Positions 1 to 64,000 of a DNA stretch of 64,000 nucleotides are shown here, piece by piece. The notes below the pieces were generated by a model. It did not search any database. It had not been told where the DNA came from and saw only the letters and a program-made list of their open reading frames with translations. The position numbers and the translations under genes are program-made. Source of the stretch: a virus. Position 1 is the first letter of the stretch. Every line of letters starts with the position of its first letter. Location: positions 1-64,000 of IMG/VR virus record IMGVR_UViG_3300025881_000008. The stretch is one strand, 5' to 3'.

Positions 1-2780
1 ACATCAGTGATCGATGATATGATAGCGGTTACTTTTTCTTTTACATCTTGAGCGTCGGTGATTTTAGAAGTAATTTTAACAACATTATCAACTACTGATG
101 CCAATGTCGTATAAGGTTCTCCTAATTGTAACGCTATTTCTACACCCTTTTCAAAGTTAGATGAAGAGAACCATCCACCACCGTCACCAACACCAGACTT
201 ACCAACTTCTTCAAAGACTCCAGCTAAACCTATAATAAGAGCTTTAGTGTTTTTAGATAGTTTTTTAACTAATGTGCCTACGTTACCAATTGATTTAAAG
301 CCCGTTGGGTTACCATCTTTATCATACCCGGTTGGGAACTTTAAATTAGCCATGGCTTGTACACCATTTGCTAAATTATAGAGAGGTGTACCCATTTTAG
401 TAACAACATTAATACCCTTCTCATATGTAGAACTACTAAACCATGAACTACCTTGAGCTGCGTCAGACGCTCCAACCTCTGCGAATACAGAACTTAAACC
501 TGCTACTAATAATTGTGTATTCTTTATTAAACCTGGAACTACAGTACCAATATCTATTGTTTCGTAGCCAGTTGGATTGCCATCTTTATCAAATCCCGTT
601 GGGAATTTAAGATTAGCCATAGCTTGTACACCCCTTGCAATACCTGTAAGTGCTTTACCCATTCCACCGACAGCTGAAATACCCATAGCAACTACTGATT
701 GTCCACTAGTATTACCCGTTAATGCAGATAATAATGAAGAACCTCCGCCTGGGTATTTTTTTCCGACTTCTGCGAATGTATCAGCTAAACCGCTTACTAT
801 AAAACTAACATTTTGCTTTAATCCTGGTAGATCAGCATCTTCAGCTATACTGGAAAATGCTCTAATACCTGCGACTATACCAACTAATGCTGCTCCAGCT
901 AATATCAACATAGGTGCTCCCATTGCAATACCTGCGACAGAAAGTGGTCCTAATGACATACCATCTGCGATTGCATCCATCGCAACCTCAAAGTTAGTTT
1001 TCTTACCTCCGAAGAAGCCTTTTTCTCCAGACCAGTTAAATGGTTTATTACCTTTTTTATCAATACTACCTAAAGTGGCAAAGTCTATTTTACTAATTGC
1101 TAATAGACCTAAACCTATTGCTATTGTAGCTACACCCGCCACTAACATTGCAGCTGAACCTATTAATATAAATGGTGCTGCTAAACCTGCTGCGGCCATT
1201 GCTACTGCAAGACCTGCAATAACTCCACCCATTACAAGTACTTTCTCTGTTGTTAGGTTTTCAGTTGCTTTTGCAAGTGCAGCAACTCCAAGTGCAATAG
1301 GCAATAAAGCTAAACCTGCTAGTGCCATAGCTGCCGAACCTAATGCTATAGACAATGGAACTGGTCCAATACCAGCAACTCCCATCGCTACAGCTAATCC
1401 AACAATCACCGCTGCCATCATACCTAAATTACCCCAAGAAACTCCATCTAATGCTTTTTTCATTGCATAGACTCCTATTGCTATTACTATCATTGCGCCA
1501 CCCGCAAACATCATCGCTATTGAGCCCTTCTTAATAAACTTTTCGCCAACGCCAGCAAGTGCAAAAACTGCAGCAACTGCGCCTAATACAACTAAAACAC
1601 CAAAGGTTTGAAGAGCATTCTCTGCATCGACTGGGCCTATCAATAATTTAGCTAAGAAAATTGCTACTGCAACTGCTAAAATTGCTCCCGCAGCATACAT
1701 TAATATAGTTGCACCCTTTGTAGTACTCTTACCTAATACTTTATCAATTACATAGAATGCGAGGGCAACAGTACCGACTAATAGTAATACTTTACCTACT
1801 TCATCCCATCCTAATGTAGAAATAATAAGAGAAGATAACACTAATGAAACTGCTACTGATAAAATAGCCATAGATGCAGTTATAAGTGCTCTACTGGTTT
1901 TTCTCATTGCTTTATCAACCTGCATCTTGTCTATTAACCAGAATACACCCGCTAATGTAAGAATTATCAATGATGCAGTGGCTAGACCATATAAAATAGG
2001 TTCTGTTAAAAGTCCGATTAATATCAAACCGACTGAAAGACCTAATAATGCCAATGACAAGGTTTTTAGAGTTTTGGCCATTTTATTTAAACTCTTACCT
2101 ATTTTCATTTTATCTAAGAGCATACCCAATAAACCAAAGCCTAATAAAATAGCTCCGGCGACCAATAGACCTTTTAAAATATAAGGTGCTAGAAGTGACA
2201 TTAAGACTAAACTAGCTGACATTATTAATAATGCCTTACCCACGTCTCCAAGTACAAGAATCTTCTTAAGTGCCTTTTTATCTAATTTCTCAGTGGCCCA
2301 CAATAGACCCTGGATCATAAGTTTTAATAATGGAACCCAGATAATGGCTCCAATACCTGCTAATAGTAATAATGGAGTAGCCAATATCATAGTGGCTGCA
2401 AATTTAAGGATCGAATATCCTACATTGGCTAAAGATAAAAGACCATTGGTTAAAGCTTCCATTTTTAATTTAAGCTCTTTGCCTTCTGGTGCTCTTTCTA
2501 ATGCATCAATAATTACACCTAAACCAAGCCCAATAGGTTTTAGTGCACCTGCAGTAATTCTAAGGACTAATGCTTCTTTAACGGATACTTTACCCCCACC
2601 ACTGCCAGTACCGCCCTTGAGTGCGTTGACAAGCTCATCCATTTTTTTATACAAGTCACCGCCTACCGAAACAGATGCTGCGGTTTGTCCTGTATTAATC
2701 GCTACTTGTTCTAGTGCTTTATTGCCAGCGCCCATTCTTTCAAATGCGCTTGCTAAAAATGGTGGTATTAATGCTGCCAA
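1..2780 (-). CDS. Tape measure protein (partial; runs off the left edge of the window)
   Basis: Not in the ORF track. Hand translation of sampled segments from TTG at 2780 (LAALIPPFLASAFERMGAGNKALEQVAINTGQ...) gives Ala/Gly/Leu/Ile-rich hydrophobic helices and ~89-aa repeats near the edge. It lies downstream of tube and chaperone genes, with a late promoter at 2846-2853. Confidence 0.75.
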   Translation of the reverse strand, partial: MAALIPPFLASAFERMGAGNKALEQVAINTGQTAASVSVGGDLYKKMDELVNALKGGTGSGGGKVSVKEALVLRITAGALKPIGLGLGVIIDALERAPEGKELKLKMEALTNGLLSLANVGYSILKFAATMILATPLLLLAGIGAIIWVPLLKLMIQGLLWATEKLDKKALKKILVLGDVGKALLIMSASLVLMSLLAPYILKGLLVAGAILLGFGLLGMLLDKMKIGKSLNKMAKTLKTLSLALLGLSVGLILIGLLTEPILYGLATASLIILTLAGVFWLIDKMQVDKAMRKTSRALITASMAILSVAVSLVLSSLIISTLGWDEVGKVLLLVGTVALAFYVIDKVLGKSTTKGATILMYAAGAILAVAVAIFLAKLLIGPVDAENALQTFGVLVVLGAVAAVFALAGVGEKFIKKGSIAMMFAGGAMIVIAIGVYAMKKALDGVSWGNLGMMAAVIVGLAVAMGVAGIGPVPLSIALGSAAMALAGLALLPIALGVAALAKATENLTTEKVLVMGGVIAGLAVAMAAAGLAAPFILIGSAAMLVAGVATIAIGLGLLAISKIDFATLGSIDKKGNKPFNWSGEKGFFGGKKTNFEVAMDAIADGMSLGPLSVAGIAMGAPMLILAGAALVGIVAGIRAFSSIAEDADLPGLKQNVSFIVSGLADTFAEVGKKYPGGGSSLLSALTGNTSGQSVVAMGISAVGGMGKALTGIARGVQAMANLKFPTGFDKDGNPTGYETIDIGTVVPGLIKNTQLLVAGLSSVFAEVGASDAAQGSSWFSSSTYEKGINVVTKMGTPLYNLANGVQAMANLKFPTGYDKDGNPTGFKSIGNVGTLVKKLSKNTKALIIGLAGVFEEVGKSGVGDGGGWFSSSNFEKGVEIALQLGEPYTTLASVVDNVVKITSKITDAQDVKEKVTAIISSITD

Positions 2781-2807
2781 TTTTTGTTAGTCTTTTTTAA
2801 GTATAAG

Positions 2808-2835
2808 ACAAACGCTACTGTAATGTAGCGTTTGT
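2808..2835 (-). promoter_or_regulatory. 11-bp perfect hairpin in the tape measure 5' leader
   Basis: ACAAACGCTAC-tgtaat-GTAGCGTTTGT, between the late promoter motif and the TTG start. Confidence 0.55.
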
Positions 2836-2854
2836 TCATACTCTTTATATATCT

Positions 2855-3139
2855 TTAAAATTTAGGCATCTTCATTGAAGGTGCTTTCATTTGTGGGATC
2901 TTAGGCATCGCAGGCGATTTATATTTAGAACTCATTTGGTTCTGTTGTTGCGCCTGTTGTTCTTCTTGATCCTTATTCTGATTATTCTTCTCTTTAATGT
3001 ATTCCGACAGATTCTTAATGTAGTACCAAAACTCGTAGTAGTATAAATTTTCAATTTCTGATGGTTGCATTCTGAGATGTATGCCCAGATAGAACTTAGT
3101 CTTAAAGTAATTCTCCAGCGAGATCTGAAATAATGAAAA
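2855..3139 (-). CDS. gp51-like baseplate hub/tail assembly chaperone extension, probably reached by +1 frameshift from the upstream gene
   Basis: SLENYFKTKFYLGIHLRMQPSEIENLYYYEFWYYIKNLSEYIKE resembles T4-like gp51 small proteins. It overlaps the end of 3102..4103 in the +1 frame and has no convincing start of its own. Confidence 0.6.
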   Translation of the reverse strand, partial: FSLFQISLENYFKTKFYLGIHLRMQPSEIENLYYYEFWYYIKNLSEYIKEKNNQNKDQEEQQAQQQNQMSSKYKSPAMPKIPQMKAPSMKMPKF

Positions 3140-4103
3140 GACTTTTGATGCCACCTGGGAAATCAAGAGGGGCTTTCGCGATCTCCCCGTCGTATTCCAT
3201 TTCAAGTGTTGTTTCAACTCCAATTTTCATTTTCTCAGCAAGTCTATAGATAACCATAAACTTGTTTTGATCCCATGATTTGTAATCAACTTCTAAGTTA
3301 AAGATCTTAGGTAAATTTAATTGTCTCCAATCCGGTGTGATATAAGGTAGAACTTGAATAAACGCTTTGTCAAATTCAACTTCTTTTTCTTGGCGATCCT
3401 TTAGGTATTTAGTGATCTCTTGCATAACACCAATTGAAGGTGGACGCATTCTAACTTCACCAGCAGATCTAGTCTTAATCACATAAGTTCTCTCTTTTGA
3501 ACTATAGTATGCCTCGATTTCATTAGGAACTTGAGTGGCTACCAAATATCTTGAAGCTAATTCGATATCAACTGCTTGTTTGGTGTGTTCAGTCTTACCC
3601 TTTAGAATTAACTTGTTTTCTGGTTCAGGGAAAGTAAGATCTCTGATACTTAATAAGATAACAATTCTATCCTCTTCTAAAATATCCTTATAAGATAATT
3701 TTTTATCTCCTGCAGTAATCTGCGTACACATTTCTACGATATGGTTTAATTTCTCTTCCATATCGATATAGTTATTCTCATCCATAGTTGAGAAGTGTCT
3801 AATCTCAGCAGCCCTCGCAGATCTAATTTTGATAACTGTTTCGTGTGGGTAGAATTTACCCTTTGAAGGTAATTCTTCTTGATCTAAAACCATCCACCCT
3901 AGAAATTGATCAGCTGATTTATCAGGTCTAGCTTGGCCAAAATTATCCATATTGACTTTACCAAGTCCTTTAGATTCTACAGCATTCAACATTTCTACAG
4001 CAACATCCTCAACTTCTTGATTTACCGGAGGATTATTGATATGATCTCTAGCTTCTAGCATTGCTTTAGCAGCTTCTTCTTTTTTGTTTAATTCGTCGCT
4101 CAT
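3102..4103 (-). CDS. gp26-like baseplate hub subunit / tail assembly chaperone
   Basis: ELPSKGKFY, EDRIVILLSIR and C-terminal GGIKSLF motifs typical of the gp26-like family; located between tube and tape measure. Confidence 0.7.
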   Translation of the reverse strand: MSDELNKKEEAAKAMLEARDHINNPPVNQEVEDVAVEMLNAVESKGLGKVNMDNFGQARPDKSADQFLGWMVLDQEELPSKGKFYPHETVIKIRSARAAEIRHFSTMDENNYIDMEEKLNHIVEMCTQITAGDKKLSYKDILEEDRIVILLSIRDLTFPEPENKLILKGKTEHTKQAVDIELASRYLVATQVPNEIEAYYSSKERTYVIKTRSAGEVRMRPPSIGVMQEITKYLKDRQEKEVEFDKAFIQVLPYITPDWRQLNLPKIFNLEVDYKSWDQNKFMVIYRLAEKMKIGVETTLEMEYDGEIAKAPLDFPGGIKSLFIISDLAGELL

Positions 4104-4104
4104 T

Positions 4105-4326
4105 TTATTTGTTATTTAGGTTTTTTACTTTATTTTTAATAAATGACTGTTGTTCAATAGATTTGATACTTAGTTCTTTTTTTATTAAGTCTCTAATCCA
4201 TGCACTAACAGATATCGGTCTAGATTCAGTATCTAGGGCTTCATTTAAGATGACACGGTTTACCGATGCCACCTCATCCTCAGTTAAGAGTACTTGAAGC
4301 TTTTTTGTTAGTTTATGATTATTCAT
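4105..4326 (-). CDS. Small ribbon-helix-helix (CopG/Arc-like) DNA-binding protein
   Basis: KKLQVLLTEDE...ISVSAWIRDLIKKEL strand-helix-helix pattern; likely start MNNHK at 4326. Confidence 0.55.
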   Translation of the reverse strand: MNNHKLTKKLQVLLTEDEVASVNRVILNEALDTESRPISVSAWIRDLIKKELSIKSIEQQSFIKNKVKNLNNK

Positions 4327-4366
4327 AATATTTTGGTATGTTAATAATATATTATATTTATCTTGC

Positions 4367-4402
4367 AAAAAATAAGAAGATAACTTGCGTTACCTTCTTA
4401 TT
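4367..4402 (-). terminator. Intrinsic terminator after the tail tube gene
   Basis: Minus strand AATAAGAAGGTAAC-GCAA-GTTATCTTCTTATT-TTTT (GNRA loop plus U tract). Confidence 0.75.
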
Positions 4403-4417
4403 AAGAGTGTGTGTTTA

Positions 4418-4975
4418 TTAGTTTACTTCTTCAGCGTACACATCAGATCTCCAAGTGATCTCTAATGTTTGTACATCTGCAGCGCTATAATCTAAAGCGT
4501 CTGTGAAACCAAGACCAGATGTGATGAAACAATCATCTAGAGTAATCTTTCTCCAAATGTCACCTTCTCTGTTGAATTGTACGATTACAATTGTTCCTAC
4601 GTAATTCTTTTTCAAGCCCATTTCACCAGTTTCTGGATTATATTGTGCTCTGTACCATTGACGTAATGTTTTGTACAAGTACGCTTGGTTAGAATCGTTT
4701 AGGTTCAATGAAAAGTTAACAGTAACATCGATTGACGTGTTATCTACCATACCAGCGAATGATCTAGTAGCGAACTTATACTTCTGTTCGATGGCTGCAA
4801 CTTCCTTATGTAAACCTGCAAGACCTGAGATAGTATTTACGTGTTGTAATAATAACTCTTGTCCAGCTACACCATCGGGAGGTAGAATTGTCACCTCAAA
4901 CAGGTTAGCCTGTACTGGTTCGAAGTTCTTGCCCTTCTTCTGTGTTTGATCTTCTGAATAATGTGGTAAAGCCAT
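4418..4975 (-). CDS. gp19: Tail tube protein (T4 gp19-like)
   Basis: FEPVQANLFEV...LRQWY...LDYS...LEITWRSD; 185 aa, immediately after the sheath gene. Confidence 0.85.
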   Translation of the reverse strand: MALPHYSEDQTQKKGKNFEPVQANLFEVTILPPDGVAGQELLLQHVNTISGLAGLHKEVAAIEQKYKFATRSFAGMVDNTSIDVTVNFSLNLNDSNQAYLYKTLRQWYRAQYNPETGEMGLKKNYVGTIVIVQFNREGDIWRKITLDDCFITSGLGFTDALDYSAADVQTLEITWRSDVYAEEVN

Positions 4976-5010
4976 AATTTGTATGTGTTTATTTTATATA
5001 TCTAATTTTG

Positions 5011-7857
5011 TTATGCAAAGTTTCCGGTTGCAATTTCACCCGTGTTCAAGATAGTTACTCTCGATACTAAGATCTCAAGACCTTTAACTGGCTCAACAAA
5101 AGTATCTAAGATACCCATATTATTATCGATCACGTCATTGGTGTTGTTTGTTCCGTCCATAATGTTTCTATAGTCGTATACACCCCCGTCTTTCTTCACT
5201 GATTCCATAAATGAATCTGCTAAAGTTTTAATCTCTAATCTAGTTTGAGCGTTGTTGAACTCGAATAAGTAGTTCTTCAAGATCTCTGCAAGACCATCTT
5301 CAATGTAGATCATCGCTTCTCTCACGTGAGCTGAAGACAATGCTGATTGAATTGATTGTTGTGCAGTCTTATTACCTTTGATAGTTAAACCAACTCCTCT
5401 TTCGAATACGATTGGGTTAATACCGAATGGCTCTAAGTTATCTCTGTCATTCTTGTCAAATGCAAATTCTAAACCTTGTACACCTGTACCACCTACAATA
5501 CCTCTTCTTGGACCTGCGATGATTGACCATGGCAATGCGTCTAAGTATTTGTCAATGTAGTTGTTAGATACGTAAGCTGCTGGTGGAATTACTTTAGTTC
5601 TTCCGTTCTCAATTACATTAAGACCAGGAGAGTAGTAGAAACCAAAGTTAGCACCTTCGTTAATAGAAGGTAATGTGTAAACTGCAGTTGGGTTAAGTTC
5701 TAAGTTACCTCCAGTTGCAACTAATCTTGTATCAAATGCACCTGTGAAAGTATCTTTGAATGAAGGGTTAGTAGCTGCTTTAAATTCTTTTACCATTGGT
5801 GCGTTAAGAATTGCAGAAGCATTTTGTCTTTCTTTACAAAGTTGAGTAATTTCTTCTTTGTTAAGGATGCCTCCAGCTTCTAATGAACCAAATGTATCAA
5901 CAATATATCTGAAAGTGATAGCATCTTTATCAAGTAAAGTATTTGACAAACCATTACCTGGTTTCAATTGAGTTAACAATTCAGCGATTGACTTTTCAGT
6001 CTGGGTTGCTGCTGCCAATGGGAATATTGTGTATGTTGTAGTAGACTCTTCATATCTCTTAAGAGAGTAAGCAGGTCTAGAAGATACAGGTCTGTGACAC
6101 TCGAATGTGTACATATTAGATCCACCAACAACTGTTTTGATAATTCTCTTAATTCTTGCTAGTTTACCACCGTCAGCTGGTACATACATACCTACTGAAA
6201 CTCCTGACCAGTCAAATGTGTCATTTGCTAAAGTAGCAGATAAAACAAATCTACCAGCACCTAAATCAGTGAATGAGTAATTGTCAGCCAATGTTGGTAA
6301 CATTACCACTCTAGAGTTAGGCTCAATGTCAGTGTATTCAATTGTTGTAGAAGCTGCTCTTAAAGAAGCTGTAAGTGAACTAGCCGAAGCAGTTTCGTAT
6401 GTTGCACTAAATTCTGCACCGCCTGCAGGTACAACTCTTACAACGTTAGTTCCACCAATATTGTACAATTCAGTTACTGTAGCAATTTGAACATAATCAA
6501 TTCCGTTAGCTGCTAATAAGAAGCTACCTGGGATAAGACTACCTGCAGTCAATAATTGACCCGCTGGTTGTATACCGTCAGTAGGACATGCAATGTGAAG
6601 TTCACCATCAACAACTGTAATTGGACCTGCCAAGAATGTTGCATCAGTTCCAACTGCGAAGTTTTCATAAGTCGAAGACTTAATAGCACCTTCAGCTGTA
6701 ATGATTACATTACCACCATCTTGATCAATACTTGAAATTCTAGTGAATTCACCAGCTACTGCTGATCTTAAGAAACCTGCAGTTGAAATACCTGATGCAG
6801 ATAAATCTCCTGTTGTTGCCCCTTCTATTGTTAATTCATCACCTGAAACACTCATTACTTTACCAAGTGCGATATACTCGCTAGTTGCATCTTGTTCAAC
6901 TCTGTGAGAAAGTACTTTGTAATCTTGGTAAATATCAAAATTATTACCAACTAAGTCGATTTTTTCTAATGCATCTTCGTTGATTGCACAGAATAAACCA
7001 GTTCTTCTAGCTTCGATGTTTATCAAAGTCTCAATGTATAATTGACGACCTTCTTGATCTTGGAATTCAGGAATTAATGAACCGGTGTATTGAGCGATTA
7101 AGCTAACTTCTCTTAAAGCAGTGAATTTAGCCAATGAATCTCTAAAAAGACCTTTGTTATTAAAATAAGATCCGTAAGTTGGGTCATTGTTTAATACCGC
7201 AGCATCATAGTTACCTTTGAATACAAAAACATCTACCATGTAGTCTGATACGTATTCTAGATCTTCGATACCTTCTGGTACATTACCTTCACCATACCAT
7301 TCTCTTGCAGTCATTTCAAAACCTGCAGTGTTAGCAGCTTGTCTTACGATGATTGAGATTGGCTCTTGCTTAATGTTAGCAAAAGTGATTGCATTGTTAG
7401 AAGTAATTGAAGTGTTACCTGCAGCTTCTAATGTTTTAAGATCAGATGGAACCCAAAATTTATCTGTATCAAAAATTGAGCTATATTGAACAGAAGCAGT
7501 AGTAGCGTCTAGACCCTCTTGAGAAGAGTTTGTTGCTGGTGAAACCAATGCAATTCTATCAGCTGCGTCTGCCGCAGTTAAATTTAATGCCAAGATCGGC
7601 CCTCTTGAAAGAGTTTCGATACATGATCTGTGGAAGTACATTCCTTGCTTTTCTAAAGCCTTGTCAATACCACCGAATACTTGAGTAAATTGCTCAACGT
7701 TTTCAATGAATACTGGTGTGTTGTAAGGACCTTTTTTAGATCTACCAACAACAAGTCTAATAGTCTCAGCTGGAATATTAACTGTCTGTGATTTGTCAAA
7801 CTCTAAGCGATATACGCCTGAGCTCTTGAACTGTTGTAATTGAGGACTTAATGCCAT
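5011..7857 (-). CDS. gp18: Tail sheath protein (T4 gp18-like) with large central insertion
   Basis: N-terminal SSGVYRLEFDKS/GPYNTP; C-terminal PWSIIAGPRRG, INPIVF, LFEFNNAQTR, FVEPVKGLE sheath motifs. Confidence 0.92.
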   Translation of the reverse strand: MALSPQLQQFKSSGVYRLEFDKSQTVNIPAETIRLVVGRSKKGPYNTPVFIENVEQFTQVFGGIDKALEKQGMYFHRSCIETLSRGPILALNLTAADAADRIALVSPATNSSQEGLDATTASVQYSSIFDTDKFWVPSDLKTLEAAGNTSITSNNAITFANIKQEPISIIVRQAANTAGFEMTAREWYGEGNVPEGIEDLEYVSDYMVDVFVFKGNYDAAVLNNDPTYGSYFNNKGLFRDSLAKFTALREVSLIAQYTGSLIPEFQDQEGRQLYIETLINIEARRTGLFCAINEDALEKIDLVGNNFDIYQDYKVLSHRVEQDATSEYIALGKVMSVSGDELTIEGATTGDLSASGISTAGFLRSAVAGEFTRISSIDQDGGNVIITAEGAIKSSTYENFAVGTDATFLAGPITVVDGELHIACPTDGIQPAGQLLTAGSLIPGSFLLAANGIDYVQIATVTELYNIGGTNVVRVVPAGGAEFSATYETASASSLTASLRAASTTIEYTDIEPNSRVVMLPTLADNYSFTDLGAGRFVLSATLANDTFDWSGVSVGMYVPADGGKLARIKRIIKTVVGGSNMYTFECHRPVSSRPAYSLKRYEESTTTYTIFPLAAATQTEKSIAELLTQLKPGNGLSNTLLDKDAITFRYIVDTFGSLEAGGILNKEEITQLCKERQNASAILNAPMVKEFKAATNPSFKDTFTGAFDTRLVATGGNLELNPTAVYTLPSINEGANFGFYYSPGLNVIENGRTKVIPPAAYVSNNYIDKYLDALPWSIIAGPRRGIVGGTGVQGLEFAFDKNDRDNLEPFGINPIVFERGVGLTIKGNKTAQQSIQSALSSAHVREAMIYIEDGLAEILKNYLFEFNNAQTRLEIKTLADSFMESVKKDGGVYDYRNIMDGTNNTNDVIDNNMGILDTFVEPVKGLEILVSRVTILNTGEIATGNFA

Positions 7858-7919
7858 AGTTGTTCTTATTTATTTTTTTTAACGTTATTATATATATCTG
7901 CTCTTCTTTTGAAATTTAT

Positions 7920-9749
7920 TTATATTAGGTCATATATGTCATATTGTAAATCTCCGTCTCCTAAATTATCTTTATATAAAACCTTTTCCATTTCTTCATG
8001 GAGATCCGGATCTATAAAATCTAAAAGTTCTTCTATGTAATCTGCATAGTCAGTAGTATTAAAAAACTCTGTAGAACTAATAACAGTCATTACTGTATCA
8101 TCGTTCCCCATCTGAGCCCCATAACCACCTCTTGGTAAACCTCCAAAAAGACTTGCTTCATTTATAGTAGTTTCATCTGTTATATTTATTCTATTTATCT
8201 TATATAGCTTTGCAAAATTCTGACAAAATATAGATTTATTGTCGGATTTTATCTTAATACCTGGTTTTAGGGTTTTAGAATCGTGGCGATGTCTAAACTT
8301 AACAATCATCTCATCATCAAACTCATTCTTTTGAGGGAAAACAGATCTTAAGAATTGGAATAAAACAGAACCATATGTGTTATATTCCACAATCATTTTA
8401 ACATTCTCATTATAGAATATTTCACACGATAGAGTATATAAGACTTTTGCAAAATCTTCAATAACATGCTCGTTCGATCTAAATATACCGACTTGGTTTA
8501 TTTTAAAGAAATCATACATCGCTCCTGGATTTATTGCATTGATAATCTCTTCTTTATTCATTGGTTCTACTTGGAATATATTAATAACCGAATAGTCACC
8601 ACCATTACCTTCTGCAATATCAACTGAAAATACCCAAAAATTCTCTGGATCTTTAGTAGTATCGATATCAAAATCTGGGTCCCATATTAAATGATCTTTA
8701 ACATCAATTGAAATATAATCAAATTCATCAAAATCATGATAAACATATTTCTTCATACGTTTACGCATTTTCTTAAGATCAATAGGATCTAATAATAGAT
8801 TTGATGATGAAACGAATTCATTACCATACTGTCTATTAAATGCCTCAATAGTTCCTAAGTTACCTAATTCTCTTTGGTACCATGCATCATCTCTGTCTGG
8901 GTGTTCCCACCAGTCGATACGCATTGCTTTGTATTCATTATCACCTCTATCAGCAGCAGCATAGATTTCATAAAATTTGTTAAATCCATTTGGTGTTGAT
9001 GTAATTGTAATACGAGATACTTTAGAAGCTGAAAGTGTAGGATAAACGTTTTCATAGAATGCATCCACAATGGTTGGGTGAATGTGTGCAAACTCATCTA
9101 AGTATAAGTTATGAATTGTAAATCCGATACCAGCCTTCGATGTGGTAGCTTGTCCAACTAGTCTACATCCGTTATCACAACGAACATTCATGACATCATA
9201 CTTAATAATACCTGGTTTCATAAAGAATGGAACATTCTCAACTACAACCTTTGCTTTATCGATGATTTCTTTTGTAGAATCAGATTTGTTAGCTAAAAGT
9301 AAAGTGTTTTTATCAGTATTAAAGATTAAGTACCATGCGTTAAAGATCGAGGCCGTAACGGTTTTACCCATTTGTCTCGATGCAAGTACAATATTGAATC
9401 TTTCATTTTGAAAGTTTCTTAACATTCTTTTTTGATACTCCCTGAGTTTTACTTGCTGAATACCGTTATCAGTCATTACTACTGCATATCTCTCTGCGAA
9501 ATAGACAATATCGGTGGCACATCTAGCTAATTCTGTAATCTCTTCATCGGTATATTCAAATACAATATTACCTTTACGTAAAAAGTTTTTACCTTCATAA
9601 AATGGCATAGCAACTTTAGGTCTAAAACCTTGATCCATTGCAACCATCAGATCATTTACTTGTTTAGTAGACCAAACAATTTTCTCTGACATTACTTCAC
9701 CCTCATCCTTGGGGATCCATTTATTATCACCAATATATCCTTCTGACAT
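7920..9749 (-). CDS. gp17: Terminase large subunit (T4 gp17-like)
   Basis: LREYQ, Walker A SRQMGKT, Walker B LYLDEFAH, TSTPNG, nuclease DIAEGNGGDYS and NDDTVM. Confidence 0.95.
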   Translation of the reverse strand: MSEGYIGDNKWIPKDEGEVMSEKIVWSTKQVNDLMVAMDQGFRPKVAMPFYEGKNFLRKGNIVFEYTDEEITELARCATDIVYFAERYAVVMTDNGIQQVKLREYQKRMLRNFQNERFNIVLASRQMGKTVTASIFNAWYLIFNTDKNTLLLANKSDSTKEIIDKAKVVVENVPFFMKPGIIKYDVMNVRCDNGCRLVGQATTSKAGIGFTIHNLYLDEFAHIHPTIVDAFYENVYPTLSASKVSRITITSTPNGFNKFYEIYAAADRGDNEYKAMRIDWWEHPDRDDAWYQRELGNLGTIEAFNRQYGNEFVSSSNLLLDPIDLKKMRKRMKKYVYHDFDEFDYISIDVKDHLIWDPDFDIDTTKDPENFWVFSVDIAEGNGGDYSVINIFQVEPMNKEEIINAINPGAMYDFFKINQVGIFRSNEHVIEDFAKVLYTLSCEIFYNENVKMIVEYNTYGSVLFQFLRSVFPQKNEFDDEMIVKFRHRHDSKTLKPGIKIKSDNKSIFCQNFAKLYKINRINITDETTINEASLFGGLPRGGYGAQMGNDDTVMTVISSTEFFNTTDYADYIEELLDFIDPDLHEEMEKVLYKDNLGDGDLQYDIYDLI

Positions 9750-10411
9750 TATTCTTCTGTTATTTCAATATCTTCAATATCTTCTAAGGCCTCTTTTTTA
9801 ATACCCGCTTGAATTGCAGCCATTAGGTCCTTTGTACCTCTTTGTAAGTTTTTATTTTCTTTATCACCACCGGATTGTTCAATCTCTCGAACATCATCTC
9901 TCTTTTTATAGATCTCAATATCACGTGCAATTCTTTTAGTAGATTCTTCAGAAGCCATCAAGTACATTGTTTGTGATTTAATGATATCTAACATTGATTT
10001 TTGTAATGTTGCAAGTACTTCAAACATACGAGGTGCTAATTCACCGTCGTCGATTGTTTGTAAAAGTGTGGTTAATGCTCTCTCGCCAGCATTCAATTGA
10101 TAGATCAATGAACTCATTGTCATTTCATCCATCTTTTTCTTTGCGGCAATATACTCGTCCTTTTCAATAATATCTGCATCGAGATAAAATTTCATAAGGG
10201 CTGTTATAGTCTTTTGTGCCTTCTTAGTTGCATTAGACTTTAATTCTTCATAACTGATTCTAGGAGCCAGATCAGTTCTTGGTTGTTTCATTGGTAAATC
10301 CACCGGATCACTCTCAACATCCAGCATTCCAGTATCTCCTATTAAATCATCTAACTCTCTACGGATTTGATCCGCTTGTTCAGATATATTCTTTTTCTTC
10401 TCTTCGCTCAT
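9749..10411 (-). CDS. Terminase small subunit (gp16-like)
   Basis: APRMFEVLATLQKSMLD resembles the gp16 PRxYEV helix; directly upstream of the large subunit. Confidence 0.65.
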   Translation of the reverse strand: MSEEKKKNISEQADQIRRELDDLIGDTGMLDVESDPVDLPMKQPRTDLAPRISYEELKSNATKKAQKTITALMKFYLDADIIEKDEYIAAKKKMDEMTMSSLIYQLNAGERALTTLLQTIDDGELAPRMFEVLATLQKSMLDIIKSQTMYLMASEESTKRIARDIEIYKKRDDVREIEQSGGDKENKNLQRGTKDLMAAIQAGIKKEALEDIEDIEITEE

Positions 10412-10456
10412 AAAAGTATTATTTATAGGTTATATATCAACCTACCTCAGGCGTGG

Positions 10457-12406
10457 CTATCTTGCTTGATTATAGCGTCTTAATTGAATAGAAGGAACTG
10501 CGTTGTCAATAATAGTTGCTAATTGATTATCTCTAACAACATATTGTTGTAATATATTGAGTCTTTGTTCTAATTCGATTGGCTTTTTAAATAACCTAAC
10601 ATTAGTTAATTTCACTTGACCTGGCATAAGAGCCCATTGTTTGTTAGTGGACCAGCCGTATGATGAAATATCTATTGTACTATTAGCTACGCTAGTAATA
10701 CTTTCTTGTGTTGAATTAGAAGGTATGAAATTATTACCAGGTTCTAATCTATACACATTAGTTGATATTTGATTGTATTTATTATTTAGATTAAAGACTA
10801 GACCGTACCATGCATCAGATGTAATTGGAGCGTTATATGCCACGTTGTGTGTATCGCCATTTAATCGTATAACTACATGATCTTTAGTAGTCGATAACTT
10901 TAAACCCTTGTCATCAATCAAACCATCTAATAATGTAGCCGTTGGATTAATTGTAGTTAAATTAGGTTTAAACCATAAAGTAACTGCCATATTATCATTA
11001 CTTGCTAATACAGATTGTCTTTTATAAACTACAGCTTCAATACCAACATCTTTAATACTGCTAAGATCGTATGTATTCTTACTAATAATAGTCCATTTAT
11101 TTCTAATTTCAGTATCTAATATAGAAAGGCTGTTGTGTATTCTATCTCTTATACCATCACCAACTGGACTAAATATTGTCTGGTATTGTTCAGGCTTTGC
11201 AACTTGAACATATTCTTGTTGAATTTCTTCACCAAATACTTCGTCAATTCCTGTAATTAAATCATCTAATTCTTGTTCGACTACGGTATCTGTTTGAATG
11301 GTGCTTGTTCTCTCTTCATATTTTCTGAGCATTACTCTCCAATATGTCTGTTCCATATTGAATTCATCTGCAAAAGTAACAGCACTAACTTCATACATTC
11401 TATTCATTAGCGGAAAATAAAGATAGTCTCTCATTCTAGGGTGTAATCCTGTACCAAATGCTGATTCAAATTCAGTTCTAGTTACATGTATCTCAAAATC
11501 TTCAAATCCCATACCATACATATTGAATTCAAAATTATTGGATGGCATCTCATTACCTGGAACCATTATTTTAAATTCGCCACTTTCTTTTACATTATAT
11601 AGCGAATACTCCATTAGGATCACATCTCTTGATCTCTGATCTGGTTCTACTCTAAAATATTTTATACTGTGTCCAAAAATACTGGTTGATAAATCCGTGA
11701 TTTGTTTGTATAATTGAGCCGGTTTCTGTAGAGCATACGGGTTATACAAATTCTCATCACACGCAACTACAATATTAGCACAACCATTCATTGCGTATGG
11801 ATCTGTACAATCCGTACAATATTCAGGGCATGATATAATCTCTCCTGCTTCGGTCTGTCTAACAAACTCAATACTTAATAAAGATAATGAATGCGCAGTA
11901 GAAAGTCTATTAACTGTAAATCCTATTGTGATCCAAAGTGGTTTAGTTGGATCAAACACAAGTCCTAGTAAATCAGAAGGTCCAACTCCAAGTGTAAGTG
12001 GTCTATATTCAGACATCACACCGCCTTCGCTGTCAATTGATTCCTGTGACCATTTAAACTGATAATCAAAAAAGTTGTTAGCATCAACTGGTTTATAGAA
12101 TTTAAGACCAGTGCCAGTAATTGGCGAGGGTTCAGTTATAGTAAAAGTATTAGCATTAATAATAGCATCAACTTCATATTCTACATTACCTACAATAATT
12201 TTACTACCATGTATTAGATCTAAATTAGTTCTATATCCAACCACAACAGTACTGCCGGCAGTCATGTTTAAACCGCCTATAGTATTAGGTGAGCTTACAC
12301 CAACTACTATCTTCCATGAATTAATACCTACTGTATTTTCATAAGGAGTAATTAGCTTAGCATAGAATGAATCACCTATTTGATCTGCTGTAAAATTATT
12401 TACCAT
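10457..12406 (-). CDS. Neck/head-closure protein (gp14-like core) with extra N-terminal and C-terminal LamG-like domains
   Basis: Central FGHSIKYF...FEIHVTRTEFE...PRMRDYLYFPLMNRMYEV resembles gp14; C-terminal VTLWFKP...WYGLVF...NVRLF is concanavalin/LamG-like. Confidence 0.65.
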   Translation of the reverse strand: MVNNFTADQIGDSFYAKLITPYENTVGINSWKIVVGVSSPNTIGGLNMTAGSTVVVGYRTNLDLIHGSKIIVGNVEYEVDAIINANTFTITEPSPITGTGLKFYKPVDANNFFDYQFKWSQESIDSEGGVMSEYRPLTLGVGPSDLLGLVFDPTKPLWITIGFTVNRLSTAHSLSLLSIEFVRQTEAGEIISCPEYCTDCTDPYAMNGCANIVVACDENLYNPYALQKPAQLYKQITDLSTSIFGHSIKYFRVEPDQRSRDVILMEYSLYNVKESGEFKIMVPGNEMPSNNFEFNMYGMGFEDFEIHVTRTEFESAFGTGLHPRMRDYLYFPLMNRMYEVSAVTFADEFNMEQTYWRVMLRKYEERTSTIQTDTVVEQELDDLITGIDEVFGEEIQQEYVQVAKPEQYQTIFSPVGDGIRDRIHNSLSILDTEIRNKWTIISKNTYDLSSIKDVGIEAVVYKRQSVLASNDNMAVTLWFKPNLTTINPTATLLDGLIDDKGLKLSTTKDHVVIRLNGDTHNVAYNAPITSDAWYGLVFNLNNKYNQISTNVYRLEPGNNFIPSNSTQESITSVANSTIDISSYGWSTNKQWALMPGQVKLTNVRLFKKPIELEQRLNILQQYVVRDNQLATIIDNAVPSIQLRRYNQAR

Positions 12407-12437
12407 TAATATCGTGACGAACTCGTCTTATTTTTAT

Positions 12438-13088
12438 TTATATATCCGAGTTTCTATCGGTGATTAAAAGCATCTCTGGGTCGTCTGCCTCGTACTGTTC
12501 TAATTTTTGAATAATAGCGTTTATTATACCGAATGTTTCACCTGCATTATCTTCAGATAAAAATCCATCTAGTATTGACATAAAGGTTTTTAACTTAACC
12601 ACCTTATACATTTGAGTTCGGTCCATAACATGGCACCTTTCTAAAATATCGTTAATTATATTTAGTTCTCTAGTAGCAAATAAATCAAAAAGTCTTAAAC
12701 TACCCCTAATAGTTTTAATATTGTATCTGATTGTTTTGATTTGATCAATATTAACTATTCTATTATAACTGACATTTTTATTTAGATTAATTTTAATCCA
12801 CAATAAGTTTGGCGTGTTCTGTAATATTTGCCAAATAAAATAGACCGAAGTTGCCTCTTTGTGAATAGACATGTCGCTAACCGACTGAAATCTATTGATT
12901 TCAGACGAAAACCATTTGCCTAAATATTGTTGCATTTGTTTTACCGGAATCAAATAAGAGTCTACTGTTAATTTCTTATTATGGGCATCTCTACTGATTA
13001 AGCCCCATATCTTAACATCTATAGAATTATATTTGTATAACGTAATGTCAATTACTTCTGAAAATGTATCTCTACCTTCTGTAAACAT
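12438..13088 (-). CDS. Hypothetical protein (216 aa)
   Basis: Intact ORF fitting the gene tiling; no motif recognised. Confidence 0.6.
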   Translation of the reverse strand: MFTEGRDTFSEVIDITLYKYNSIDVKIWGLISRDAHNKKLTVDSYLIPVKQMQQYLGKWFSSEINRFQSVSDMSIHKEATSVYFIWQILQNTPNLLWIKINLNKNVSYNRIVNIDQIKTIRYNIKTIRGSLRLFDLFATRELNIINDILERCHVMDRTQMYKVVKLKTFMSILDGFLSEDNAGETFGIINAIIQKLEQYEADDPEMLLITDRNSDI

Positions 13089-13500
13089 CTATTTGTGTTT
13101 CAATTTTTTGTAAATCTGCGAATAAATCTGTCTTAGCGAACTGCTTAAGTTCATTAAATTCTCTCATACCGATTTCATTCTTGGACAAGTACAATTCAAT
13201 TGAAGCATCGCTTGGAGTATATTTATCAACCTCCTGTTTAGCTGCTTTTTTTGTCTTGGTGTAGAACCACATTGGAACACTCTTAAATCTTTGCGCAACC
13301 ATTGACCAAGATTCTACTACATTAGCACCACCAATACCATTTACGTTAAACATGTTGGCATTTGACGGATACTTAATAGCAAAGAATCGATTGATCATAA
13401 AATGATGACGTTTCTTTGAGTGGTTTTTTAGTTTATTGTATTGGTCTGGTTTCGTGAACATAATCTTCACGAAATCAAATAATTTTGTTTCGTCTAGCAT
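13072..13500 (-). CDS. Putative clamp loader small subunit (gp62-like)
   Basis: LFDFVK...FMINRFFA...PMWFYTKTKK pattern, size, and proximity to gp44. Confidence 0.5.
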   Translation of the reverse strand: MLDETKLFDFVKIMFTKPDQYNKLKNHSKKRHHFMINRFFAIKYPSNANMFNVNGIGGANVVESWSMVAQRFKSVPMWFYTKTKKAAKQEVDKYTPSDASIELYLSKNEIGMREFNELKQFAKTDLFADLQKIETQIDVYRR

Positions 13501-13529
13501 AAATATTATATATTAAAGGTGGTTAAAGT

Positions 13530-13688
13530 TTACTTTATCCACTCATTAAATGCCAATGTGTGTGCATCTAAATTAGAATAGCCTTCTTTAGCAAATAGCG
13601 CTGCAGTTTGAGCCACTTCTGACTTAAGACCATATGCATTTGCTTCTGCTAAAATCTCTTCAATTTGTAAGTGATCTTCCAGCGTCAT
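13530..13688 (-). CDS. Small hypothetical protein (52 aa)
   Basis: Hand-translated MTLEDHLQIEEILAEANAYGLKSEVAQTAALFAKEGYSNLDAHTLAFNEWIK; ATG overlaps the RNase H stop. Confidence 0.6.
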   Translation of the reverse strand: MTLEDHLQIEEILAEANAYGLKSEVAQTAALFAKEGYSNLDAHTLAFNEWIK

Positions 13689-14959
13689 TAGAATAACTTT
13701 TTAGTGCTTGGTAGTTTTACAGTCTTAGTAGATTCTGTTTTTTTACCAACTAATTTAATAGGTGGTTTTTTGACAGTCTTTTCTTTAGGAATGTCCATTC
13801 CGGCGAATGCATCTACTCCGAATCCAACTTTATCTTTAAGCCAATTAGTACCTTCAAGAATCTTTTCCATATCCATGAATTGATCAGTGTTTTCTAGAGC
13901 ACCTTCCCAGTCTCTGTCAATGGCACTGTAAATTGCCTCTTGAATAGAATCTGGAATAGTTTTAGTGTGTAATAACATTAATGCAATATTATTAGATAGT
14001 GCAGATTTAATTAGATTTAGATTACCATGACCAACTACTCGATATATGATGTCTGTTAATTTATTCTTGTATTCTGTATTAAATAAGTACTCGATGGTAA
14101 AATTATCTAACTCTTTAATAAACTGATCATAAATAGTATCAGCCATTTTTTCTGTAATAGAATATGTTCTAAGCTTACCGCCTTTCATCTCTTTTTGCCA
14201 TGTGACGACTGATGGGATATTATCGGACTTATCGCCGATTAAGATCTTATTAAAGATAAATCTGTCACAGTCAACTTCTGTTACTTCAATTTTAAGATCT
14301 TTAACCCATGACAAGATATTGGTTTGATATGTATCACGAGTCATGTGTTCACCCCCCATGTTAAATAGCAAGTCATCAGTGTTCATGTCATTGGCAATCG
14401 ATGTATTCATATCTTTTTCAAAACCTTCGTACGCGTATAATGACTTCTTAGTATTGTAATACCAAATAGTATGTGCATCATTAGTTTTAGAATAGTTTAC
14501 TAATTGAATAAGATCTCTATCACCTGACCATACGATACATGATTTACCACGGTTATTAAGAGCTGTTGACCAACCAAAAATAACATCATCTGCTTCTGCG
14601 CCCTGAATTTGATGCACAGTAACACCCTTAGCCTGTAAAATCTTTTGGAATTCTTCATACACTGAATATACACCTTGCCAGTTTACATCACTGCTTTGTT
14701 TTCTAGTACCTTTATAGTCAGCTTCTGGGTAAAGATCTTTACGCCATGATTTTGAATCGACTGTTAGGACTACGTCGTCCACGAACATTTTTAACTTACG
14801 CATCTCTGATGCAAAGTCAATGGCTAATTTTCTCATAAACTGGGACATTTGTTTATCATCACCTAACAGTTGACCTGTTTTAGGTTTTGGTAAAACAAAT
14901 AATCTACTGAATACAAAATAATTACCGTCTATTAATAATGTGTGTTTTCCCACCTTCAT
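13688..14959 (-). CDS. rnh: RNase H / 5'-3' flap exonuclease (T4 rnh-like)
   Basis: LLIDGN, SWRK..YP..YKGTR, EADDVI, SGDRDLIQL, GDKSDNIP motifs. Confidence 0.9.
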   Translation of the reverse strand: MKVGKHTLLIDGNYFVFSRLFVLPKPKTGQLLGDDKQMSQFMRKLAIDFASEMRKLKMFVDDVVLTVDSKSWRKDLYPEADYKGTRKQSSDVNWQGVYSVYEEFQKILQAKGVTVHQIQGAEADDVIFGWSTALNNRGKSCIVWSGDRDLIQLVNYSKTNDAHTIWYYNTKKSLYAYEGFEKDMNTSIANDMNTDDLLFNMGGEHMTRDTYQTNILSWVKDLKIEVTEVDCDRFIFNKILIGDKSDNIPSVVTWQKEMKGGKLRTYSITEKMADTIYDQFIKELDNFTIEYLFNTEYKNKLTDIIYRVVGHGNLNLIKSALSNNIALMLLHTKTIPDSIQEAIYSAIDRDWEGALENTDQFMDMEKILEGTNWLKDKVGFGVDAFAGMDIPKEKTVKKPPIKLVGKKTESTKTVKLPSTKKLF

Positions 14960-15027
14960 ATTTATGTTTCTTTATTTAGTCTAATATACAAAAAAAAATT
15001 GAGACTAAAAAATTATTTACTACTTTT

Positions 15028-15984
15028 TTATGAATTAATTATACTCTGTATCTCATATACACAGCTCAACATCGTAATCACAGGATCAATAACATGCACC
15101 CTTTGCGCTTGATGTTTAGCGACAGTTATAATAACTTGTGGTATATGCTTTATATATTGACCCTTTTCCTGCTGAATATATTCGATAAATTCAGCACCTA
15201 GTGTTTGTAATACATCGTCGACTCTATTGGCATAATTACCAACAAGTGTTTGATAGTTTTTAACTGGATCTGTTTCATTAAAGATTAACTCAAATACATC
15301 TTTATAGACTGAGTTAAATTTCTTAACATCTTCCGCTGTAATATTTGCAGTACCTTGAGTTTTATAACCTTGCAATTTATTCAAAGTAGTTCGTAGATCT
15401 GGGAAATTACGTTTAACAAATTCAACAAGCGCTGGCTTTTCGATGGTCATACCCTCTTTGCCACAAATTTCATAAACTCGCTTGATGTATTTCTTAGTTA
15501 ATTCAGTTTCTTCTTGCTTGTCAAAGTCAAAGTCAATAACTTCAAATCGACTCAAGATTGGATCTGGTAATTTATTAATGTAATTACAAGTTGCTATGAA
15601 TCGAGAATTACTCGAGAATGTTTCCATTGTTGCACGAAGTGCTTTAAAGAATTGATCTGACACACCGTCAACCTCATCTAGAATAACTACTTTAAACATG
15701 CCAGGTTTATCCATAATGGAAACCGTAGAACAGAAATCCGTAATTCTGGTTCTAATAACCTCAACCGAAGTATCAGTTGATGCATTAATATAAAGATAAG
15801 GTAATCCGAATTGATTAACGATTGCCTTTGCACATGATGTTTTACCTGTGCCGGGTGAGCCTGCAAATAACATATTTTGAACCAAGCCGTCATTGAATTT
15901 ACTCATGACACGCTCGGGCAATATAAGTTCCTCTAAATTTGAAGGTCTGTACTTTTCTGTAAAAAGTTGATTTACTGATTTCAT
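15028..15984 (-). CDS. gp44: Clamp loader large subunit (gp44/RFC-like AAA+)
   Basis: EKYRP, GSPGTGKT, ILDEVD, ATCNY, SRF, PDLR. Confidence 0.93.
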   Translation of the reverse strand: MKSVNQLFTEKYRPSNLEELILPERVMSKFNDGLVQNMLFAGSPGTGKTSCAKAIVNQFGLPYLYINASTDTSVEVIRTRITDFCSTVSIMDKPGMFKVVILDEVDGVSDQFFKALRATMETFSSNSRFIATCNYINKLPDPILSRFEVIDFDFDKQEETELTKKYIKRVYEICGKEGMTIEKPALVEFVKRNFPDLRTTLNKLQGYKTQGTANITAEDVKKFNSVYKDVFELIFNETDPVKNYQTLVGNYANRVDDVLQTLGAEFIEYIQQEKGQYIKHIPQVIITVAKHQAQRVHVIDPVITMLSCVYEIQSIINS

Positions 15985-16049
15985 GTATATGATATGTTTA
16001 CCTATTATATGTTATTGGCGGTATAATGTTTCATAGATAAATATAATAT

Positions 16050-16559
16050 ATGGCAAGATCATACTCACATATTACTATCACACGAACCGCTGGTGCAAAC
16101 CCGCGCAACAGGTATGGTATTATACTTGCACCGCTATCAAAGTTCTTTAGAAAGTTCTTGGTAGAACATAGGCATATTAGAAGGTGGGCAGATGATGACC
16201 AATTTGTTGGATGTGTATTAAGAATGCAAAAACCACCGGTTGCAAGTGTTATACTAGCTAAAAAATATTGGGATCACAGTAATGAAGTCCTAGTAGATTT
16301 AGCTACATTATATGATAATTGTAATACAGTAGATTGGCAATGTGCAATAAGTCTTAAACCTATTAAGGCTAAGTTTATGAATTTTGATCTGCAAAATTTT
16401 ATACACCCGGAATATCATGATGTATTAAAAGCGCCTATGATTGATAGCCGTATCCTAAAGAGTTCAATTGAGTTTCGCAAGAAATGCAAAAAACTCCTGC
16501 TCGAAGAACGAGAGGAGTTTCTTAAACTTGCAAAGAAGAACGCTAAGCGTCGTCTTTAA
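16050..16559 (+). CDS. Hypothetical basic protein; the only convincing plus-strand gene
   Basis: Fills the gap between gp44 and the glycosyltransferase without overlapping a long minus-strand ORF; GATAAATA motif just upstream. Confidence 0.7.
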   Translation: MARSYSHITITRTAGANPRNRYGIILAPLSKFFRKFLVEHRHIRRWADDDQFVGCVLRMQKPPVASVILAKKYWDHSNEVLVDLATLYDNCNTVDWQCAISLKPIKAKFMNFDLQNFIHPEYHDVLKAPMIDSRILKSSIEFRKKCKKLLLEEREEFLKLAKKNAKRRL

Positions 16560-16563
16560 TTAT

Positions 16564-17184
16564 TTATTTCCAAGACCAAAGTCTATTATCTGGATGGTCG
16601 TGAATTACGATAGTATTTGGTCCTATTTCAGTGTCATAAAATGGCTCGTAATTAAAAAGACAAACATCTGGTCCCATGCTTTTCCACATTTGATTAGATA
16701 AAGCTTTACCACCCCATGCCCAATCAATATTCTTATATATTGATAAACACTCTTTAATCATTCTAGAATTAGGAGATGCGCCCATAATAGTACAATCTAT
16801 AAGAGCACCTTTATTATTATCTTGACCTTCATATCTAACTCCACCAAAAAAAGTGGTTTTATTATGTAATTGGTTTAAGATATTATTAAATGATTTAATT
16901 GGATTTGCATCTGCATCAATATAGACTCCTCCAAAATCTCTTAGTAATAAAAGCCTAGTTCTATCCGCGACGTGTGCCGGTTTAAATATTGTACCAATAT
17001 CTTTTCTATAATTCTGTATAAAAGGATCGTTTTTATATAATTCATCGAATATTTCTTTATTACCCCACAGTTTATATTCCCAATCAGGATGCATCACTTT
17101 TACTCTTTGCATAAAAGTTTTACACTTTTCGGGAATGGGTTGATCACCGATCCAAATTTGATGTATTATTTTAGGTATCGTCAT
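16564..17184 (-). CDS. Glycosyltransferase, GT32/OCH1-like (DXD sugar-binding)
   Basis: IPKIIHQIWIG, HPDWEYKLW, ADRTRLLLL...GGVYIDAD. Confidence 0.85.
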   Translation of the reverse strand: MTIPKIIHQIWIGDQPIPEKCKTFMQRVKVMHPDWEYKLWGNKEIFDELYKNDPFIQNYRKDIGTIFKPAHVADRTRLLLLRDFGGVYIDADANPIKSFNNILNQLHNKTTFFGGVRYEGQDNNKGALIDCTIMGASPNSRMIKECLSIYKNIDWAWGGKALSNQMWKSMGPDVCLFNYEPFYDTEIGPNTIVIHDHPDNRLWSWK

Positions 17185-17244
17185 ATTGAATAAAATAAAA
17201 AGAGCTTTTATTTCTAAAAACTCTTTTTTTAAATTAAGTTTAAA

Positions 17245-18339
17245 TTACATTAAAGCTTTGAATCTTTCAGCAATTGACATACCTTCGTATATTTTTGCCT
17301 TTGTAGATTCTTCTACTTCCTCTTCAGGTGCTTCTTCAGCTTCTTCAGCTTCTTCAACTTCTTCAACTTCTTCACCTTCTTCTTCAACTACTACTTCTGC
17401 AGCTTCTTCGCCTTCTACTTTATCAGCAGCTTCGACGTCTTCTTCTTTTTCTTCTTCAGCTTCAACGTTAACTTCAACTTCAACTTCAACTTCTTCGGCT
17501 TCTTCATTAACTATTGATGAAAGTCTACCAGAACCATCTAGTTCTGCGTTTTCATTATAGCCTAATTGTGCATCAGATTTTGCCTTAGCTTCTGCATCAT
17601 CAGCATCTTGTTCTGCTTGTGATTTTTCTTTAGGTTCTTGTTTTGCTGCGTAATCTTTTAATGATTTTTCATCGTTAGCTACTCTATCTTCTAAGGTATC
17701 GATCTCTAATTTAAGAGCTTTTGCTTCTTCACCAGAAGTAGCCTTCATTACCACTTTTGCGGCTTGTAATTTTGATTTATTTTTACCAATACTAACAACT
17801 TTACCTAGGCCTTCATCTCCTTTTGATAATTCAGACATTCTATCGGTAATAGCATCGACTTGATCTTTAAGAGCTTTGTTTTTAGCTAAGTTAGCCTGTT
17901 TAAGTACTTCGGCTGTTTTAGGATTAGGATCTTCTTTAGAAGCTTCTTTTTTCTTAGCGTAATCAACATCGTTAATAGATTGTTGAATCAGCGCCTTTTG
18001 ATATTGTTTTAAATTTTTAGAAATCTTCATGTATTTAATAGGAGATTTAATAATATCCATAATACCTTCGTTAAGCAGTGTAATGTTAGTTAAATCAAAT
18101 AACTCTTCATAAAGTTCATCAATTTCTAAACTAATAGAAGTTGATTCTGAAACCCTGTCAGATAATTCAATTAAATTATTAAGAATAGTATCAACATCTC
18201 TAATTACTTCAGTTCTAATAGTTTCAGCGGGTGTGGATTGGTCGATGGCTACATCGGTATGTGATGTGGCGTCACCTGACTCGTTTAACAAGTCTCTAGT
18301 AAACTCTTCGTAGAGCTTTAGTTTTGATTTTAATTGCAT
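17245..18339 (-). CDS. Putative internal head/core protein, coiled coil with Glu-rich tail
   Basis: Follows the major capsid gene; own late promoter; KLKLYEEF targeting-like motif; LLNE sites; acidic C-terminus. Confidence 0.55.
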   Translation of the reverse strand: MQLKSKLKLYEEFTRDLLNESGDATSHTDVAIDQSTPAETIRTEVIRDVDTILNNLIELSDRVSESTSISLEIDELYEELFDLTNITLLNEGIMDIIKSPIKYMKISKNLKQYQKALIQQSINDVDYAKKKEASKEDPNPKTAEVLKQANLAKNKALKDQVDAITDRMSELSKGDEGLGKVVSIGKNKSKLQAAKVVMKATSGEEAKALKLEIDTLEDRVANDEKSLKDYAAKQEPKEKSQAEQDADDAEAKAKSDAQLGYNENAELDGSGRLSSIVNEEAEEVEVEVEVNVEAEEEKEEDVEAADKVEGEEAAEVVVEEEGEEVEEVEEAEEAEEAPEEEVEESTKAKIYEGMSIAERFKALM

Positions 18340-18415
18340 AACGTTTTTTATTTTGTTAAGTTTAGTTTATATTAATAGATTATATATCTAACTTAATTAC
18401 TAAATTCTGAAGAAT

Positions 18416-18444
18416 AAAAAAAGGCCATCCGAAGATGGCCTTTT
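18416..18444 (-). terminator. Intrinsic terminator after the major capsid gene (cUUCGg loop)
   Basis: Minus strand AAAAGGCCATC-TTCG-GATGGCC-TTTTTTT. Confidence 0.9.
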
Positions 18445-18467
18445 CATATTAATTATTCTACGTTAGA

Positions 18468-19895
18468 TTACAATTGTAAACCATCAACGTTGAATTTTTG
18501 GTATTGTGTACCTGGGTGGAAACCAGCTTCAACTAGAGCGTATCTAGATTTAACTGCTACTTTAGGAGCCATAGTTCCTTCAGCAATAGTTTGAACTGAT
18601 TCAGCCATTAAGTAAGGCATGAATACTAATCCAGCGCCGTTACCGTCACCTTTTCTACCTACTAGGACTTCGTGCTTACCGTTAACACCTTCGAATGCTA
18701 AGTTTGGATCAGTGTAAACATTGATACCAGCAACTGAACCTACTGGGTAGATTGCACCTGCAACTTGGTTGAATGTGTTAGCCATTGGGTTTGGTACGAA
18801 ACCAGCAACACCTTGTAAAGCTGAAGCAACTTTTGCATCAACTACAGCGAAGTTACCAGCACCTCTTCTACCTCTGTTAGCGATTAAGTTAGCAGCAGCC
18901 AATACGTGAGTAAGGATTCTTCTGTTAACATCACCGTAAGTGTTACCACCTAAAGAGTAGTCTAGAACAACCTCTGAAATACCGCCTTCAGCGATAGATC
19001 TCATCTTAGTTAAGATGTGGTTGTTGATAGATTGAGTTAATTCGTTAGTTAATACTGCTTCTACTTGAGCTACAGCGTCAACACCGAATTGCTTAAGATC
19101 TTGTACTTGCTCTCTTGTAACTGCAGCAGCAACTTGGAAAGTTTCAGCAGCAACACTTTTAGAGAATAAAGAAAGACCCATAACTTTGTCAGCAGTTCTT
19201 TCACCAGCTTCTCTTGCAAGAGGCTTACCGTTAGCATCAGCACCTGAGAATGCAGGAATATGATCTTCTAATGCAGCAACTAATTCTACAGTTGCACCAG
19301 CACCTGTTTTAGCAGCTTCTAAGTCTTCAGCAACGTTTGCTTCAACTAATGCACCTACTACTTTAAAGATTGATTTACCATCAATTCTTGAAGCACCTAC
19401 GAATTCGTATGCAGCGCTAGCTGCAGTAGCTGCAATACTTACAACACCCGCTAATGCTTTATCAGCTTTGATGTAAGTTGGAGCAGTACCACCTAAGGCA
19501 ACAGTTCCACCTTCATAAGTAAAGTCTAAGTAAGACAATAATCCCATTGGTCCAGCCATTGGTACTACTGGTACTAAGTCAAGACCGATAGTTTGAGCAG
19601 CAACTTGCATTGCCAAAGGCAATAATGTTGGAGCTTTGTCACCTGATCCAGTAGCTGCACCTGCTGCACCGTTAGCCGGAGCACCTGCAGGGAAAGATAC
19701 TGCACCCATACCTGTTAAGTTCATTGGGCCAGGGTTGTTAGATAAAGACATGATGTTCGCGTCTTCATAAAGTTTATGGTTGTGACAGTAAGTCGACATC
19801 CATGCTAATTTGCTAGATTCGTTGATACCTGTAGCTTCCGAAATGATCGGTGCCCATGTATTCTTGATCTCAGCTTCATTTAATAAATTTGCCAT
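18468..19895 (-). CDS. gp23: Major capsid protein (T4 gp23-like)
   Basis: VVPMAGPMG, QDLKQFGVDA, RGRRGAGNF, FMPY, SRYAL; likely start MANLLNE at 19895. Confidence 0.95.
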   Translation of the reverse strand: MANLLNEAEIKNTWAPIISEATGINESSKLAWMSTYCHNHKLYEDANIMSLSNNPGPMNLTGMGAVSFPAGAPANGAAGAATGSGDKAPTLLPLAMQVAAQTIGLDLVPVVPMAGPMGLLSYLDFTYEGGTVALGGTAPTYIKADKALAGVVSIAATAASAAYEFVGASRIDGKSIFKVVGALVEANVAEDLEAAKTGAGATVELVAALEDHIPAFSGADANGKPLAREAGERTADKVMGLSLFSKSVAAETFQVAAAVTREQVQDLKQFGVDAVAQVEAVLTNELTQSINNHILTKMRSIAEGGISEVVLDYSLGGNTYGDVNRRILTHVLAAANLIANRGRRGAGNFAVVDAKVASALQGVAGFVPNPMANTFNQVAGAIYPVGSVAGINVYTDPNLAFEGVNGKHEVLVGRKGDGNGAGLVFMPYLMAESVQTIAEGTMAPKVAVKSRYALVEAGFHPGTQYQKFNVDGLQL

Positions 19896-19989
19896 TTTTA
19901 ATGATCGTTTTTTTTGTTTGTTTAATTGTTTAGTTAAAAACTCGACATTCAATGGGCTTTCTGCTTCTGTCGCCCTTATCGTCGAATGT

Positions 19990-20001
19990 TATTTATATAT
20001 C
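19990..20001 (-). promoter_or_regulatory. Late promoter GATATATAAATA upstream of the major capsid gene (representative of 16 GATATATA copies found)
   Basis: Contains the T4 late consensus TATAAATA; the same core recurs upstream of most structural genes. Confidence 0.8.
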
Positions 20002-20015
20002 AGTGTTTCTTTTGA

Positions 20016-21992
20016 TTATTTGTTAAATCTCTTTTTGAATGCATCTGCCATACCAGTCATATCATATCCTAAAGTTGATTTTGGCTCTTCAGTTTTTGAT
20101 TCACTAACCATTGCAACTTTTTCCATTTCAACTCTAGTATCTCTTAGATCTCTAGTTTGCCAGAAATTAGCAACTTGGTATTCGGTATTCAATGTGTGGT
20201 ATCTTGCTTGTGCAACAATTTGATTTTGCTTAGCTTCAGATAGATTAGTCCATGCTTCAGTATATTCTGCTGGCATAAGAGCAATAAATGCAGGCTGTGA
20301 TCCAGCGCTTTCAACTATAAGTTGTGCATTGTTCATTAAAGATACAATTTCAGACTCTGTCATAAAACCTCTTTTAGAAACTGTGTTTCTAACTTCAGTC
20401 TTAGCAGATTCAGTCAATGCATTGTACTTTTCTCTTGTTGCAGAAGAAACAACTCTAAAGAAAGATGGTGATTCATTTTCTTTTTTAGTTGCATTTTCAA
20501 CTAACTTATCTAATTTAGAAGAGATTTCTGATTTGTAAGCCTCTAAAGGATCTAATGCTCCTTCTTCACCTTCTGCTTCTTCTTCGCCTTCGCCTGCTTC
20601 AGCAGCTTCAACTTCGTCTTCGATTTCTGAATCAGATGTTTTAGCATCAGATTTTAGATCTTCAGCTTCTTCACCAGCTTCTTCGCCAGCAACATCACCT
20701 TCGGCTGAGTTATCTCCAGCTTCAACTTCTTCGCCTTCGATTTCTTCAACATCTTTACCTGCTTTTTCACCGTCAGCTGCTACTGCACCTTCTTCTGAAT
20801 TATCACCGATGTTTTCGATTTCTTCTGTATCATCAGCTTCATCGGCCTCTTTTGCAGGATCTTCTTCTTCAGTAACAACTGTTTCGTTTAAAGATTCTGC
20901 AATGTATTCAGCGTATTCAGAAACTGATTGTAAGTTTTCTTTTAAGTATTCAACATACTCTAATAAAGTAGTATGTGATGTAGCACCTTCATTGTGGGCT
21001 TCTGCTAAATAGTTAGCAAAGTCTTTAACTTTAGAAACTGCTTCAGCAACGTGCTCCGTATAAGAGATACCTTGATCTAATTTTTCAGCCAATGACTCAG
21101 AGTAAGAGATACCTTGATCTGCTTTTTCAGCAACGTGCTCTGTGTATTGAATAGACTCGTCTAATTTAGTAGCAACATAATCAACGTAGTCGGTTAATTT
21201 ATTAACGCTTTCTACAATATGATCATTGTGCTCCTTTAGATTGTCTACAGTGCTGTCTTCTAAAGCCTCTTCATTTTTGGCTTCGATAGACTCTTTTAGT
21301 GTCTTGATTTCATTCGCTAAATACTCAGAGTACTTATTGAAATCTTCAGATTTTACAAATTCTGCCATGTTTTTATTTTCTTTTATTTGTGTGTTTGTGT
21401 TTTCGATTGTGTCGATAGTTTCTAATGAAGTTTCGGGTTTTTTGTTAATTTCATAAATTGACAAAAGACCATCATTCTCATATCCATAAGATTCGTTAAC
21501 TCTCTTTAACTCAGCGTTTTCAAAACCTGGGTCAGCAACTAAATCATATGTGAATAATTGTTTAATTTTAACTTGGCCATTAGTTTCAACAACTCCGGCA
21601 GCTCTAGAAGAAATTTGTAAAGGAACTCCAGCATCAACTAATGCTTTAGCCTGACGACCAGCATCAGTATCTAATAATTTGATTCTACCTCTAACTTCTT
21701 TAGTTTCTTTATCATAAGTTAAATCCTCAATAACGTGAGATACATTCTTTAATGAAATGTCGAATTGTGCAGGGTGATCTAATTCACCTAAAAGCTTAGA
21801 AGCCTTTATTTTAGCCTGTAATGCCTCAATTTGAGGAACATATTCAGCTTCCGTATAGATACGGTTGTTTCTGTTTTTTTGATCGATTTGACCAAAAACA
21901 CCTTCAAGTACATAGTCTTTATTCTCTGACGTAGTAACATTCAGGGCAGAAGAAGACATCTCGACGATTAGTAAATCGTTAATATTGCTCAT
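20016..21992 (-). CDS. Prohead protease (gp21-like) fused to scaffolding/core protein (gp22-like)
   Basis: NRNNRIY, LGELDHP, ISSRAAG, YDLVADP protease motifs, followed by coiled-coil 14-aa repeats and an acidic region. Confidence 0.88.
   Translation of the reverse strand: MSNINDLLIVEMSSSALNVTTSENKDYVLEGVFGQIDQKNRNNRIYTEAEYVPQIEALQAKIKASKLLGELDHPAQFDISLKNVSHVIEDLTYDKETKEVRGRIKLLDTDAGRQAKALVDAGVPLQISSRAAGVVETNGQVKIKQLFTYDLVADPGFENAELKRVNESYGYENDGLLSIYEINKKPETSLETIDTIENTNTQIKENKNMAEFVKSEDFNKYSEYLANEIKTLKESIEAKNEEALEDSTVDNLKEHNDHIVESVNKLTDYVDYVATKLDESIQYTEHVAEKADQGISYSESLAEKLDQGISYTEHVAEAVSKVKDFANYLAEAHNEGATSHTTLLEYVEYLKENLQSVSEYAEYIAESLNETVVTEEEDPAKEADEADDTEEIENIGDNSEEGAVAADGEKAGKDVEEIEGEEVEAGDNSAEGDVAGEEAGEEAEDLKSDAKTSDSEIEDEVEAAEAGEGEEEAEGEEGALDPLEAYKSEISSKLDKLVENATKKENESPSFFRVVSSATREKYNALTESAKTEVRNTVSKRGFMTESEIVSLMNNAQLIVESAGSQPAFIALMPAEYTEAWTNLSEAKQNQIVAQARYHTLNTEYQVANFWQTRDLRDTRVEMEKVAMVSESKTEEPKSTLGYDMTGMADAFKKRFNK
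21040..21190 (-). repeat. 42-nt (14-aa) tandem repeats in the scaffold domain
   Basis: IQYTEHVAEKADQG / ISYSESLAEKLDQG / ISYTEHVAEAVSKV; DNA TAAGAGATACCTTGATCT recurs 42 nt apart. Confidence 0.8.
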
Positions 21993-22048
21993 ATTATTTG
22001 TTTTTTATATTTTTAATATATATCATCCTTTATTATTGAAATATCTTA

Positions 22049-22387
22049 TTATAATCCAGCGAGCGGGTCATCGCCTCCTTCGGCATCTCCTTCGTCTTCT
22101 TTTTCAGCTTCTTTTTCAGCTTCTGCATCTTCAGCGGATTTATCTAGATAGTATCCTACTAAAATATCCATTTCTCCTTCAGCAAACGCAGCTTCGCCAT
22201 ATTCGGTATAGAAGTATTGTTTGAATTCATCTTCTGTCTTAGCAGCAGTAATTGCGCCTAAGATTTCGGCAGATTTAACTTCTGGACCTGAATCCAATTT
22301 TAAATCATCTACAAATATCTTTGACTCTTCTCCTGCTCTTAACGCATCTTCAGAGATGAAATCTTCAAATGTTTTTATAATTTTCAT
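22049..22387 (-). CDS. Small acidic prohead core protein (gp67/68 position)
   Basis: Between portal and protease; N-terminal MKIIKTFEDFISE targeting-like motif. Confidence 0.6.
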   Translation of the reverse strand: MKIIKTFEDFISEDALRAGEESKIFVDDLKLDSGPEVKSAEILGAITAAKTEDEFKQYFYTEYGEAAFAEGEMDILVGYYLDKSAEDAEAEKEAEKEDEGDAEGGDDPLAGL

Positions 22388-22414
22388 AATTTATATATCT
22401 TTTTTATTCAAACT

Positions 22415-24007
22415 TTACATTGCGAATGGATCCTCGGGCTCTGGAGCTTCAGCATCCTTTTTCTTTACTTTAGATTTAGCCGCTTCATTAGCTCTAATCT
22501 CATCATCAGAAAGCTTAAGATATTTCTTAACTAAGTATTCCTGATCAAAGTAGTATTCCTCTTCCATAGTCTCTTGGTTGGTTGTCATCAATGAATCTCT
22601 CATTGTACCAATAAAGTCTAATCTCTTCTCCATTAATTCCATGTCTTTCAATTCTGAGAATACATTTTCTTCATTAAATCTTAATGCAATCTGTGATTTG
22701 AATTGTGGATCGTTTGTAAATTCTGGGTATTTAAGACACATTTGAATAAAAATAGGCTTAGCTAAAATTTCCATAAAGATAGATCTTAAACGCTTGATAA
22801 ATTTACCAAACTTAATCTCATCTCTAATCATACCATCAGCTGCTAGGTTAAAGTCTCCTCCACCATCTTCGTATAAAAATCTTGAGTAAGGAATTTTTGA
22901 AACGTGTTTTAATTTATCTGAGAAGTATTTAAGTGCTTCTGTATCCGAAAGATCTGGTCCTTCACTATTAAGAGTTTCAATTTCTGGTGATTCACCGTCT
23001 TTAGAAGGTAACCAGTACTCTTTAGAGAATTGCAACATTGGTTTACCATCTGTAGCCAAAGTACCTGATTCCCAATCAAAATCAACTGACTCTTTATATG
23101 AGTTCATTAACTGTGAAAGCGATTGTTTTGCTCTGGTCTTAGATTTACCACCAACTGGGATAACAAACTTCATTCTAAATGAAGCGTTAGTTACAGCCCA
23201 AATAACTCTGGTGTGTTCCATAATTCTTAACAAGTTAAATGCTCTTGTTAATCTCTCAATATATGAAACTCTTGATGCTGTAGTTATTGAAGAGTACGAA
23301 ATGTAAATGATCTGTGAATCGTAAAGCTTTCTTTCTTTAACTGGATCATCCTTATATTGTACCCAAACCTTTTTACCATCATCGTGATTATAACCGGGAA
23401 TAAGTGTAATAGGATCTAATTCTTTAAAACCAATTACCTCTTTTTGGTCGGGGGAATAAATTATTTCAAATGCAAGATAACCATCAATTAAGAATTTTCT
23501 AAAGAAGTACCATGCTGATTGATCAGAGTTAAAACCAAAGTAGTGATATATCTGTCTAAAGTATTTGTTAAGGTCTTTTTCAACTGCATCTGAAACATCT
23601 AATCCTAGAATTTCTGGATAACAGAAAAAGTTTTTCTCATCATATACAATAGTCTCATCACAAAGAATGTCTAGGATGTCTTCGATCTCATCATTAAGTG
23701 AAAACTTTCTAAGTTCATCTCTTTTACCAGCATATGATTGGTCGAAAAATGGAATATTAGATCTTAAATTAGTGTCTGTCATTGACATTGCTGCAAATGC
23801 ACCATAAATGTCATCGCTATCAACCCCAAATGGGTTCATTTGACCATAACCTATTTCGGCCTCCATCGGACCAATCGCCTGTGATTGTCTTAAGACTAGA
23901 TCATCATAACGCATACCAAATGAAGACAAAGACTTAAGAGCATTTGAAATGCTAAAAGGTCTTGATCCGTTGCTCAATGGTCCGTTTCTATCGGTAAATC
24001 CTGCCAT
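22415..24007 (-). CDS. gp20: Portal protein (T4 gp20-like)
   Basis: FRKFLIDGYL, EYWLPSKDG, EIETL, KIPYSRF, IRDEIKFGKFIKRLR. Confidence 0.95.
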   Translation of the reverse strand: MAGFTDRNGPLSNGSRPFSISNALKSLSSFGMRYDDLVLRQSQAIGPMEAEIGYGQMNPFGVDSDDIYGAFAAMSMTDTNLRSNIPFFDQSYAGKRDELRKFSLNDEIEDILDILCDETIVYDEKNFFCYPEILGLDVSDAVEKDLNKYFRQIYHYFGFNSDQSAWYFFRKFLIDGYLAFEIIYSPDQKEVIGFKELDPITLIPGYNHDDGKKVWVQYKDDPVKERKLYDSQIIYISYSSITTASRVSYIERLTRAFNLLRIMEHTRVIWAVTNASFRMKFVIPVGGKSKTRAKQSLSQLMNSYKESVDFDWESGTLATDGKPMLQFSKEYWLPSKDGESPEIETLNSEGPDLSDTEALKYFSDKLKHVSKIPYSRFLYEDGGGDFNLAADGMIRDEIKFGKFIKRLRSIFMEILAKPIFIQMCLKYPEFTNDPQFKSQIALRFNEENVFSELKDMELMEKRLDFIGTMRDSLMTTNQETMEEEYYFDQEYLVKKYLKLSDDEIRANEAAKSKVKKKDAEAPEPEDPFAM

Positions 24008-24030
24008 ACTATTATATTATTATGTTCTAT

Positions 24031-24657
24031 TTATATATCTTTCTTTTTTGAACGTGATTTTAAGTGCTCTATATAAGCTCTTTTAACTTCATTGATACCA
24101 ATTCCATAAAGGTCTTGGAAATCACAAAGTGCTATCTTTGCCCAGTGTTCATATGAGACCACTTTTTGATTTTTTTTCAATTGTGGTACATACTGTCTAA
24201 TTGCAAAATCAAATCCAAATTGAACTAAAAACTTTTTAATATCTTTATATATTAAATTAATTTCGCCTTGCGTTAATGCATTGTTCTCTTTAGATCTGCC
24301 TGTTTTAGATTTGATTTGACCTGCCATACGATCATAGATCATATCTAATAGATCTTCTTTAAATTGTACAGGTAACAAGTTTAAATTAATTCCAACATCT
24401 GTACCACTATCATGTGAGTCCAGTGCTAGTACCACTGGATTTCTATCCCACCATTCTAATGTTTTCATATGTTTTGGTTTTTCATATCTAAACACGTGAA
24501 TCATACCAGTCCTGAATGGTTTGCTATGATTTGCTACTGCATTATCTCTAATAGATTTAGACGCTTCATCAAACCACTTCTCAGCACTTCGGCGGGCTTT
24601 TGTTTTACTGCCTGCATCCTTGCTTAAGTTTTTAATATCCTGTTTAATCTTACCCAT
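24031..24657 (-). CDS. gp2: DNA end protector protein (gp2-like)
   Basis: FRYEKPKHMKTLEWWDRNPVV, GINLNLLP, AIRQY. Confidence 0.75.
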   Translation of the reverse strand: MGKIKQDIKNLSKDAGSKTKARRSAEKWFDEASKSIRDNAVANHSKPFRTGMIHVFRYEKPKHMKTLEWWDRNPVVLALDSHDSGTDVGINLNLLPVQFKEDLLDMIYDRMAGQIKSKTGRSKENNALTQGEINLIYKDIKKFLVQFGFDFAIRQYVPQLKKNQKVVSYEHWAKIALCDFQDLYGIGINEVKRAYIEHLKSRSKKKDI

Positions 24658-25130
24658 TATTTAAGAGACTTTTCAGTTAAGACAATAAACCTCCAACCTC
24701 TGTTTTCAGCCCATGCCTTAGCATATTTATATTTATCTCTGTTTTTTATGTACTGCTCTGCCAAAAACTTATAGGACTTAAGTGCTTTTTGGCTGTTCTT
24801 TGTAGGTGGTTTTGGTTTTGTAATCTGGGCTTCTGGTTTAATTTCTACTAGAAATTCTTCATCACCATCAGCACCTCTGGTTTTCATATAGAAGTCTGGA
24901 TAATATGTATGCTCCTTTTTATCAAATGAATACACATACCTAATCTCAACCGGTTCACTAGACCATTTAATAACGTCCTCTCTGCTATCACACATGATCA
25001 TGAATTTTCTTTCCCATGATGATCTGTAGATAATAGGAGTTGGGCCGATATACTTGTCTGGATGTTTAGGTGTAAAGTATCCTTGTATAAAGCCCGAATT
25101 ATTGCTTGGTTTGAGATTTTTTATAGACAT
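24657..25130 (-). CDS. gp4: Head completion nuclease (gp4, TnsA-like)
   Basis: PDKYIG, YRSSWERKFM, WSSEP, YYPDF, EIKP, LTEK. Confidence 0.9.
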   Translation of the reverse strand: MSIKNLKPSNNSGFIQGYFTPKHPDKYIGPTPIIYRSSWERKFMIMCDSREDVIKWSSEPVEIRYVYSFDKKEHTYYPDFYMKTRGADGDEEFLVEIKPEAQITKPKPPTKNSQKALKSYKFLAEQYIKNRDKYKYAKAWAENRGWRFIVLTEKSLK

Positions 25131-25507
25131 TAAATATTGAACATTCCACCGTTTTCACTGTCACCCCCTGTAGAGATGCGGTCAATTGATAATGTACCCT
25201 TATATTTTACGGGGTGTATTTTATTCCAGCCCTTTGCATATCCTCTTTTTGCTATCTCTGTGAAATATGCAAACGCGTTTGGATATTTAGGATTAAAATT
25301 ACGCCAATATTTTAAAAGATCTAACAGTGCAAATTGTAGACAATCATCACGATCATCTGAGTTTACATAATTAAGTCTATTGATTGCTCGCTCAGCAAGT
25401 AGTACTAGCATTTTCTCTGCAGTAGGTGTTAATTTATCCTGCTCTTTAGATTCTACAATTGCGTTAAATAGATCTTTATTATTTAGGTAATTCTTCTTTT
25501 TTGCCAT
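25130..25507 (-). CDS. gp55: Late transcription sigma factor (gp55-like), compact
   Basis: YLNNKDLF, LKYWRNFNP, NAFAYFTEIA. Confidence 0.85.
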   Translation of the reverse strand: MAKKKNYLNNKDLFNAIVESKEQDKLTPTAEKMLVLLAERAINRLNYVNSDDRDDCLQFALLDLLKYWRNFNPKYPNAFAYFTEIAKRGYAKGWNKIHPVKYKGTLSIDRISTGGDSENGGMFNI

Positions 25508-25535
25508 GTTATGTAATATGTTTAATATTATACTG

Positions 25536-25566
25536 AAAAAAGCCCAATTGTTTCCAATTGGGCTTT
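25536..25566 (-). terminator. Terminator overlapping the gp55 promoter
   Basis: Minus strand AAAGCCCAATTG-GAAA-CAATTGGGC-TTTTTT. Confidence 0.75.
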
Positions 25567-25587
25567 GTTTTATACTAGGTTAGTATT

Positions 25588-26772
25588 TTAAATAGAGTCT
25601 TCAGAAGAAATCTGAAGTTTATTTTTCTCTATTCTTAATGGTTCATCGTTTAAGAATACCGTTAAGATATCTGATTTACCTTTGCCTGTAAATTCTAAGG
25701 CATCAACTTTAACTTTAGTTCCTATTGGTAGGTCTTCAGATTCAACTGATAATTCTGCATCAACATAACCGTCATCCTTATTTAATAATTCTTCGTTTTG
25801 TAGGTCGTTCAGCTCTTCCGTGATTCTTGCAATTTCGCTATTTAATAACTGATCTGCTGCCTTAATATCTGGTAACATTCTATTAGCTTCAGACAATCTG
25901 CCTTTTTGATCTTTTAAGAATGCGATCATTTCATACATCAATTGAATTTTCTCCATCTTAGCAGTTCTTCTTTCTTTGTAAGATTCTAAAATGTCTTCAA
26001 CCATTGGAGTAATATCTGCTCCTGTATTTTCAGCTACATATTCAATTGCTGCATCGGCTAATAATTTTGTGAATTTTTCAATCTTAGTAGTTTCGTTAAT
26101 TCTGTAAACAAACATGTTGTTTTCAGCTCTCATTGCTAAAACTCTAACATCACCATCCCTAGACTCAGAAATAAATTCTAAGATGTTATAGTGGTTGTAA
26201 TTTTTAGATGCAAATTCAAATAAATTGATCAATGCTTTATCTTCATATCTAATGTAAGCTGCCGCTAACATAGACTCTGCTAAAGGTAAACCACTTGAAT
26301 ACGCTAATTCTACATTACCTGCATAAAATTTATTTTCTGCAATGCTATAAGAGAATTTAACAGTTACTGATTTTGTCAATACAGCTGCTTTTTCTGATTC
26401 TAAAACTGCTAGTTCTGATTCTATTTCAGAAACTGCATTAGTTTTACCCGATACTTTGTATGATTTAATGTTTCCTTTTAAGAATTCAATCTTTTCATTT
26501 AAACCAACTAGTTTGTCAAAGTTAACTAAAGATGATTCTTCAACTTTAGAAATAGTCTTCTTATTGTTATAGTCATAATAAAATGAAATGCCTTCATTAG
26601 TTATCGTAAACAACTCATTAGCTTTAACGAGTGATTTAAAATCTTCAGAAACATTTGTGTTTTTTTCGATATGACTGCCTGTCATTTTAAAATTTTGACC
26701 ACCTGCATGAAAAACAAAACCTTGGTTTGCTTTAATAACAGGTGAAACAATTCCTTTATTTACTTTTGCCAT
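25588..26772 (-). CDS. Hypothetical late protein (394 aa), probably virion-associated
   Basis: GATATATA late motif at 26793-26800; no family recognised. Confidence 0.6.
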   Translation of the reverse strand: MAKVNKGIVSPVIKANQGFVFHAGGQNFKMTGSHIEKNTNVSEDFKSLVKANELFTITNEGISFYYDYNNKKTISKVEESSLVNFDKLVGLNEKIEFLKGNIKSYKVSGKTNAVSEIESELAVLESEKAAVLTKSVTVKFSYSIAENKFYAGNVELAYSSGLPLAESMLAAAYIRYEDKALINLFEFASKNYNHYNILEFISESRDGDVRVLAMRAENNMFVYRINETTKIEKFTKLLADAAIEYVAENTGADITPMVEDILESYKERRTAKMEKIQLMYEMIAFLKDQKGRLSEANRMLPDIKAADQLLNSEIARITEELNDLQNEELLNKDDGYVDAELSVESEDLPIGTKVKVDALEFTGKGKSDILTVFLNDEPLRIEKNKLQISSEDSI

Positions 26773-26805
26773 TTGTGTTATTTAATTTTTAATATATATC
26801 TCTAT

Positions 26806-27885
26806 TTATTCTTTGAATGGTAAATCAGCCGACGTCACATCTGTGGCATCACCAAATAGAGGCTTATCTTTATCCATTGTACCTGCAGGTTGATCTGTAG
26901 TATTCGTAAATTTGAATATTCTATTTGAGTTCTTTCTTCTCTTAGAGGTTCTTAATAATTGAGAATTCGTGCTTAAAAGCGTTCCTAATCCATTCATATC
27001 AAATTCTGCATCATACCCGGTTTTTATCCACGATTGTGATTCCGTATTCCATGTCCAAATATTGTCGTCGCTGTCACAATATGTTAGTGGGTTAGGTATA
27101 TCCCCATCGTATATTTCAGATGGATTTAGAGTAACCAAATTAGGATCTCCATAATTACCACAAACTCCGTTCGAATAAACTGATCTTGTGAATTTAGTGT
27201 AAATATCCTCTTCGAAGTCAAATGAAGGTATAAATGAATTGATCTCTAGACTAAAGGTTATTTTATGATTCTCTTTATTGTCAAATCCATATTCAATTGG
27301 TCTTTCTTGTGTATAATCATCCGGCATCATATACTCAGACGATATTCTATATGTACCGTCTTCAAGATGGCCTGCGTCAACATGATAAAAGTTTGCCTTG
27401 TACATATTCTTAACAATAGACTCAGTGACTTTAAACATATCTAATTGACTAGATAATAGAATTTCAATGTCAACTCCGATTACTACTGGAATTATTTCAA
27501 ACTCAGCTACATAACCTTCCATTAAACCCTGAGAATTCATCATAGTGTAATTACCTAAGTTTCTTTTATTGATTAACTTAGAAGGATCTACTGCAAATGA
27601 AGTTAGATTAACAATACCTCTTGGTACTTTATCATAATTACCGTCAGCGAATTCGCCATTAGGTTCACAACTAATTCCATTCGCATTTGAGAATAGGAAA
27701 TTGTCTTTGATGAAATTTTCATCGCCGGCTACTGCATAAAAAAATGGCACATCTACAATAGCTCGTTCGTCATTAGAAATCTGTCTCCAAAAACTAAGCT
27801 TACTGTTTAGATCAGCCAAAAGTCCAACAATGATATGTCTAATAACACTATCGTCCTTATTATATTTAAGATTGTATGTTGCCAT
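26806..27885 (-). CDS. gp15: Tail sheath stabiliser/terminator (gp15-like)
   Basis: IRHIIVGLL, VDVPFFYA, KVPRG, DPSKLINK, PVVIGVDIEI pattern; start MATYN lies downstream of the late promoter. Confidence 0.65.
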   Translation of the reverse strand: MATYNLKYNKDDSVIRHIIVGLLADLNSKLSFWRQISNDERAIVDVPFFYAVAGDENFIKDNFLFSNANGISCEPNGEFADGNYDKVPRGIVNLTSFAVDPSKLINKRNLGNYTMMNSQGLMEGYVAEFEIIPVVIGVDIEILLSSQLDMFKVTESIVKNMYKANFYHVDAGHLEDGTYRISSEYMMPDDYTQERPIEYGFDNKENHKITFSLEINSFIPSFDFEEDIYTKFTRSVYSNGVCGNYGDPNLVTLNPSEIYDGDIPNPLTYCDSDDNIWTWNTESQSWIKTGYDAEFDMNGLGTLLSTNSQLLRTSKRRKNSNRIFKFTNTTDQPAGTMDKDKPLFGDATDVTSADLPFKE

Positions 27886-27920
27886 TAATAAAGTTATATT
27901 TGGTTTATATATCAACCATA

Positions 27921-29591
27921 TTAATCGATGGTTTCTATAGTAAATTTAGAAAACCCGTTCTCTCTGTATATCTGCAGCTTCTTATCGAAGATTTCATGTG
28001 GAAGGACAGAGTGATTAATAACAAATGTATTGATTTTATTCTCTTTAATAACCTGGTTTAAAATCTTTAATATATTATAAACACCATCATGATCCACTGA
28101 ACTCAATAACTCATCCAAGAATAGGAGATTTAATTGTGGAAATCTTAATTTAAGTATTTTGATAATGGCAATAATAATGATAAAGTCTGCTTTCTTACGC
28201 TCTCCAGTAGAAAGTGTCATTGGATTAATATCTTCACCTAGGTGGTTAATAATACAATTAAACTTCTCATCAAATCTAATATGGAATTGAAGGTGCATAG
28301 TTTGAGCCATAGCGGCGATATTACTATTAAGTCCTGGTAAAATAGTTTTAACTGCCAGGTTTTTAACACCATCTTCACCCAAAACTCTTTCAACTATTTC
28401 CATAAATGCATAATCTGCATTTAATGTATTCTTATTATCTGCCTTAACGCTTTCTTTAGCTTCAAAATCTTTAATTAAATTTTTAAGATGTGTAAATTGT
28501 GAATCGTTAGGTGCATCTTTTATTTTAAGTAACTCTGCCTTAAACGATTTCATATTATATTTAATATCGCTAGTCTTTTTCTCGATATCTCTTTTCTCAC
28601 CTCGTAAAGTTTCTATATTTGATTTAATATCATCTAGTGTTTCTTTAAGTGTTTTGATATTTTCAGTATCTGTTTCTATCTTAGCACAAAAATGATCTTT
28701 TTGATCCAAATGCCATTGGCTATCTAATTGAGTTTCACAAGTTGGACATTTACCGCTTTTGTATAATTCCACCTTTCTTTTAAGATATTCAATCTCATGT
28801 TTTAAGGCAGAAGCTTCAGATCTAGTAGTTTCAAAAGCATCAGTACTTTCACTAATTTTAGTGTCTAATTCCTGTTTGTCAATATCTAATAATTTAACAC
28901 TTTCATTAAGAGCAGTTAAATTAGATTTTAATTCATCAATTTTAGAATTATTTTGCTCTTGAGATTCTTCTAGCAGAGTATTAAGTTTACCTTTAACAGA
29001 TGCAATAGAATCAATAATCTGATTTAATTCAGACTCATACGAATCAATGTCCATCTTAATAGTTCTTCGTTCTGTCTTAATAGACATTTGCATATCATTT
29101 AGGATTGAAAAACCAAACATCTTATCGATGATTTGTTTCTTATCCTGGTTTGACATCGTTAAGAAAGATTTAAAGTCATTAACTGATAAGATAATAATAT
29201 TCTTAAATACATGATATGGGATACCAAATACCTCTTCTTCCAAATAGTCTTGTACTGATTTTTTACCAGCCTTATCGTACTCGATACCATTTAATTTAAC
29301 GCTAAATTTATTAGGTGATAAACCTCTCTCAATTTCAACACTAACGGTACCACACATTAAACCTATTTTAACATGTAATTCTTTATTAATTCTATTAGGA
29401 AGATCAGAAAGTTTAACACCCTCAACTCTACCATACAATGCATATATAATGGCATTGGCGATAGTAGTTTTACCATCGCCATTTTTACCTAATGTTAAAA
29501 ATAATTTAGATTGATCCTCTTCAAACTCGATTCTTTGTACTTGATTTCCATAAGAAGCAAAGTTCTTAAATTCTATGTAGTCTATTCTCAT
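27921..29591 (-). CDS. gp46: Recombination endonuclease ATPase subunit (gp46/SbcC/Rad50)
   Basis: GKNGDGKTT, zinc hook CPTC, LSTGE, LFLDE. Confidence 0.92.
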   Translation of the reverse strand: MRIDYIEFKNFASYGNQVQRIEFEEDQSKLFLTLGKNGDGKTTIANAIIYALYGRVEGVKLSDLPNRINKELHVKIGLMCGTVSVEIERGLSPNKFSVKLNGIEYDKAGKKSVQDYLEEEVFGIPYHVFKNIIILSVNDFKSFLTMSNQDKKQIIDKMFGFSILNDMQMSIKTERRTIKMDIDSYESELNQIIDSIASVKGKLNTLLEESQEQNNSKIDELKSNLTALNESVKLLDIDKQELDTKISESTDAFETTRSEASALKHEIEYLKRKVELYKSGKCPTCETQLDSQWHLDQKDHFCAKIETDTENIKTLKETLDDIKSNIETLRGEKRDIEKKTSDIKYNMKSFKAELLKIKDAPNDSQFTHLKNLIKDFEAKESVKADNKNTLNADYAFMEIVERVLGEDGVKNLAVKTILPGLNSNIAAMAQTMHLQFHIRFDEKFNCIINHLGEDINPMTLSTGERKKADFIIIIAIIKILKLRFPQLNLLFLDELLSSVDHDGVYNILKILNQVIKENKINTFVINHSVLPHEIFDKKLQIYRENGFSKFTIETID

Positions 29592-30703
29592 ATTTCGCTA
29601 CCATTATTATATGCACATTGATTGTACAGGATTTTAAGCTTTTCTTTTAATCTCTTTTTAGTTTCATCATCATCACCTAAACCATCAACGTAAACATTAC
29701 ATAAATTAAGTATACTATAATTCTTGTACATGTCTTCAACATCATCCATATCATAAAAATCCTTATCAATATAATTATCTTCATGATAAATGTTTGGTTC
29801 TAACTTTCTACTAATATTTTGGATTTTGTTTATTAAGTGGCTAAGTGCATTAGTTGTTGCAATCTTAGACGGTACAAATAAATCCACAAAATTATTTCTA
29901 ATCTGATTCTTAAATTGCCCCAGTGGCATATCATAAATCTGTAAGATGTTATACTTAATAAACTTAGGTGATACATCATTTGCAAAGAAAGTCTCTGACA
30001 TGTCTTCTAAATCAACCAGATCAAAGCCTTTTGTGTTATTAGCATCCGATCTTGTCAATTGATATGGTGTACCAACCATTAGAAGTTTTCCTCGTTCTTG
30101 TCTGAAGTGAATATGACCTGAATAAACTCTAGTATATTTGTCATATACATTAGAATCGGTGCCGTGCTCATTCTTAACCTTTGCATTTAGGTAAATACCT
30201 TTTACTTCTGAATGACAGAATACAATTTCAGCTGTAGGGAAATTAGCCAATGTTTCAGTTTCATGATCTGAATCTCTGCGCCACGGCATCATTAAGATTT
30301 TTCTACCTGACCATTCTAGCAATTTAGGTTCTTTATAAATCTGAACATTAGGAATCCATTTAAGAGAATCAATAGAAGTTACTTCATTAGAATTCTTAGC
30401 CCAAATATCATGATTACCACAAATAATGTGAACTGGCAGGATTTGCCCCAATCTTTCAAATAGATCTACTGCGTAATTTAGTACTTTTATATTAATAGAC
30501 TGTCTATTATCGAAAGTATCTCCTACTTGAATTAAGACATCTCCCGGCTTTACATTTTTCTTAAGAGTTGGAATAAAGACCTCTTCAAAAAATTGTTTTT
30601 GAATATCTAGCCATTCTACAGAATTGGCTCTTACACCAAAATGTAAATCACCTAATACCCAAACTCGGTTGGCTCCTTTTTTTAAAGTTGAAACATCTAT
30701 CAT
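29588..30703 (-). CDS. gp47: Recombination endonuclease nuclease subunit (gp47/SbcD/Mre11)
   Basis: GDLHFG, GDTFDNR, GNHD, SGHIH. Confidence 0.92.
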   Translation of the reverse strand: MIDVSTLKKGANRVWVLGDLHFGVRANSVEWLDIQKQFFEEVFIPTLKKNVKPGDVLIQVGDTFDNRQSINIKVLNYAVDLFERLGQILPVHIICGNHDIWAKNSNEVTSIDSLKWIPNVQIYKEPKLLEWSGRKILMMPWRRDSDHETETLANFPTAEIVFCHSEVKGIYLNAKVKNEHGTDSNVYDKYTRVYSGHIHFRQERGKLLMVGTPYQLTRSDANNTKGFDLVDLEDMSETFFANDVSPKFIKYNILQIYDMPLGQFKNQIRNNFVDLFVPSKIATTNALSHLINKIQNISRKLEPNIYHEDNYIDKDFYDMDDVEDMYKNYSILNLCNVYVDGLGDDDETKKRLKEKLKILYNQCAYNNGSEI

Positions 30704-31138
30704 TTAGAATAATTTCTTTATGTTTTTTCTCTTTAATATACCGGTGCGTAAATCTAATTCTTGAATTAAGTCCTCTTTGTAAACATTAGAAAGAGAGCTA
30801 TAAAATTTAGTTGGATTAATATCAAAATAAACACATAATTCACTAAAGATGTCTATGCGGCTGTTCTTAGCTACCATCTCGTCGATAATATATCCATAAA
30901 TATCATTAATATCTGATTTCTTAAGAGTGTTACATTTACCTAATTCATCAACCTTGTTAAAGACTTTGAATCTAGATATATTAATTAGCCTATGAATCTC
31001 TCTTGCGATTAATTCATAGTGGATCTTTTCCTCTTCGTCCTGCGAATCTTTTGTATTTGGATCTAACTCAAAGTTTATTTTGCCAAATTCTGTATCTGGT
31101 GATTCGAAATTATTATTAAAAATTTTATCTAGTGCCAT
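30704..31138 (-). CDS. Putative late transcription coactivator (gp33-like)
   Basis: RIDIFSELCVYFDI...LSNVYKEDL...KKLF resembles the gp33 helical core with a clamp-binding tail. Confidence 0.5.
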   Translation of the reverse strand: MALDKIFNNNFESPDTEFGKINFELDPNTKDSQDEEEKIHYELIAREIHRLINISRFKVFNKVDELGKCNTLKKSDINDIYGYIIDEMVAKNSRIDIFSELCVYFDINPTKFYSSLSNVYKEDLIQELDLRTGILKRKNIKKLF

Positions 31139-31140
31139 AA

Positions 31141-32457
31141 TTATATGCTGTGTAAGTTGGAGTTTGTTGTTTCTTCAGTTTCAATAAGGCGCATGTAGTT
31201 CCAATTAATATCTAATTTGCATTTAGTTCCTTTACCTTCACCGTCTCTGATCTTTAATACTTTTAACCAATATTCTGAATTAGCTCGCATTAAATCATCT
31301 TGAATAATACCTAACATAACATCTGCCGTATGTGAAAGACCCGCAGATTCTGCAATATCAGTCATACCGATATCTGATGAGTTATATCCATTTCTTGTAA
31401 TCTGTGTTGCTGTAACGATTAACCAATTATTACGAATACCCATTGCTCTAAGATCTTCTGCAATTTGCTTGATCTTCATATAAGTATTCTCTGTGTTTTG
31501 GTTTCTATAGTTAGCTAAGATGTTAATGTAGTCAATTATGACAGCACCCACCTTAATTTGTTTTTCTTCTTCAATTTGATTAACATATGCCTCAATATCC
31601 AATACAGTTGCCTGTGATGTTGGAAACTGCTTAACAAACAAAGAACCCGGAGGAGTTAGACCATCCCCAACTGTTTCTAATCGTCTTTTAATGTGATCTT
31701 TATTTCTGGCTTTTTCTGCATACTCATTAATATTAATAGTCAATAAGTTAGAACCAATACGCTTAACAAATTTATGTGCTGCCATCTCCGCTGTTACAAC
31801 TACTGTGTTTGTTCCCATTTTTACAAAGTTAGCAGCATCGTTGGCTAAATAAATTGACTTACCAATGTTTTGTTCACCTGCATAAACAATAAGGTTACCA
31901 CCCCTATCATAACCGCCGCCCAACATTCTGTCTAAGAAGTTATAACCTGTACTAACCTTCTCGGTGTCTTTTTGATCGTGAGCATCAACATCAAAGAAGT
32001 CAAGTCCTAGATCAGAATTAAATGATAAATTATTTCTATCATTAATAAGACCCTTTACTTTTGCAACAATACTATCTACGTTTTCTGGAGTTACTGCTGT
32101 TGTTTTAACAAATTCAACAGTGTCTGTTAATGATATTTCAAATGTGCGGTATTTGATCCATGATTCTGCAGTAGATGTTAACCACTCTTCATCAAATTGA
32201 TCTAAATCAACATCAAACACCAAGTTTAATATACCATCCGTAATCTTCTCTTTAGCCTTTTCACTTCTTTGAATTAGCATTGTCAACTGATCCTTCGTAG
32301 GAGTCTCGTTAAACCGCTCAAAGAATTTATTAGATAACTGACTTAGAATATCAATCTCCTGTGAAGTATAAAAGCCACTTTTAATGCTTTTTAGATATTT
32401 AGTTTTAACTAAAGATAATCTAAAAAATATTTTTTCAAAATCCTCTCCGAATTGCAT
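31141..32457 (-). CDS. gp41: Replicative DnaB-like helicase (gp41)
   Basis: NIGKS, TAEM, IIDYINI, TATQITR, AESAGL. Confidence 0.92.
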   Translation of the reverse strand: MQFGEDFEKIFFRLSLVKTKYLKSIKSGFYTSQEIDILSQLSNKFFERFNETPTKDQLTMLIQRSEKAKEKITDGILNLVFDVDLDQFDEEWLTSTAESWIKYRTFEISLTDTVEFVKTTAVTPENVDSIVAKVKGLINDRNNLSFNSDLGLDFFDVDAHDQKDTEKVSTGYNFLDRMLGGGYDRGGNLIVYAGEQNIGKSIYLANDAANFVKMGTNTVVVTAEMAAHKFVKRIGSNLLTININEYAEKARNKDHIKRRLETVGDGLTPPGSLFVKQFPTSQATVLDIEAYVNQIEEEKQIKVGAVIIDYINILANYRNQNTENTYMKIKQIAEDLRAMGIRNNWLIVTATQITRNGYNSSDIGMTDIAESAGLSHTADVMLGIIQDDLMRANSEYWLKVLKIRDGEGKGTKCKLDINWNYMRLIETEETTNSNLHSI

Positions 32458-32474
32458 ATATTTGTTTTATTACT

Positions 32475-33050
32475 TTATTGTTCTATGCGCATAGCGCCGT
32501 TTTGTTTCCCTAATGGTTCTTGTTGCCATAAGTTTATTGCAATAGCTTTTCTAGTGCCGCTGGTTACAGGAGTTACTGCATGTACATATTTGCCAGCATC
32601 AAATATAATTAGTCTGTTAGGTTTGGCATAAACAACTTCAGGTGCTTTATCAACACCTTCAGTATAAACCTCTAACATTCCACCTTCAAACTGATCTTGT
32701 TCTGGATAATACACTGTACCGATAACTGGTCTTACTATCTCACCCGTTTGAGCAAACAGCTCTTCGTCTTTATCATAGTGATTACCTAGGTTATTACTAA
32801 ACCCAGTCTCTGTATTTGCAGTTTGAATACCGGTCCAATACTCAAAGCCCATTAATGAAAACTTAGCAGTAATGGGACAGTTATCGGCCCAAATATAGTC
32901 TATAAGTCTTTGCTTAACTGTACGGGCTTCACTGTTCCACCATCCATTCCACCAGTAATAAACACCTGGATCGTTAAAAAACCTTGAATCAGAAGCTATA
33001 TCATTTAATAACTTCTGATCCTTTATAAAATTGTCTATGACTAATATCAT
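32475..33050 (-). CDS. 2OG-Fe(II) oxygenase (prolyl-hydroxylase-like)
   Basis: HYDKD, GGMLE, PNRLIIF, HAV, RKAIAINLW. Confidence 0.85.
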   Translation of the reverse strand: MILVIDNFIKDQKLLNDIASDSRFFNDPGVYYWWNGWWNSEARTVKQRLIDYIWADNCPITAKFSLMGFEYWTGIQTANTETGFSNNLGNHYDKDEELFAQTGEIVRPVIGTVYYPEQDQFEGGMLEVYTEGVDKAPEVVYAKPNRLIIFDAGKYVHAVTPVTSGTRKAIAINLWQQEPLGKQNGAMRIEQ

Positions 33051-33346
33051 TCAAATGGGTTTGTTTTTATTTTCCAAGATTCTTTACCTGGAACATCATG
33101 TAGTACTTCAACTAAATCTAGGTTAATTAGTTCTTCCATCGAAGTTTTTAAGTGGTCTTCGCTCGTTTCAGGAAACCTATATGTTTTAAGTGCATGCAAT
33201 GTGATATTACCTTTATGCCTATCTGGCATTCTAACACATAACTTAACCTCAGCTAAGAGAACATCTAATCCTGAAGGATAACCACCAATTTCAGCTTCTA
33301 CTCCTAGAATATACTTAATTGGAAGTTTATCTTCATTAATCTTCAT
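33047..33346 (-). CDS. Hypothetical protein (possible winged helix)
   Basis: Intact ORF; MEELINLDLVEV...WKI ending. Confidence 0.5.
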   Translation of the reverse strand: MKINEDKLPIKYILGVEAEIGGYPSGLDVLLAEVKLCVRMPDRHKGNITLHALKTYRFPETSEDHLKTSMEELINLDLVEVLHDVPGKESWKIKTNPFE

Positions 33347-34445
33347 CTGCTTCTAGTATTGCATCAATATCGATTTCACGCTCCTCTGTGTTATAATTAA
33401 AGAGGGGTTTAATACGTAGTTCGATTTTCTCTAGTACCTCTTGTGTAAATACCTTTTCTGTAAAGAATTCTGTATTCGGTACTGTTTCATCTAAGTGTTT
33501 ACATATCCAGTTTCTTGCAGTAGATTTAGGTATTTTTACACCCTTCTCAATAGTCCCCTTAGTAATACCAATTTCTTCCCAATCAATATATTGTTCAAGA
33601 CCAACATAACGGTTCATACCTTTAGAGAAATCTAAATGGAATTTAATATTGGTTGGTTTAGCAAAACGATTTTTGTTTGGTTTAGCCGTTACAATAATAC
33701 CTGATCTTTCACCACTAGAATCCTTAAGTTGTGCCTTATTTAAGAATAAAACAATAGAGGCCGCGTACTCTGGTCCTGTACCACCACCTGCAACTTGACG
33801 ACTAATAAAGTCTTGTGTTTGGTACGTGTGGTTTGTGAATAAGAATGGAATCTTAAGATCAGCCATTGGTGTCATAATGATTCGGAAGATAGACTTAAGT
33901 ACTTTAGAACGTGTCATATCTGATTTATCAGAACCTGATCTAGCATCATCGATTTCTTTTTGAGTTGCCAAGTTACCTGCAGAATCAAGAATAATCATGA
34001 TCTTTGGTACTTTACCACCTGCTGCTTTTGCTTCTTGCATTTTACCAGTAATTGTGGTAACTGAAGTTCTAAATTCCTGTACAGTGTTGATCGGTTGGTA
34101 GTTTACTTTACCGATATCAATTCCAAACTTAACCATAAGATCTTTATCTACAGCAGCTTCTGAATCATAGAATACTACGTTATATCCCATATCAATTGCT
34201 CGTTTAACCGAGTTTAAAATCAAATAAGTTTTACCAGTACCTGATGGTCCTGCAATCGAGCAGGTTCTACTGTTAGGCCATCCACCAAAAAGTGAACCAC
34301 TAACACATGCATTTAAGTGATAATTACCAGTGTCGATCCACTCAGTAACTTCACTAAATGTTGAAAATTCCATCACCGATCCTAGTGGATTTAAATCTTT
34401 TAACTCACTATTAATATCGTCAAAACTAAAGTCTTTCTTTGCCAT
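33336..34445 (-). CDS. uvsX: UvsX/RecA-like recombinase
   Basis: GPSGTGKT, YDSE, LDSAGNL, DMTR, NHTY, GGGTG. Confidence 0.93.
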   Translation of the reverse strand: MAKKDFSFDDINSELKDLNPLGSVMEFSTFSEVTEWIDTGNYHLNACVSGSLFGGWPNSRTCSIAGPSGTGKTYLILNSVKRAIDMGYNVVFYDSEAAVDKDLMVKFGIDIGKVNYQPINTVQEFRTSVTTITGKMQEAKAAGGKVPKIMIILDSAGNLATQKEIDDARSGSDKSDMTRSKVLKSIFRIIMTPMADLKIPFLFTNHTYQTQDFISRQVAGGGTGPEYAASIVLFLNKAQLKDSSGERSGIIVTAKPNKNRFAKPTNIKFHLDFSKGMNRYVGLEQYIDWEEIGITKGTIEKGVKIPKSTARNWICKHLDETVPNTEFFTEKVFTQEVLEKIELRIKPLFNYNTEEREIDIDAILEADED

Positions 34446-34493
34446 ATTGTTCTTTTATATTTTATGTTATATCGCCAAAAGACGATTTGTTTC

Positions 34494-34670
34494 TTATTGT
34501 TCTGGGAATTCTTGGCGCTCTTTAGCGCGAAGGTCGTTTAACTCTTGTAATATAGCACCAGCCTCTTGTTCTAGTTTATTAATTTTAGACTGTACTTCTG
34601 TTAGCCTATTTAAAATTTGATTATAGGCATCAACATACTCCTTTTGCTCTTGTGTTAAATTAACTTCCAT
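34494..34670 (-). CDS. Small coiled-coil hypothetical protein (58 aa)
   Basis: Hand-translated MEVNLTQEQKEYVDAYNQILNRLTEVQSKINKLEQEAGAILQELNDLRAKERQEFPEQ. Confidence 0.6.
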   Translation of the reverse strand: MEVNLTQEQKEYVDAYNQILNRLTEVQSKINKLEQEAGAILQELNDLRAKERQEFPEQ

Positions 34671-34827
34671 GATTAAACATATCTAATTGTCCTGGTAATT
34701 GCTCATCTGCAATCTCTTGGCTCTGAGCCTCTTTCATTTTCCAAACAAGTGATCTAACTTTGTTACCAAGATCCATATTGTTTGGGTTTTCTTTCTCTAA
34801 GAGATATAATATTTCTTTTAAGTCCAT
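34660..34827 (-). CDS. Small hypothetical protein (55 aa) with QLDMF motif
   Basis: Hand-translated MDLKEILYLLEKENPNNMDLGNKVRSLVWKMKEAQSQEIADEQLPGQLDMFNHGS. Confidence 0.6.
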   Translation of the reverse strand: MDLKEILYLLEKENPNNMDLGNKVRSLVWKMKEAQSQEIADEQLPGQLDMFNHGS

Positions 34828-34832
34828 TGTTT

Positions 34833-36041
34833 TTAAAATAATGCCGAAGCGTAAATTAGGTTAGTATCTAGTGTTTGGAGGCCGATGGCTGTCAGTACTC
34901 TGTTTAAAGGATCAATCATTGCCTTTTCAAATTGAGTATCGTAATCAACATGTGGCGCAATTTCATATGGATATTCATTTGGCATAAATGCGTAGACCTC
35001 ACTAATATTACCAATACAATTATAGATCTTTAGCTTTTCACCATTTTGAATGTGTTTATACTTATTCTTATACTTTTTATTATTATTTAAAATATAATTA
35101 TAGTAACCTGCTGCTTTTACGTTAGCTGGGCATTTTAGTCCAATCTGTAATTCTTTCTGATCGTCAATAATATATTGATCAATATTATTAGTTCTCTTAT
35201 TAAATGAAATATCATCAATATCTGCTAGCTTGAATTCCTTTTTACATTTTTTCATAAACTCAACCAGTTGTTGCAATTCTGTTGCCGTTGGTTGTATTTC
35301 TGATGTAAATAAAATTCTAAGACATTCTACTAATTTTTCTCTGGCAAATTTAGGAGTTGAAGACTGTATAGTATCAAAGCCGATGGTCTTTACTTTCTTA
35401 AGTGAAGGGTGCCTGTCAGTTACTTCTAGTTTATCATCCCATGCGATATTCTGAATGTACTTTTTCTTAGACATCCAAATACCATTATATGCTAAAGATT
35501 CAAGTTCAAATATAAGGAAGTTATCAGTGTTTCTTTTCTCTGCATATTTTTCCATACATTTACTAATATAATCTTTTAGTCTGAATGCATAGAACGCAAG
35601 AATAAACTCATCAATCTTCAGTTTCTTAGTTTCATCTGGCCATATAATAGATTCGTATAGATCTTGAAACTGTACGTAACATGAATCTGTATCAATGTAG
35701 ATTACCGCAGGTTTCTCAATTTTACCCTTTACTTTAATACCAAATTGTTCATGAACAGCAGTGTCTTTATGCCAGAAATCATTAACATACTTATTAAGAA
35801 TTATTTCTGAATAAAGAATAGCATTTTTACCCTGTTTGGTAATTGACTCAGCGATGTCAAGGTTAAAGAAGTGAAACCACTTGTTACCAAATGCACCGTA
35901 GATAGAGTTAAGAGTTAACTTAACCGCTTGCTCGTATGCAGTGTATTTGGCAGAAAGCTGCTTGTAGTGATCTACAAGCAGCTTCGCCTCATCATCTGTG
36001 AGTTGATCGATTGGTTTATTTTCTAACTCTTCGATTGTCAT
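34833..36041 (-). CDS. Family B DNA polymerase, C-terminal subunit (fingers-palm-thumb)
   Basis: Motif B KLTLNSIYG, motif C YIDTDS, KKKY. Confidence 0.92.
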   Translation of the reverse strand: MTIEELENKPIDQLTDDEAKLLVDHYKQLSAKYTAYEQAVKLTLNSIYGAFGNKWFHFFNLDIAESITKQGKNAILYSEIILNKYVNDFWHKDTAVHEQFGIKVKGKIEKPAVIYIDTDSCYVQFQDLYESIIWPDETKKLKIDEFILAFYAFRLKDYISKCMEKYAEKRNTDNFLIFELESLAYNGIWMSKKKYIQNIAWDDKLEVTDRHPSLKKVKTIGFDTIQSSTPKFAREKLVECLRILFTSEIQPTATELQQLVEFMKKCKKEFKLADIDDISFNKRTNNIDQYIIDDQKELQIGLKCPANVKAAGYYNYILNNNKKYKNKYKHIQNGEKLKIYNCIGNISEVYAFMPNEYPYEIAPHVDYDTQFEKAMIDPLNRVLTAIGLQTLDTNLIYASALF

Positions 36042-36044
36042 CTA

Positions 36045-36788
36045 TTAGGCTGTTTGGCAAGTTGAAATTGTCAACAAAGTGTGTGAATCATTTGATTCGA
36101 ATACAACTTTGGAATCTGACACATAAACTGTTTGCTCTTCCTTGTCTAATAGATTCAAATACTTCTTGTAAACAGTAACTTTACCGTTACCATTTGTATC
36201 TGGCGTAAGCACTACGTTAAATGACTTACCATTTACATTGATCCCCGCAACATCAGATTTGATACCGAATGTCTCATCCTTGTCCAATGAGAATAGATTT
36301 TTAACTTTACCAATTGAGTGTGTGTCCAATTTAAAGTCAAACTGTGAATCGGTTCGTGCGAAAATCGCATCGCGTTGCTCTTGTGAGAGATCTTTAAAGC
36401 CTAATGATGGCTCAGAACAAGATAGTGTAATTTCCAGTTCGTCATTAAAAATACGAAGTGTAGAAGCTACAAACTCTTCGTCATTCTCGATGAATTCCAA
36501 CTCACCTTTAATAGCATCATGCTCAAAGTGCTTGATGGCTTCAATAACTCGATTACCTTCAAAGAAAGCAATTTTCATCTCCTTGTCAGTGTCAGGCCAT
36601 TCGCTTACTTGAAAAATGGTATCAGCTTGAATAGAGTGGTGTTTTACAGCATCTCGTTGTGGAAGATAAACTGTTGATTGGATTTGACCATCTTTAATTT
36701 TCATATAAATGAAAGAGTCAATAAGTTTAACACGATTGATAAACTCTGTTAATGCATGTTGATCAATGCGATCGATTTGTAATTTCAT
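36045..36788 (-). CDS. gp45: Sliding clamp (gp45-like)
   Basis: 247 aa, two-domain beta-rich pattern, adjacent to the polymerase, replication-class promoter. Confidence 0.65.
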   Translation of the reverse strand: MKLQIDRIDQHALTEFINRVKLIDSFIYMKIKDGQIQSTVYLPQRDAVKHHSIQADTIFQVSEWPDTDKEMKIAFFEGNRVIEAIKHFEHDAIKGELEFIENDEEFVASTLRIFNDELEITLSCSEPSLGFKDLSQEQRDAIFARTDSQFDFKLDTHSIGKVKNLFSLDKDETFGIKSDVAGINVNGKSFNVVLTPDTNGNGKVTVYKKYLNLLDKEEQTVYVSDSKVVFESNDSHTLLTISTCQTA

Positions 36789-36820
36789 AAATTTATATTT
36801 TTAGATAATGATATTTGAAT

Positions 36821-36849
36821 ATTATACAGAGATCTGTGGAATAGTTTCA
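36821..36849 (-). promoter_or_regulatory. Replication-class promoter TGAAAC-N17-TATAAT upstream of the clamp gene (representative of ~10 copies)
   Basis: Same architecture upstream of the gp62-like, gp44, gp55, uvsX, dUTPase, DUF6378 and gp32 genes. Confidence 0.7.
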
Positions 36850-36862
36850 TTAAAAATGAAGC

Positions 36863-36946
36863 AAAAAAAGGGCAGAGATAGTAGCGAACTTTCTCTGCCC
36901 AACCCGTTAACTATAACGGTCCTAAGACGTGGTCTTTAAACCACAC
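36863..36946 (-). ncRNA. Structured 3'-UTR element / candidate small RNA with 23S rRNA H69-H70 complementarity, ending in an intrinsic terminator
   Basis: Three hairpins (36929-36944, 36904-36919, 36870-36900) plus U7. Plus strand 36908-36926 is TAACTATAACGGTCCTAAG and 36881-36891 is GTAGCGAACTT, matching 23S rRNA ~1911-1929 and ~1930-1940. Confidence 0.6.
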
Positions 36947-36951
36947 CTAAA

Positions 36952-38661
36952 TTATGCTTCGCAGCTTGCACATTCTAAAATATTTCTAGAAAATGATTGT
37001 GCTGAACTTTGACTAAATTGATAGTATAACGTTTTAACTCCTTGTTCATGTGCCTTTAAGTACAATTGATTGATATCTTTAGCAGAAACTGAAGGGTGAA
37101 TCATTAAATTAAGAGATTGAGACTGATCAATAAATTGTTGTCTTTGACCTGCTTGTAAAATTAATTCGCTTGGAGAGATTTCAATAAATGATTTAAAAAC
37201 TGCCCTTGTTGGAAAGTCTAGGTGTTGTACACTTCCATCTTTTTTCAAGATATCTTCCCAAACCGCAGGTGTATTTAAACCATATTTTTCTAATTCCTCT
37301 GTTAAGAATGGATTTTTGTAGATAGTTTTTGACTTAGCCAAATCTTTAATAAAATAATTAGATTTGATTGGTTCAATTCCCATACTTACAGCACCGTGAA
37401 TAAAAGAACTAGATTTAGTAGGTGCAATAGCAACTAATGTTGTATTAGCAAAACCTTTTCTAAGTGATCTATATCCTTTTTCGTCGTGGAGCCACATGGA
37501 AGCTGCATCAGTTTTTTCTTTAAGAGTTTTAAATATCTGGTAGTTTAATTGTTTTGCTTCCAAAGATTCAAATTCAATCAATTTAGATTGGAATAAAGAG
37601 TGGTAACCTAAAACACCAACGCCTAATGCTCTGTGTTGTTCTGCAAAACGGTGTGCTCTTGACATTCCTGGCATATTATATGACTTCTTAACGAATTCGT
37701 CCATAACTGCGTTTAAGAATAGAGTATAAGTCTCGATTGCGTCAGTGTCTTTTAATTCATCCCAATGTAGAAGATTAATAGAACCTAAACAACACACAAA
37801 TGAATTGAATGAATCTGTTGGTAATTGAATCTCACTACATAAATTAGATGCTGTGATTTCAAGACCTAGATCTTTATATGGTGAATTGTTATTTGTAGTA
37901 TCTTTAAACATAATGTATGGAAAACCAAACTCGTTACGTCTTTGGATAACTTTAGCCCATAATTTACGCTTGTCAGCATCTCCGGCTTTCATTTCTTCTA
38001 GCCATTGGTCAGTTACTGTAATACCATATTGAAGATTTTGAATTGGATTACCTTCTGTTCCCATATCTAAGAATTCAGATGCATCTGGGTGTTCAATTGG
38101 TAACCATGCTGCACATGCACCACGTCTAGCTTCTGATTGTTTACACACATCAACTGTAGTGTCATACATTCTTGCGTAGTGAACTGGACCATCTGCTGTT
38201 CCACCTGTAGAAATAGTAGCACCTCTTTCTCTAATATTACCTAAGAAAATTGAGGTTCCTCCGCCATATTTTGACATCATTCCAATTTCTCTACTTCCGT
38301 TCAAGATACTATCTAATGTGTCATCAACATTTGAACCATAACAACTGATTGGAAGTCCTTTGTCCTTTCCAAAGTTAATCCAAACCGGAGTAGACATGCT
38401 ATAAAAGCCTCTTGCCATGTAGTCTTCAAACTTCTTTGCAAAACCTTCAATCTTTAAATACTTTTCTGCGACATTTGCAATGTCTTTAATTCTTTGTTCT
38501 GGAGATTCTGTAATATAACCTCTTGATAAAAATAATCTACTTTCATCATTTAGCCAGTAATATTTTTCTCTGGTATTTATTAAATTTTCTTCTCTGTTCT
38601 CCGCGCGCGGAGTTTGTAAATCTTGCTCTTTTTCAGCAAGAACTTCACTGGCTTTTTCCAT
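36952..38661 (-). CDS. nrdA: Ribonucleotide reductase class I alpha subunit (no ATP cone)
   Basis: PISC, GGGT, RRGA, SNLCSEI, APT, KTLYY, C-terminal CASCE. Confidence 0.95.
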   Translation of the reverse strand: MEKASEVLAEKEQDLQTPRAENREENLINTREKYYWLNDESRLFLSRGYITESPEQRIKDIANVAEKYLKIEGFAKKFEDYMARGFYSMSTPVWINFGKDKGLPISCYGSNVDDTLDSILNGSREIGMMSKYGGGTSIFLGNIRERGATISTGGTADGPVHYARMYDTTVDVCKQSEARRGACAAWLPIEHPDASEFLDMGTEGNPIQNLQYGITVTDQWLEEMKAGDADKRKLWAKVIQRRNEFGFPYIMFKDTTNNNSPYKDLGLEITASNLCSEIQLPTDSFNSFVCCLGSINLLHWDELKDTDAIETYTLFLNAVMDEFVKKSYNMPGMSRAHRFAEQHRALGVGVLGYHSLFQSKLIEFESLEAKQLNYQIFKTLKEKTDAASMWLHDEKGYRSLRKGFANTTLVAIAPTKSSSFIHGAVSMGIEPIKSNYFIKDLAKSKTIYKNPFLTEELEKYGLNTPAVWEDILKKDGSVQHLDFPTRAVFKSFIEISPSELILQAGQRQQFIDQSQSLNLMIHPSVSAKDINQLYLKAHEQGVKTLYYQFSQSSAQSFSRNILECASCEA

Positions 38662-38686
38662 GTTGTGTGTTAAATATTTTTGTTAA

Positions 38687-39667
38687 TTAAAATAAATCGT
38701 CTTCGGTAATTGACTTGCTCTTCTTGTTATAGTCAACCTGCTTTTTATAGAAAAAATCACCCTCTTTAGTAGCTGTGATTTCTACATCGAACCATAGTGT
38801 TTTTTCTAGTTCGGTGAAATCAACATCAAATATTGGTTTCATTCCAATACGAGTTAGTGAATTATTAAATCTGTTTTGTATAAAATTCTTAATGGTATCC
38901 TTAGAAAGAAAGTCAAGCTCTCCTTTTTCAAAGATCCAATCAAGGATTTTAACTTCGGCTTCATATGCCTTTCTACACGCAGAATCAATAAGTTCTTCAA
39001 ACTCTTCATCAAACCATTCAGGGTTCTCTGCTTTAATTATATTGATTATTTCAGATCCAAAATTACCGTGAATTTCTTCTTCTTTAGATGTTGCCTCAAC
39101 TACATTTGAGATACCTTTGAATAGGTTTTTCTCTTTGTTGAAAGACATCATAATTAAGAATTGGCTAAATAAACTTACATGTTCAATAAATAATGAAAAT
39201 AGAAGTACTGATTTGGTGTACATTTTATCATCTCTACTTCTTGTACCGTCTAAATACTTTCTTAAATAAGCTATCCTGTCTTTGATAGCTGGAATTTCTA
39301 CAACATTTTGGAATTCTTTTTCCAAACCTAAAACTCTAAGTAATTGAGCGTATGCATCTTTGTGTCTTACTTCAGACTCTGCAAATGTCATACCAACATC
39401 ACCTACTTCGGTGATTGGCATTCTTTTATAAAGATCTGCCCAAAAAGTTTTAACATTAACTTCAATTTGAGCAATAGCTAACATCGCTCTCTTAATTACT
39501 TCTCTCTCTTGTTTAGAAATTTTTGTCTTGAAGTCGTCAATATCTGTGGTAAAATTAAATTCAGTGTGGATCCAGTATGAGTGTCTAATAGCGTCTTTAT
39601 AAGCTAATAGTTGTGGATATTCGTATGGTAGGATATTAACCCTTGGTGCAAAAATGTTCTTATTCAT
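38687..39667 (-). CDS. nrdB: Ribonucleotide reductase class I beta subunit
   Basis: ESEVRHKDAY, EHVSLFSQF, KEEEIHG, DFF, C-terminal EDDLF. Confidence 0.95.
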   Translation of the reverse strand: MNKNIFAPRVNILPYEYPQLLAYKDAIRHSYWIHTEFNFTTDIDDFKTKISKQEREVIKRAMLAIAQIEVNVKTFWADLYKRMPITEVGDVGMTFAESEVRHKDAYAQLLRVLGLEKEFQNVVEIPAIKDRIAYLRKYLDGTRSRDDKMYTKSVLLFSLFIEHVSLFSQFLIMMSFNKEKNLFKGISNVVEATSKEEEIHGNFGSEIINIIKAENPEWFDEEFEELIDSACRKAYEAEVKILDWIFEKGELDFLSKDTIKNFIQNRFNNSLTRIGMKPIFDVDFTELEKTLWFDVEITATKEGDFFYKKQVDYNKKSKSITEDDLF

Positions 39668-39724
39668 ACAGTTAGTTTATTTTAGTAATTTATATATCGG
39701 TTAGTGGTTGAGGGTATTGGTAAT

Positions 39725-41128
39725 TTACAGTTTAAATTTTTTTTCAATTTCGTGTGCCTTCTCATAATATGAGTATGAGGTCTTTTTATAGTCTTTACGT
39801 TGAGCATATAAATCACTCAGAATTTTCTTAAGAATAGAGTCTTCTTTCTTAAAGACTACACCATTCTCACAAACGATTACCGACTCATCTTTTCGTCTTT
39901 CGTTAATATCTGCTTGTGGTATTTGTTCAACATAGGATTCGGGGGAAATATTAAATTGTCTCATAATAGATGGATATAGAGAGGCAAAGTCAAATGCACT
40001 TACTCCACTGTAGTATCCAACAATAGGTTGCTTTACAAATGCTCCTTCAAATTTACCATCTTTAAGAGAATCCGCTTTACCATACTCTACTCCAATTTTT
40101 TTATTTGTTTCAGCTAGCTTTCTGGCTAATAGTGATTCTGTAATTGCCACTGGTGATGAGGCTTTATAAAGAGGCATTCTAGTAATAGTGGCCAATGTTA
40201 ATAGAACTTCCATTGATCTTAATTGCTTGTCTATATAATAAACCAAACAGGAGTCAATTACGTTGTAGTAGACATATTTAGTAAAATCATTTTCATAAAG
40301 ATCTTGTAATGAACCTGTGTATTTAATTTTGGTAACATCTAAAACTGCACCTGACACAAAGTCTAATGAGTTAGATTCTTTTACCGCAACTGATCTGTCA
40401 TATTTGTCATATAATTGCATGTAATCTAAAATACCCATATGAAGAGGTCTACTATCATTTCTGTCAAGTGATCCAGTGATCGCCACATCAGTCAGGTCGA
40501 TCTGAAGTCTCTTGCAACGATTAACTATATACTGCCAGTCATAGTTGATAAAATTCCATCCAGTCATCATTGGGAACTTAGGTAAAAACTTATGCAAGAA
40601 TGTATATAACATATTGTACTCATTATCAAATTTATGATATGAGAATTCCCAATCTTGATCATAGTTCTTTAGGTGGGCATTAGTATCTTTCTCAATTTTA
40701 GCAATCTGCTCTGATGTTAAATCTTCAAGACCTAATACAATTGCTTTACGCTCAGGCGTGATGATCGAGAAGGTTAAGATACGTGACTTAGCCTCTTCTG
40801 GTTTTGGGAAACCATCAACGATTTCTGTTTCAATATCGACGAAATATGTTCGAGGCATATTGAATTCATAAATCTCTTCTTTATCTGCCGCTGGCAGGCT
40901 ATCCATAAAATAGAGTAGACTGAACTTATTAAATGACTTAGCGATACCTCTTTTTAGTGGGCGATTGTCCCAGTTTCTAAAAGTCTTATCCTTATATTTA
41001 TCTTTTTCTTCTGTAACTACCCAATTTTGGAATTGGTTTACAGTGTATCTTTTAAAGGAAACTTTACCCTCTTTGTCATAATAAGAGATGATAAGTTCCT
41101 TGTCAGTTTGTTCAATGTCTAATAGCAT
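39725..41128 (-). CDS. Family B DNA polymerase, N-terminal subunit (3'-5' exonuclease plus motif A)
   Basis: ExoI DIET, ExoII GWNFINYD, ExoIII YNVID, motif A FDFASLYPS, NISPE. Confidence 0.92.
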   Translation of the reverse strand: MLLDIEQTDKELIISYYDKEGKVSFKRYTVNQFQNWVVTEEKDKYKDKTFRNWDNRPLKRGIAKSFNKFSLLYFMDSLPAADKEEIYEFNMPRTYFVDIETEIVDGFPKPEEAKSRILTFSIITPERKAIVLGLEDLTSEQIAKIEKDTNAHLKNYDQDWEFSYHKFDNEYNMLYTFLHKFLPKFPMMTGWNFINYDWQYIVNRCKRLQIDLTDVAITGSLDRNDSRPLHMGILDYMQLYDKYDRSVAVKESNSLDFVSGAVLDVTKIKYTGSLQDLYENDFTKYVYYNVIDSCLVYYIDKQLRSMEVLLTLATITRMPLYKASSPVAITESLLARKLAETNKKIGVEYGKADSLKDGKFEGAFVKQPIVGYYSGVSAFDFASLYPSIMRQFNISPESYVEQIPQADINERRKDESVIVCENGVVFKKEDSILKKILSDLYAQRKDYKKTSYSYYEKAHEIEKKFKL

Positions 41129-41595
41129 TAGTAGCCTCTTTTTTGACGGTTCTTATTTTCTTCTGCTTTTGCGAAATAATAATTATATGCTGTCTTTGCA
41201 TCGAGGCCAATTGATGCCGCATAATTAATAAAGAAGTGCAATACATCAATCCACTCCATAAAAAGTTCTTTACGATCATCTTCTGATAGATCAGAAACTT
41301 TTATTGTCTCGTACTTTTTAAAGTCTGCTTTCCAGTATTTCCAAACTGCGTTCCCTGAGCCATCTTTAATGCCTCCTAATGCGTCTGTCATTTCGTGTAG
41401 TTCATCTATCACTGCATGTGTGTTAACATGCCAGAAGTCCATTACCTCGCGAATAGACATGTTCTCAAACTTAATGCCATAAGTTTTTTCTTGCATCTCT
41501 TTTTGATGAGACATAATGTCTTCTAAGTGTGTCGTTGAATCATTGTAAAAATCTTTTACTTCAAGATCTTTGCATTCGTTATCTATATTTGCCAT
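41128..41595 (-). CDS. Dimeric all-alpha dNTP pyrophosphatase (dUTPase_2 / T4 gp56-like)
   Basis: DELHEM, WKYWK, EWIDVLHFF, KAEENKNRQ. Confidence 0.85.
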   Translation of the reverse strand: MANIDNECKDLEVKDFYNDSTTHLEDIMSHQKEMQEKTYGIKFENMSIREVMDFWHVNTHAVIDELHEMTDALGGIKDGSGNAVWKYWKADFKKYETIKVSDLSEDDRKELFMEWIDVLHFFINYAASIGLDAKTAYNYYFAKAEENKNRQKRGY

Positions 41596-41645
41596 ATGTA
41601 ATTTGTTATATTATTAGTATGCTAATTTGTGAGATAGTTTCATTG

Positions 41646-42542
41646 TTATTTGTCCATTTCTAAAACTTCTCCCCATTCTCTTTGAGAATTAGTTTTTTCT
41701 TTAGTTTCTTCTGATTCTGGATAGGGTTGTCCACCTACATTCCAAAACCATGCACCGGGCGTTCCGTGTTTTTTCATAAATTCCCAAGCTTTAGCATCAT
41801 AGTTCATTGCAGATGGAAATGGTGGTGCGTATTTAGGATTTACATCAGCGGCAAATGCCTTAGGATGTGACCAAACTTTTGCTTTACCTAATTCACCATC
41901 TTTAATATTCCTAGATACTGCTACTGCGTTAAATTGAGCATCTGGCCATGCAATCTGCAAAGAGCGCTGTAATACGCCTGTTGAAATAGCAGACCAAACC
42001 TCTTCGGGGTATCCATGTTTTTCTGCAATATCATACGCTACTTTAACAGCCGCTGCTGTTACTAATTCATGTTTTAAACCCAATGGTATAAAAGTTGCAT
42101 TGTTTGCTTCCGCCCATTCTTTTGCTATTTTATTTAAATTTGGCATGGCAGCAATTCTTCTGAACTTAGGTATTGCACCCCTCTCAATACAAATAGCTTG
42201 ATGATCTGAAATTACTTTACCTGAAGGCATAAATAAAACCAGTTTCTTGTTATACTTATTTGCCAAATAAGCAAGAGAAATTCCCGCAAATCCAAATCTG
42301 GGCTGTACATAAACTAATGTATCTGTTGGTGCTTTTTGAACTAAAATATCTCCGAATCTACATTTGGATCCAAACCCCATCATATCATCTCTGACTACAT
42401 TGAAACCATCGTGATTCATTATAATAGGATCTTCTAGTGGATCTTTCCAGTCACCAGCTAAATCTAACCATGCTTGTCTATTTGGCATCATTAGATTTAA
42501 GTCTTGGTTCATTTTACTTGTTGTGTGAGTATCATGTGCCAT
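41646..42542 (-). CDS. PLP-dependent enzyme (fold type II) of the kind found in DNA hypermodification clusters
   Basis: VVRDD...GSK (PLP lysine), GFAGISLAY, STGVL, PPFPSAMNYDAKAW, FWNVG. Confidence 0.75.
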   Translation of the reverse strand: MAHDTHTTSKMNQDLNLMMPNRQAWLDLAGDWKDPLEDPIIMNHDGFNVVRDDMMGFGSKCRFGDILVQKAPTDTLVYVQPRFGFAGISLAYLANKYNKKLVLFMPSGKVISDHQAICIERGAIPKFRRIAAMPNLNKIAKEWAEANNATFIPLGLKHELVTAAAVKVAYDIAEKHGYPEEVWSAISTGVLQRSLQIAWPDAQFNAVAVSRNIKDGELGKAKVWSHPKAFAADVNPKYAPPFPSAMNYDAKAWEFMKKHGTPGAWFWNVGGQPYPESEETKEKTNSQREWGEVLEMDK

Positions 42543-42543
42543 A

Positions 42544-43215
42544 TTAAAAGTTTGTTTTAGGTCCTAAATATTCTGGACTAGTCATATATTTGTTATGGTA
42601 TTCCATTACTTTGTTTCTAGCTTCATCTGCACTATCGACAATTCTAAATAGATCAAAATCCTTTTCACTCATTCTACCTGAACCCAATAATTGATCCTTC
42701 ATCCAATCAATTAAACCGCCCCAGTACTTTTTACCGACTAGGACTATTGGATATGTTATATTATGGCCGGTCTGTGCAAGGGTTATGGCTTCGAACATTT
42801 CATCTAATGTACCCACTCCACCTGGAAAAATAACAAAGGCTTGTGAATATTTAAGAAACATTACTTTACGAGTAAAGAAATATCTACATTCTACTCCGAG
42901 GTCAACATATTTGTTCATGCCAGATTCAAATGGTAATTCAATTCCAATTCCAATAGATTTTCCACCTACTTCTTTAGCGCCGTGGTTTGCGGCTTGCATA
43001 ATACCAGGTCCACCTCCAGTAATCACTCCAAACCCTTCACAGGCTATTAGCTTACCGAATAGTTTCGCCTCTTCATACCATTTAGTTCCTGTCATTGTTC
43101 TAGCACTTCCAAAAACGGAAATACAGGGTCCTAATTCACTGAATGTATCAAATCCTTTGGTAAATTCACCCTGGATTCGCATGATCTGCCATGCGTCTTC
43201 TGCTTTATTTCTCAT
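42544..43215 (-). CDS. LOG-family nucleotide 5'-monophosphate phosphoribohydrolase
   Basis: FGSAR, TGGGPGIM, FFTRK, PGGVGTLDE signature. Confidence 0.9.
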   Translation of the reverse strand: MRNKAEDAWQIMRIQGEFTKGFDTFSELGPCISVFGSARTMTGTKWYEEAKLFGKLIACEGFGVITGGGPGIMQAANHGAKEVGGKSIGIGIELPFESGMNKYVDLGVECRYFFTRKVMFLKYSQAFVIFPGGVGTLDEMFEAITLAQTGHNITYPIVLVGKKYWGGLIDWMKDQLLGSGRMSEKDFDLFRIVDSADEARNKVMEYHNKYMTSPEYLGPKTNF

Positions 43216-44420
43216 ATATTAGCTACCATTTTTTTATATTCTTCTACTGAAACATTAGCAGATTGTAGTATTTTATCATCTGACGGGAATGAAGTCATGC
43301 CATTAAATGTTTCAACTAGACCTAAGTCTAACATTGCTTTTTGTCTACCATACGGATGGTCTTTGATAGAAGACGAGTTCCATAAAGTATCCATGTTAAT
43401 ATGTGCATAATCAGCACCAGGTCTTAGATAGTTTTCAATCCATCTAATAAAGTCGCATGCAACATCTTCTGCATTATATGGCAATGAACCAGTGTCTTCG
43501 TATATTTTAGTCATTACTGCATCTAGAAACGGTTCACTTCTTTTACCTTTGTAATCGACCGGATCTGCTAAATAACCAATACATTCTACTGCATTTGTGC
43601 CGTAATAGAACATTGATTCTCTGTTGATATATTCTGGGTACCAGTCAGCCACGTCTGCAATAACAGCTGCGTATTGGAATTTATATTGTCTCAGTCCGTT
43701 TGCAACATTCCAATCAAACATCCATTGACCAAGTTGTCTTAAGTCTTTTTTACCACCATCTCTCAAATAACCTGCCATGTCTCTAGCCAATCTTGGTGCA
43801 AATTCACACAAGAAATAATCCCCGCCTCGTTTATAGACATATTCTGGTTCTTTAAATGATGACATACCAACAAAACTATCCTCATTTTGAGTTGGTTGTG
43901 GAGGTTTAGGAAATGCTGGAAATTGATAACCAACTGAAGTGTAGAATGGCGTTGGGTGGTATTTTACCTTTTCACACATTTCTTCAATTGTATCGCAATC
44001 GTGTAGATCAAATAGGATTGTATTATGATAACCAGATGGTTTGGTAGCGTAGTTAATTGCTGAGCCACAAACTCGATGGAGAATAAAAACATACAACCAT
44101 TCTTCTAGGCCAAAAATATCTTGTCGACTAGTCCAATTTTTTGCAACCTCTTCTCTTTGGGGGTAAATTTTACCAGCTTGCATATGTTGCCAATACGGAT
44201 GTTTATCTGTCCATCCATAAAAACAATCATTTATAATTTGACTAAAACCAGCATACTTTCGTTCCACAACATCATACAGTTGTATATGTTCCATTAAAGG
44301 ATCATTCATACCACTTTCATCATGTGGCACCATGCCTAAATTACTAAGCTCTTGTTGTTTTAATGCTAAATTAAAATACCTAATAAATTCGTCATAATAT
44401 TGGGTTGTCTTAATTTTCAT
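43212..44420 (-). CDS. aGPT-Pplase-like (amino acid:DNA transferase) helical DNA-modification protein
   Basis: DPLMEHIQLYDVVER, FQYAAVIAD, YYGTNA and EDVACDFIRW line up by eye with the DPIL..YRFTNV.R, F.AY....D, GPGA and E..LCEF.KY motifs of that family. Confidence 0.6.
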   Translation of the reverse strand: MKIKTTQYYDEFIRYFNLALKQQELSNLGMVPHDESGMNDPLMEHIQLYDVVERKYAGFSQIINDCFYGWTDKHPYWQHMQAGKIYPQREEVAKNWTSRQDIFGLEEWLYVFILHRVCGSAINYATKPSGYHNTILFDLHDCDTIEEMCEKVKYHPTPFYTSVGYQFPAFPKPPQPTQNEDSFVGMSSFKEPEYVYKRGGDYFLCEFAPRLARDMAGYLRDGGKKDLRQLGQWMFDWNVANGLRQYKFQYAAVIADVADWYPEYINRESMFYYGTNAVECIGYLADPVDYKGKRSEPFLDAVMTKIYEDTGSLPYNAEDVACDFIRWIENYLRPGADYAHINMDTLWNSSSIKDHPYGRQKAMLDLGLVETFNGMTSFPSDDKILQSANVSVEEYKKMVANI

Positions 44421-44574
44421 TTTGCTCAATTATTTTCCATGCAAATGGATCTCTATTTCTAGCATATTCATCCATTGACCATTCTATATCACCAGTGGTA
44501 ATTTCTATACTATATGATGCATCCGTAGCATGATATGGTGTTATCTCTATCTTGTATAATTTAGTGTATTTCAT
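44410..44574 (-). CDS. Small hypothetical protein (54 aa)
   Basis: Hand-translated MKYTKLYKIEITPYHATDASYSIEITTGDIEWSMDEYARNRDPFAWKIIEQNEN. Confidence 0.55.
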   Translation of the reverse strand: MKYTKLYKIEITPYHATDASYSIEITTGDIEWSMDEYARNRDPFAWKIIEQNEN

Positions 44575-44575
44575 T

Positions 44576-45685
44576 TTAAAATAATGCTGTTTGTATTTGT
44601 ACTACTTTTAGTTTTTTATTTGGTTCATTATTAACAAGATCCCATCGATAAAATTCTCTAGCGATGTGAACTGATTTAGGTTTTTCCATTACATCAAAAC
44701 TTAACTCACCAATCGGATTTTTATATGCACCTGAGTGTTTCCATGTACTCCATCCATTGCGAGTACACATATCAACAATCATTTCATTCATAAGTTTCAC
44801 AAGATCAGTTCTCTCTTGCCAAGAACCAGCAAATGGGGTGTCTTTATAATAACCAGTCTTTGGTAATTGCCTAGACTCATTCTCAATTGGCAATGCTTGT
44901 ATAACTTCAATGGTTTTAATACCCGATTGTTGAAGTGTTTGTTCATATTGCACCATCATCTTAGTCAGTGCTGATACGGGATCATCCTGTCGCATTAAAT
45001 GATGTCTTATGTCGATATTACCAAGATATATCCTAAGCTCATTAGTCCATGGGTATACATAATCTAATAGACCTCTCTTTAGAGTTCCAAATAGAGTTAA
45101 ACCATCATTACGATTGACCATAAAACCTGGCGTATATTGACTAAAACTATGTGAGTCTCCAAAGCAAAGCTTATCGGTCTTTTCAATATGGTCTACTCTT
45201 TGGATTCCAGAGCAAATCTCTCTAGCCTCTTCAATTCTAGTCTCAAGTGTTTTAAATAGTTCCGAGCCAGTCTTTAATCTCTTCTCAATTAATTCTGCAA
45301 TTGAAGGCATATCATGATGTAGTGAATACATCCTAGGACCTTTAGTAAAAAGTCTATTAATCTGGTGGAATAACTCGTCGTTAGCCCCGCCGAATATATT
45401 GAACGCACCTTTATATTCCATACCATGCTCAAGAAGGACTACATCAAATTCCGACCAGTCCGTAGTCCAATCTGTAATTACAGTAGCATTCTTATAACCA
45501 GCATTTACCAATTGGTTACACAGCATAAAAGCCCAACCAGACTTATGTGAGCTTGGCTTAGGGCTTAATTTACCAACAAGTGCAGATATTGCTATCTTAA
45601 TTGACTTGTCAGATTCATAATCTGTAAAGTATTTAAAGTTCTGCATCTTCTGTACCCATTGGTTTTTCAGTTTCACCATAACCAT
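44576..45685 (-). CDS. Two-domain protein with C-terminal SGNH/GDSL hydrolase-acyltransferase fold
   Basis: Block I FGDSHS, block III LGNID, block V-like SVH; start uncertain (MQNFK is plausible). Confidence 0.6.
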   Translation of the reverse strand: MVMVKLKNQWVQKMQNFKYFTDYESDKSIKIAISALVGKLSPKPSSHKSGWAFMLCNQLVNAGYKNATVITDWTTDWSEFDVVLLEHGMEYKGAFNIFGGANDELFHQINRLFTKGPRMYSLHHDMPSIAELIEKRLKTGSELFKTLETRIEEAREICSGIQRVDHIEKTDKLCFGDSHSFSQYTPGFMVNRNDGLTLFGTLKRGLLDYVYPWTNELRIYLGNIDIRHHLMRQDDPVSALTKMMVQYEQTLQQSGIKTIEVIQALPIENESRQLPKTGYYKDTPFAGSWQERTDLVKLMNEMIVDMCTRNGWSTWKHSGAYKNPIGELSFDVMEKPKSVHIAREFYRWDLVNNEPNKKLKVVQIQTALF

Positions 45686-45944
45686 ACTTCTTAATATAGT
45701 TATCTAAGCCACCGATATACGCCACTGCGTCAAGTAGATTGTCTTCTTTATAATTATATGAATGTCTACTTAGTTTTAATGCAACAAGTGCTGCGTACAT
45801 GTCCGCTCCGGTGAATTCTTTACCAGTCATTCCGCCACAAATCATTGCAGCTCGGCGCATGCCTTCTTCAAAAGGACCATACATGCGTTCTTTCTCTTCT
45901 GAACGATGATTAATAATTTTGTCTGCTTCGTTTAAAATATTCAT
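45633..45944 (-). CDS. DUF6378-like all-alpha nucleotide pyrophosphohydrolase
   Basis: ILNEADKII...YGP...LKLSR...EDNLLDAVAY. Confidence 0.7.
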   Translation of the reverse strand: MNILNEADKIINHRSEEKERMYGPFEEGMRRAAMICGGMTGKEFTGADMYAALVALKLSRHSYNYKEDNLLDAVAYIGGLDNYIKKYGYGETEKPMGTEDAEL

Positions 45945-46010
45945 GTGTAATTGGTTTATTGTTATATGGTATATTTTTGATTTGTTTAGTTTTATTTAAG
46001 TTCTAAATTA

Positions 46011-46172
46011 TTAATCATTGTCTTTATTAGTGTTTATGTCTTTTTTCCAAGACTTGTCCTTTCTATTATATTTAGATTCGTCGCCATGGTCCTTTTGAAT
46101 CATTTTACGACGTATCATGGCAGCGAGATGCCTCTCGTTATATCCATCAATATCTTTTTTCTTCTTTGCCAT
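46011..46172 (-). CDS. Small basic protein (53 aa), ArfA-like features
   Basis: Hand-translated MAKKKKDIDGYNERHLAAMIRRKMIQKDHGDESKYNRKDKSWKKDINTNKDND; host-type promoter upstream. Confidence 0.55.
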   Translation of the reverse strand: MAKKKKDIDGYNERHLAAMIRRKMIQKDHGDESKYNRKDKSWKKDINTNKDND

Positions 46173-46207
46173 CTCGGTCTATCTTTTAATTACAGTGTAA
46201 ATATAAT

Positions 46208-46238
46208 AAAAAAAGGCCAAACAAAAAAATGTTTGGCC
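46208..46238 (-). terminator. Intrinsic terminator closing the internal-protein cluster
   Basis: Minus strand GGCCAAACA-TTTTTT-TGTTTGGCC-TTTTTTT. Confidence 0.75.
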
Positions 46239-46272
46239 AATTATTTTCAAAAAGTTATTAACAACCTTAGAT

Positions 46273-47451
46273 CTAGTAAGATAATCTATCTTCTATCTGT
46301 TTTCTTTTAGTTTTTAAAGCATCAATGCGATCTTCGATTGCATTTAGTTCACCGCCATATCTGTTAGCATCTTCATCAGACCATTCAGTACCCCTTTCGC
46401 CAGCCTCTGATTCCATATCTTTATACAATTGAGATCTTTCTGAAGTTAAATCTTTAAGTTCATTTGCAATATCCCAAAGTTGATCTTCTAATACATCCCT
46501 TTGTTTACCATAAACTCTTTTCTTTTTGTCCAGCGCTGCTTGAGCTTTTTTAGCTGCCATTGTTGATTTCATTGCTCTCATTGCCACTAGAACTGGATCA
46601 TTAATATCTGTTGCCTCTTCAATAATTTCATTTGATTCGTGTACCAGAGATCTTTGTACTTCAGCGATATATTTTTGGAGTGACTTACCATAATAGCTTT
46701 CTAGTCCCTCAACTGCAGTTTTAGCACTGTTATTATAAATCTCATCAGCCGCCTTTCTACCCATTTTTGAATTAAGTACACCTAATGCCCCTGTTTCGGT
46801 TAGTTTATACTTTTTTTGAAGATCTTTTACGCCTTGATCAAAAAGAGTCTTAGCTTTCTTTTCATTAAAGCTAGTTTCTATTTGACCATAAAAACCATAT
46901 GACATATTAATATCATCTTGTGAGTATGCCTCGAACGTTTTGATATATTTCATTTTTTTTCTTTTCTTTTTATATTCTTCTTCGGCATCACCAGAACCTG
47001 CTGGAACATCACCTGATCCAACTGTACCATTACCTGGTAAAACTACTGGACCCATACCCGTTAAATTAGCAGGGGTTATGTTTTCGTCTACTGTAATTCC
47101 TCTCTTCTTTAAGATCTTTTCAATTTCTTGATAAGCTTTCTTATAATCGGATTTAGTATAGTGCATTCCTTTAGCATAATTAGCATAACCGTCTAATGCT
47201 CCGTTATACATTCCTAGTAATTCTTCATCTGACATACTATCATTAAATACAAACGGTCCAATAAATGCTTCATCTACCGTCTCTGGTAAACCAGTATGCT
47301 TTGTACTTGCAAAATCTTTCAACTGCTTAAGAGTCATATTATCTGCTAATTCTTTTATTTCAGCACTAACTTCATCAGATTTTAACTCACCCTTTTTATA
47401 AGCGTACGCTTGTCCCATTAATCTTTGTTGTGATTTACTTGTACTTGGCAT
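46273..47451 (-). CDS. Modular putative internal head protein; N-terminal DUF3008-like domain
   Basis: MPSTSKSQQRLMG...LKDFASTKHTGLP; internal MKYIKTFEAY; VDE/IEE linkers. Confidence 0.65.
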   Translation of the reverse strand: MPSTSKSQQRLMGQAYAYKKGELKSDEVSAEIKELADNMTLKQLKDFASTKHTGLPETVDEAFIGPFVFNDSMSDEELLGMYNGALDGYANYAKGMHYTKSDYKKAYQEIEKILKKRGITVDENITPANLTGMGPVVLPGNGTVGSGDVPAGSGDAEEEYKKKRKKMKYIKTFEAYSQDDINMSYGFYGQIETSFNEKKAKTLFDQGVKDLQKKYKLTETGALGVLNSKMGRKAADEIYNNSAKTAVEGLESYYGKSLQKYIAEVQRSLVHESNEIIEEATDINDPVLVAMRAMKSTMAAKKAQAALDKKKRVYGKQRDVLEDQLWDIANELKDLTSERSQLYKDMESEAGERGTEWSDEDANRYGGELNAIEDRIDALKTKRKQIEDRLSY

Positions 47452-47508
47452 AATTACTTCCTAGCGTATTGTTTTAATAGTATGTTTCATAATTGTATTG
47501 TTTTTTTA

Positions 47509-47919
47509 TTAATAGTTTTTTGCCAGTTTTTTCCAGTTAGACAATGTTTCTAATCCTAATAATATTTCTTCCATTCTTCCCAATGCATCATTGAAGTACG
47601 CATAACGCCTCTTTCCATCTACACCATCATGATTATTAATGACGTAGTATGATATGCTGCGCCCGTTTTTATTCAAGTAATCTAATGCGTGGTGATCTTC
47701 ATATCCAAATTTCTTTGTTAGAACATCGAATGTTTCTATGAATAAGAGCTTCATGTCAGGGACCTTCATATCGTTATATTTATAGTGTTTAAATGTACCA
47801 ATAAAAGATGATACTAATTTTTGTTCTACGTCTTTCCAGTCAAACTGTTCTTCTGATCCAAATCTCTTAGGAATACTTTGTTCGTTTAAAAATTGTTCAA
47901 ATAATTGTATGTGTTTCAT
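47509..47919 (-). CDS. Putative internal head protein
   Basis: Likely start MKHIQLFEQFLNE. Confidence 0.65.
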   Translation of the reverse strand: MKHIQLFEQFLNEQSIPKRFGSEEQFDWKDVEQKLVSSFIGTFKHYKYNDMKVPDMKLLFIETFDVLTKKFGYEDHHALDYLNKNGRSISYYVINNHDGVDGKRRYAYFNDALGRMEEILLGLETLSNWKKLAKNY

Positions 47920-47987
47920 AGTTTTAATTCTATAATTAAGCAGAGTACCATGGTTTAATCCAATACTCAAAGAATACTCTTTTGAAT

Positions 47988-49553
47988 TTACCAGACATAA
48001 TCAAATGATTCAATCTGATTGATTCTATCTTTAATTGACTTAGCGTAGTTCTTAGCTTCTCTTTCGTAGTAAGACTCTCTGTCGCCATATTGTTTTTCTG
48101 ACTCTTCAGCCTGCCCAATATAACTAACATATCTATTATAATCGTCTAAGATGCTTGACATATGATTAGAAGCATCTCTTAATCTAGCTTCGCTACCATT
48201 TGCTTTACGACCAATGATAATATCTTCATAACGTCCTTTTTCACCTTTAGCTAAACCGTCTTTAATTTGAGTAGTTAGAGATTCAATAGCGTCTGCAACC
48301 ATTTTGTCTAATGGTAAAGAAGCCGCTTTATTAGCTAAAATTTGGTGGTATCTGTCCATGTTCTCTTTCTTGAAGTCTTTATCTGACTTAAATGCGATTG
48401 CACCTTTTTTAGCATCAGCCCTTGAGGCTCTTTCAGCTTCAGCAGAATATTTCTGTCTTAAAAGTGCCATGTTTAAAACAATAGCTCTATCTGCAACTTC
48501 GGCAATTCTTTTTACGTTATAAAGACCTGTTCCGTCCCATCCTTTGTACTTTTTAGAAATACCAACTGAATCAGACTCGCTACCTTTAGTTAATTTATAT
48601 TGTTTATCATATTTACCCCAAGATTTAGTGTAAAATGCATTTTCACCAGAAGCAACCGCTAATAAGTAGCCTTCGCCTGGGATTGTTTTATGATCATACC
48701 ATGCATCACTAGGTGCATATGGATTTTCTTTTGGTACATCAGACACATAGAAAATAATTGAATCCACTTGCTTATTTTTATAAGCAGTCTCTGGATTAAC
48801 TACTAAAATATCTTCGTCTTCAACAAGGTCCATTTTAATTTTAGCTGTACCATAAAATGCTTTCGCTAAAGTAGCGTCGAATTTAGCGCCTTTAGTTCTA
48901 AATAAACTAGCAAGCATACTAGACTTAAATGCTTCGGTAACTAATTCTTTTGATTTATTCGTGGTGTTTAGTGAATTTACAAAGTCACCAAAACTTTCAA
49001 ATACAAAGTTTGTTTTCATGTTATTATTTGTTTTATTTTCTTTTACTAATTTTGGATTCTTATTAAGAAGTTCTTCCATGTCTAATTCTGACAAGGCCAT
49101 AAAACTATCTTCACCATATTTTTTAGCTAGTTTATCAGCTAACTTGATATCTATTACTCTTGCCACTTGACTGTAATCTAATGTTGCAACGCCAAACTCT
49201 CCAAAAATCTCTTCAGCTCTTGCGTTTGCAATTTTAAAGGGAGTTGCTTTTTCATTAATATCTATAGTAGTTGTTAATTCATTTAGAATTTTCTTACCCG
49301 TTTTAGAAAGTGTGATACCCTCTTCACTAACATTAAAATAAGTAGCGTTTCTTTTAATCCATCTCGTACTATCAACTGTCATCTCTTTTAAAATAGTATC
49401 AAACTCTTCTTTAGTAAGTTTACCATCTTTAATAGCTTCTAAAACTTTATTTCTAATTCTAGCAGCCTTGCCAACTTTAACAGCTGGGTAGTTTTCAGTA
49501 TATTTTCTTTTGACAGTGATGTGTCTTTCTTCTATTGGTTGATTATTATCCAT
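47988..49553 (-). CDS. Modular putative internal head protein (521 aa)
   Basis: IEE, INE, VTE linkers; internal MKTNFVFESFGDF preceded by an A-rich leader. Confidence 0.6.
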   Translation of the reverse strand: MDNNQPIEERHITVKRKYTENYPAVKVGKAARIRNKVLEAIKDGKLTKEEFDTILKEMTVDSTRWIKRNATYFNVSEEGITLSKTGKKILNELTTTIDINEKATPFKIANARAEEIFGEFGVATLDYSQVARVIDIKLADKLAKKYGEDSFMALSELDMEELLNKNPKLVKENKTNNNMKTNFVFESFGDFVNSLNTTNKSKELVTEAFKSSMLASLFRTKGAKFDATLAKAFYGTAKIKMDLVEDEDILVVNPETAYKNKQVDSIIFYVSDVPKENPYAPSDAWYDHKTIPGEGYLLAVASGENAFYTKSWGKYDKQYKLTKGSESDSVGISKKYKGWDGTGLYNVKRIAEVADRAIVLNMALLRQKYSAEAERASRADAKKGAIAFKSDKDFKKENMDRYHQILANKAASLPLDKMVADAIESLTTQIKDGLAKGEKGRYEDIIIGRKANGSEARLRDASNHMSSILDDYNRYVSYIGQAEESEKQYGDRESYYEREAKNYAKSIKDRINQIESFDYVW

Positions 49554-49564
49554 TTTTTGATATA

Positions 49565-49975
49565 TTATTTCTTAATCTTTGCTAAATGACCGTTTGTTTC
49601 TTCATACTGGAATGAGAACTTAGACTTTGCATAAAGAGTTCCCATTGAGAACGATACTAATACACCATCTGGTTTTTTCATAGCAGTGTTGTATGCGTCA
49701 GTTGCAGAGGCCTCGTCATCAAATACACCGATGTATTGTTTTGAGCCAGCAGAACCAATTGTATATCCTGCTTCTAATCTAATTCTTTGACCATAAAAAT
49801 CTGCAGAATTATGGGCAAATACTAAGTATTTAGTCTCACCTTTTTCTGGTAGATTATCGGCATGCTCACCGAATTCAGTTCTAGAATTATAGTGATAAGA
49901 CCCAAATTGAATAGATTCATCTACTGATATGTTATTGGCTTCTGTAAAACTTTCAAATGATTTTATATTCTTCAT
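49565..49975 (-). CDS. Putative internal head protein
   Basis: MKNIKSFESFTE...VDE. Confidence 0.65.
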   Translation of the reverse strand: MKNIKSFESFTEANNISVDESIQFGSYHYNSRTEFGEHADNLPEKGETKYLVFAHNSADFYGQRIRLEAGYTIGSAGSKQYIGVFDDEASATDAYNTAMKKPDGVLVSFSMGTLYAKSKFSFQYEETNGHLAKIKK

Positions 49976-49994
49976 TTTGGTGTATTATGTTTAT

Positions 49995-51842
49995 TTATAT
50001 ATTCTTAATAAATTGATCGAAGGTCATAACAGATTTTGACTCTGCCAAAACACCCATACTGTCTTCTAATTTAGACTTTAATTCACCATACATGTTGTGT
50101 ATCTCTTTAGGTGTTAGTTTCTTAAATAGCTTCTCATCACCATCTAGCATTGCATTTCTAACTTGCGTAGCTGAAATATTTTTACCAGTTCTTGGAATTT
50201 CAAAAAGACCAAAATCAGTCCTTACACCCAAGTCTTCTCTATATTCTGGTTTATCAACTTGATATGAATACGTTTTAAGTCTATCACTTCCAGTGCCCCA
50301 TAATACGGGTTCATAACCATCGGCTCTCATTGTATTAAACATTAGGTCAATTGCTCCCCTGTCAATAATATAAACCTTCTCAATTGGATATTTACCTTTT
50401 AGTTGGTTTAACATTTGAAGTTGAGTTTCTTCGTCGTATGGTCTAGAAAAAGCATCCTCTTTCTTTTTAGTTTTTGATTTAACTAGAAAAACAACTACCG
50501 GATAACCGTTTTGTTTATTAATAGTCTCAACTACTTTAGCATGGCCCAGCGTAAATGGTTGGAATCTACCAACGAACATGTTGACTGGTGTTTTACCTTG
50601 TTCTGGGTATTTAACTGTAAGCCCCTCTAAAACTGGACTAACTTCATGTTGAAGTTTTTGGTTAACTAAATATGTTTTAAATGTCATAACGTCATTTTCA
50701 TTTGTTTTTGCCATTACAATGCCTTCTATAGTTTCAACTATTTCATTGATTTGGTTCATTAAGTCAGTGTTAATAATGTCTGTTTCTCTAGTTCTCTTCT
50801 TTCTAAAACTACCTAACGCAATTTTAAATAACTCTGCCAAAACTTTATTTTGAATTAATGATATTGTTTTTTCATCTTTAATAAATGTACGATTAAGATC
50901 AAATCCTTTGTTGTCTGAGAAATCAGCTGAATCAAAATTAGCTCCAATATATTTAGAGGCATTCTTTTCAATGTATGCATTAAATATATTTGAGATTAAT
51001 TCAATATATCTAAGGTCTGACTCTTCTTCTGATATTTCAATAGCTAATAAATCATAGTTAGTAATAAATTCTACTAGATCTAAAATTGAAATCTGATACA
51101 TGTCAGATGGACTTCTTTCCTCTTGTGGTTTTCTATCAAATCTCTCTAGCTTAAAACTCTTAATGTTTTTACCTTCGTAGAAATTGATTATTAACCCATC
51201 AATATCTTTATCTAGTGTAAAGTTTAACGCAGGAGTATTAAGGCCATTATTAAATATATTGTATATTGTTCTAGTAAATGATTGTGATTCAAACTTAGTT
51301 ATGAAGTCTTGATCAGATGTGTTTAGAAGCGATATAAGGTCGTCCTTTTGATTAGATTGTAGTTTACCTTCAAATACAATTGGCGGTCTCTGAACTCCTA
51401 ATTTATCCGCCCATTTGTTTAGAACCTGTGGATCTCTAATTACTTTTTTAATTTGAGTAGGATCATTTGGGTTTAATACTTGTATATGTGTTAGGATTAA
51501 GTGGTTTTTAGGTAGTACATCATATTCAATGCTTACCGTTTTATTATCCAACATGTAGTCAAAGCCGAATTTCCAATCTAATGGCATCTCTTCGGTAACT
51601 TCTTTTAATATTGTTGAAAAATATTTAATACCATTTTCATAGTATTTAACCATGGTTCTATCTACTCTATCCATCTGGTATTTAGAACCGCTTTTATAAT
51701 AGTTAAAGCCTGTATCGGTTCTTTTAACATGAAATGAAGATGCTTGAATCTTTTCAGATACAACGCATGTCAGGTCCAACATAGCCAAAAAGTCATTGGT
51801 ATTAGTTGATTCAAAATATGTTCTTAAGTTTTGTAAAGCCAT
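49995..51842 (-). CDS. Fusion of a degenerate RNA-ligase-like domain and a HIGH-family nucleotidyltransferase (cytidylyltransferase/NMNAT-like)
   Basis: N-terminal SEKIQAS, IDGLII, FKLE; C-terminal GRFQPFTLGH, GSDR, ISATQVR. Confidence 0.7.
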   Translation of the reverse strand: MALQNLRTYFESTNTNDFLAMLDLTCVVSEKIQASSFHVKRTDTGFNYYKSGSKYQMDRVDRTMVKYYENGIKYFSTILKEVTEEMPLDWKFGFDYMLDNKTVSIEYDVLPKNHLILTHIQVLNPNDPTQIKKVIRDPQVLNKWADKLGVQRPPIVFEGKLQSNQKDDLISLLNTSDQDFITKFESQSFTRTIYNIFNNGLNTPALNFTLDKDIDGLIINFYEGKNIKSFKLERFDRKPQEERSPSDMYQISILDLVEFITNYDLLAIEISEEESDLRYIELISNIFNAYIEKNASKYIGANFDSADFSDNKGFDLNRTFIKDEKTISLIQNKVLAELFKIALGSFRKKRTRETDIINTDLMNQINEIVETIEGIVMAKTNENDVMTFKTYLVNQKLQHEVSPVLEGLTVKYPEQGKTPVNMFVGRFQPFTLGHAKVVETINKQNGYPVVVFLVKSKTKKKEDAFSRPYDEETQLQMLNQLKGKYPIEKVYIIDRGAIDLMFNTMRADGYEPVLWGTGSDRLKTYSYQVDKPEYREDLGVRTDFGLFEIPRTGKNISATQVRNAMLDGDEKLFKKLTPKEIHNMYGELKSKLEDSMGVLAESKSVMTFDQFIKNI

Positions 51843-51852
51843 GTTGTGTTGT

Positions 51853-53139
51853 TTATCTTCCGTACTTAATAATACCCATAAGCTGGTTAATTGCAGCGAA
51901 TGTTCCTGTTAACTTAAATGTCTTGCCTTTATAAACAAAGACAATCCCTTCAGTTGGCATAATTGAATCAATTCCACCTATTCTTTCTAATCTAGCTAAT
52001 TCAGCTTCAACTTTTTGTATCTGTTCGATTGATCCACCTTTTTTAATTTTATCAGCTTCGGTTCTAATTTGATTATGTAATCTTTGCATTTCAGCATCTG
52101 GTGACGCAGCAACAAAATTAGAAGCGTTTTTTAGAATAATAGAACCTAGTTCTAAGAATAGATCTTCAAACGGTCTAATATTCTCTTTGTATTTCTTAGC
52201 AACATCTTCTTTGTCAAATTTCTTAATAATAGCTGCCTTGTCTTTTCCAAGTTCTTTGTCTAAAGATCTTAAATTAAGGGTCTTTTTATCTCCATATGCC
52301 CATCTTAATAATAAACCTTCTTTAAAGTCTTGTGTTAAATCTGGGAAATTTGAATCTATAGTTTCCCTCCACCACATTTCATGATAGCGGCTAACTTCAT
52401 CAGCGTCTGTCAAATTATATTTGTCGCGGAGCGCTTCAACCTTCTTAATAAATTTATTTTTATTTTCTTCAAAATTAAGGTCCTTACCTAATTTAATTAT
52501 TTGAGGTGGAATTATAGTAAATGTTTTACCGACATTTGCTTTAACAGACTCTAAGGCTTTTGCTATTACTGATGCAGGTTTATTATCTTCACCAATTATA
52601 TTACCATTACCATCTGTCTTTTTTATACCATGAAATTGAATAATATCTCTATCATAATAGATTACATTTGGATTTTTAGAATAGATCAATTCCATGTTCA
52701 TCCAATTGAGTCCATTTTCAAATACTTCTTGTTGAACTTTAGCTGGTAATTTAATCAACGCATTGGCTAAATCTTCTGCAGCAAACTTAAAAGTTTCTTC
52801 AACCATTGCAGATGCATGTCCATCAAATTTTTGCTTAAACGTTTGAAGATCCATTGGTGTTATAAGTTCACCCTTGTTACGAGCAAATTTAACCTCACCA
52901 TCTTGAATAGTTGCAAATACATTTTGTCCATCTGTTTTTTCAGTAGCGTCCTCTTCAAAATTAAGTTCACCACTTAAACCAGCTTCTATAAGAGCTTTGA
53001 AATCTGTAAATGTTAATGACTTATCATCAAATGGATGTGCCATATGACCGGCAGCCCCGCCTTCTAAAATTAAAGCTTCTTTTATATTTGAATGTAATTT
53101 TTCAGTTACAAACTGTTCAAAATTATGGTAGATCTTCAT
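51853..53139 (-). CDS. ATP-dependent ligase-fold nucleotidyltransferase (Rnl2-like), putative internal protein
   Basis: Motif I TEKTDGQN, ARNK, motif III NMEL, IIIa QFHG, motif IV EGIV, motif V FKLTG; N-terminal MKIYHNFEQFVTE. Confidence 0.7.
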   Translation of the reverse strand: MKIYHNFEQFVTEKLHSNIKEALILEGGAAGHMAHPFDDKSLTFTDFKALIEAGLSGELNFEEDATEKTDGQNVFATIQDGEVKFARNKGELITPMDLQTFKQKFDGHASAMVEETFKFAAEDLANALIKLPAKVQQEVFENGLNWMNMELIYSKNPNVIYYDRDIIQFHGIKKTDGNGNIIGEDNKPASVIAKALESVKANVGKTFTIIPPQIIKLGKDLNFEENKNKFIKKVEALRDKYNLTDADEVSRYHEMWWRETIDSNFPDLTQDFKEGLLLRWAYGDKKTLNLRSLDKELGKDKAAIIKKFDKEDVAKKYKENIRPFEDLFLELGSIILKNASNFVAASPDAEMQRLHNQIRTEADKIKKGGSIEQIQKVEAELARLERIGGIDSIMPTEGIVFVYKGKTFKLTGTFAAINQLMGIIKYGR

Positions 53140-53163
53140 AATGTATATATTGTAATTTAATTA

Positions 53164-54891
53164 TTAGCCTAATGAGCTAGTCAGCATACCGACTGCTACG
53201 CCATAATCACCCTTAGATTTAGCTAAGATGCCATCAATTACTTTTTTTGCTTTAGCCTCATCAAATTCTTCACCAAATGCTTTTTGTAAAACCGTGGTTG
53301 CATATTCGTTAAATTCTTCATCAGATTTAACTTCAGCTTCGTTTACTTTAGATTCAACAATTGCTTTAACATCTTTTAGTTTGATGCTTTCGCTGTCAAT
53401 GTAATCCATTGCCATACCTACTAAATCATCTGAATCTAGATCGTACTTGTCTTCTGCATAATATTCATCGTCCATTAATAAATCATCACAAATATCTCTT
53501 AAAGTATCTGCATCTTGGTCATAAAGAAAATCTTCAATTTTGTTTAATTCAGACTTAGATAGTTTTTCGTTAACTACTGATTCTTCGATATATTCAGCTA
53601 GATCTGCATCAGCCCATCCTAATTCTTCATCAGCTAATACTGCTTCAAGATCTTTTCTCTTACCTTGCATTGTGATAACTGGAGTTCCGCCACCTGGACC
53701 GTCCATCTTTTTATCAATAATAGTAACCTTGTGTTTCTTTAAGAATTTTAAAAAGTCTTTATCATCTGGATCCATTGCATCCATTTCAACAGTTGCTTCA
53801 CATAAAATATCAGCGTTTTCAATAACAATACTTTCGTTAAAGAATCCATTAAATGCGTTCAATAAAGATTGACCCGCTGCCTCTTGTTTAATTTGCTCTA
53901 AGTAAAGTGCAGTACCTTCAACGATACCGATACCTGACCATCCTGCTGCGTTAGCAATATCAGAATAGTATTTGTCTAGTACTCTCTTAACTGTAGTTGC
54001 ACCGATCTTAATAAAGTGATTACCTAAACCTGGCATTTTAACTTCAAAGGTACTAATAGAACCTTTAATATTTTTAGAGATTGCAAATCCTTCTCTTGAG
54101 AAGTTAGCATCTTCCATTGCCATTTCAAATAAGTACTTAATACATCCTAATACTGATTCATTTGACATTGCACCCAAGTCAGTTAGTTTTTTTGCAAACA
54201 AGTTATTGTAAACTGTAACAACTTTCTTAGCATCTCTCTTGTATTTTACCTGAATCGCCTCATTTACTGAAACAGAAACAGATTCAAATGCTGGATATAA
54301 GTCATCATAGCCATTGCCATAAATATCAGCCATTAACCATTGCTTGTTAGCTTCGTCCCAAAGGTAAACGAATTCTGCGCTGCTATTGGTAGCTACATCT
54401 CTCAAATATTTAGAAACGTTAGCGATTGAACCCTTTGAAGGTGTCATTGCATTTTTATCTCCGTAAAAATTCATCTTATCAATACTATCTTCTAAACCTG
54501 AACAATCTCCCTTTGCAATAACAGCATCAACTGCTTTTGGGTTTTTAAAAGATTTCTTAATAATAGGTAACATGTTTTCTGGATAAGAATCGTAATGTGT
54601 ATAAATTGAAGTGATATTACCTTTCTTATCTATTTTACCAAATTGACCTCTTGTGCCCTCTTCGATAAGTGTAACTGCTTCGTTAATTTCAGCACCTCTT
54701 AATCTATTAAAAAATTCTGATCTTTGCTCTTCTGTCAATTCTTTGATTGAAGCTACTTTAAATTCAGATAAGAGTGCTTTAAAAGCCTCTGCTTCATTAG
54801 TTCTTTTTACGATCTTTTCTTCTTCTAAGTGTCTAGTTTGAGAAATCTTTGCTTCGGTAGCAAATTGATCAAATGATTTTAACTTTTGCAT
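53164..54891 (-). CDS. Modular putative internal head polyprotein (575 aa)
   Basis: MQKLKSFDQFATE; compact modules separated by IEE/VNE/LCE; late promoter at 54926-54933. Confidence 0.65.
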   Translation of the reverse strand: MQKLKSFDQFATEAKISQTRHLEEEKIVKRTNEAEAFKALLSEFKVASIKELTEEQRSEFFNRLRGAEINEAVTLIEEGTRGQFGKIDKKGNITSIYTHYDSYPENMLPIIKKSFKNPKAVDAVIAKGDCSGLEDSIDKMNFYGDKNAMTPSKGSIANVSKYLRDVATNSSAEFVYLWDEANKQWLMADIYGNGYDDLYPAFESVSVSVNEAIQVKYKRDAKKVVTVYNNLFAKKLTDLGAMSNESVLGCIKYLFEMAMEDANFSREGFAISKNIKGSISTFEVKMPGLGNHFIKIGATTVKRVLDKYYSDIANAAGWSGIGIVEGTALYLEQIKQEAAGQSLLNAFNGFFNESIVIENADILCEATVEMDAMDPDDKDFLKFLKKHKVTIIDKKMDGPGGGTPVITMQGKRKDLEAVLADEELGWADADLAEYIEESVVNEKLSKSELNKIEDFLYDQDADTLRDICDDLLMDDEYYAEDKYDLDSDDLVGMAMDYIDSESIKLKDVKAIVESKVNEAEVKSDEEFNEYATTVLQKAFGEEFDEAKAKKVIDGILAKSKGDYGVAVGMLTSSLG

Positions 54892-54924
54892 ATTATTGTT
54901 TTATTTTTATATGTTATTATTTTA

Positions 54925-56433
54925 TTATATATCTCCTTCAAAATCGACATTTTTAATATCGTATTTGAATTTCTGTTCTCTATAGATGCGTTGACGCTCC
55001 TTTGCATGTCGCATTAAATAATTATCCCAGTCCTGAGAAGATAAATCATCTACAAAATCAATAATATTAACAGAGTCCTTTGAGCTATGTTGTCTCAGAC
55101 CTCTACCAATTGATTGTCTAATAATTACCTCTGATTTAAATGATTCTGTAAAGAAGATGTTATGTATTTTCTTAATCGAGATACCCGTAGAGAAGGTACC
55201 GTATGAAGCGACTATGACGACATCTTCACCTGCCTCCATTTTTTTCTTATGTTCTTCGCGAATATCTTGATCAATACCTCCATCAACATAGTAAACTGTT
55301 TTATCACTTTCTCTGCGAAGTTTTTCATATATTTTTTTACCATGCTCAATGCGATGGAAAAGGACGAGACTATTACCGCGTACTCTGGAAATAATACTAG
55401 TAATAAAGTTAAGGCGGCCTGGTGAATTGATAACATAATTCTGCTCAAACTTAAAAACATCTTTGCTTTCATATCTGTTTTGGGACATTTCTCTAAACGC
55501 ATCTTTAGTAGATTGCGGAGCATAGTCCATTTTTATAATTTTTACTTTACATCCTGCGATATGCCCCTCATTTTGTAGATAGTTTGCACTAATCTCTGTA
55601 ATTAATGGACCTGTATATGCCATAAGTGTTAGCCTATCTAATGTACCTTCTTTTGGTATAGTACCAGATAAACCATACTTGTATTCTGCGTTAACACATT
55701 TTTGTAAGATGGTTTTAATAGAAGCTGATTTTGCTTTGTGGGTTTCATCGACAATAACTGCGTCGAATTGTTCAAAATATGCCTTTTCTTTTTTAACAAG
55801 AGACTGATATGTACCGATAATAACATTTCTACCTGGCCTAATTTTTTGGCCGCTATAAATCTGCTGTACTTTAATATCTATTGCATTCCTGTAATTATAA
55901 TCTAGGAAATCTTCGCTAGCCTGTACAACCAAAGAAACATTGGGCACGATGAATAGTATTTTTCCTGCCTTTTGCTTTTCTAGTAGATATGCAACTGTTA
56001 AAAAAGAGATGAGTGTTTTACCAGCAGAAGTTGCCAATTCACTTAAACATCTTTTAAATTTTAGAATATTGAATGCAGCCTCTATTTGATAGTCTCTCGG
56101 GGTAATTTCTGATTTTTCAAAGAAATCAATTGCCCATTGGGTAAACTTTTCTTGATTAATATTGGTATCGAATATTTCTGTAATACCTTCGAGTTTAAAC
56201 TCAAATTTATAGTCCTTGCATATACCCATGACTTCTCTCCATAGACCGGAAGGAATCCACTTATCATCTTTAATATAGGAAACATAACCGTCCCACAACC
56301 CTTTTTTAACTAAGGGGTTGAAACGCCATGACTCAATCCTCTTATTAAGAGAAATATTGAGTTGTTCTAATTCTAATTCAGTTGCTACATCAATACGAAG
56401 CAACTGTTTGTTTTCAGTTAAACTAAGCTCCAC
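54925..56433 (-). CDS. uvsW: UvsW SF2 helicase
   Basis: PRDYQ, TSAGKT, VDETH, GLSGT, QSIGRGLR. Confidence 0.93.
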   Translation of the reverse strand: MELSLTENKQLLRIDVATELELEQLNISLNKRIESWRFNPLVKKGLWDGYVSYIKDDKWIPSGLWREVMGICKDYKFEFKLEGITEIFDTNINQEKFTQWAIDFFEKSEITPRDYQIEAAFNILKFKRCLSELATSAGKTLISFLTVAYLLEKQKAGKILFIVPNVSLVVQASEDFLDYNYRNAIDIKVQQIYSGQKIRPGRNVIIGTYQSLVKKEKAYFEQFDAVIVDETHKAKSASIKTILQKCVNAEYKYGLSGTIPKEGTLDRLTLMAYTGPLITEISANYLQNEGHIAGCKVKIIKMDYAPQSTKDAFREMSQNRYESKDVFKFEQNYVINSPGRLNFITSIISRVRGNSLVLFHRIEHGKKIYEKLRRESDKTVYYVDGGIDQDIREEHKKKMEAGEDVVIVASYGTFSTGISIKKIHNIFFTESFKSEVIIRQSIGRGLRQHSSKDSVNIIDFVDDLSSQDWDNYLMRHAKERQRIYREQKFKYDIKNVDFEGDI

Positions 56434-56458
56434 ATTGTTAGAGCATTTTTATTTTTCG

Positions 56459-56881
56459 TTATAGATCTTTTAATGCAAGTCTATTACGAATGGCAAAGCC
56501 CATATTATCTAGGGTCTTAACCGAGTCTCTAAAGAATTCCACTTGGTTTTCTAAATGAGATAGTATCATATTTTCGTCGGCGAGGTCGGTTTCAATAAAC
56601 TTCTCTTTTTGTTTTTCGCCTAATTTGTAATCGTATTCATAATATCTAATATACGCTTCTCGGTACCTGACATTAACTTTATTCTTTTGTTCCTTAACTT
56701 TCATATTTAAGTATGATATCTGCTCAACTAATGATTGGCGAGAAGAAAGAACTTCAGCAATAGTTTCCTCCATGGTATTTAAGTTTCTTAAACTCTGAGA
56801 TAGCCCTTTAATAATATTGGTCCACTCTGTTCTTTGACTACTTAATTTCCTATCTAATGCTAATATATTCTCTTTGCTCAT
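56459..56881 (-). CDS. uvsY: UvsY-like recombination mediator
   Basis: Helical, 140 aa, FIETD...LDNMGFAIRN, adjacent to uvsW. Confidence 0.65.
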   Translation of the reverse strand: MSKENILALDRKLSSQRTEWTNIIKGLSQSLRNLNTMEETIAEVLSSRQSLVEQISYLNMKVKEQKNKVNVRYREAYIRYYEYDYKLGEKQKEKFIETDLADENMILSHLENQVEFFRDSVKTLDNMGFAIRNRLALKDL

Positions 56882-56882
56882 A

Positions 56883-57104
56883 CTAAAATAATGATTTCTT
56901 GCTAGGATCTGGTTTGATAAACTTAGAGATTATTTGTCTCTTTTTAAATTTGGGTTTTGGAAACTCTATATCTGGTGAATTAACTGTAAGATCTAATGGT
57001 TGAAAATCAATTAAGAGTTTCATACCTTTAAATCTATCACTGTCTCTTTGAAAATCGTCTAAGTTGTCTTCAACCATATTACTAATATCTTCTATACGTA
57101 CCAT
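56883..57104 (-). CDS. Hypothetical protein (73 aa)
   Basis: ORF coupled to the primase gene; ends KKSLF. Confidence 0.55.
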   Translation of the reverse strand: MVRIEDISNMVEDNLDDFQRDSDRFKGMKLLIDFQPLDLTVNSPDIEFPKPKFKKRQIISKFIKPDPSKKSLF

Positions 57105-58168
57105 AGATCCAATTGACTTGATGTGAAATATTGATCGATCTTTTTGTGAGCGTTGATTTTAAGCTCAAAACATTTCAATATTAAGTCATTTAGATCTTTA
57201 ATATTATATGTATCTAGCTTATTTTCCTTAAGAAATTTAGACCACATAAATACTGGTCGTCCTTTCTTAAGCTTCTCAGCCATCTTCTTTTTACCTGTTA
57301 CATCATTATCAAACATGTACCTGACTGTTGGTATCTCATCAAAATCATCTGTTGATCTACCAGCGGTAGCTAGCGCCAGTGAGTTGGTCATAAACTTAGC
57401 ATCTAATGGCCCCTCGAACATTGTAATGGGTCTTTGAAAGTTTAATTGCATAATACCAAATAGTGTAGATATCTTGGTCAAGTTATTTAACTCATCATTT
57501 GTCATATCTAGTGGTTTACCCATTTCTTCATATATTTTAGGTAAATCATATGTTAGATATCTTTGACCATAACCTTTCATTCTACGTGTTTGTGCTCCTA
57601 TAATTTTGTTATCAGTACTAAAGTTTAATATCCATAAACGATGTTCTTTTTCTGAATAAAGAAAATCATCTACTCTATTGTGGAGTAATCTTGCCTTTAA
57701 TTGAAACCATATCCAGTCACCGGGTACTATCGGTTTTGCCTTAAAATGTTTTTTAAAGTCATCGATATCAATTGCTAAATTATGGATCTCTTCAAGACCT
57801 TGATGTTTTAAAACTGACTCGGGATTTACCTGTATCTTATTTTGTTGAATGTAGTCAATGACCAAAAAAGAGTCATCGCTATTCGACATTTTAATATCAT
57901 GATCCTTTAAAAAAGTATAAAGATTTGTGTGGTGGTTGCAGTTATAACAATGGTACTGTAATGTATCCCAGAATATGTTACCACGCTTGGCGGTATCATC
58001 TTTGTAGGAGTCGCCACAATAGGGACATGCAAGGGTTATTCGCCCATGCATGTCCTTTAGTAGCTTCTTGTTAGGTTCAGGATGTTTTTGAGATACTACT
58101 TCTTTAAGTGCATACCTTATTTTATCCTTTAACTCTTCAGTAAGTTGTATATTAGATGTCGAGGTCAT
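57092..58168 (-). CDS. gp61: DNA primase (gp61-like)
   Basis: CPYCGDS...HCYNC zinc finger; TOPRIM FEGPLD and FDND. Confidence 0.9.
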   Translation of the reverse strand: MTSTSNIQLTEELKDKIRYALKEVVSQKHPEPNKKLLKDMHGRITLACPYCGDSYKDDTAKRGNIFWDTLQYHCYNCNHHTNLYTFLKDHDIKMSNSDDSFLVIDYIQQNKIQVNPESVLKHQGLEEIHNLAIDIDDFKKHFKAKPIVPGDWIWFQLKARLLHNRVDDFLYSEKEHRLWILNFSTDNKIIGAQTRRMKGYGQRYLTYDLPKIYEEMGKPLDMTNDELNNLTKISTLFGIMQLNFQRPITMFEGPLDAKFMTNSLALATAGRSTDDFDEIPTVRYMFDNDVTGKKKMAEKLKKGRPVFMWSKFLKENKLDTYNIKDLNDLILKCFELKINAHKKIDQYFTSSQLDLWYV

Positions 58169-59066
58169 TCAAAAAAGAATCTAGATCGTCATCAGATGAA
58201 ACGCTTGAAGTTGATTCTGTTTTTGCTGGAGCTTCCACTGGCTTTTCTGCTACCGCAGTTGCCGACTGTGTTGCTTTTTTAGGAGCACTCGATGTCATCT
58301 CAGCGATAGAGCTGCCTGGATTGATGTACATTCTCAATACGTCATTAACGAAAGATCTTGTATCTTCATCCCATGCTTGGTAATCATAACCCTTTAAGGA
58401 AGGAGCAGCTTCTAGCTCAGCCTTAATTGTTGTCATGGTCTCTTTGTTACGCTCTGCTGGTGCATCACCCATAATAATAGCTGATTTACTTGCTGAGAAT
58501 TTAGACTTGTCATAGTTGTTGTAGTCACCTTGGCGAGTAATGATTAACTCAAAGTTCTTACCTTCAAAAAGGTCAAATACTTGTGTTGGTTCACCAAAGT
58601 CTGGTTTCAATTCTGCATCAATCTTCTCTTTGATCTTATAACCAAATTTAAATACTTTGTAAGTACCTTCTAGATCTGGGTTCTGTGGATCTTTAATGAT
58701 CTTGATTAGTGCATAATATTGCTGACGTCTTTTCAATTTCTCTGAAGACTTGCGGTCAACAGCTGAATCTGATTTACGTAGCTTCCAAAATACATCTGCA
58801 ATAGGACATTTCTCACCAACAGTAGATGGACTATCAACTAGTTTACCATCACCGCTTGAGTTAGTTAGCCAGTGTACGTATTTTTGGATTAGGGAATTGC
58901 GAGGGTTTTCTGGATTAGGAACAAAACGAATTAATGCTTTGTAAGTTCCGTCTTTACCGTCGTCTGCGGTTGGTTTGTAGATCTCGTTAGTAGAACTACT
59001 TGCTTGTACTTGGTGGGTTTCTACGTCTTCCACACCTAAGTTAAAAATGTCAAATGAATCACTCAT
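58152..59066 (-). CDS. gp32: Single-stranded DNA-binding protein (gp32-like)
   Basis: ALIRFVP, CPI, VFKFGYKI, NYDKSKF, acidic DDDLDSFLNDL tail. Confidence 0.9.
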   Translation of the reverse strand: MSDSFDIFNLGVEDVETHQVQASSSTNEIYKPTADDGKDGTYKALIRFVPNPENPRNSLIQKYVHWLTNSSGDGKLVDSPSTVGEKCPIADVFWKLRKSDSAVDRKSSEKLKRRQQYYALIKIIKDPQNPDLEGTYKVFKFGYKIKEKIDAELKPDFGEPTQVFDLFEGKNFELIITRQGDYNNYDKSKFSASKSAIIMGDAPAERNKETMTTIKAELEAAPSLKGYDYQAWDEDTRSFVNDVLRMYINPGSSIAEMTSSAPKKATQSATAVAEKPVEAPAKTESTSSVSSDDDLDSFLNDLDI

Positions 59067-59145
59067 ACCTTTTAGTTGTTTAAATTTTTAAATTGTTTAC
59101 CTTGAAATTACTTTCAGTTCTTATAATCGCGTACTAAAAAAAGTT

Positions 59146-59322
59146 TCAACTATTAGTCAATGTTAAAATACTATTACCGTTCTCTTTCCATCTACCGTCC
59201 TCGAGCTTAAGCAGCCCTGCTTTGTGGAGTAGTTCTTCACGCTCAGTTGTTGTGATCCTATTTTCTCGCACCATCGTTATGAGGGCTTTATTGAGATGGA
59301 TGAGTTCAGTTGTAGCTAACAT
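59146..59322 (-). CDS. Small hypothetical protein (58 aa)
   Basis: Hand-translated MLATTELIHLNKALITMVRENRITTTEREELLHKAGLLKLEDGRWKENGNSILTLTNS; two promoter motifs upstream. Confidence 0.55.
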   Translation of the reverse strand: MLATTELIHLNKALITMVRENRITTTEREELLHKAGLLKLEDGRWKENGNSILTLTNS

Positions 59323-59473
59323 TTTAAATAATTGTTACTGTTTATTAGTATACATATTATATATCTGAATTGCTTTTTGTTTCATCTAGAGCTTATTTTT
59401 ATTTTTTTTTAAATAAATTGAAACAATTCTGAGCAACTAGCATATAATAAATGTTCTTTAAGTCAGAGACAGA

Positions 59474-60124
59474 TTAGGCTGGAGGGTTGGCCATAAAGGC
59501 AACTAGGAAATAAGCGTCGACTAGATCGTCTAACGGCTTTGGGATCTTCTTCCCGACTTCAAGGTCTTTCACAATTTTCCACAAAGGGCTTTTAGCTAAG
59601 ACCGGGTCTTCATTCACATTTCTTTGAAAAGCCTCAAACAACTGGAGCTTGTTCATGTTACCTTTACCAGCAAACTTCTTAATAGTAGTCGGGGCCACCG
59701 TCATGATGTCTTCGGGATTTAAGGTCTTTAAGAGTTTAAGTTTTAAGATTGCAGCGCCGGCTGCCATGTCAATCATATTATTAGTCCCACCGTTAGAACC
59801 ATATGAAGTGCCTTCGAATCCAATAGTAAACCCATCACCTTCAAAACTGTTTTGTAAGACCAGGTTTATTATGTCATCTGCCATTCTATCATAGCGCTTA
59901 ACCTTGAGGAGTTCAGCACTTGAAAACGTTTCGTTATTTGTAAAGTCAGGTTGATCAACTAAAGTGACATCACTTAATAATGATATCTCTTCTTGAAGCC
60001 TTTGTTCTGCCTTTGTACCTGTTTTTGGTTTTATATAACTAATGAAATGGTATTTCTTACCTTTATCATTATATAAGCAAATTCCTGGGGAATTAAGAGA
60101 AAAGTCTACTGCTAAAAAATTCAT
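59474..60124 (-). CDS. RuvC-like Holliday junction resolvase
   Basis: AVDFSLNSPG, FEG, PTTIKK..GKGN..K, DDLVDAY. Confidence 0.8.
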   Translation of the reverse strand: MNFLAVDFSLNSPGICLYNDKGKKYHFISYIKPKTGTKAEQRLQEEISLLSDVTLVDQPDFTNNETFSSAELLKVKRYDRMADDIINLVLQNSFEGDGFTIGFEGTSYGSNGGTNNMIDMAAGAAILKLKLLKTLNPEDIMTVAPTTIKKFAGKGNMNKLQLFEAFQRNVNEDPVLAKSPLWKIVKDLEVGKKIPKPLDDLVDAYFLVAFMANPPA

Positions 60125-60493
60125 TTAGATTCTTTTACCAAGACTAGCACCTAGTGCAGCGCCAACAAGTCTTGAGGTTAATAAATCATAGAAAATACCT
60201 TTTTCAATACCTAATACTTTAGCAATCATCTTACCAACTGATTTACCTAAAGCGAAACCAGTAAGACCACCAATAATTGAACCAAAGAAACCTTCATTTG
60301 TAATTTCTTCATTAAGCCTTTCAATATCAAAGGTACCATCTTCATTTTTATATTCTAATGCGAATGATTCTAGGGCGGCATCAATCTTAGTCTCTAACTC
60401 AGGTGTCCATTCTTCTTGTAGACCCTCGTTAATAAGTTTGATATCCTGTTCTGTGACAGCATTTTCAACTAAGTATGTATTAAATGTTTTCAT
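60125..60493 (-). CDS. Putative internal virion protein with glycine-zipper hydrophobic C-terminus
   Basis: MKTFNTYLVE; ITNE followed by GFFGSIIGGLTGFALG...LVGAALGASLG. Confidence 0.6.
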   Translation of the reverse strand: MKTFNTYLVENAVTEQDIKLINEGLQEEWTPELETKIDAALESFALEYKNEDGTFDIERLNEEITNEGFFGSIIGGLTGFALGKSVGKMIAKVLGIEKGIFYDLLTSRLVGAALGASLGKRI

Positions 60494-60509
60494 ATTTTAT
60501 ATATCGTTT

Positions 60510-61061
60510 TTATTCTACTTCTAATCTTAGATTTAATCTATTGTAAAAGAAGGTAACATCAAATGTATTAAATGACGCCACATTCTCTGCAAAATTCAAA
60601 TTGAGTTCATTAATAGAATTCATAATTGAATCTGTAAATTCCATATAAGCTACCGATGCGCCTTCAGAATCTAAGATTCTTAAAGTCAACGGTTCTATAT
60701 GTGTTTGTTTAGTTGTTCTTGCGTAATAATACAGTAATGTATCCATCATAATCCAATAATTAATAAAACCATCTAGTAACTGCATAGTCACCGTAAATTC
60801 TCTATTAATTACATTTTGAATCGGTAAAGCACCTCTGTGATATCTTTTAGTACCATCATTATCTTCTTGTGATAGTGGATCAAATGAAACACCTGGGATA
60901 TTAATACCTTGAATACTATAGTTAACAAAATCAATAGGTTCAGATAATAGTCCACCTGGTACTTTATTTAAATACTTCTTATACTTCTGTGCCACTTCCT
61001 CAGGAATAAATTTTCTGGGGAATTTAAAATCAAATGCATTATTTCTACTATTAAGAACCAT
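60510..61061 (-). CDS. gp3: Tail tube terminator/completion protein (gp3-like)
   Basis: QGINIPGVSF, FTVTM...NYW, LTLRILDS, FDVTFFY. Confidence 0.65.
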   Translation of the reverse strand: MVLNSRNNAFDFKFPRKFIPEEVAQKYKKYLNKVPGGLLSEPIDFVNYSIQGINIPGVSFDPLSQEDNDGTKRYHRGALPIQNVINREFTVTMQLLDGFINYWIMMDTLLYYYARTTKQTHIEPLTLRILDSEGASVAYMEFTDSIMNSINELNLNFAENVASFNTFDVTFFYNRLNLRLEVE

Positions 61062-61063
61062 AC

Positions 61064-63130
61064 TTAGTTAATATTAAATTTACCAGATAAAATCATTGTT
61101 TCATCCACTCCATTATTAACGCTAATATAAAATGTAGAATTCTTCATACCTCTAATAGTGTTTGCGTTAGCTTCACTAATTTTAAAAAGTACTTCACCTT
61201 CACCCATGTTTATATCTTTATTAGAAACGTGATTAAATTTTAATTTTTGTTTACCATCACCAAATGTCATAACTAAGTGTTCAGCATTTTCAAATGAAAC
61301 GAACTCAACGTCGTCCTCTTTTTTCTTAGCAATTACAAATTTATAGTAAGATGTAAATGGTGGAATATTAATAACTAGGTCGCCTTCTGATTTAAAAGAT
61401 GATGTGTCTACCTCAGTAATACTTTGAGTCATAATGTTTTCATTAGAGCTATCAAATTGAATTTTAGCACTTGAAGCAATAACGTTATGTCTTTCAACAA
61501 ATGCAGGTACATATTTTACAGTTCTAGGTAAATTGTCTGTGAATATTCCAGCTATAATTTTATTAGACGCTAATTGTGGTAGTACGTTATAAACCTCTGT
61601 CAACTGATTAGGAGAATCAATTTTAAGTTTACTTAATTTTTTACCATATTTGGCAGCTTGATTAACTGATAGACTAGCCCTCTTTACAATCTGTGTATTA
61701 TCGGTTTGATTCCATATTTTCATAGTTACATCAATAGAAAAGCTAGATGCTATATTACTATTAACAATAACTGGTCTAAAAACAATAGGAGTATTAAAGT
61801 CCTCGTATTGTGTGTATGTTGTTTGAAAAGTTTTAACTTCAGTAGTACCTATGTTTTCGAACACATCAACATCGAATAAAACTGTTATATCATCTGATGT
61901 TGAAGTAATTTGATTTAAAATATATGCTTCAAAATTACCAATAGAGTTATCTTTCTCTCCGTATATTTTAAAATAATCTCCATCTGCAGCATCCTCTATA
62001 ACAACCGTGAAATCTTGAAATTCATCTTCTCTTGAAATAGTAAATTTATTCTCTTCACCAGTAATAAAATAATCATAACCGTTTAGAGTTTCTAATCTAT
62101 CTATTAATTTAAAAGTAACATTATAATTTGAAGTTGGATCTAAGTCGCTTGAACCGATACTGCCATCACCATAAAAAAGGTCTTCGAATTCAGCATTCTG
62201 ATCTATTAAGGTTGGAACTTTAACTTCAATAAATTTACTATATAAAGTCTCACCTAAAATAAAAGGTTTAGGATTTGCATATTCATAATTACTAGTATTT
62301 AAATAAACCAACTGTGTTAGGTAATTACTTATACCACTATTTCTTTTAGCCCCGATTTGAAATAAGAAACCTTCATAACCCCTGGCAGCAAAACTATAAC
62401 CACTTCTCAGGTGTAGTCTAATACTATCATACTTAATATAATTAATATTAGCAGTTGCATTAGTTTGTGAATTTAAAAGGTCTGTTTCATTTCCACCGGC
62501 CCAATTAACATTGTTGTTGATATAATTAAACATATCATAATCGCCGGTTGAATCATAACCTATTAATGCATACTTTGTGCCTGTGTTATCTGACTGCACA
62601 GCATGATATCTACCGATAGTCTGGTTAATATCATTGCCTGTATTTTCATCAGGACTTGCAAACAGAGGATTGGCTCTAGTATCAACGATTACTTTACCAC
62701 CCTTCAGTCCTTCATATGTATATGAAACCGTACCATTTTGAGTTGGTGTAAATTGTCCGATTTGAGTTACGCTTGAATAAGAGTAAATTCCTAAAGATCC
62801 ACCGATGTTGAATAATTCGGGATTGGGCAAAGCACTTAGATTAAACTTATAAGTTTTACCATTTTGCAATAAGAGAGTTCTCGCTGCAAAATTTTCAACA
62901 GCTAAATAGCCACTTACCGAAGTTACATCAAAATTTACTACCGCGCTACCTAATTCATTAATTAAGTGTCGCTGTTGTGAAGCATCACCTTTAACTGTAT
63001 CTAAGAATTTAACCTCACTACCGTTGTCATCAACTTCTATTTGATACTTAGAAGGATTGCCTTGGTCGTGGTATATAAATTCAAGTAAGATGTCTGAATC
63101 TAAATAAAAATATCTTGATGATTGTGCCAT
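61064..63130 (-). CDS. Large beta-rich virion structural protein
   Basis: 688 aa, Asn/Thr/Tyr-rich; co-oriented with the gp3-like gene. Confidence 0.5.
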   Translation of the reverse strand: MAQSSRYFYLDSDILLEFIYHDQGNPSKYQIEVDDNGSEVKFLDTVKGDASQQRHLINELGSAVVNFDVTSVSGYLAVENFAARTLLLQNGKTYKFNLSALPNPELFNIGGSLGIYSYSSVTQIGQFTPTQNGTVSYTYEGLKGGKVIVDTRANPLFASPDENTGNDINQTIGRYHAVQSDNTGTKYALIGYDSTGDYDMFNYINNNVNWAGGNETDLLNSQTNATANINYIKYDSIRLHLRSGYSFAARGYEGFLFQIGAKRNSGISNYLTQLVYLNTSNYEYANPKPFILGETLYSKFIEVKVPTLIDQNAEFEDLFYGDGSIGSSDLDPTSNYNVTFKLIDRLETLNGYDYFITGEENKFTISREDEFQDFTVVIEDAADGDYFKIYGEKDNSIGNFEAYILNQITSTSDDITVLFDVDVFENIGTTEVKTFQTTYTQYEDFNTPIVFRPVIVNSNIASSFSIDVTMKIWNQTDNTQIVKRASLSVNQAAKYGKKLSKLKIDSPNQLTEVYNVLPQLASNKIIAGIFTDNLPRTVKYVPAFVERHNVIASSAKIQFDSSNENIMTQSITEVDTSSFKSEGDLVINIPPFTSYYKFVIAKKKEDDVEFVSFENAEHLVMTFGDGKQKLKFNHVSNKDINMGEGEVLFKISEANANTIRGMKNSTFYISVNNGVDETMILSGKFNIN

Positions 63131-63144
63131 TATTTATATTAATT

Positions 63145-63948
63145 TTAAAATCTTAACCATTTAGGAGAATAATATAATCCTAATCCGATTGATGGACCAG
63201 TACTTATTACTTGATTGTTGTTTAGATTGATTCCATAACCGATACCAATCCCTATTGCCCAACCACCTTTTTTGGTAGGCTTTTGATTAAGTCTAGTATT
63301 AATTAAATTAATATTTTCTATATTACTAAAAGTTAATCCTGGATATGATGTAGAAATTTTTAATTGATCTGCTCCGTTTATTCTTTCTATGGCTGCTAAT
63401 AGACTAATCGTATGTTCTATATCAAAAGAAGCATTTCCATAATTTAATCCAGTATCATGTCTTGTTATCAACATATTACCCATTAAATTTCTAGAATTAC
63501 CATTACCAAAATCATCGAACTTAGAAAATGTTAATTTAGTTGTCGTTGAATCCACTTCAGATGATGTTACGTTAGCCAATAAACTATCTTTGATATCTAT
63601 ATCAGCTGATAAAAGAGTATTAACTTTGTTTAAATCCTTATTTAAATTAAGAGCCTTTCTGTATTTTAAAACTAATTCATTTTGATCATCCTTTAAATCG
63701 TTAATATCAAATTCATAAGATCTTATTTTCGATATTAAATTACCATTTTCTGCTACCAATTGATTAACAGAATCCTTTGAAGCTAAATAATTATTTAAAT
63801 TTCTATCTGCTGTTTGTTGAACTACCTCTAAACCATGTTTAAGATTTTCAGTTTGATTACACTGTCTTAGAAACAATAAAACAAAAAGAGCACCCAATAC
63901 AAATGTAAGGGTGTTCCTATTGCTGATTATTTTTTTAATTATATTCAT
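63145..63948 (-). CDS. Membrane-anchored coiled-coil protein, candidate spanin
   Basis: N-terminal TM helix, coiled coil, C-terminal GWAIGIGIGYG...GLGLYYSPKWLRF. Confidence 0.5.
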   Translation of the reverse strand: MNIIKKIISNRNTLTFVLGALFVLLFLRQCNQTENLKHGLEVVQQTADRNLNNYLASKDSVNQLVAENGNLISKIRSYEFDINDLKDDQNELVLKYRKALNLNKDLNKVNTLLSADIDIKDSLLANVTSSEVDSTTTKLTFSKFDDFGNGNSRNLMGNMLITRHDTGLNYGNASFDIEHTISLLAAIERINGADQLKISTSYPGLTFSNIENINLINTRLNQKPTKKGGWAIGIGIGYGINLNNNQVISTGPSIGLGLYYSPKWLRF

Positions 63949-64000
63949 TTTTATTTATTCTTGAATTCCGTTAAAACCATCGTCTTTACCAAGTACGTCC

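Follow-up and report, generated by a model that had tools for sequence, protein, structure and literature searches.

Here, we describe a family of small structured RNAs, carried by large aquatic phages, in which the fold and the functional strand are established, complementarity to the conserved H69-H70 stretch of bacterial 23S rRNA is kept up by selection, and the only complement found is of host origin; with such RNAs, these phages probably act on host rRNA directly. The member from which we started lies in a window of 64,000 nucleotides, the whole stretch of DNA that was analysed, belonging to a 104-kb IMG/VR virus record with an estimated completeness of 34%. Judging from sequence comparison, we lean towards an element that acts in trans as an RNA base-pairing with the 23S rRNA of the host.

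The source virus is a marine jumbo phage. Its polymerase has its nearest relatives in huge uncultured phages, Lak Prevotella megaphages and the Chryseobacterium phage MA9V, and the DNA of the window recurs in 14 studies, in runs of marine and estuarine origin. The element is flanked by nrdA and a gene for a 247-aa protein (ORF247), which by its predicted fold is a PCNA/gp45-like sliding clamp; a cleanly split family B DNA polymerase gene, in which the PHROG 262 profile breaks at 495/494, encloses nrdB, nrdA and ORF247. All genes around the element are on the nrdA strand, and the element takes up the final ~85 nt of the nrdB-nrdA transcript (36946 to 36863 on the minus strand), with the nrdA stop codon (36952-36954) 8 nt upstream of the first hairpin. 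That the element ends the nrdA transcript, as a first-pass annotation of this DNA had proposed, is supported by its position in relatives: in the class-1 relatives it follows the ...C-x-x-C-x-G* end of nrdA in every case, and in relatives retrieved by their clamp protein (72-96% identity) it comes directly after the nrdA stop. On the other side, TGAAAC...TATAAT is kept upstream of the clamp gene in relatives. The features of the locus are the following:

36952..38661, minus strand: nrdA, ribonucleotide reductase large subunit (Pfam Ribonuc_red_lgC, E 4.5e-94).
36929..36944, minus strand: H1, 5' hairpin GUGGUU-UAAA-GACCAC, from the fold; optional across the family.
36918..36926, minus strand: aE1 seed, C-UUAGGACC, complementing 23S G1929 and 1921-1928.
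36904..36919, minus strand: H2, CCGUUA-UAGU-UAACGG, from the fold; the antisense image of helix 69.
36870..36900, minus strand: H3, terminator hairpin with a 9-bp stem, GGGCAGAGA/UCUCUGCCC, and the apical part AAGUUCGCUACUA, from the fold.
36881..36888, minus strand: aE2 seed, UUCGCUAC in the H3 apex, complementing 23S 1930-1937.
36863..36869, minus strand: U7 tract closing the intrinsic terminator, read from the sequence.
36821..36850, minus strand: promoter-like site of the next gene, ATGAAA-18-TATAAT; the downstream limit, outside the element.

On the plus strand, positions 36908-36926 read TAACTATAACGGTCCTAAG, with CCG and an extra T before them, positions 36881-36891 read GTAGCGAACTT, and an A7 run occupies 36863-36869. 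The first-pass annotation had recognised here two matches, of 19/19 and 10/11 nucleotides, to directly adjacent segments of 23S rRNA in swapped order, and both our own reading and the E. coli 23S sequence confirm them: the E. coli 44-mer GGCCGTAACTATAACGGTCCTAAGGTAGCGAAATTCCTTGTCGG, annotated as 23S rRNA and found at 100% identity in 5,426/5,426 complete E. coli genomes, places the phage segments side by side in 23S rRNA, swapped and split at G1929/G1930. The chance of ~0.002 that had been given for the 19-mer is reproduced as 64,000 x 2 x ~4,500 / 4^19 for uniform base composition, and the recurrence of the pattern in 30 (exact) and at least 120 (degenerate) contigs removes chance altogether. 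A chimeric assembly, which had been named as a possible artefact, is ruled out by the phage flanks, the permuted order and the recurrence with covariation in >150 contigs. Contamination by rRNA was likewise rejected, as a true 23S contaminant (L371) continues as rRNA on both sides, unlike the element.

The minus strand folds into three hairpins with an energy of -38.1 kcal/mol (z = -5.1; 0/200 shuffles as good), which agrees with the fold first proposed. In the source phage the complementarity of aE1 extends through H2 to position 36908 and thus spans 19 nt (23S 1911-1929), with the H2 loop and its closing bases, UAGUUA, complementing the H69 loop at 1911-1916. The aE2 seed contains a YUNR motif (UUCG). 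H3 has the form of an intrinsic (Rho-independent) terminator, a G+C-rich 9-bp stem followed by U7 on the transcribed strand; every class-1 and class-4 member has a T-run after H3, and a terminator consensus scan, in which the loop limit is 8 nt, did not list it. The predicted probability of being unpaired averages 0.81 in aE2 and 0.53 in aE1, compared with 0.34 in the other bases of the element. In the predicted fold aE1 is partly sequestered, which counts against pairing with 23S rRNA.

How widespread is the element? In its exact form, the permuted pattern matches 30 viral contigs. When the pattern is made degenerate, so that only the two fixed segments are required (TTAGGRCCG, a gap of 20-50 nt, TTCGCTACT), the number rises to at least 120, with 104 distinct sequences among the matches listed, nearly all of which have the ordered architecture, and in total we count 169 distinct family members in IMG/VR contigs. 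In 596 Gb of prokaryote genomes the degenerate pattern gave 85 matches, and the architecture was present in two, both on short MAG contigs, so that the family is essentially virus-specific. Each of the near-complete jumbo phage genomes (226-338 kb) has a single copy, by the pattern as well as by a covariance model, and the next-best matches of the covariance model in these genomes have E values of 0.03 or worse.

The permuted members fall into at least four architectures. Class 1 is the nrdA-type, three-hairpin form of the window; L352/L363 and L358 are nrdA-type as well, with shorter aE2 loops, and L027, which had been considered as a stand-alone gene with its own promoter, was rejected as such since it follows nrdA too. 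Class 4 occurs with or without H1 and has a different H2 stem (GUUAUCC...GGGUAAC). Class 2 is a long form of ~100 nt that lacks a terminator, in which a helix encloses aE1 and H2, followed by an extra hairpin, then a helix presenting an 11-nt loop, AAUUCGCUACU, and finally a conserved AAAGUGAGC. Class 3 is this long form lacking H2, with aE1 placed in a hairpin loop. The long forms without a terminator still carry both seeds. In addition, a continuous 18-mer antisense to H69 was found in further viral contigs that are not rRNA. Six of these (L355, L356, L361, L365, L369 and L372) have a colinear form, AAUUUCGCUAUCUUAGGACCGUUAUAGUUA, with a terminator after it, in which 30 nt of antisense run along 1911-1940 without a gap, the only deviation being a U that forms a wobble with G1930; L364 has a single-seed form that consists of the aE1 seed and a terminator only. 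The element is usually located 6-30 nt past the stop codon of a phage gene, of which it shares the terminator. The gene that precedes it varies by lineage and encodes NrdA, a Dps-like protein or a 175-aa protein; in other cases the element lies upstream of terminase.

Known RNA families do not account for the element, in agreement with the earlier remark that no phage element of this kind is described. Rfam 15 gave no match at the gathering threshold in the window, nor in 12 loci of other classes, and the element itself gave chance-level matches only at E values up to 10. A blastn search of GenBank phages with three element types returned only 23S contaminants, the invariant words being too short for BLAST, and literature searches by topic and by motif strings yielded no description of the element. 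Clustering of 1,174 neighbouring ORFs from 136 loci for a protein partner brought out only general T4-like replication and packaging genes; ORF247 was dropped as a partner of the element, being a sliding clamp by its fold.

The stems covary, and they do so as RNA read from the nrdA strand. Among relatives, compensatory substitutions are present in all three stems while the two rRNA-matching segments are unchanged. H1 occurs as GUGG/CCAC, GAGG/CCUC, GGGG/CCCC, CCGAUC/GAUCGG and CCAACU/AGUUGG, and is missing from some class-4 members. The three inner pairs of H2 covary, including G.U pairs (UUA/UAA, AGA/UCU, UGG/UCA, GGA/UCU, AAA/UUU). For H3, with 74 arm types among 169 elements, own arms form 7.3 consecutive pairs, compared with 3.3 when arms are swapped. 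In the model alignment, both sides change in each of the modelled H3 pairs (5/5), 88% of the cells are paired, compared with 67% in shuffles (0/500 reach the observed value), the covariation score reaches 0.60, compared with 0.25, and no slid register does as well as the observed one. A total of 45 G.U pairs on the nrdA-sense strand stands against 8 on the opposite strand, and the H3 stems contain 87 G.U pairs. This bias indicates that the functional molecule is the transcript antisense to rRNA, as first suggested, rather than an rRNA mimic, and the terminator U-tract is on the nrdA-sense strand as well.

The bases that face the rRNA show the reverse behaviour to the stems. We aligned to the model 45 distinct elements, from clamp-selected loci and from loci fetched via the 175-aa protein that precedes class-4 elements; loci were fetched by protein similarity only, because the search pattern itself would introduce a bias. 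Opposite 23S 1921-1928 each base pairs in 45/45 elements, and the only variants in aE1 are A>G opposite U1923 (three elements) and C>U opposite G1922 (six elements), both of which retain a wobble pair. UCGCUAC, opposite 1930-1936, is invariant (45/45). Complementarity stops at A1938, which is mismatched in 44/45 elements, and frays at G1929 and G1930. A single change breaks a pair, G>A opposite C1920; a switch from G-C to A-U within H2 compensates for it, so this base belongs to the H2 stem. The H2 loop is still UAGUUA or GUUA in scaffolds with an H2 stem unrelated to H69. The constant patches are therefore aE1, Y-UUAGGRYC (1929-1921), aE2 (1937-1930) and often the H2 loop UAGUUA (1916-1911). 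The terminator stem, by contrast, is free to vary as long as its pairing is retained.

From these comparisons, the hairpins serve as a means to display two or three short unpaired patches, and these patches are the only parts that are constant across very different phages and scaffolds. Two points of the first-pass annotation have to be revised in part. Conservation extends to both rRNA-matching segments and to stem covariation, and not to the permuted order: the colinear and single-seed forms make the swapped order one solution among several and non-essential. Similarly, the matches to two adjacent 23S segments stand, and the split between them at G1929/G1930 does not hold as a rule, with complementarities that overlap or fray across the family. 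In the long forms CC precedes UUAGG, so that aE1 covers G1929 and G1930, both of which are also reachable by aE2; the two complementarities overlap and the target is not cleanly divided. In the permuted forms, the topology of aE2 in a closed loop would permit about one helical turn at most, which fits its constant length of 7-9 nt. The common denominator of all scaffolds is thus antisense complementarity to 23S 1911-1940.

The conserved H69-H70 stretch of bacterial 23S rRNA is the only extended, contiguous complement that we found. The 30-mer 1911-1940 is exact in 54/54 23S copies found in a sample of 43 Bacteroidota genomes, and identical seeds across otherwise different phages are what one would expect if the partner is invariant across hosts. 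A contiguous sense copy is absent from the record that contains the window and from the near-complete phage genomes, in which the best matches have 2-3 mismatches and are at chance level; the phage thus has no sense copy as would belong to a cis-encoded antisense RNA of the CopA/RNA I type. In the Rfam LSU consensus structure, 1906-1911/1919-1924 form H69, 1925-1929 form a one-pair mini-loop, 1930-1934 and 1936-1944 are unpaired, and G1935 pairs with C1962, from which it follows that the seeds aim mainly at bases outside helices. Several properties speak against stable pairing at this site. Bases 1921-1924 are part of the H69 stem, and in the mature 50S tertiary contacts involve the whole stretch; the seeds are short, with 8 and 7-8 nt; and the pseudouridines and m3-pseudouridine 1915 could hinder pairing of the H2 loop. 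Duplex energies of the whole molecule did not separate from those of shuffles, and a companion RNA antisense to the 16S 3' tail was not found in the window. Additional pairing with rRNA was considered for the long forms, of hairpin C with the 16S 530 loop (10-12 nt) and of AAAGUGAGC with 23S rRNA near 1100; both matches were dropped because such runs are just as frequent in sense and reversed control elements.

Base-pairing small RNAs are known as regulators of mRNAs, and the closest precedents for the genetic arrangement are CpxQ, SroC and DapZ, which are 3'-UTR-derived small RNAs that share the intrinsic terminator of their mRNA. The phage element likewise lies at an mRNA 3' end directly past a stop codon, uses the mRNA's own terminator, and combines short, conserved, unpaired seeds with a variable, covarying scaffold. 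The 3'-UTR-derived small RNAs target mRNAs, usually with Hfq or ProQ, whereas the phage seeds complement rRNA, are bi- or tripartite and partly located in hairpin loops, and belong to an RNA that is virus-encoded and host-directed. CopA/CopT of plasmid R1, RNA I/RNA II of ColE1 and Sok/hok are loop-presenting RNAs encoded in cis opposite their targets, and a YUNR motif is typical of the fast-binding loops of known antisense RNAs. With these the element has in common a YUNR loop (UUCG in aE2) and a second single-stranded segment, which suggests two-step binding; the target of the phage RNA, in contrast, is outside the phage genome and is an rRNA.

Among RNAs that do pair with rRNA, the box C/D, H/ACA and U3 guide RNAs of eukaryotes and archaea resemble the element as small RNAs that bind conserved pre-rRNA by short, sometimes bipartite antisense; the phage antisense differs in its permuted order and in being borne by a bacteriophage. 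C (RUGAUGA)/D (CUGA) or H/ACA boxes were absent from the 101-nt RNA, and no genes for partner enzymes were found. The same 23S stretch contains the I-CeuI homing site and is recognised by the internal guides of group I introns at LSU 1917-1951; a guide of this type also pairs with both flanks of a junction. In the phage, 40-60 nt separate the two guide parts, and their order is the reverse of P10-P1; Rfam gave no match to Intron_gpI, and the neighbours are NrdA and the sliding clamp, with no endonuclease. An artificial counterpart is provided by a PNA against H69, which blocks translation and the growth of E. coli (Kulik 2017, as cited in PMC12828698). This PNA shares the target helix with the phage RNA and its reported outcome shows the site to be reachable and vulnerable; it is artificial, short and unstructured, whereas the phage RNA is natural and structured and also targets the 1925-1937 junction.

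How might such an RNA act on the host ribosome? A stable 3' fragment, shielded by H1 and the terminator, would be released from the transcript and would bind 23S rRNA while the stretch is exposed, either in nascent rRNA, in late pre-50S particles in which H67-H71 are undocked, or in free 50S subunits, from which H69 protrudes. The H69-H70 region is dynamic in late 45S precursors (PMC3737534). The YUNR loop of aE2 would touch the unpaired 1930-1936 junction first, after which aE1 could pair with 1921-1929 and open the 3' strand of H69, and the H2 loop may then extend the pairing. Docking of H69-H71 and bridge B2a would be blocked, so that new or free large subunits would be barred from translation. 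The trapped particles might be cleaved or degraded and their ribonucleotides passed to the adjoining ribonucleotide reductase, which is speculation. Titrating tens of thousands of ribosomes would require very high levels of the RNA, and because of this stoichiometry nascent rRNA and late pre-50S particles are the most plausible targets. Moreover, a block of ribosomes has no obvious benefit for a phage that needs them. Put in general form, our tentative proposal, to which we give somewhat less than even weight, is that many unrelated lineages of large aquatic phages convergently evolved RNAs that seize host 23S H69-70 and stop 50S maturation or subunit joining, possibly with nucleotide salvage; the scaffolds that enter this proposal are bipartite and loop-displayed, colinear, or single-seed.

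Other functions have to be weighed against pairing with host 23S rRNA in trans. By analogy with rRNA-complementary enhancers in viral RNAs, the element could work in cis as a tether on the mRNA that holds large subunits or ribosomes near phage transcripts and favours translation or re-initiation. Its position 6-30 nt past the stop of a phage gene, with a shared terminator, and the conservation of rRNA complementarity would suit such a tether. We nevertheless hold it to be improbable: pairing at H69/H70 would occupy the interface needed for 30S joining, one copy per 226-338 kb genome would benefit a single transcript, the host gene varies between lineages, and some scaffolds, consisting of a seed and a terminator, resemble stand-alone small RNAs. 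We judge it about equally improbable that the RNA is protective, covering H69-H70 or soaking up rRNA fragments against a nuclease or toxin of the host or of a competitor, or serving as a splint for rRNA repair. The target adjoins the helix/loop 70 site cut by mycobacterial MazF toxins, homing endonucleases such as I-CeuI favour the same stretch, and the element is kept across many phage lineages. Protection, however, would need stoichiometric binding of all ribosomes, which would itself block subunit joining, and for a splint the permuted seeds would have to cross the break at 1929/1930 in one unbroken strand, which they do not. Genes for RNA ligases or for repair are not among the recurrent neighbours of the element, and of the proteins at 49995-53139 that had been read as ligase-fold, Pfam assigns a cytidylyltransferase-like domain to one and gives no hit for the other, which leaves the splint without local support.

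A protein-binding or purely cis-regulatory element (a terminator, stabiliser or operator), with the complementarity as a relic of captured rDNA, is unlikely as well. H3 and the U-tract have the architecture of an intrinsic terminator, transcripts that end in three hairpins are stabilised by them, and H2 in the source phage is still a near-perfect antisense copy of H69; if a part descends from captured rDNA, any conserved piece of it would appear to be directed against rRNA. This objection is weakened by the diversity of scaffolds and by substitutions limited to wobbles that keep the 23S pairing, since the seeds are identical in phages with wholly different proteins and scaffolds, and independent scaffolds share the complementarity. 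Retention of both seeds in long forms argues against a mere terminator, and no protein gene co-occurs across the classes to support protein binding. Very improbable, finally, is a function at the DNA level, as a remnant or decoy of the I-CeuI-type homing site or of the site at which a group I intron inserts, or as the circle junction of a mobile element, or a plus-strand decoy that mimics rRNA. The matched stretch is recognised by I-CeuI and is a hot spot for introns, mobile endonucleases are frequent in the nrd and polymerase genes of T4-like phages, and the polymerase gene of the source phage is split. The contiguous site of ~26 bp, however, is absent, being split and permuted here, no intron core is found by Rfam and no endonuclease gene nearby, and the element is single-copy per genome and has no terminal repeats. 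The plus-strand decoy, which the first-pass annotation had kept as a second option, is disfavoured by the G.U pairs and the terminator U-tract on the antisense strand. Several further candidates were discarded: a permuted intron-exon or circular RNA and a prophage att site or aberrant-excision junction on their reading or topology, a group I internal guide for its wrong order, EBS-like recognition of group II type since, with the order in agreement, there is no intron, and an RNase P external guide or H/ACA pocket because both need colinear order. None of these alternatives explains the combined pattern as well as pairing with 23S rRNA does.

We found no description in the literature of a viral or bacterial RNA built to pair with rRNA in trans. 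If the phage RNA does bind 23S H69-H70, a virus would control ribosome biogenesis or subunit availability with an RNA of ~60-100 nt whose target site is the same in essentially all bacteria, which would represent a new RNA-based layer of host takeover directed at the ribosome. For phage biology, this would bear on takeover and nutrient economy in marine and freshwater environments; for ribosome assembly, it would offer a natural means to probe or trap late pre-50S particles; and for antibacterial design, a natural model on which antisense agents against rRNA could be based. Members of the family are abundant, occur once per genome and are easily synthesised, and the E. coli target is identical, which makes the proposal testable at the bench.

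The stretch also occurs among metatranscriptome contigs. It is contained in six RNA runs, and contigs from RNA libraries of three studies cover the region. In RNA contigs the depth is 209-353 over the element against ~11 over the flanks, values that come from short contigs shared with related strains, and the loose ends of these high-depth contigs show other variants of the family.

The element, an RNA complementary to helix 69-70 of 23S rRNA, lies within a divided replication gene. Two separate genes encode the halves of a family B (gp43-like) DNA polymerase, the break falling at position 495|494 of PHROG 262. Between them stand nrdB, nrdA, the element itself and a clamp gene, and no space is left for an intein. 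The features of this region are as follows.

34833-41128, minus strand: split family B (gp43-like) DNA polymerase, whole region, two genes
39725-41128 and 34833-36041, minus strand: the polymerase halves
36045-36788, minus strand: ORF247, sliding clamp by predicted model
36821-36850, upstream of the clamp gene: promoter-like motif, TGAAAC, 17-18 nt, TATAAT

The sequence of ORF247 returned no matches in Pfam, PHROG or PDB. In its predicted model, the N-terminal half consists of two beta-alpha-beta-beta-beta units, and structure comparison matched the model to PCNA and beta-clamp structures only (best E 1.7e-4), identifying ORF247, at the level of a predicted fold, as a divergent gp45-like sliding clamp. 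The TGAAAC-(17-18 nt)-TATAAT motif is kept ahead of the clamp gene at the equivalent position in all relatives (loci L033-L069), and may represent an early or middle promoter consensus of this phage group. Across the element and the 5' end of the clamp gene (36640-36948), short contigs of the metatranscriptome run X14 reach a depth of 130-350 compared with about 11 on the flanks, a difference that may reflect strain abundance or RNA accumulation. The loose ends of these contigs display other variants of the family.

Further from the element, a 615-aa protein adjoins four proteins, of 428, 575, 521 and 136 aa, none of which matched in Pfam.

49995-51842, minus strand: 615-aa protein; nucleotidyltransferase domain, cytidylyltransferase-like, at the C-terminus (E 5.5e-8)

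The anti-23S family also occurs on other scaffolds. Long-form members (L145:5700-5815, L080, L074 and about 30 further loci) carry an additional covarying hairpin, which reads GGCGGCUGCUGCC or GCCGGCUGCUGGC, and show a conserved AAAGUGAGC on the 3' side where the terminator would stand; the extra hairpin matches the 16S 530 loop over 10-12 nt, no better than background. A distinct scaffold, on six GC-richer phage contigs (L355, L356, L361, L365, L369 and L372), presents a contiguous, colinear 30-nt antisense to 23S 1911-1940 with one wobble only, and has a GC-rich terminator after it. The IMG/VR 'viral' contig IMGVR_UViG_2775507074_000001, which served for comparison with the phage element, carries a true 23S rRNA gene segment, derived either from contaminating cellular DNA or from transduction.
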